Shown here: positions 1 through 4,426 of the stretch, one piece after another
Position numbering within the stretch: the stretch's first letter is position 1
Layout: each line of letters opens with the position of its first letter
IMG/VR virus record: IMGVR_UViG_3300039368_000117
From: a virus
Lineage: Duplodnaviria; Heunggongvirae; Uroviricota; Caudoviricetes
Length of the DNA: 4,426 bases
Direction: 5' to 3' (one strand)
Notes under the pieces: model-generated
What the model was told of the DNA's origin: nothing
Databases searched by the model: none
What the model saw: only the letters and a program-made list of their open reading frames with translations
Made by a program: the position numbers and the translations under genes

Positions 1-5
1 TCCGT

Positions 6-452
6 CTATATCAGATGGGCGTCTAAGTTACCAATTCTCGTCTGATGGCTACATACGGCGGTCAGTTTACGCTTACCAGCAGCAGAATCCGTGGGCTGGA
101 AAAGAAGGCTGTTGCGTGATTTATGCTCAATAAAATAAGCCTCCACTCCCAGCAACATCTTTGTATAACCAACACGGGCAGATTTAATCAGATTAACAGT
201 GCGGATCCGGTCATTCCCCATGCTGTTCATGATGGCAACCTGAAACGGCAGTGTTTCCCACCGCCCCGGGGTGTAAGATGACTCTTTCGGAAGGTAATAA
301 TGTCGATCTGCCCACTGAACTGTCGTCAGAGGGACAGGAATTTTTAGCGCAAGGAGGCCGGTTGCTATCGCTCCTGCAGAATTAGCCGCCCTCAGTTCGT
401 CTGAAATCATCAATCCACCTGCGCACATTCTCACCGGCTTCAGAAGCCACAT
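6..452 (-). pseudogene. Terminase large subunit (lambda gpA-like), N-terminal 148 codons ending in an in-frame TAG; probably truncated or disrupted
   Basis: Translation (…TTVQWADRHYYLPKESSYTPGRWETLPFQVAIMNSMGNDRIRTVNLIKSARVGYTKMLLGVEAYFIEHK…) matches the conserved N-terminus of lambda gpA as I recall it. gpA-family proteins are about 640 aa, yet this frame stops at 6..8 (cta on plus = TAG), and the last ~25 residues after PTD do not resemble gpA. Start overlaps the Nu1-like gene as in lambda; the true start may be an internal Met (about 410 or 428) rather than 452. Confidence 0.7.
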
Positions 453-930
453 CGGATGCTTTCGCGATTTCAGTTTTCACAGCATCAAGATGTACGGGTG
501 ATATATCAGGGTATTTACGCTGCAGTGTCTGAGGGACACGGACAAGGATCCCTGATATATTCTGTGCCACTCGCTGAAAGATGTAGGTAAATAACTCCGT
601 CTCGAGGACAAGGCCTTCCTCACGAGCATTTTTCAGCTCCTGTGCATCGGCCTGTGCCTTCGTCAGTCGGTAACGTTCGTAATCAATGGTGCAGGGCTGA
701 AGGTCTGATTCGCTGGCAGCCCTCAAATCCTCGATCTCTTTACGGAGTTTTTCGTTTTCAATATCAGCTTCCCTCTGCGCATACCACTGAATGGCAGCAG
801 TTGTATCAAAAACTGATTCAGTCCCTTTCCCTCCACCAGAAACTAGTGGTAACCCCTGACTCTGCCAGGCGGTGATGGTCCTGACATCAACGCCAAAAAT
901 ATCGGCCAGTTTTTTCTTATTGACGTTCAT
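382..930 (-). CDS. Terminase small subunit, lambda Nu1 family (NohA/NohD-like DNA-packaging protein)
   Basis: 182-aa ORF beginning [28 protein letters not shown] (the Nu1 winged-HTH region), with …[23 protein letters not shown]…[16 protein letters not shown]… closely paralleling lambda Nu1 (181 aa) from memory. ATG at 928..930 is preceded on the minus strand by GGGGGAG. Lies immediately downstream of the cos site and overlaps the large-terminase start. Confidence 0.9.
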
Positions 931-939
931 ACACTCCCC

Positions 940-1099
940 CGGGAACCAGAAAGGATCTGAAAATGGCGTTTTCTAACAAAAACAGCCTTTGTCAGATCCT
1001 TTTATATTTTTAAAATTCTATTGATAATCAATCAGTTAAAAAGAAGAAGAACGGATCTGATTTTTCCCTAAAAATTTTCATAAATAGCGAAAACCCGCG
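940..1099 (-). promoter_or_regulatory. cosB-like terminase-binding region with three TCAGATCC repeats and an IHF-consensus site
   Basis: Minus-strand sequence next to cosN reads CGCGGGTTTTCGCTATTTATGAAAATTTT…CCGTTCTTCTTC, near-identical to the lambda left end from memory. An 8-bp element occurs three times (ggatctga at 953..960 and 1053..1060; tcagatcc at 992..999), resembling the R1/R2/R3 arrangement. AATCAATCAGTTA at 1026..1038 fits the IHF consensus WATCAANNNNTTR. Confidence 0.6.
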
Positions 1100-1111
1100 A
1101 GGTCGCCGCCC
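1100..1111 (-). other. cosN, the 12-nt cohesive-end sequence (GGGCGGCGACCT on the minus strand)
   Basis: Plus strand 1100..1111 is aggtcgccgccc, whose reverse complement GGGCGGCGACCT is exactly the lambda cohesive end. Flank 1112..1145 (ccgtaaccggtcggatcgccggaaaggaccc) resembles the lambda right end / cosQ side from memory. Confidence 0.85.
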
Positions 1112-1223
1112 CGTAACCGGTCGGATCGCCGGAAAGGACCCGCGAAATGATAATTATTATCATCTATATAAGGTTTATCACAACATGTGTGTACGCCATC
1201 AAACCACGAGAAATAATCAATTA

Positions 1224-1256
1224 TGACGCAGGTATCGTATTAATTGATCTGCGTCA
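1224..1256. promoter_or_regulatory. Imperfect inverted repeat (TGACGCAG-N17-CTGCGTCA) about 60 bp upstream of the RHH-like ORF; candidate operator
   Basis: tgacgcag at 1224..1231 and ctgcgtca at 1249..1256 are exact reverse complements with partial extension into the flanks. A GATAAT -10-like hexamer sits at 1279..1284 and GGGGA precedes the ATG at 1318. Confidence 0.3.
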
Positions 1257-1317
1257 AATTAACGTAAAAGCAACTTCAGATAATACAAATCAGCAACACT
1301 GAATATGGGGAAACATT

Positions 1318-1503
1318 ATGTCATCAAAGAACAGAACCCGCAGAACAACAACCCGCAACATCCGATTTCCAAACCAGATGATTGAACAAATTAACATCGC
1401 TCTTGATCTGAAAGGTTCAGGAAACTTTTCAGCGTGGGTTATTGAAGCCTGCAGAAGAAGGCTGTCAACAGAGAGTTCGGGTATGAATTACATAATTAAG
1501 TAA
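1318..1503 (+). CDS. Small basic ribbon-helix-helix-like protein, homolog of the ORF at the lambda right end (possibly YlcI/DUF3950-like)
   Basis: 61-aa ORF MSSKNRTRRTTTRNIRFPNQMIEQINIALDLKGSGNFSAWVIEACRRRL… has a basic N-terminus, an alternating polar/hydrophobic segment and two short helices, as in Arc/MetJ-type folds. Gene and upstream DNA closely resemble the lambda right-end region next to cos as I recall it. The DUF3950/YlcI name is from memory only. Confidence 0.7.
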   Translation: MSSKNRTRRTTTRNIRFPNQMIEQINIALDLKGSGNFSAWVIEACRRRLSTESSGMNYIIK

Positions 1504-1635
1504 CATGGTGTTCACAGAACACGCAGTTACCGGACACATCAGTTTTCCATTCGCTCCCTGGCAGTACAGGCTTCCCCTCTGACGGGATAGCCTGAAAAAA
1601 TAACACAGAAAATTATTTGTTATAATTAATATAAC

Positions 1636-1776
1636 TTACTCAAAAAAAAGCGACGAGAAAATCAGCATCAACGAACAATAAGCGCCAATACGTGATAACA
1701 AATGGCAGCCATATTTATCTGCAGTATAAGCAATGGACAGGATAACCACTCCAGAAACCGTCAGCATAAAATCCAT
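1636..1776 (-). CDS. Candidate 46-aa hydrophobic micro-protein (unverified small ORF)
   Basis: Hand translation of the minus strand: ATG (plus 1774..1776) preceded by GGGGAAG, giving MDFMLTVSGVVILSIAYTADKYGCHLLSRIGAYCSLMLIFSSLFFE, stop at 1636..1638. Two hydrophobic stretches. Sits in an AT-rich segment; could be chance. Confidence 0.2.
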   Translation of the reverse strand: MDFMLTVSGVVILSIAYTADKYGCHLLSRIGAYCSLMLIFSSLFFE

Positions 1777-2033
1777 TTGAACTTCCCCGGACAAAATCGA
1801 CTCATCTAAAGATTTACAGCTCTTTTTATTATCAATATGTTAAAAGTAAAATAAACAGATGTTCAATAACACGAATACAAAAACGTGCTGAAATTCAATG
1901 AATCCATTTCTGTGTCATCAATTAATAGTGATAAACATCCGGCTTCTTCCACCATCGCACCGGACAGGCGACTATGAGGGGACAACGCCGCGCTCCGTTA
2001 ACGCGGTAAACCCCGGTGTGTGTCGTTTTTGAT

Positions 2034-2098
2034 TATCCCCGCACACTCGCGCAGAGGAGTCTCCCTGTCGGGCTGCGGTCTCTGTTAATGCGGGGATA
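2034..2098. repeat. 10-bp perfect inverted repeat (TATCCCCGCA … TGCGGGGATA) flanking a 45-bp GC-rich spacer just downstream of Rz/Rz1
   Basis: tatccccgca at 2034..2043 is the reverse complement of tgcggggata at 2089..2098. The spacer holds further short palindromes (cgcag/ctgcg, ggag/ctcc). Overlaps no credible ORF. Confidence 0.4.
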
Positions 2099-2126
2099 CG
2101 GCGACAATACCGCGCATCAGCAAAAC

Positions 2127-2585
2127 CTATTTCAGGCACTGAGTGCGGATATAGTCCTGCGCCCCTTCCAGCTGCTTCTGCATCAGCATCAACCGTTCTC
2201 TGAGAGTGAAATAATCCCGTTCAGCGGTGTCTGCCAGTTGGGGGCCGGTTGCATTATCCACGCGGGCGGTGCCGGTGGCTTCACGCACGGGACCTGGACA
2301 GGTGGCGTTGATACGCAGGCGCTTACGACCAGCGGCAACGTCAGCGCGAAGAGTTTCATTTTCAGCTCTCGCATCGGCTAATTCCCTCGAGTATTTTGCA
2401 TCGAGCGCAGCAACATCGCGCTGGCGCACCTGCATATCAGTAATGGTTGCGTTCGCCAGCTTCAGTTCACTGGCTTTGTTATCGCGCTGCGCTTTGTAGG
2501 TAATCGCGTTATCACGGTAATGGTCTGTTGCCATCCACAGCGCTCCACAGGCCACCAGCAGAATAACGATAAACGCGGAAAGCAT
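2127..2585 (-). CDS. Rz-family i-spanin (inner-membrane spanin subunit)
   Basis: Translation …[70 protein letters not shown]…[16 protein letters not shown]…MQKQLEG… is highly similar to lambda Rz from memory, with an N-terminal TM segment. The ORF track starts at GTG 2600; I prefer the ATG at 2583..2585 (152 aa). Confidence 0.9.
2189..2374 (-). CDS. Rz1-family o-spanin (outer-membrane lipoprotein), embedded in the +1 frame of Rz
   Basis: [20 protein letters not shown]… has a lipobox-like LVVSAC followed by the proline-rich [27 protein letters not shown], paralleling lambda Rz1 (…[27 protein letters not shown]…). Entirely inside Rz, the classic arrangement. GAGGGA lies upstream of the ATG. 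Confidence 0.8.
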
Positions 2586-2596
2586 TCGGTTTATGT

Positions 2597-2728
2597 TCAC
2601 CCCAGCAGCCCCGACGAAGACAACATCATCCAGGCCATGGAAAGAAAAAGAGCAACCAGCATTAGTGAAAATGAAATGCCGACAATTACACAGAGGATCT
2701 TCGCCAGCGTTATGAGTTTGTCTGACAT
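2597..2728 (-). CDS. Hypothetical 43-aa single-pass membrane protein inserted between endolysin and Rz
   Basis: ATG (plus 2726..2728) preceded by AGGGAGGA with 7-nt spacing; translation [43 protein letters not shown]; the stop TGA (2597..2599) overlaps the Rz GTG candidate start by 2 nt. The ORF-track version (2597..2818) has a Cys/Gly-rich N-terminal extension that looks non-coding. Confidence 0.4.
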
Positions 2729-2742
2729 GCTTAATCCTCCCT

Positions 2743-2925
2743 TCACGATTTCAACGCAATGACCAGTTTTGCCAGCCCATACAGCATCGGGGACACAGCA
2801 ACACCGACCGCCACCCACTTAATGGCAAAAGCCAGTGCTCTGCTGATGTCATCAGTTACAGGCGCTTTCAGTTCAAGGCCGTTTTTCATAGTCAACCTCA
2901 ACAGAATTCGTTTATACTTTTCCAT
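2743..2925 (-). CDS. Hypothetical 60-aa protein with basic N-terminus and C-terminal hydrophobic segment
   Basis: ATG (plus 2923..2925) preceded by AAGGGAGAAC; translation [60 protein letters not shown]; ends 14 bp upstream of the 43-aa ORF on the same strand. The ORF track extends it to a GTG at 2958. Confidence 0.4.
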
Positions 2926-2958
2926 GTTCTCCCTTGCCTTATCCAAGGTCAGAAACAC

Positions 2959-2992
2959 AAAACCCCGCTTGCAGCCAACAAACGGGGTTTTT
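2959..2992. terminator. Terminator-like hairpin between endolysin stop and the small ORFs, with T-rich flanks on both strands
   Basis: aaaaccccg (2959..2967) pairs with cggggtttt (2983..2991); an inner 3-bp stem (ttg/caa) leaves a 7-nt loop. Followed on plus by ttttt-acttttatt and on minus by ttttgtgttt. The GC core is only 5 bp, so strength is uncertain. Confidence 0.35.
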
Positions 2993-3081
2993 ACTTTTAT
3001 TCACTTAGGTTTTGCCAGTTCTCAGGATTTCGTGTTATCCGTCCGCATTAGCCAACGTCATTTTTCAACAAAATATTCTGC

Positions 3082-3615
3082 TTATTTGTCAATTCCCCAG
3101 CACGCCAGCGCGCTCTCCTGGTCACGCCGTGAGACCTGTCCATAGCAGTTATTTGAACGAATACGGCAGTCTCTGCCACCGTCCTTAATCCACCAGCGAA
3201 TCGCCTCACATGCTCCCCTGCGATCGCCAGCATTAATTCGTCTGTAAAACGTCGACGGGAAACACTTACCGGGACCAATGTTGTACGGACAGAATGACGC
3301 GATCCCCGCTTTCTGGGGTTCGGTCAATGGCACTTTGATGTTTTTCTCCACCCATGCCAGCGCCTTATCACGCTCAATGGCGTTAACCCGGTCGCATTTT
3401 TCCTTCGACAACTTCATGCCCGGAACGACAGGTTTGCCATCCACCAGGATGGCACCGCGGCAGATGGTCCAGATACCCGCGCCATCACGGTATGCCGTGG
3501 TGTGGTTACCTTCCTTTTCATCCAGAAACTGGTCGAGAATGTCAGGCGCAGGCGCACCAGCGGCAATCAGCGCCAGAACGGCAGCCGACAGGCCGTATCT
3601 GATTTTTGCGTTCAT
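3082..3615 (-). CDS. Phage endolysin, T4-lysozyme-like (GH24) with N-terminal SAR (signal-anchor-release) domain
   Basis: 177-aa ORF with an Ala/Gly-rich weakly hydrophobic N-terminus (YGLSAAVLALIAAGAPA) followed by the E…D…T catalytic motif region EKEGNHTTAYRDGAGIWTICRGA. Resembles phage 21 R21 and Qin/DLP12-type prophage lysozymes from memory. Sits between the pinholin and Rz in a lysis cassette. No obvious Shine-Dalgarno upstream of the ATG. Confidence 0.9.
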   Translation of the reverse strand: MNAKIRYGLSAAVLALIAAGAPAPDILDQFLDEKEGNHTTAYRDGAGIWTICRGAILVDGKPVVPGMKLSKEKCDRVNAIERDKALAWVEKNIKVPLTEPQKAGIASFCPYNIGPGKCFPSTFYRRINAGDRRGACEAIRWWIKDGGRDCRIRSNNCYGQVSRRDQESALACWGIDK

Positions 3616-3720
3616 GGATATTTATCAGGATTTATCGGTTTCTGAGCCCTGGATATGTTTATCAGTTCCAGCCTGTTGCCTCAGGCTGCTAACAGGTCAA
3701 TACAATCATGAGGATTATTT

Positions 3721-3993
3721 ATGGACAATAACACCATTTCTCTACAGGAGTTGCTCGACAGCATTTCCAGGCTTCGGGAAGACGTGAATACCCTTACCGT
3801 CGCCTTCTCATATCTGGCATTCTCAATTCCAAGGGAACAGATGCAATCAACGCTGGCATCAATCCAGTTTGAATCATGCAATCCCAAATGGTCTCAGGAA
3901 CAACAAGACTCTTTCAGGCGGCTTGCTGTATTACTGGATGAAAAATATGCTGGTAAAATTACCATTTCGGCGGACTCTTCAGAGAACCCGTAA
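3721..3993 (+). CDS. Hypothetical 90-aa protein on the strand opposite the lysis genes (candidate moron)
   Basis: ATG at 3721 preceded by GAGGA (3710..3714) with 6-nt spacing; TAA at 3991..3993; a hairpin plus T-run follows about 43 bp downstream. No family recognised. Overlaps the 3' end of the 114-aa minus-strand ORF by 35 bp. Confidence 0.4.
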   Translation: MDNNTISLQELLDSISRLREDVNTLTVAFSYLAFSIPREQMQSTLASIQFESCNPKWSQEQQDSFRRLAVLLDEKYAGKITISADSSENP

Positions 3994-4303
3994 TTATTCC
4001 CGGTAGTTTTCCTCTGTAGGTTATCAACACATCCTGCGCCTCTAAAATTACGGGGCGCTTTTCCGGCGACTGCTCATCCCCTTCACATAACCCGGCAGCA
4101 ACATCCAGGAAGACCTGTCTGATGCTCCTTCTGGCTGCTGCCTCATAAAACTCCAGCGCGGCACCTTCAACACGGTCCAGCGAGATGTCCAGGTCAAAAA
4201 TTTCACCGTCAAAGCGTTTTTTGTCCCGTAACGCTAAAGTTACCGTAACTTTATTCTCAAAATTGCGGATCCCTTTCACAATCAGTTTATAGTTTTGAGT
4301 CAT
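3959..4303 (-). CDS. Hypothetical 114-aa protein between holin and endolysin (possibly YdfR/DUF1327-like)
   Basis: ATG (plus 4301..4303) lies 4 nt after the holin stop and is preceded by GGGGAGAG; single Met at the N-terminus; soluble-looking sequence MTQNYKLIVKGIRNFENKVTVTLALRDKKRFDGEIFDLDISLDRVEGAALEFYEAAARRSIRQVF…. The YdfR assignment is from gene-order memory of the K-12 Qin prophage (essQ-ydfR-rrrQ), not from sequence recall. Confidence 0.6.
   Translation of the reverse strand: MTQNYKLIVKGIRNFENKVTVTLALRDKKRFDGEIFDLDISLDRVEGAALEFYEAAARRSIRQVFLDVAAGLCEGDEQSPEKRPVILEAQDVLITYRGKLPGIITGSLKSPPKW
4036..4062 (+). terminator. Candidate intrinsic terminator downstream of the 90-aa plus-strand ORF
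   Basis: gcgcctc (4036..4042) pairs with gggggcgc-side cggggcgc (4052..4058, one G-U pair), 9-nt loop, followed by tttt (4059..4062). Lies antisense within the 114-aa ORF. Confidence 0.3.
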
Positions 4304-4307
4304 TGAA

Positions 4308-4426
4308 TTACTCTCCCCGTGCAGCCTTACGACGGTCCTCTCTGATTTTGAAATACAGGTTAGTCAGATATGTCAGCAGCCCAAACAGCAGACTCCCCAG
4401 CACGCCTATTGCCGCCCACTGAGACG
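4308..4426 (-). CDS. Class II pinholin (phage 21 S21 family), C-terminal part; N-terminus lies beyond the window
   Basis: Hand translation of the minus strand from the window edge gives [38 protein letters not shown] then stop (plus 4308..4310 = tta), almost identical to the C-terminus of S21 as I recall it (…[38 protein letters not shown]). Not in the ORF track because it is truncated by the window edge. Confidence 0.85.

Follow-up and report, generated by a model that had tools for sequence, protein, structure and literature searches.

The late transcript of phage lambda is 26 kb long and carries the lysis genes followed by the morphogenesis genes. RNase III processing hairpins are a feature of phage transcripts, as exemplified by the intergenic R-sites of T7 and, in lambda, by sib and the site in the N leader. 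The put RNAs of phage HK022 are cis-acting, two-hairpin structures of ~70 nt that are located just downstream of the early promoters and modify the transcribing polymerase. The small RNAs of the pR′ site (AgvB, AsxR, StxS and STnc100/PasD) have a length of 50-200 nt, are encoded between Q and the holin gene with promoters or terminators of their own, and bind Hfq (PMC4104026). Farther along the late operon, the interval between Rz and cos holds accessory genes in lambda, DLP12 and Qin.

The present analysis concerns a 4,426-nt stretch of Caudoviricetes DNA (the window), in which the segment 1504-2126 separates Rz from a ylcI-like gene. Comparison with related phages and prophages leads us to propose, with a probability of roughly 0.72, that two features independent of each other make up the segment as a mosaic: a structured RNA domain of the late transcript and a moron-type cassette.

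Organization of the segment

The features are listed in Table 1. The cosN sequence, AGGTCGCCGCCC, is the reverse complement of the lambda cohesive-end sequence GGGCGGCGACCT. As the original prediction stated, the ORF list contains no frame of 60 aa or more wholly inside the segment; one larger ORF (2016-2381, plus strand, 121 aa) exits it antisense to Rz. The predicted AT-rich and GC-rich halves are also evident, with a GC content of 0.25-0.42 over 1600-1900 and of 0.58-0.60 over 1950-2150. Searches for tRNA genes, tmRNA genes and tandem repeats found none.

Table 1 Coordinates of features in the window.
Feature	Position	Strand	Basis or remark
cosN, AGGTCGCCGCCC	1090-1101		Direct sequence reading
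ylcI/ynfO-family gene (DUF3950)	1318-1503	+	Opposite strand to late genes
Exchangeable AT-rich cassette	~1473-1930		blastn breakpoints
Short weak hairpin between convergent ylcI and orf46	1508-1522		Terminator-like on minus strand
orf46, 46 aa	1636-1776	-	PGAP CDS, hypothetical protein WP_000347013.1
Shine-Dalgarno-like GGGGAAG	1782-1788	-	5 nt before orf46 ATG; GAGGAAG in O157:H7
Sigma-70-like site	1813-1841	+	Promoter scan
AT-rich block before orf46, candidate promoter/operator	1822-1865		Almost invariant between alleles whose surroundings are 81% identical
Structured RNA element	1935-2120, ~186 nt	-, late-transcript sense	Covariance model R1, 212 bits
P7 hairpin	1959-1965 / 1937-1943 (span 1937-1965)	-	15-nt loop with invariant GGAAGAA
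Variable middle domain, P5 (2012-2014 / 1978-1980) around P6 (2002-2006 / 1988-1992)	1978-2014	-	
5′ domain, single long irregular hairpin	2020-2110	-	Pair counts, covariation
P1	2104-2110 / 2020-2026	-	Example pair UA38/UG38/CG3
A-rich single strand AUCAAAA, P2-P1 joint, nearly invariant	2027-2033	-	Invariant alignment columns
P2 with P2b	2088-2098 / 2034-2044	-	P2 pair UA48/UG35/CG6; P2b pair CG58/UG20/GC10
P3	2073-2077 / 2050-2054	-	Helix coordinates
P4	2070-2072 / 2063-2065	-	Helix coordinates
Rz i-spanin gene	2127-2600	-	Pfam Phage_lysis E = 5e-50; Rz1 nested at 2189-2374

The segment had been described as a single accessory unit at the bor position. The comparison replaces this with a conserved core element, which is also present in lambda, and a variable cassette in a different slot. 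In lambda, 933W and DLP12, bor sits between Rz and the element. Here this slot measures only ~10 nt; the AT-rich material fills a second slot, between the element and ylcI/cos. The idea of a decayed remnant gained no support from tblastn searches with Bor, lambda p78/YbcV, YbcW, Rha and the Qin small proteins, none of which matched the segment. At E ≤ 10, neither lambda Bor nor 933W Bor matched 1504-2126, and a bor/Iss remnant, intact or decayed (Bor is ~97 aa), was rejected on this lack of detectable similarity. The remaining suggestions divide between the halves: a small-protein gene is supported for the AT-rich half, and a non-coding RNA for the GC-rich half, where a covariation-supported structure lies on the late-transcript strand.

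A conserved element downstream of Rz

Homology to other phages starts and stops at the borders of the element, which are sharp, with non-homologous flanks. The element is 76-96% identical in 398 phage records, and its carriers include lambda, 933W, VT1-Sakai, Salmonella ES18 and K-12 DLP12. The lambda (46864-47035) and DLP12 (579005-579177) copies score 111 and 117 bits, respectively, with model R1, and both occupy unannotated DNA. The element is present in 4145 of 5426 complete E. coli genomes (76%), at up to 11 places per genome and in roughly 11,000 E. coli copies overall, and is confined to Escherichia, Shigella and Salmonella. An exact-pattern search of one genome per species gave only five matches; two were Escherichia, and the other three carried the labels Thiomicrorhabdus, Nanosynbacter MAG and Proteobacteria MAG. 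Of these three, two are located on short contigs and look like contamination.

At all of 134 loci the element follows Rz and shares its strand. It lies between the lysis and the packaging genes, upstream of at least three distinct types of terminase small subunit. In the window it follows Rz directly, beginning ~7-10 nt past the stop codon; elsewhere it follows inserted morons (bor, rha or a 74-aa ORF), and packaging genes or cos come after it. One contig carries two copies that bracket the 74-aa ORF, and the plasmid iss locus keeps half of the element. On the other strand, the stop codon of ylcI (17 nt) or ybcV (1-13 nt) abuts the 3′ edge of the element in many loci. The element provides a reliable landmark between two moron slots that hold bor/iss, rha, ybcV, a TonB_C lipoprotein gene and orf46.

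The element has apparently escaped description, even in lambda. Literature searches with exact and boundary sequences, and on the topics of borD/ybcV, 933W/bor/terminase and DLP12 small RNA, found no account of it. The covariance-model search for sRNA families proposed earlier returned no Rfam 15 family: nothing was found in 1504-2126 when the whole window was scanned at E ≤ 1, and with 1900-2150 as the sole query and E ≤ 10 the only matches were chance ones of 12-18 bits (two microRNA families and twister-P5).

Secondary structure of the element

In the comparative fold, P1-P4 make up a long and irregular hairpin, P5/P6 a middle hairpin that varies, and P7 the terminal hairpin. Across 80 variants, 42 base pairs are kept and 98.1% of the cells are paired, many of these cells being non-independent events because the variants fall into three subfamilies. 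Compensatory changes, for which an alignment of related prophages had been suggested, occur in 15 of the pairs. A model-based alignment of 91 sequences that includes the lambda type gave the same pairing result (97-98%). On each of five measures the observed value exceeded that of all 500 shuffles, and pairing in slid controls was only 35-61%. Taken by itself, the window copy does not fold more stably than shuffled sequence (z = -0.41).

The perfect 10-bp inverted repeat noted in the original prediction (2034-2043 / 2089-2098, spacer 45 nt) is present and corresponds to helix P2, with P3 and P4 inside its spacer; as a description of the structured element it is incomplete, covering one of ~9 helices. 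Since a perfect 10-bp repeat also arose in 148 of 2000 dinucleotide-preserving shuffles of the segment (7.4%) and the single-sequence folding energy is unremarkable, the repeat would carry no significance alone and gains it only through the comparative evidence.

The evidence for P3 and P4 consists solely of conservation and wobble pairs. The AUCAAAA strand faces a 5-nt strand (2099-2103) across the internal loop between P1 and P2, and within this loop a possible isolated pair covaries from G:C to A:U. P6 shows compensatory changes in four to five of its five pairs and P7 in five of seven (e.g., GC54/UA19/GU10). In the lambda-type and L044-type variants, other short hairpins replace the middle domain. 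A mutual-information scan for pseudoknots yielded lineage-correlated pairs only, the possible exceptions being a single pair that lengthens P6 and another in the internal loop of P1/P2.

Strand and transcription

Among the paired cells, G·U occurs 337 times and A·C 19 times; G·U is found in at least four sequences at 18 pair positions and A·C at that level in none. This excess of G·U over A·C indicates that the RNA has the same sense as the late transcript. RNAalifold energies are -35.8 kcal/mol in the late sense versus -16.0 kcal/mol in the antisense. A scan of the sense strand in or just upstream of 1935-2120 gave no promoter-like or terminator-like site, and the upstream flanks are non-homologous between loci. 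With neither a conserved promoter nor a terminator of its own, the element must arise by read-through from pR′. A classical Hfq-dependent sRNA gene, in the sense of one with its own promoter and Rho-independent terminator, was rejected, as the scan gave neither on the minus strand in or next to 1935-2120.

Alternative explanations for the element

Annotation offers some support for a small-protein gene in the GC-rich half, either the 55-aa ORF 1972-2139 (minus strand) or the 81-aa 'Rz-like spanin' ORFs: the former matches PHROG 6954, 'Rz-like spanin', with E = 1.4e-14, and an ORF is annotated over the element in several phage records. However, the element lengths (171-193 nt) do not keep to multiples of three, close relatives differ by indels of 1, 2 and 10 nt that disrupt the frame, the substitutions track base pairing, and only 35 of the 80 variants, fewer than half, retain any fully open sense frame. 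Such a gene is highly improbable, and by these sequence criteria the GC-rich half is judged not to be coding. PHROG 6954 is probably a set of spurious ORF calls over conserved DNA, and the same probably applies to the other ORFs called over the element, with consequences for annotation. A product of the opposite (plus) strand could be an antisense RNA or else derive from the leftward morons (ylcI, ybcV/p78) as their 3′ UTR or terminator, perhaps bound by Hfq; it would agree with the ylcI and ybcV stop codons at the 3′ edge and with a U5 run on that strand (UCGUUUUUGAUUAU). Strong Hfq-CRAC peaks (EcOnc10/11/12) also lie on the antisense strand (Tree et al. 2014, PMC4104026, Table S2), and EcOnc11, in uncorrected coordinates, would fall within the element core of Sakai Sp10. 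Yet a plus-strand RNA would lose 9.6% of the paired cells to A·C mismatches, and its pairing would be 88.5%, compared with 98.1% for the late sense; its alifold energy does not reach half of the sense value, and the U run is 11 nt away from the nearest strong hairpin. Furthermore, AgvB as located by Rfam in the current Sakai record is displaced by ~140 nt from the paper's coordinates, and the same shift, which is based on this one landmark 5 kb away, puts EcOnc11 outside the element, on the canonical terminator of a ylcI-like gene just beyond it (L140 5947-5976, minus strand). EcOnc11 was rejected as an antisense RNA within the element on the basis of this shifted position. The 3′ UTR of the Sakai ylcI-like gene is not homologous to the window. 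The Sp3 copy of the element has no EcOnc peak and the Sp10 peak lies outside only with the ~140-nt shift, in cells that were uninduced and in which the late transcript was absent. A plus-strand product appears decidedly improbable.

If excised from the late transcript, the RNA might instead act in trans by titrating Hfq or host sRNAs, as a sponge or decoy, or, more speculatively, by imitating the hairpin of the type I-E CRISPR repeat, an explanation that we regard as improbable. The 3′ arm of P2 and the next bases, GCGGGGAUAA, are identical to 10 nt of the E. coli I-E repeat, and the restriction to Escherichia, Shigella and Salmonella would suit a trans-acting RNA. So would the two invariant A-rich single strands, AAUCAAAAAC and GGAAGAA, which are of the A-R-N type, a motif type bound by Hfq (PMC4104026). 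On the other hand, the sense strand lacks a terminator or a defined 3′ end, and there is no Hfq peak at the element in Tree's list or in the summary of a lambda RIL-seq study; this study reported Hfq-bound sRNAs only elsewhere, namely LPR2 and 6S near pR′ and LPR1 in the ea10-ral interval. Known RNAs considered as the element itself were rejected by location: EcOnc06, EcOnc13 and EcOnc32, of interest for their sizes (~177, ~187 and ~112 nt), map between Q and the holin gene, AsxR and AgvB are found at the pR′ site, and lambda LPR1/PreS, LPR2 and 6S lie elsewhere. The P2 sequence varies freely as long as it is paired (lambda, CCGGGAAUAA; ES18, GCAAUGAUAA), which argues against sequence-specific CRISPR-repeat mimicry. 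An RNA anti-CRISPR in the form of a solitary I-E repeat mimic was rejected, as only 10 nt are shared, a 45-nt insert replaces the tetraloop and the stem varies among subfamilies; the resemblance, as far as sequence can tell, is judged coincidental. It is also conceivable, although a remote prospect, that the element works as DNA, as a homology linker for lambdoid module exchange or as a protein-binding site. Variable cassettes on both sides make it an anchor between two insertion hotspots, and the duplicate copies around the 74-aa ORF and the half-element at the iss locus count toward such a role. A DNA-homology role leaves the compensatory double changes in 15 pairs and the one-sided G·U excess unexplained. 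RNA and DNA roles are compatible, and it may be that the element recombines simply as a consequence of being conserved.

The AT-rich cassette and orf46

The homology breakpoints of the cassette lie at ~1472, inside the 3′ end of ylcI, and at ~1931-1938, the 3′ edge of the element. The cassette is found in 734 of 5426 E. coli genomes and in only two phage records. Like a moron, it is located between conserved phage genes and differs from its surroundings in GC content (0.25-0.42 versus 0.55-0.60 in the flanks). At other loci the slot between the element and ylcI/cos contains alternative cassettes or nothing.

The predicted 46-aa ORF and its GGGGAAG ribosome-binding site were located as described. 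This frame, orf46, is the ATG-started part of ORF 1636-1794 (minus strand) and is already annotated in RefSeq, as hypothetical. Hydropathy analysis places hydrophobic stretches at residues 3-17 and 30-45, with an invariant loop, ADKYG..LLSRIGAYC. The promoter scan gave no convincing minus-strand promoter for it. Alignment, the check put forward for conservation of the ORF, showed it to be intact in three allele classes and well over 1,000 contigs. A divergent allele, in which the surrounding DNA is 81% identical, has 12 synonymous and 13 non-synonymous differences in orf46 compared with an expected ~6 to 19 (dN/dS ~0.28, binomial p = 0.008), a selection signal that comes mainly from this one allele. 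No homologue outside E. coli was found by a profile search of 1.84 billion representative proteins, which returned only the protein's own cluster and fragments, and there was no family match in Pfam, NCBIfam or PHROGs.

The absence of a family and of relatives beyond E. coli, the occurrence of truncated and frameshifted versions, and the ease with which hydrophobic ORFs arise in AT-rich DNA could mean that orf46 is no gene and that the AT-rich half is spacer or regulatory DNA or a decaying remnant such as bor. We consider this unlikely, albeit deserving of some weight: the frame is open in all three allele classes with an excess of synonymous differences, its central loop is invariant, the alleles keep or even strengthen the ribosome-binding site, and no similarity to Bor or other genes known at this position was seen. 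Under the preferred reading, the cassette is a moron-type unit that would encode a 46-aa two-helix membrane protein, an orphan of E. coli prophages, and orf46 would be a further candidate among prophage-restricted small membrane proteins.

Possible function of the element

The element probably constitutes a structured domain of the Q-dependent late polycistronic transcript. The comparison establishes its position, strand and structure and its presence in lambda. We infer that it would act in cis, or once excised, at the lysis/morphogenesis boundary of the late mRNA. The likeliest roles would be those of a nuclease-processing site, a stability barrier or a protein-binding site that uncouples the fates of two mRNA segments. 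The bor-cos region of lambda is classed as non-essential (PMC10695390, Table 1), and therefore any role would be accessory or quantitative.

A bolder and rather unlikely proposal is that the element represents a new functional RNA class in the late operon of lambda and of most lambdoid prophages of E. coli, Shigella and Salmonella, either a self-cleaving or nuclease-guiding module or a protein-binding or decoy RNA. If true, this class would set the balance of lysis- versus head-gene expression or act on the host at a late stage of infection, and would have been overlooked for 40 years in the best-studied phage. For the differential expression and decay of late-mRNA segments, an element at the lysis-packaging junction that spans lambda, Stx-converting phages and three quarters of complete E. 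coli genomes provides a testable candidate.

Comparison with known systems

Like the RNase III sites, the element contains an irregular hairpin between cistrons of a long phage mRNA and has no promoter or terminator of its own; P1-P4 comprise ~27 bp in all, interrupted by 5 × 7-nt and larger loops. The likeness is one of analogy; the element is larger, with three domains, invariant single-stranded junctions and a conserved loop. With HK022 put it shares its origin as an RNA of lambdoid phages, and, by analogy to put, which works in cis within the nascent transcript, a cis action of the element may be envisaged. Unlike put, the element is found together with Q antiterminators, at a distance of ~2 kb from the start of the late operon, and the two show no sequence similarity. 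AgvB, AsxR, StxS and STnc100/PasD resemble it as non-coding RNAs of the same lambdoid/Stx prophages, and in Sakai Sp10 AgvB and STnc100 are encoded ~4.8-5 kb upstream of the element. None of the Rfam models of these four RNAs matches the segment. Membership of the AgvB/AsxR class (51-60 nt, ~42-nt conserved 3′ region, RF02702/RF02703) was rejected, as the element is downstream of Rz and the class has no match in the window.

The product of orf46 resembles type I toxins (Hok, Ldr, TisB) and small holins or pinholins in being shorter than 60 aa, very hydrophobic and prophage-borne beside a lysis cassette. It differs from type I toxins in having two short hydrophobic stretches rather than one transmembrane helix with a charged tail; no antisense RNA overlapping orf46 was found, the sole promoter-like site on the opposite strand (the sigma-70-like site of Table 1) points away from it, and no known toxin family in Pfam, NCBIfam or PHROGs matched. 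Another parallel is with the lambdoid morons (bor, lom) and with YbcV, YbcW, YlcI, YnfN, YnfQ, YnfR and GnsB, small proteins encoded by K-12 cryptic prophages, as the cassette likewise lies in the Rz-cos interval with a base composition that differs from its flanks; orf46 has no sequence similarity to any of these and points in the direction of the late genes.

Late-region layout and composition of the Rz-cos segment

ORF calls, PGAP annotation and profile matches identify the window, read on the minus strand, as a lambdoid prophage late region. The site at 1090-1101 is cosN, the reverse complement of the lambda cohesive-end sequence. The two small membrane ORFs between lysozyme and Rz match families of unknown function (PHROG 4906 for the 43-aa ORF and PHROG 1115 for the 60-aa ORF). 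The gap between lysozyme and the next small ORF contains a GC-rich hairpin (CCCCGCTTGCAGCCAACAAACGGGG; 2950-2995) with an A-run on one side and a T-run on the other. This resembles a bidirectional intrinsic terminator within the late operon, and surfaced as a weak rimP-leader match (25.6 bits, below threshold). A 90-aa ORF at 3721-3993(+), hypothetical in PGAP and without a Pfam match, runs opposite to the late genes and overlaps the 3' end of the YdfR-family gene.

Features of the window and of one comparison sequence (L016)
Feature	Position (5' arm / 3' arm for helices)	Strand	Remark
Holin C-terminus		(-)	First in late-region order, then YdfR-like ORF
YdfR-family gene	3959-4303	(-)	Between holin C-terminus and lysozyme
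Lysozyme gene	3082-3615	(-)	
Small membrane ORF, 60 aa	2743-2925	(-)	Lysozyme-to-Rz gap; PGAP hypothetical
Small membrane ORF, 43 aa	2597-2728	(-)	Lysozyme-to-Rz gap; PGAP hypothetical
Rz	2127-2600	(-)	Rz1 nested inside
Structured RNA element	1935-2120	(-)	~186 nt
P1	2104-2110 / 2020-2026	(-)	
P2/P2b	2088-2098 / 2034-2044	(-)	Inverted repeat of the original prediction
P3	2073-2077 / 2050-2054	(-)	
P4	2070-2072 / 2063-2065	(-)	
P5	2012-2014 / 1978-1980	(-)	
P6	2002-2006 / 1988-1992	(-)	
P7	1959-1965 / 1937-1943	(-)	
orf46	1636-1776	(-)	46-aa ORF
ylcI (DUF3950)	1318-1503	(+)	
cosN	1090-1101		
Nu1-type small terminase	382-930		Followed by start of large terminase
Lipoprotein, 113 aa	L016 750-1091	(-)	TonB C-terminal domain (Pfam TonB_C, E = 1.4e-14); late-gene direction

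The segment between Rz and cos (1504-2126), of which many E. coli chromosomes (ML35, VR50 and BEN2908 among them) hold a 100% identical copy, has the AT-rich and GC-rich halves originally described (GC 0.25-0.42 vs 0.58-0.60). The halves differ in history. The GC-rich half (1933-2126) matched 398 phage records at 76-96% identity, and the AT-rich half (1504-1940) only two; at 95-100% identity, the latter is present in 734 of the 5426 complete E. coli genomes. Alignments with 933W, VT1-Sakai, 1720a-02, the lambda-like phage 1H12 and Salmonella phage ES18 delimit a sharply bounded block of ~180 bp in unrelated surroundings. The window's homology to other prophages ends at 1931-1938 and restarts at cos or within the ylcI 3' end (about 1452-1472). 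The first ~48 codons are common to ylcI-family genes, which diverge wholly at the C-terminus (the window gene vs 6109-6336 in L140, from Sakai Sp10); this puts one of the variable cassette's mosaic breakpoints within ylcI.

A structured RNA in the GC-rich half

The perfect 10-bp inverted repeat (2034-2043 / 2089-2098, 45-nt spacer) is present as described. By itself it is weak evidence: 7.4% of dinucleotide shuffles contain such a repeat, and the region folds with ordinary energy (z about -0.4). The original prediction had proposed covariance and sRNA searches and alignment with related prophages; aligned viral copies show compensatory changes, and the repeat is helix P2/P2b. The GC-rich half is, on this comparative evidence, a structured RNA of late-transcript sense.

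A scan for a conserved 26-nt pattern gathered 120 viral contigs, from which 80 distinct versions were aligned. RNAalifold gave -35.8 kcal/mol for the Rz strand vs -16.0 for the other strand. Among the 80 versions, 98.1% of the 3328 cells of a 42-pair structure hold standard pairs and 15 of the 42 pairs show two-sided changes. None of 500 column shuffles reached the observed value on any of five measures, and sliding the partner by 1-3 columns lowered pairing to 35-61%. Covariance-model realignment of 91 sequences, including the lambda-type subfamily, gave 97.0% paired cells and 15 compensatory pairs; in that subfamily one P2b pair is flipped (CG58/UG20/GC10). G·U occupies 337 cells vs 19 for A·C, and occurs in at least four sequences at 18 pair positions, a level that A·C reaches at none. 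The antisense strand would thus lose about 10% of pairs, and the wobble excess assigns the RNA to the late-transcript sense. GGAAGAA is invariant in the P7 loop and the A-rich strand between P2 and P1 almost so. The P5/P6 middle domain is the variable part, with other short hairpins instead in the lambda-type subfamily and one other variant.

A protein-coding reading of the element was rejected: its lengths (171-193 nt) are not multiples of three, close relatives differ by indels of 1, 2 and 10 nt, and any fully open sense frame is kept in only 35 of 80 variants. An ORF at 1972-2139(-) matches PHROG 6954, 'Rz-like spanin' (E = 1.4e-14). This seems to be a family of ORF calls across the non-coding element (also at 1444-1689 in comparison sequence L005), whose name is then probably a propagated annotation artefact.

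Distribution and genomic position

The covariance model located unannotated copies in phage lambda (46864-47035, bor/lambdap78 gap, 111 bits) and K-12 DLP12 (579005-579177, borD/ybcV gap, 117 bits), and none in Qin. By blastn, 4145 of 5426 complete E. coli genomes carry the element, at up to 11 places per genome, and 3095 of the 4145 retain 80% or more of its length. Three subfamilies are distinguished: the main E. coli/Stx one, lambda/DLP12 (85 contigs, 13 variants) and that of Salmonella phage ES18. In an exact-pattern scan of one genome per species, the only hits were two from Escherichia and three in records assigned to other taxa; two of these three are short contigs that look like contamination. 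IncF virulence plasmids have the 5' half of the element beside iss, their homologue of bor, and carry Rz/Rz1 remnants there as well (L250 1035-1595, plasmid pEC9682-1); 615 plasmid records match, mostly partially, at 80-90% identity.

In all 134 loci the element lies on the Rz strand, 3' of Rz. Upstream is Rz directly (9-13 nt) or an inserted gene, which may be bor (on the opposite strand), rha or a 74-aa ORF. Packaging genes always follow, with at least three distinct small-terminase types (Sakai H0025-type, Nu1/cos-type and 933W-type), and the intervening gap may carry ylcI, ybcV or orf46. One viral contig (L013) has two same-sense copies 950 nt apart (5053-5237 and 6003-6187), which bracket the 74-aa ORF that O157:H7 prophages carry between Rz and the element; this arrangement is consistent with cassette gain via recombination at the element.

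The upstream flanks differ among loci, and therefore include no conserved promoter; a consensus scan found no sense-strand promoter or terminator in or adjoining the element. An RNA with neither of its own must belong to the pR'/Q-dependent late transcript, and from this anatomy we infer that the element is part of it.

The AT-rich cassette

The predicted 46-aa ORF (orf46), with GGGGAAG 5 nt upstream, is hypothetical in PGAP and matches nothing in Pfam, PHROGs or NCBIfam; searches of 5.8 billion clustered proteins and of 1.84 billion representatives found no relative outside E. coli. The proposed check of ORF conservation placed it on well over 1,000 contigs, and the ORF is intact in each of its three allele classes. 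The central loop ADKYG..LLSRIGAYC is invariant. The most divergent allele (E. coli SHP24, surrounding DNA 81% identical) shows 12 synonymous and 13 non-synonymous differences (dN/dS about 0.28; synonymous excess p = 0.008), and the O157:H7 allele only two synonymous changes. The ribosome-binding site is retained or bettered to GAGGAAG, and a 44-nt AT-rich block 5' of the ORF (1822-1865) is almost invariant. The protein has two hydrophobic stretches, and orf46 is probably a real small membrane protein on an exchangeable moron-type cassette. Other prophages have in this slot the TonB_C lipoprotein, ybcV/DUF1398, or nothing. The segment had been proposed to be a small-protein gene, a non-coding RNA or a decayed remnant; orf46 and the covariation in the GC-rich half support the first two, each for one half, and the third is not supported, as tblastn found no trace of bor or other known genes of this position. 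The original observation is thus borne out in full and its interpretation in part.

Proposed role and comparison with known RNAs

It is established that a conserved, strand-specific RNA fold of several helices sits where the lysis cistrons of the late mRNA meet the packaging/head cistrons. The element would act in cis, or after excision, most plausibly as a processing site, decay barrier or protein-binding site that uncouples the fate of one mRNA segment from that of the other, a role given a probability of about 0.3; a trans-acting or decoy role is improbable. The long irregular P1-P4 hairpin, invariant junction strands and conserved loop suggest more than a simple stabilising stem. Since the lambda bor-cos interval is listed as non-essential (PMC10695390), any effect is likely quantitative.

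EcOnc11, a strong Hfq-CRAC peak in Sakai Sp10, appears antisense inside the element in uncorrected coordinates (PMC4104026). AgvB, as placed by Rfam in the current Sakai record, is about 140 nt off the paper's coordinates; after this ~140-nt shift, which depends on one landmark, the peak falls on a canonical terminator of the ylcI-like gene, 9 nt past the element on the other strand. EcOnc10/11/12, provided that the shift between NC_002695.1 and NC_002695.2 holds, appear to represent the terminator and 3' end of ECs_1967, a ylcI-like mRNA (L140 5947-6013(-)); the same RNA is found in Sp9 and Sp12. The ylcI-family 3' UTR may, on this view, give rise to an RNA that Hfq binds.

No Rfam 15 family matches the element, and full-text literature searches, including by the sequence itself, found no published description. 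The originally noted inverted repeat is one helix of a widespread and apparently undescribed structured RNA that is present in lambda too, a notable result beyond the framing of the original prediction. The P2 3' arm has 10 nt in common with the type I-E CRISPR repeat (GCGGGGAUAA), a likeness treated as coincidence because the stem sequence varies freely among subfamilies. AsxR, AgvB and other abundant EHEC prophage sRNAs sit at the pR' moron site (PMC4104026), and the only Hfq-bound sRNAs that a lambda RIL-seq study reports are located near pR' or in the interval from ea10 to ral (bioRxiv 10.1101/2024.10.31.621285).

Follow-up and report, generated by a model that had tools for sequence, protein, structure and literature searches.

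Two small genes, ORF1 and ORF2, stand in tandem between the endolysin gene R and the spanin genes Rz/Rz1 in the lysis cassette of the window, by which we mean the whole stretch of 4,426 nucleotides analysed here, and both are genuine coding genes under purifying selection. We propose that they may constitute a mobile accessory module that docks between endolysin and outer-membrane-disruption genes in lambdoid prophages of E. coli and its relatives, with ORF1 encoding a 60/48-aa, probably dual-start, tail-anchored helix and ORF2 a 43-aa single transmembrane helix. Our preferred explanation, held tentatively and at something short of even confidence, is that the products are accessory inner-membrane proteins acting at lysis. 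A preceding sequence-only reading of this DNA had recognised neither sequence, but both are already catalogued, as a 'hypothetical protein' in RefSeq and as PHROG families.

The cassette lies entirely on the minus strand, with R, ORF1, ORF2 and Rz/Rz1 in the order of transcription (Table 1), and a class II holin is already encoded upstream. In R, residues E35, D44 and T50 stand at what we take to be the positions of the phage 21 R catalytic triad, and the N-terminus, MNAKIRYGLSAAVLALIAAGAPAP, is SAR-like, K4 and R6 preceding a weakly hydrophobic stretch that is rich in Ala and Gly. Endolysins of this kind from Stx phages have been predicted to be SAR endolysins (PMC8136144). At the other end of the interval, Rz1 carries the lipobox VVSAC, as read from the sequence. 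The sequence-only reading had described two small same-strand ORFs between a SAR endolysin and Rz/Rz1, spaced 14 nt apart and each preceded by a strong Shine-Dalgarno (SD) sequence, and this description stands. Its estimate of about 480 bp between endolysin and Rz is likewise accurate, the interval measuring 481 nt if Rz starts with the GTG at 2600 and 496 nt if it starts with the ATG at 2585. The latter is the Rz start in RefSeq and lies 11 nt past the ORF2 stop codon; the supposed overlap of ORF2 with the Rz start is therefore real for the GTG form (GTGA, 2597-2600) but disappears with the RefSeq start, and comparison with MNRVLCVV-type Rz alleles favours the GTG form. One boundary needs to be corrected. 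The upper limit had been given as 2958, which corresponds to an extended, 71-aa reading of ORF1 beginning at a GTG codon; this codon has no SD and sits in the T-run of a hairpin, and its frame is broken by a 26-nt insertion in Salmonella alleles, so that 2925 is the outermost credible ORF1 start. The module itself takes in the hairpin, beyond the interval first outlined.

Table 1. Positions of genes and candidate signals in the endolysin-to-spanin region of the window
Feature	Position	Strand	Basis or remark
R, SAR-type lysozyme, 177 aa	3082-3615	minus	Pfam PF00959 Phage_lysozyme, E=3e-24
Terminator-like hairpin, A-run 5' and T-run 3'	2959-2991	minus	Terminator scan; 33 nt upstream of ORF1
ORF1 Shine-Dalgarno (long form), AAGGGAGAA	2927-2935	minus	
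ORF1, 60 aa, ATG start	2743-2925	minus	'A family', phrog_1115, WP_021566721.1
Candidate internal start of ORF1: GAGG (2896-2899) and ATG of M13 (2887-2889)	2887-2899	minus	Putative 48-aa short form
Promoter-like site TAGTCA-18-TATACT	2889-2918	plus	Consensus match only; 9/12, weak
ORF2 Shine-Dalgarno, AGGGAGGA	2735-2742	minus	Abuts ORF1 stop codon
ORF2, 43 aa, ATG start	2597-2728	minus	'B family', phrog_4906, WP_001280932.1
Rz (i-spanin)	2127-2600	minus	Pfam PF03245, E=5e-50; start GTG 2600 or ATG 2585
Rz1 (o-spanin lipoprotein), embedded in Rz	2189-2374	minus	Pfam PF06085, E=1e-20

The coding status of both genes is evident from the pattern of substitution among alleles. In the called frames pN/pS is 0.24 for ORF1 and 0.35 for ORF2, values that may be set beside 0.13 for R and 0.41 for Rz, and the other sense frames of ORF1 and ORF2 give ratios of 0.86 to 2.8. 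For ORF1 the ratio is 0.19 across codons 13-60 and 0.15 among E. coli-type alleles, and the variable C-terminal half of ORF2 gives 0.37. Variable sites are biased towards third codon positions (21/15/44 by codon position in ORF1, 16/11/24 in ORF2); start, stop and length are conserved, ORF2 being exactly 132 nt long in 18 of 19 alleles, and the hydrophobic character of both proteins is kept despite substitutions. The sequence-only reading had staked its case on conservation of this kind, and on this point the case is sound. An alternative-frame ORF of 33 aa inside ORF1 (2751-2852) was considered and dismissed as neutral (pN/pS 0.96, or 0.93 over the core codons that contain it). Some lineages carry a frameshifted ORF2 or a truncated ORF1 beside apparently intact R and Rz; the loci were fetched by similarity to ORF1 or ORF2, and intactness is consequently over-represented among them.

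ORF1 is predicted to begin with a basic helix and to continue through a loop into a C-terminal transmembrane helix. An AlphaFold2 model places helices at residues 2-15 and 22-59, with pLDDT of about 90 across the final 30 residues, and the best 19-residue hydropathy window (1.88) falls at residues 38-56, which bears out the C-terminal hydrophobic anchor suggested previously; the predicted topology, with its basic N-terminus, is N-in. Residues W37, G41, S45, Y49 and G50 are invariant. Judging from the alleles, ORF1 probably has two starts, M1 and M13, for products of 60 and 48 aa. The GAGG preceding M13 is built from an AGG arginine codon, which is rare in E. coli, and is kept in 24 of 26 ORF1 alleles; 18% of nucleotide sites vary in codons 2-12, compared with 35% in the core; and many database entries, several of them from Salmonella, are called from M13. 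A local stem-loop predicted at 2923-2957 would partly sequester the first SD and ATG. When 1.84 billion proteins were searched with an ORF1 profile, only 20 relatives were returned, all of them small single-transmembrane proteins and none a holin. One comparison brought out a resemblance between the transmembrane helix of ORF1 and the second such helix of the class II holin in the cassette (7 of 16 residues identical, E=0.004), and one database chimera fuses the two in register. We have rejected homology between them, since 7/16 identities are few and profile searches lend no support; transmembrane helices can be expected to be this much alike, and the resemblance is at most a weak hint.

ORF2 is essentially one long transmembrane helix, with a best 19-residue hydropathy window of 2.89 at residues 11-29, in keeping with its earlier description as single-pass, and with D3, K4, S19 and F20 invariant. 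Its 3' end, CTGG/CTGGGGTGA, stays the same at the junction with each of four different genes downstream (an Rz of either of two N-terminal types, a methyltransferase gene or a copy of the ORF1 C-terminus), and in every arrangement the last codons, GGGGTGA, provide the ribosome-binding site (RBS) or the overlapping start of the next gene; the spacer between ORF2 and Rz is 0-11 nt. ORF2 is itself a recombination joint, in which the N-terminal half travels with the upstream gene (ORF1 or ant) and the C-terminal half travels with the Rz N-terminal type. We considered whether the latter correlation might be a sign of co-evolution, but physical linkage explains it equally well.

On either strand the hairpin in front of ORF1 can be read as a terminator; its dG is about -21 kcal/mol, and an equivalent is found 27-57 nt upstream of every ORF1-family gene examined, regardless of the upstream gene. 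Alignment of eight diverse examples reveals compensatory changes in 7 of 14 pairs. A consensus scan of the minus strand from 2000 to 4426, which weak or non-sigma-70 promoters could escape, detected no sigma-70-like site, and expression of ORF1 and ORF2 is therefore probably late. On the plus strand, the promoter-like site recurs at the same position in six of seven divergent family members, where the codons are protein-conserved (Y-K-R). Together with the hairpin, this site would yield a putative antisense RNA, about 75 nt long and covering both the SD and the start codon of ORF1, which folds as a 5' stem plus terminator (z=-3.1). Comparison with Rfam produced only sub-threshold, terminator-like noise, and the Pas sRNAs map upstream of the holin, away from this insert.

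Both genes are widespread. Of 5426 complete E. coli genomes, 1037 (19%) cover at least 80% of the pair, and full-length ORF2 homologues with 65-100% identity occur in 276 phage records, mostly Stx phages and many of them unannotated. Escherichia, Salmonella, Citrobacter and Cronobacter all carry these genes with the same neighbours, while a genome-representative scan with the ORF1 alignment gave no confirmed locus. In the Qin prophage of E. coli K-12, rrrQ and rzpQ overlap with nothing between them, and the interval in the window is indeed an insert relative to the lambda/phage 21-type order, as had been claimed. Synteny comparison, which the sequence-only reading had recommended, shows that where the slot between R and Rz is occupied its contents vary among relatives: ant plus ORF2, ORF1 alone, extra small transmembrane genes, or a methyltransferase. 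The order in Stx phages is R-ant-ORF2-Rz, and the antirepressor gene, when present, lies upstream of the small gene, which stays adjacent to Rz.

Four unrelated endolysin types precede these genes. In the window the insert follows a SAR GH24 lysozyme in a cassette with a class II holin; in Salmonella it follows a GH19 endolysin accompanied by a holin_3_1 holin, and also a lysozyme accompanied by a holin_2_3 holin; in Citrobacter (ORF1 and ORF2) and Cronobacter (ORF2 only) it comes after a GH108 endolysin with holin_8 and holin_3_7; and in phiSTEC1575-Stx2k an insert gene comes after an M15 endolysin. The consistent neighbour is thus the downstream gene, Rz or a small lipoprotein gene, and not the SAR endolysin. 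Every locus obtained from the ORF1 and ORF2 look-ups has a lysis cassette except L254 and L255, and distant ORF1-family members are found outside lysis cassettes, after tail-fibre genes (L254, L255, L259) or the major capsid gene (L258). The G+C content of the insert, 0.43-0.48, lies below the 0.55 of R and Rz, although a tendency to be T-rich is general among genes that encode hydrophobic proteins. At 80 loci chosen on ORF2, DNA identity is 98-100% for ORF1/ORF2, 85-100% (mostly 92-94%) for R and mostly 91-96% for Rz, and pS is 0.09 among E. coli ORF1 alleles compared with 0.30 for R; to judge by these sequences, high identity and low pS fit a recent horizontal spread.

The protein and HMM searches proposed for both peptides led to PHROG and RefSeq entries. 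ORF1 matches phrog_1115 (E=1.4e-42) and ORF2 phrog_4906 (E=2.1e-23) over their full length, both being uncharacterised families, and sequence searches of Pfam, NCBIfam, PADLOC and PDB gave no match for either. A full-text literature search with accessions, PHROG identifiers and peptide strings found no paper, and the genes go unmentioned in the searchable portions of the Sakai small-gene ribosome-profiling paper and of a review of small phage proteins. There is no significant similarity of either ORF to any holin, antiholin, spanin or releasin family. Pfam hmmscan with E up to 1 returned no holin family for either, and the charged C-terminal tail typical of holins is absent, ORF1 ending in VIALKS and ORF2 in SSSGLLG. 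We rejected a spanin role, since neither protein has a lipobox or more than a few residues outside its helical part, and the real Rz/Rz1 follow. DUF2730, the Pfam family of the Mu releasin, is not matched, and the architecture differs.

The arrangement has partial analogues in other phages. In P1 the SAR endolysin gene lyz is followed immediately by lydD and lydE (PMC9025707). These too are small membrane-protein genes placed right after a SAR endolysin in the same late operon, with overlapping or close starts and stops; the pinholin LydD, however, has 84 aa, two transmembrane helices and a highly basic C-terminus, while ORF1 and ORF2 have one helix each, no charged C-terminal tail and no detected sequence similarity to it. 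For P2, Ziermann et al. reportedly described in 1994 a non-essential membrane protein, LysA, encoded between endolysin K and lysB/lysC, with a presumed effect on lysis timing. LysA shares with ORF1 and ORF2 a position between endolysin and Rz/Rz1-like genes, but is much larger and has several transmembrane segments; homology is not expected.

The probable dual start of ORF1 is reminiscent of the holin genes of lambda (S107/S105) and phage 21 (S71/S68), which likewise have two in-frame starts, each with an SD, as inferred here for ORF1. In further likeness, the longer ORF1 product would carry extra N-terminal positive charge (net +3), and an RNA stem-loop is predicted over its first SD and ATG. 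In those systems, however, both products come from the holin gene and the extra charge stands beside the first transmembrane helix, whereas the ORF1 helix is C-terminal and some 20 residues from the N-terminal extension. The Mu releasin gp25 (DUF2730) has 99 aa, an N-out/C-in topology and a 73-aa acidic cytoplasmic domain (PMC9239132). It offers a likeness of another sort: it is tethered to the membrane without being a holin, its gene lies only a few genes away from that of a SAR endolysin, and it controls how that enzyme is released; but ORF1 is predicted to be N-in, has a basic N-terminus and shows no DUF2730 match, and ORF1 and ORF2 also accompany GH19, GH108 and M15 endolysins.

Any account of what these genes do must begin from the fact that lambda, phage 21 and Qin lyse, or are built, without them, and their role can therefore only be accessory. 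In the model we prefer, transcription of ORF1 and ORF2 would depend entirely on Q-antiterminated late transcription reading past the hairpin; they would consequently be made together with the holin, endolysin and spanin, and their site of action would be the inner membrane while lysis is under way. They would most likely be non-essential modulators of the timing or efficiency of lysis, through antiholin- or holin-like helix-helix contact, whether with the pinholin or with transmembrane segments of Rz or of the SAR endolysin, and/or by setting the level of Rz/Rz1 translation through coupling. The sequence-only reading had suggested that such proteins could modulate lysis timing, as an antiholin or spanin regulator, act in superinfection exclusion or be toxic micro-proteins. 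Of these, a late role linked to lysis is the one towards which the expression signals and the synteny incline, whereas the distant ORF1 relatives outside lysis cassettes incline the other way. Precedents for a lysis role are the P1 and P2 genes described above, and also mycobacteriophages, some of whose single-transmembrane lysis regulators are reportedly encoded elsewhere than in the cassette.

Several other explanations have to be weighed against a lysis role. That the two are not genes at all but chance spacer ORFs called by annotation pipelines is scarcely credible. The window does hold 53 mechanical ORFs of at least 25 aa, and an 80-aa plus-strand frame antisense to ORF2 (2520-2762) is open in 18 of 18 alleles with pN/pS of 0.42; we judge this frame an artefact, as it lacks an SD and also overlaps the Rz start, and it mimics selection because its wobble positions are shared with ORF2. 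The called frames are those with the lowest pN/pS, their SDs are strong and correctly spaced, length is kept across 65-100% protein identity together with hydrophobic character, and four genera share the same neighbours. Improbable, if much less so, is a type I toxin-antitoxin-like arrangement, in which ORF1 would be a toxin whose translation is blocked by the cis-antisense RNA of about 75 nt, transcribed from the plus strand and running from near the start codon to the hairpin. Type I toxins, including Hok, Ldr, Ibs and ZorO, are small and hydrophobic, and ORF1, a small single-transmembrane peptide, is like them in size, hydrophobicity, narrow taxonomic range and multiple prophage copies. The opposite-strand promoter-like site at a shared position, the hairpin with its good plus-strand T-run in all ORF1-family genes examined, the predicted fold of the RNA up to its terminator and the unusual constraint on synonymous sites of codons 2-12 are all consistent with such control. 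The promoter match is, however, weak and falls within codons conserved for the protein, the internal SD for M13 explains the constrained sites equally well, Rfam similarity stays below threshold, and there is no sequence similarity to known toxins. Type I loci are not known to be embedded in a coupled late operon, whereas ORF1 is both inside one and coupled to it.

An explanation based on coupling fares somewhat better, though we still think it doubtful: the ORFs would serve as linkers that deliver ribosomes to Rz or the lipoprotein gene and offer a stretch for module recombination, with the peptides themselves barely active. The constant junction at the 3' end of ORF2, its behaviour as a recombination joint and the persistence of fusion and frameshift variants in databases all agree with this. 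Against it stand purifying selection on amino acids over the full length of both genes, including the C-terminal half of ORF2, the hydrophobicity and several invariant residues of each product, and the fact that lambda-type R is coupled directly to Rz, which makes an adapter unnecessary. The rival we take most seriously, while considering it unlikely, is moron-type cargo, in which ORF1 and ORF2 would benefit the lysogen or exclude other phages and simply occupy a permissive junction of the late operon. Their distribution is mosaic and patchy, ant, methyltransferase or extra small genes share the slot, G+C is below that of the flanks, and the DNA of ORF1/ORF2 is more alike than that of R or Rz; distant ORF1 relatives occupy classic moron sites, after tail-fibre and capsid genes. 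A precedent exists in HK97 gp15, a 62-aa moron-encoded inner-membrane superinfection-exclusion protein that blocks DNA entry, and a moron is laid out with a promoter before the gene and a terminator after it, which allows it to be expressed from the repressed prophage (PMC3594210). ORF1 resembles gp15 in its length of about 60 aa, its single inner-membrane helix and its place as an add-on in a lambdoid late operon, with distant relatives at comparable inter-module sites. But gp15 has its helix at the N-terminus, with a C-terminal cytoplasmic helix besides, resembles YebO in sequence and is equipped with a promoter of its own and a terminator downstream, whereas the ORF1 helix is C-terminal, no coding-strand promoter was detected, the sole terminator-like hairpin lies upstream, only 27-57 nt before the start codon, and translation is tightly coupled to the next late gene; no resemblance to gp15 or YebO was seen by inspection, and PADLOC gave no match.

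A more radical possibility, and something of a long shot, is that the hairpin-led, dual-start ORF1 together with ORF2 represents a new class of separately encoded lysis-clock regulator in phages with pinholins and SAR endolysins. The long and short forms of ORF1 would then oppose each other in the manner of S107 and S105, but in trans, with the holin, SAR-endolysin release or the transmembrane segment of Rz as the target. As a variant of this regulator idea, the hairpin, antisense promoter and ORF1 could make up a new type I toxin-antitoxin family residing in prophage late operons.

Genes of these two families are common in E. coli and Stx phages but have been catalogued only as hypothetical proteins. 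What is new is their anatomy: a hairpin before ORF1, a probable internal start with its own SD, an RBS for Rz within ORF2, and four endolysin contexts, from which concrete and cheap hypotheses follow for laboratories that study lysis. Even if the genes prove to be neutral cargo, their description documents a recombination joint in the lambdoid late operon and corrects the annotation of many phage records. Because ORF2 lies directly before Rz, and mostly in Stx-converting phages, it would, if a regulator, help to time the release of toxin and phage; and since Stx phages release their toxin through the lysis they bring about, an accessory protein able to alter its timing or efficiency would bear on both toxin output and phage fitness.

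The window represents the late region of a lambdoid E. coli prophage that is Stx-phage-like; its minus-strand genes run from the last part of a class II holin gene through YdfR/DUF1327, the endolysin gene R, ORF1, ORF2 and the spanin genes Rz/Rz1 to a spacer and the terminase genes (see table). An identical stretch occurs in E. coli strain 118UI, where the RefSeq annotation gives the same gene order and labels ORF1 (WP_021566721.1) and ORF2 (WP_001280932.1) each 'hypothetical protein'. The sequence-only reading had described two same-strand ORFs of 60 and 43 aa, each led by a Shine-Dalgarno (SD) sequence and spaced 14 nt apart, and both coordinates and SDs are borne out; AGGGAGGA starts directly after the ORF1 stop. 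Its upper bound of 2958 was mistaken, belonging to a GTG-extended ORF1; a start at that GTG was rejected, having no SD, lying inside the T-run of the hairpin and opening a frame that is not conserved in Salmonella. The overlap it saw between ORF2 and the Rz start exists for a possible GTG start at the ORF2 TGA (GTGA), but not for the ATG chosen by RefSeq, 11 nt past the ORF2 stop.

Features of the window and of the loci compared with it
Feature	Location	Strand	Remarks
Class II holin gene, end only	window, first in minus-strand order	-	
YdfR/DUF1327 gene	window 3959-4303	-	
90-aa ORF	window 3721-3993	+	
R	window 3082-3615	-	SAR-type lysozyme
Terminator-like hairpin	window 2959-2991		consensus match; A-run before, T-run after; 33 nt upstream of ORF1
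ORF1	window 2925 to 2743	-	ATG start, 60 aa, preceded by AAGGGAGAA
ORF2	window 2728 to 2597	-	ATG start, 43 aa, preceded by AGGGAGGA
80-aa ORF, probable artefact	window 2520-2762	+	antisense to ORF2 and Rz start
Rz	window 2127-2600	-	
Rz1	window 2189-2374	-	
Spacer with small genes	window, between Rz/Rz1 and terminase Nu1		
WP_000347013.1	window 1636-1776	-	46 aa, MDFMLTVSGVVILSIAYTADKYG...
Terminase Nu1 and start of large subunit	window, last in minus-strand order	-	
26-nt insertion	L248/L251/L252, ~25 nt upstream of gene start 3001; L007, ~2470-2500		
DNA-methyltransferase-like gene	L107-L110, R-Rz interval positions 493-1428		311 aa
60-aa lipoprotein gene	L264 2640-2822; L262 2640-2822; L006 2649-2831		conserved
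Small membrane-peptide array	L258 3001-3903		
Holin-ORF1 chimera	L256 43-222		protein P0240

Two further ORFs of the window deserve mention. Between ydfR and R, a 90-aa ORF overlaps the ydfR 3' end by 35 nt and has a full-length match to phrog_2411 (E=1e-58); it is 'hypothetical' in RefSeq and 'DUF1823 containing' in PhiR12 phages, and a plus-strand gene within a minus-strand late operon is unusual. Downstream of Rz, the AT-rich Rz-Nu1 spacer (G+C 0.41) carries a small hydrophobic ORF, WP_000347013.1, with no match in Pfam or PHROG.

ORF1 and ORF2 are genuine genes. Among the 18-19 distinct ORF2 alleles from 165 loci, encoding 13 proteins at 65-100% identity, the exact length of 132 nt is kept in 18 of 19, and the called frame has a pN/pS of 0.35, compared with 0.86 and 1.83 for the two remaining sense frames. 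For 26 ORF1 alleles from Escherichia and Salmonella the ratio is 0.24 overall and 0.19 over codons 13-60, with 21, 15 and 44 variable sites at codon positions 1, 2 and 3; for R and Rz of these loci it is 0.13 and 0.41. The ORF that lies out of frame within ORF1 was discarded, its ratio (0.96) being that of a neutral sequence. The 80-aa frame antisense to ORF2 is open in 18 of 18 ORF2 alleles (pN/pS 0.42), and is treated as a probable artefact because its wobble positions are common to ORF2 and it has no ribosome-binding site. One lineage (L188-type; 8 loci, 3 distinct sequences, R-Rz interval 487 nt) carries a frameshifted second half of ORF2, still 43 aa long, which shows that the C-terminal half can go without immediate loss of the locus. 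The membrane character first proposed also stands: hydropathy gives one strong hydrophobic stretch per peptide, topology being a prediction, and AlphaFold2 models ORF1 as a short helix at the N-terminus (residues 2-15) joined by a loop to a long, confidently predicted one (22-59).

The existence of both genes is already on record in databases. Of 5426 complete E. coli genomes, 1037 match the 362-nt stretch over 80% or more of its length and 1742 over part of it. Full-length homologues of ORF2 are contained in 276 phage records; most of these are Stx1- and Stx2-converting phages, with the order R, antirepressor, ORF2 homologue, Rz (e.g. BP-4795 ORF50). Directly 5' of Rz the homologue is unannotated in many deposited Stx-phage genomes (e.g. 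NC_010237 Min27, NC_011356 YYZ-2008, NC_028685 Ss-VASD). Isolated phages carry ORF1 less often (14 records), and it is present in Salmonella too. The protein and profile searches that had been proposed place each peptide in a PHROG family of unknown function, with no relative in Pfam, NCBIfam, PADLOC or PDB; an exhaustive ORF1 profile search of 1.84 billion proteins returned only 20 relatives, all small single-helix proteins, and no paper was found mentioning the accessions, families or sequences.

Promoters and terminators were called as consensus matches. A hairpin equivalent to that of the window lies 27-57 nt 5' of every ORF1-family gene examined, regardless of whether a SAR lysozyme, GH19 endolysin, antirepressor, tail-fibre or major capsid gene precedes it; the stems of distant members differ in sequence but keep their pairing, with compensatory changes in 7 of 14 pairs of an eight-sequence alignment. 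Within ORF1, an internal methionine (M13) has GAGG 5' of it, formed from an AGG codon, which is rare in E. coli; 24 of 26 alleles keep this arrangement. Codons 2-12 show 18% nucleotide variability against 35% in the rest, with almost no synonymous change, and the basic extension (Y-K/R-K/R-x-F/L-R) is retained as protein in distant relatives; dual initiation is predicted, which would yield products of 60 and 48 aa. In Salmonella and GER2 alleles a 26-nt insertion separates the conserved SD from the ORF1 start. The Salmonella copy, from which that of GER2 differs by a few bases, creates an eight-codon mini-ORF (MCREVCSL) whose TGA overlaps the ORF1 GTG start, and which would be a leader peptide coupled to ORF1.

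All loci were retrieved by similarity to the small ORFs, not via R or Rz. Across 241 of them the R-to-Rz interval spans ~300 to 1435 nt and most commonly contains ORF1-ORF2; other contents are ORF1 alone, antirepressor with ORF2 or with ORF1, ORF1 with a shorter paralogue ending in RWW, ORF2 then an ORF1 C-terminal copy, and ORF1-ORF2 then a DNA methyltransferase. The K-12 prophage Qin has no such interval, its lysozyme gene overlapping Rz, in keeping with the original description of an insert. The last codons of ORF2, GGGGTGA, hold the ribosome-binding site or overlapping start of any next gene; the ATG of the methyltransferase-like gene stands 8 nt past this junction. ORF2 also serves as a recombination joint: its first half travels with the gene upstream, the other half with the N-terminal type of Rz. 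Among 80 loci chosen on ORF2, DNA identity is 98-100% for ORF1 and ORF2, mostly 92-94% for R and mostly 91-96% for Rz, and the G+C of the insert is below that of R and Rz. Mosaicism, joint, higher identity and lower G+C together indicate a module that moves between cassettes.

The lysis enzymes encoded upstream of the small genes are unrelated in type: in the window a GH24 SAR lysozyme with class II holin, and elsewhere a lysozyme with holin_2_3, a GH19 endolysin with lambda-S-type holin (Salmonella), a GH108 endolysin with holin_8 and holin_3_7 (Citrobacter with both ORFs, Cronobacter with ORF2 only) and an M15 peptidase as endolysin (phiSTEC1575-Stx2k). Within the retrieved GH108 and M15 cassettes no Rz was called, and a 60-aa lipoprotein gene directly follows the small transmembrane gene, stop overlapping start. 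In the three such loci tabulated that gene is ORF2 or the RWW-type ORF1 paralogue; the lipoprotein, in the usual Rz/Rz1 place, combines a signal peptide and a VGC lipobox (LLVGC for L264 and L006, LPVGC for L262) with a mature portion of ~30 aa that contains three cysteines. An antirepressor, where present, lies upstream, and the small gene still adjoins Rz. The partner that stays constant is thus the envelope-directed, distal end of the lysis cassette rather than the SAR endolysin.

The ORF1 helix weakly resembles the second helix of the holin (7 of 16 identical, E=0.004 for a single comparison), a likeness that no profile search supported. On one metagenomic scaffold (L256) the N-terminal half of a class II holin is fused to the ORF1 transmembrane helix, in register at a conserved Trp and with holin and ORF1 DNA alignments overlapping by ~47 nt; downstream come ORF2 and another copy of the ORF1 C-terminus. 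This chimera may be a real deletion or recombinant, or else an assembly artefact.

Conserved coding genes, an upstream hairpin, tight coupling to the next late gene and a place at the end of diverse lysis cassettes, together with no promoter of their own detected by consensus matching, lead us tentatively to favour, at somewhat less than even confidence, late, Q-dependent expression of peptides that would act in the inner membrane when lysis takes place, as accessory modulators of its timing or efficiency, and might also set Rz/Rz1 translation. Were they instead moron-type cargo, such as an exclusion protein, their mosaicism would be readily explained, as would the more distant ORF1 relatives outside lysis cassettes: some follow tail-fibre genes (L254, L255, L259), and another lies in an array of small membrane-peptide genes 3' of a capsid gene (L258). 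However, no promoter was detected and the hairpin is upstream instead of downstream, and we consider cargo rather unlikely. These relatives do argue against a strictly lytic role; they are compatible with a lytic one because mycobacteriophages are reported to have single-helix lysis regulators that can be encoded outside the cassette. The L258 array, on a GC-rich phage contig, comprises four or five genes after the major capsid gene (an ORF1-family gene, a paralogue and peptides with an RWW end), and one peptide resembles a 31-aa ORF (MISQLPNWKFLLVW...) from the vB_EcoS-569R3 R-Rz interval.

The coupling itself could be the point, ORF1 and ORF2 being linkers whose peptides matter little; purifying selection on those peptides makes this distinctly unlikely. 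A type I toxin with antisense RNA is more doubtful again. A weak promoter-like site does lie on the opposite strand within ORF1 codons 3-13, its position conserved in six of seven divergent members, and with the hairpin it would give a putative antisense RNA of ~75 nt over the ORF1 SD; the signal is confounded with coding constraint. That the ORFs are non-genes is scarcely credible beside their low pN/pS in the called frames.

The functionally nearest precedents are lydD/lydE of P1, which follow a SAR endolysin gene, lysA of P2, reportedly located between the endolysin and lysB/lysC, the dual-start holin/antiholin genes, Mu releasin and the HK97 gp15 moron. In sequence and architecture ORF1 and ORF2 fall outside the holin, spanin, releasin and gp15/YebO families, and they agree only in part with the definition of a moron or of a type I toxin; they are therefore filed among the small accessory membrane proteins that phages encode in their late or lysis regions.

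What the first reader, a model, noticed from the sequence alone, without database searches (positions are those of the whole stretch)
3616..4307. Pinholin and endolysin are separated by a convergent ORF pair, one on the opposite strand with its own RBS and terminator
Holin and endolysin are normally adjacent or overlapping. Here about 690 bp intervenes: a 114-aa minus-strand ORF translationally close to the holin stop, and a 90-aa plus-strand ORF with a strong GAGGA RBS and a terminator-like hairpin, overlapping the former's 3' end by 35 bp. An independently transcribed opposite-strand gene inside a late operon is a classic moron signature, likely expressed from the prophage to benefit the host or exclude other phages. 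Neither function is known to me.
Basis: partly seen in the sequence, partly recalled or inferred. Interest (0 to 1): 0.55.

Follow-up and report, generated by a model that had tools for sequence, protein, structure and literature searches.

The report
Opposite-strand accessory gene inside lysis cassette
A small, genuinely protein-coding gene of unknown function sits backwards between the cell-bursting genes of a common E. coli prophage; it is a swappable accessory cassette of a familiar kind, though it tends to travel with a matching tail on the neighbouring gene.

Summary
Between the S21-type holin stop (4308) and the SAR-lysozyme start (3615) lie a 114-aa minus-strand ORF (3959-4303) and a 90-aa plus-strand ORF (3721-3993). 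The plus ORF has a GAGGA ribosome-binding site, and the two overlap by 35 nt. Only the "terminator" hairpin is no better than chance.

The 114-aa ORF is YdfR (DUF1327), a resident late-operon gene that also separates holin and lysozyme in K-12 Qin.

The 90-aa ORF is a real gene (Ybl58 / phrog_2411). It is intact in 19 sequence variants, with dN/dS about 0.1-0.3. It lies on a 306-bp low-GC cassette (3661-3966) found in 1221 of 5426 complete E. coli genomes. K-12 lacks the cassette, and other prophages carry an unrelated backwards gene at the same site.

So the moron reading is largely supported, but independent transcription in lysogens is untested.

New here: distant homologues sit in other late-operon sites, again convergent with a small gene ending in an ITGSL..PP-like tail. 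At one tail-operon site, five alternative tails each come with their own backwards gene.

No family, defence-system or fold match gives a function. It is an ordinary kind of element with an unusual linkage worth testing.

The parts
4308..4426 (-). C-terminal part of a class II (S21-type) holin, a pinholin by homology
   Evidence: PF04971 E 6e-18. In the identical genome locus L001 the full gene encodes 71 aa starting MYQM, a dual-start arrangement like S21.
4079..4303 (-). YdfR N-domain (codons 1-75 of the 114-aa ORF), the resident late-operon gene coupled to the holin stop
   Evidence: DUF1327 E 4.5e-42. It is 80% identical to K-12 YdfR over residues 1-74, after which homology ends. AlphaFold2 gives three strands plus a long helix at pLDDT 62-78. 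In K-12 YdfR, residues 1-72 bind the RNase E N-terminal half (PMC13232886).
3959..4078 (-). YdfR C-terminal linker, tail and stop (codons 76-114: SPEKRPVILEAQDVLITYRGKLPGIITGSLKSPPKW)
   Evidence: Absent from K-12 YdfR. Predicted as a disordered linker followed by a beta-hairpin at residues 91-107. An ITGSL..PP-like ending recurs on the convergent partners of distant homologues of the plus ORF. pN/pS is 0.41-0.56.
3721..3993 (+). 90-aa gene A (Ybl58 / phrog_2411 family), a real protein-coding gene of unknown function
   Evidence: phrog_2411 E 1e-58 over its full length. PGAP annotates it as hypothetical protein WP_000369850.1. Intact in 19 variants. dN/dS 0.1-0.3. Third-position bias in variable sites. 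Family signature ELL..I..LR..VN.L..AFSYLAFS. AlphaFold2 gives three helices at pLDDT 71, with residues 79-90 disordered.
3710..3714 (+). Shine-Dalgarno sequence GAGGA of gene A
   Evidence: It lies 6 nt before the ATG. AGGA, GAGGA or AAGGA is kept at this spacing in most homologues, including distant ones.
3676..3706 (+). Promoter-like element TTGCCT-19 nt-TACAAT, inside the cassette
   Evidence: Third-best sigma-70 score on the plus strand of the window, at about the 95th-99th percentile of background. TACAAT is kept in most Escherichia alleles. Weaknesses: the spacer is 19 nt, the predicted start falls in the SD, and the stock scan missed it. No expression data.
3631..3659 (+). Second promoter-like element TTTATC-17 nt-TATGTT, in the conserved flank upstream of the lysozyme start
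   Evidence: It scores 6.8, which is unremarkable. It is kept (one -35 base varies in L091) in the 8 Escherichia alleles and is retained in the alternative-cassette allele L104. Its conservation could equally serve lysozyme translation on the other strand.
3661..3966 (.). Variable cassette: the segment that differs completely from the alternative allele (L104) between near-identical flanks
   Evidence: Alignment of the window with L104. It holds the promoter-like element, the SD and codons 1-82 of gene A. GC is 43-44%. Found in 1221 of 5426 complete E. coli genomes.
3959..3993 (.). 35-nt convergent overlap of the 3' ends of gene A and ydfR
   Evidence: Most Escherichia alleles show the same 35-nt overlap (32 nt in L091). 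Distant pairs overlap by 7-47 nt.
4035..4057 (+).
   Evidence: A 7-bp stem including one G-U pair and a 9-nt loop. It is not in the minimum-energy fold, and z = -0.95. The terminator scan did not call it.
3082..3615 (-). SAR-type lysozyme (endolysin)
   Evidence: PF00959 E 3e-24. It matches solved lysozyme chains, including RrrD (4zpu), and 3hde/3hdf, which I recall to be the phage 21 SAR endolysin. The sequence shows an Ala/Gly-rich N-terminal helix and E-8-D-5-T spacing. There is no SD and no coupled upstream ORF.

Best explanation
The 692-bp spacer holds two different things.

1. ydfR is a resident late-operon gene that follows the S21-type holin.

2. A 306-bp moron-type cassette (3661-3966) sits between ydfR and the SAR-lysozyme gene. 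It carries, in the opposite direction, a genuine 90-aa gene of the Ybl58 / phrog_2411 family.

Shown:
- The gene is real and under purifying selection.
- The cassette is a presence/absence and replacement polymorphism between conserved flanks.
- It has foreign base composition and its own ribosome-binding site.

Inferred:
- It is transcribed from its own promoter against the late operon, so its product is made in the lysogen when lysis genes are silent.
- During lytic growth, strong antiterminated late transcription reads through it and would suppress it.
- The product is a small, acidic, soluble three-helix protein with no enzyme-like features, so it most likely acts by binding another protein.
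- My preferred target is the conserved beta-hairpin tail (..ITGSL..PP..) carried by the convergent late protein. Here that tail is fused to the YdfR N-domain; elsewhere it ends a short coiled-coil protein. The product would neutralise that protein, either the prophage's own leaky copy or the copy of a superinfecting relative.

I put about 0.8 on "real, independently signalled accessory gene". I put about 0.25 on the tail-binding step.
For: Gene is real:
- Open in 19 variants.
- dN/dS 0.1-0.3.
- Codon-position bias 27/17/44, and the only frame without stops in all 10 representatives.
- Relatives of 81-97 aa share a signature motif.

Cassette:
- K-12 Qin joins ydfR directly to rrrQ by an ATGA overlap and lacks the gene.
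- L104 has near-identical flanks but an unrelated backwards 86-aa gene, phrog_2572, plus a 62-aa YdfR extension.
- Genome counts among 5426 complete E. coli genomes are 1808 for the direct junction, 1221 for this cassette and 353 for the alternative.
- GC is 43-44% against 53-60%.

Portability:
- In phiSTEC1575-Stx2k the holin-YdfR114-A block is followed by a different lysis gene set.
- Homologues lie between tail genes M and L, after a gene I read as a gpI-like tail-assembly gene in Yersinia, near terminase genes, on 75 PLSDB plasmids (70 predicted conjugative; the one inspected is IncF) and beside iha.

Signals:
- The SD is conserved, and a promoter-like element scores near the 95th-99th percentile.
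- No minus-strand terminator blocks late read-through in 3616-3958.
- Phage Chlobot, deposited as a complete 46-kb phage genome from an environmental sample, has this same layout, so it appears compatible with phage growth.

Tail linkage:
- In 6 of 7 contexts that have a convergent partner, the partner ends in [ILF][TIF]G[SD][LI]..P.
- At the M-L locus only the tail ..IFGDLKKPPSY comes with gene A. The four other tail types each come with a different backwards ORF.
Against: - There are no transcript, 5'-end or protein data.
- The best promoter candidate has a 19-nt spacer and would start transcription inside the SD. Distant homologues show no consistently strong sigma-70 promoter.
- The terminator hairpin is not significant.
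- Homology between the tails is short. A profile built from five stand-alone partners scores YdfR114 at only 6.4 bits, against 5.4 for the best of 300 shuffles.
- The same YdfR tail occurs in L104 with a different backwards gene.
- Gene A survives intact where its partner is degraded (L088).
- Gene A also occurs alone on plasmids, in islands and in a chromosome.
- So it can function, or at least persist, without a linked tail.
- Pfam, NCBIfam, PADLOC, PDB sequence search and Foldseek all fail to support any function.
Confidence: 0.55

Rival explanations
1. Autonomous moron. The 90-aa protein is a lysogen-expressed cargo gene acting on a host or foreign-phage target unrelated to YdfR. On this reading the tails that accompany it are just what the cassette end encodes when it is read in-frame by the resident gene.
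For: Solo copies with no tail remnant are common. They occur on 75 PLSDB plasmids (70 predicted conjugative), beside iha and after an autotransporter gene, and next to a P-type ATPase gene in a chromosome. Gene A is intact in L088, where the partner is broken. Selection on A (dN/dS 0.1-0.3) is stronger than on the tail (0.41-0.56).
Against: An ITGSL..PP-like ending recurs on partners whose A genes are only 35-60% identical and whose overlap with A is as short as 7 nt. The motif is therefore not a by-product of A's coding sequence.
Confidence: 0.3
2. Cis-acting insulator. The main role is the convergent transcription itself. A promoter firing against the late operon, and the resulting antisense RNA over the ydfR 3' end and the ydfR-lysozyme junction, would damp leaky expression of the holin and the SAR lysozyme in the lysogen. 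The ORF would be secondary.
For: Two unrelated backwards genes occupy exactly the same site in different alleles. A promoter-like TTTATC-17-TATGTT lies in the shared flank. From general knowledge, SAR endolysins can cause lysis without a holin, so leakiness is costly.
Against: Strong purifying selection on the protein sequence. The same protein family persists in non-lysis and non-phage settings. K-12-type cassettes without any backwards gene are the commonest allele.
Confidence: 0.08
3. Lytic-phase lysis accessory. The gene is expressed during induction and tunes lysis timing or YdfR function, rather than acting in the lysogen.
For: It sits inside the lysis cassette in most Escherichia copies and is kept in phages deposited as complete genomes (Chlobot, phiSTEC1575-Stx2k).
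Against: Its orientation opposes strong antiterminated late transcription. Homologues occur in tail operons and on plasmids, with no lysis genes nearby.
Confidence: 0.05
4. Spurious ORF. It is an annotation artefact on the antisense strand of non-coding spacer.
For: It is small, has no Pfam family, and is labelled hypothetical everywhere.
Against: dN/dS 0.1-0.3, third-position bias, no stops in any variant down to 58% identity, a conserved SD and a conserved family motif in remote relatives.
Confidence: 0.02

Closest known systems
E. coli K-12 Qin prophage lysis cassette essQ-ydfR-rrrQ-rzpQ/rzoQ
   Same: It has the same S21-type holin, a YdfR N-domain 80% identical over residues 1-74, and a lysozyme of the same Pfam family (PF00959) in the same order. 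ydfR follows the holin directly in both.
   Different: K-12 YdfR is 103 aa with a different C-terminus, and its stop overlaps the rrrQ start (ATGA). K-12 has no backwards gene. The window carries the tail plus the 306-bp cassette, and its lysozyme start has neither coupling nor an SD.
Classical lambdoid morons (lambda bor and lom, HK97 gp15), recalled from general knowledge of Hendrix-type morons
   Same: It is a small extra gene with its own expression signals and deviant base composition. It lies between genes that are adjacent in relatives, within the late region, and bor also lies on the opposite strand next to lysis genes. A Bor gene does occur in related loci (L093).
   Different: No membrane or lipoprotein features and no known function. 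The position between ydfR and the endolysin is unusual. The terminator is not convincing, and prophage expression is untested.
Pore-forming colicin operons with an opposite-strand immunity gene, and polymorphic toxin C-terminus/immunity cassettes (general knowledge)
   Same: A variable C-terminal segment of one protein is linked to a specific small downstream gene. In pore-forming colicins that gene is convergent and driven by its own promoter. Alternative tail-plus-gene alleles share a constant N-terminal part.
   Different: The variable tails are only 11-62 aa. No toxin domain is recognisable and no toxicity is known. Gene A also occurs without any partner. The same YdfR tail is found with two different backwards genes.
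PHROG families of unknown function: phrog_2411 (gene A), phrog_2572 and phrog_6806 (alternative backwards genes)
   Same: Gene A matches phrog_2411 over its full length at E 1e-58. The alternative cassette genes are likewise recognised phage families.
   Different: These families carry no functional annotation. The alternatives are not detectably homologous to gene A: hhalign probability is at most 7%.

Membership tests
Moron (independently expressed accessory gene in a phage late operon) | Present in some phages and absent in relatives, between otherwise adjacent conserved genes | tested here: met
   K-12 Qin lacks it and joins ydfR to rrrQ. L104 has another gene between near-identical flanks. 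Genome counts are 1808, 1221 and 353.
Moron (independently expressed accessory gene in a phage late operon) | Own promoter | tested here: inconclusive
   TTGCCT-19-TACAAT scores near the 95th-99th percentile and is conserved in close alleles. The spacer is long, the stock scan missed it, and distant homologues lack a consistent strong match.
Moron (independently expressed accessory gene in a phage late operon) | Own terminator | tested here: inconclusive
   The hairpin at 4035-4057 plus TTTT exists, but z = -0.95 and no scan called it.
Moron (independently expressed accessory gene in a phage late operon) | Base composition different from its neighbours | tested here: met
   GC is 0.43-0.44 across 3601-4000, against 0.53-0.60 in the lysozyme gene.
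Moron (independently expressed accessory gene in a phage late operon) | Expressed from the repressed prophage | not testable with these tools
   No transcriptome or proteome data are available. Literature searches on the accessions and family names found nothing.
YdfR / DUF1327 (the 114-aa ORF) | Pfam PF07041 match above the gathering score | tested here: met
   142.6 bits against a cutoff of 25, E 4.5e-42. PGAP names it a YdfR family protein.
Ybl58 / phrog_2411 (the 90-aa ORF) | Full-length profile match and family signature motif | tested here: met
   phrog_2411 E 1e-58 over positions 1-90 of 90. The identical sequence is named Ybl58 in UniRef. The AFSYLAFS motif is conserved.
S21 pinholin with SAR endolysin | Class II holin of the P21 S family with a dual start, and a lysozyme with an N-terminal signal-anchor-release helix and E-8-D-5-T catalytic spacing | tested here: met
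   PF04971. The MYQM dual start is seen in the full gene of L001. The lysozyme matches solved lysozyme chains incl. RrrD. The helix and catalytic spacing are read directly from the translation. Membrane behaviour is not testable here.
Known anti-phage defence systems (PADLOC) | Profile match to any defence-system protein | tested here: not met
   No hit at E up to 0.1 for either ORF.
Toxin-antitoxin or polymorphic toxin-immunity pair | Recognisable toxin domain or demonstrated toxicity | tested here: not met
   Pfam, NCBIfam, PDB sequence search and Foldseek show no toxin-like family or fold for YdfR114 or its partners. Toxicity itself is not testable here. Overproducing K-12 YdfR changed only a few transcripts (PMC13232886).
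Toxin-antitoxin or polymorphic toxin-immunity pair | Variable C-terminus genetically linked to a cognate small downstream gene | tested here: inconclusive
   The feature is met at the M-L locus, where five tails each have their own backwards ORF. At the ydfR locus the same tail occurs with two different genes. Gene A also occurs alone.

The most novel reading that the evidence does not exclude
The backwards gene and the C-terminal tail of the convergent late protein form a cognate pair within a polymorphic cassette system of lambdoid late operons. Each allele would supply a short variable tail, grafted onto a constant late protein (YdfR in the lysis cassette, a coiled-coil protein between tail genes M and L), plus a matching small helical protein made in the lysogen. 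That protein would recognise the tail specifically. This would give type-specific self-immunity, or exclusion of superinfecting relatives, analogous to colicin/immunity or polymorphic-toxin/immunity logic. Such a system has not, to my knowledge, been described inside phage late operons.
Probability: 0.2. Interest if true: 0.75.

Novelty: new member of a known kind. Interest (0 to 1): 0.42.

Why it matters
The cassette is in roughly one in five complete E. coli genomes, including ST131, APEC O18 and O55:H7 strains and a Stx2k phage. A gene this common and this clearly selected probably does something for the prophage or its host.

The work also defines a previously unremarked accessory-gene site between ydfR and the endolysin. 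That site has at least three alleles.

It further suggests that small backwards genes in late operons come packaged with matching tails on the neighbouring gene.

If the pairing is functional, it would give a handle on YdfR, so far known only as a candidate RNase E and RNA binder. It would also point to a new type of phage-phage or phage-host specificity system.

If not, this is one more moron of unknown function.

Tried and rejected
- **Family searches on the 90-aa protein.** Pfam, NCBIfam and PADLOC gave nothing. The only sub-threshold hit was the anti-silencing protein Mip at E 0.037, which I dismissed.
- **Structure of the 90-aa protein.** AlphaFold2 gave a three-helix model at pLDDT 71. 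Foldseek against the PDB found no match at E <= 0.001. A PDB sequence-profile search found nothing.
- **Structure of YdfR114.** The model is poor (pLDDT 57.5) and Foldseek hits are meaningless. A PDB sequence search found nothing.
- **RNA families.** A permissive Rfam scan of the whole window found no credible RNA family.
- **Repeats.** The repeat search in the spacer found only short two-copy matches.
- **Terminator.** Rejected as not better than chance.
- **Minus-strand 68-aa ORF 3681-3887.** It has stops in most homologues and no family match, so I treat it as spurious.
- **Coupling ORF for the lysozyme.** A minus-strand frame of 22 codons ending at the lysozyme ATG has no usable start codon.
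- **Homology between gene A and the alternative backwards genes.** Not detectable: hhalign probability <= 7% and phmmer E > 0.03. Only two of the alternatives are related to each other.
- **Profile of stand-alone partners against YdfR114.** Only the 10-residue motif aligns, at 6.4 bits, which is marginal.
- **Species-representative genomes.** The scan gave only Yersinia massiliensis and Escherichia ruysiae.
- **Literature.** Nothing on Ybl58, the RefSeq accessions or the PHROG ids. A general moron/holin search gave nothing relevant.
Full report
**Observation.** The window is the late region of a lambdoid E. coli prophage, with the late genes on the minus strand.
- Gene order along the late (minus) strand is: holin, YdfR, the plus-strand ORF, lysozyme, two small membrane ORFs, Rz/Rz1, a YlcI/YnfO gene on the plus strand, and terminase small and large subunits.
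- The holin C-terminus (4308 to the window end) matches the P21 holin S family. The 114-aa ORF (3959-4303) begins 4 nt after the holin stop.
- The 90-aa ORF (3721-3993, plus strand) has GAGGA 6 nt upstream and overlaps the 114-aa ORF by 35 nt. The lysozyme starts at 3615.
- The holin in an identical genome copy is 71 aa with a MYQM dual start. The lysozyme matches solved lysozyme chains including RrrD, and 3hde/3hdf, which I recall to be the phage 21 SAR endolysin. It shows an Ala/Gly-rich N-terminal helix with E-8-D-5-T spacing. "Pinholin plus SAR endolysin" is therefore a fair reading by homology.

**The 114-aa ORF is YdfR, a resident gene.**
- It matches DUF1327 at E 4.5e-42, and PGAP names it a YdfR family protein.
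- In K-12 Qin the order is essQ-ydfR-rrrQ, with the ydfR stop overlapping the rrrQ start. A gene between holin and endolysin is thus normal for this cassette type.
- Most complete E. coli genomes (4393 of 5426) match some part of the region.
- The window protein is 80% identical to K-12 YdfR over residues 1-74, and there homology stops.
- YdfR is modular. A constant N-domain is followed by alternative C-termini, giving proteins of 103, 104, 114/116 and 176/183 aa.
- AlphaFold2 predicts three strands and a long helix, then a disordered linker, then a beta-hairpin at residues 91-107. Confidence is low.
- The only functional literature found reports that K-12 YdfR binds the N-terminal catalytic half of RNase E through residues 1-72 and co-purifies RNA. 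Overproduction has little effect on the transcriptome (PMC13232886). That fragment coincides with the conserved N-domain.

**The 90-aa ORF is a real gene.**
- It matches phrog_2411 over its full length. PGAP annotates it as a hypothetical protein, and UniRef names the identical sequence Ybl58.
- All 19 distinct nucleotide variants recovered keep the frame open. In the 10 representatives compared, which reach down to 58% identity, no other frame is free of stops in all.
- Variable sites fall 27/17/44 by codon position.
- Pairwise dN/dS is mostly 0.1-0.3.
- The family is small. There were 62 hits in the word-indexed search, almost all Escherichia or Shigella plus one Citrobacter. An exhaustive profile search of 1.84 billion representatives gave 19 clusters.
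- The remote members (81-97 aa) share a clear signature, ELL..I..LR..VN.L..AFSYLAFS...E.L..TI.AL.FES.N.
- A few alleles are frameshifted, as expected in decaying prophages.

**It lies on a swappable cassette.**
- I aligned the window with a locus encoding the 176-aa YdfR (L104). Identity is near-complete through ..SLK(S/T)PP (down to window 3967) and resumes at GGATATGTT (about 3660). The 306 bp in between are unrelated.
- In L104 that space holds a 62-aa extension of YdfR and a different backwards 86-aa gene, phrog_2572. It is also convergent with ydfR and overlaps it. It is not detectably homologous to the 90-aa gene.
- K-12 has neither cassette.
- Among 5426 complete genomes, the K-12 junction is in 1808, this cassette in 1221 and the L104 cassette in 353.
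- The cassette is 43-44% GC, against 53-60% for the lysozyme gene.
- In phage phiSTEC1575-Stx2k the holin-YdfR114-90-aa block is followed by a different lysis set. Phage Chlobot, deposited as a complete phage genome, has the window's layout.

**Expression signals.**
- The SD is conserved in all homologues.
- TTGCCT-19-TACAAT (3676-3706) is the third-best sigma-70 match on the plus strand and sits near the 95th-99th percentile of background. However, its spacer is long and the predicted start falls within the SD.
- TTTATC-17-TATGTT (3631-3659) lies in the flank shared by both cassette alleles and is kept, apart from one -35 base in one allele, in the Escherichia copies. It scores ordinarily, and it may be conserved for lysozyme translation instead.
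- The stock scan found no promoter here.
- The hairpin after the ORF is not significant.
- No minus-strand terminator interrupts late read-through between ydfR and the lysozyme gene.
- The lysozyme start has no SD and no coupled ORF.

**The unexpected part: a recurring convergent partner.** Homologues of the 90-aa gene occur in quite different places.
- Between tail genes M and L.
- After a gene I read as a gpI-like tail-assembly gene in Yersinia massiliensis.
- Near terminase genes.
- Beside a membrane-protein gene that I read as Rnf/Nqr-like.
- In a Citrobacter contig.

In nearly all of these the gene is convergent with a 61-85-aa ORF and overlaps its 3' end by 7-47 nt. That partner has a coiled-coil-like N-terminus (LEQRVEILER, LEQIVSHLEK, KVELLNIEIKELR). 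In 6 of 7 contexts it ends ITGSL.AP, IIGSL.TPP, IFGDLKKPP or LTGDILIP, like the window's ITGSLKSPPKW. Because some overlaps are only 7 nt, the motif is not a by-product of the 90-aa coding sequence.

At the M-L locus the partner has a constant 47-residue N-terminus and five different tails. Only the IFGDLKKPPSY tail comes with a 90-aa-family gene. Each other tail comes with its own backwards ORF of 70-100 aa, and two of these are recognised PHROG families.

The 114-aa YdfR therefore looks like a DUF1327 N-domain fused to such a tail.

**Limits of the linkage.**
- The tail similarity is short. A profile of the stand-alone partners scores YdfR114 at 6.4 bits, against 5.4 for the best of 300 shuffles.
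- The same YdfR tail is found with the other cassette in L104.
- The 90-aa gene is intact where its partner has decayed (L088).
- Solo copies are common on plasmids predicted conjugative (the one inspected is IncF), beside iha and in a chromosome.
- Selection on the tail is mild, with pN/pS 0.41-0.56.

**Protein properties.** The product is acidic, with no signal peptide or membrane span, and is predicted as three helices with a disordered C-terminus. That C-terminus is encoded by the antisense of the conserved YdfR tail. Nothing in Pfam, NCBIfam, PADLOC, the PDB or Foldseek suggests a function.

**Interpretation.**
- The best-supported reading is a moron-type accessory cassette carrying a genuine small protein with its own translation signals and probably its own promoter. 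It is oriented so that it can be expressed when the late operon is silent.
- I favour protein binding as the mode of action, with the tail of the convergent late protein as the most likely target. That step is inference.
- Rivals are: an autonomous cargo function unrelated to YdfR; a mainly cis-acting role of convergent transcription in damping leaky lysis-gene expression; and a lytic-phase accessory role.
- A spurious ORF is excluded by the comparative data.

**Novelty and verdict.**
- The gene and its position are already annotated in more than a thousand genomes as "hypothetical". Opposite-strand morons next to lysis genes are familiar, bor being the standard example.
- As a kind of thing it is a new member of a known kind.
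- What is not, to my knowledge, described is the ydfR-endolysin junction as a multi-allele cassette site, and the recurring pairing of small backwards genes with matching C-terminal tails on late-operon proteins.
- That pairing is suggestive rather than proven, and it can be tested directly by transcript mapping and interaction assays.

Noticed in passing
window 2597-2991: Two small membrane-helix ORFs lie on the late strand: 2743-2958 (phrog_1115) and 2597-2818 (phrog_4906; PGAP calls the shorter versions). A strong terminator-like hairpin at 2959-2991 precedes them. Together they sit between the lysozyme gene and Rz. In K-12 Qin rrrQ overlaps rzpQ directly, so this is a second insertion site in the same lysis cassette. 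PADLOC gives no hit.
   Followed up: partly
window 3616-3666: The lysozyme start has no Shine-Dalgarno sequence and no coupled upstream ORF, unlike K-12, where an ATGA overlap couples it to ydfR. The roughly 50 nt upstream are conserved across different cassette alleles. They contain a TTTATCAGG-like unit present in 1-3 copies in different alleles (three in the E. albertii locus L091).
   Followed up: partly
L104 2501-3353 (E. coli CP026836): This is the alternative allele at the same site. YdfR is 176 aa, with the same tail plus a 62-aa helical extension. A different convergent 86-aa gene (phrog_2572) overlaps it by 53 nt. The allele is present in 353 of 5426 complete genomes.
   Followed up: partly
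L111-L124 about 1459-2110 (IMG/VR contigs, between tail genes M and L): A small late-strand gene has a constant 47-residue coiled-coil N-terminus and five alternative C-terminal tails. Each tail is paired with its own convergent backwards ORF of 70-100 aa. Two of these backwards ORFs (L115, L121) are related to each other, and some match phrog_6806 or phrog_23209.
   Followed up: partly
L109 3512-3781, L110 3521-3805, and 75 PLSDB plasmids: Solo copies of the 90-aa family, with no convergent partner, lie on E. coli plasmids (70 of 75 predicted conjugative; L109 is IncF) after an autotransporter gene and beside the iha siderophore-receptor/adhesin gene. They are flanked by IS remnants.
   Followed up: partly
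L088 and L089 1589-3664: In this lineage the holin is followed by the 90-aa gene without an intact YdfR or partner. The tail frame is still readable but is cut off by a stop or frameshift. A ParD/ParE-like pair lies downstream of the lysozyme gene.
   Followed up: partly
L004 (phage phiSTEC1575-Stx2k) 1785-3803: The S21 holin, YdfR114 and 90-aa gene block is followed by a second, unrelated lysis set (two holin-like genes and an M15 peptidase) rather than a lysozyme. The YdfR N-domain here is itself mosaic, with residues 1-40 replaced.
   Followed up: no
proteins P0037, P0049, P0051, P0061: Some alleles of the 90-aa gene are frameshifted, three of them just after ..NPKWS, giving 94-aa products with an unrelated C-terminus. 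These are probably pseudogenes in decaying prophages.
   Followed up: no
window 4079-4303 versus K-12 YdfR: The mosaic breakpoint in YdfR, at about codon 73-75, coincides with the 1-72 fragment reported to bind the RNase E catalytic half (PMC13232886). This suggests the N-domain is the functional core and the C-terminus is exchangeable.
   Followed up: partly
window 900-1900: An AT-rich stretch (GC 0.34-0.41) between the terminase small-subunit gene and Rz holds a plus-strand YlcI/YnfO (DUF3950) gene at 1318-1503 and a small membrane ORF at 1636-1794 (minus strand). The best sigma-70-like match in the window, TTGTCA-16-TAAAAT, is at 989-1016.
   Followed up: no
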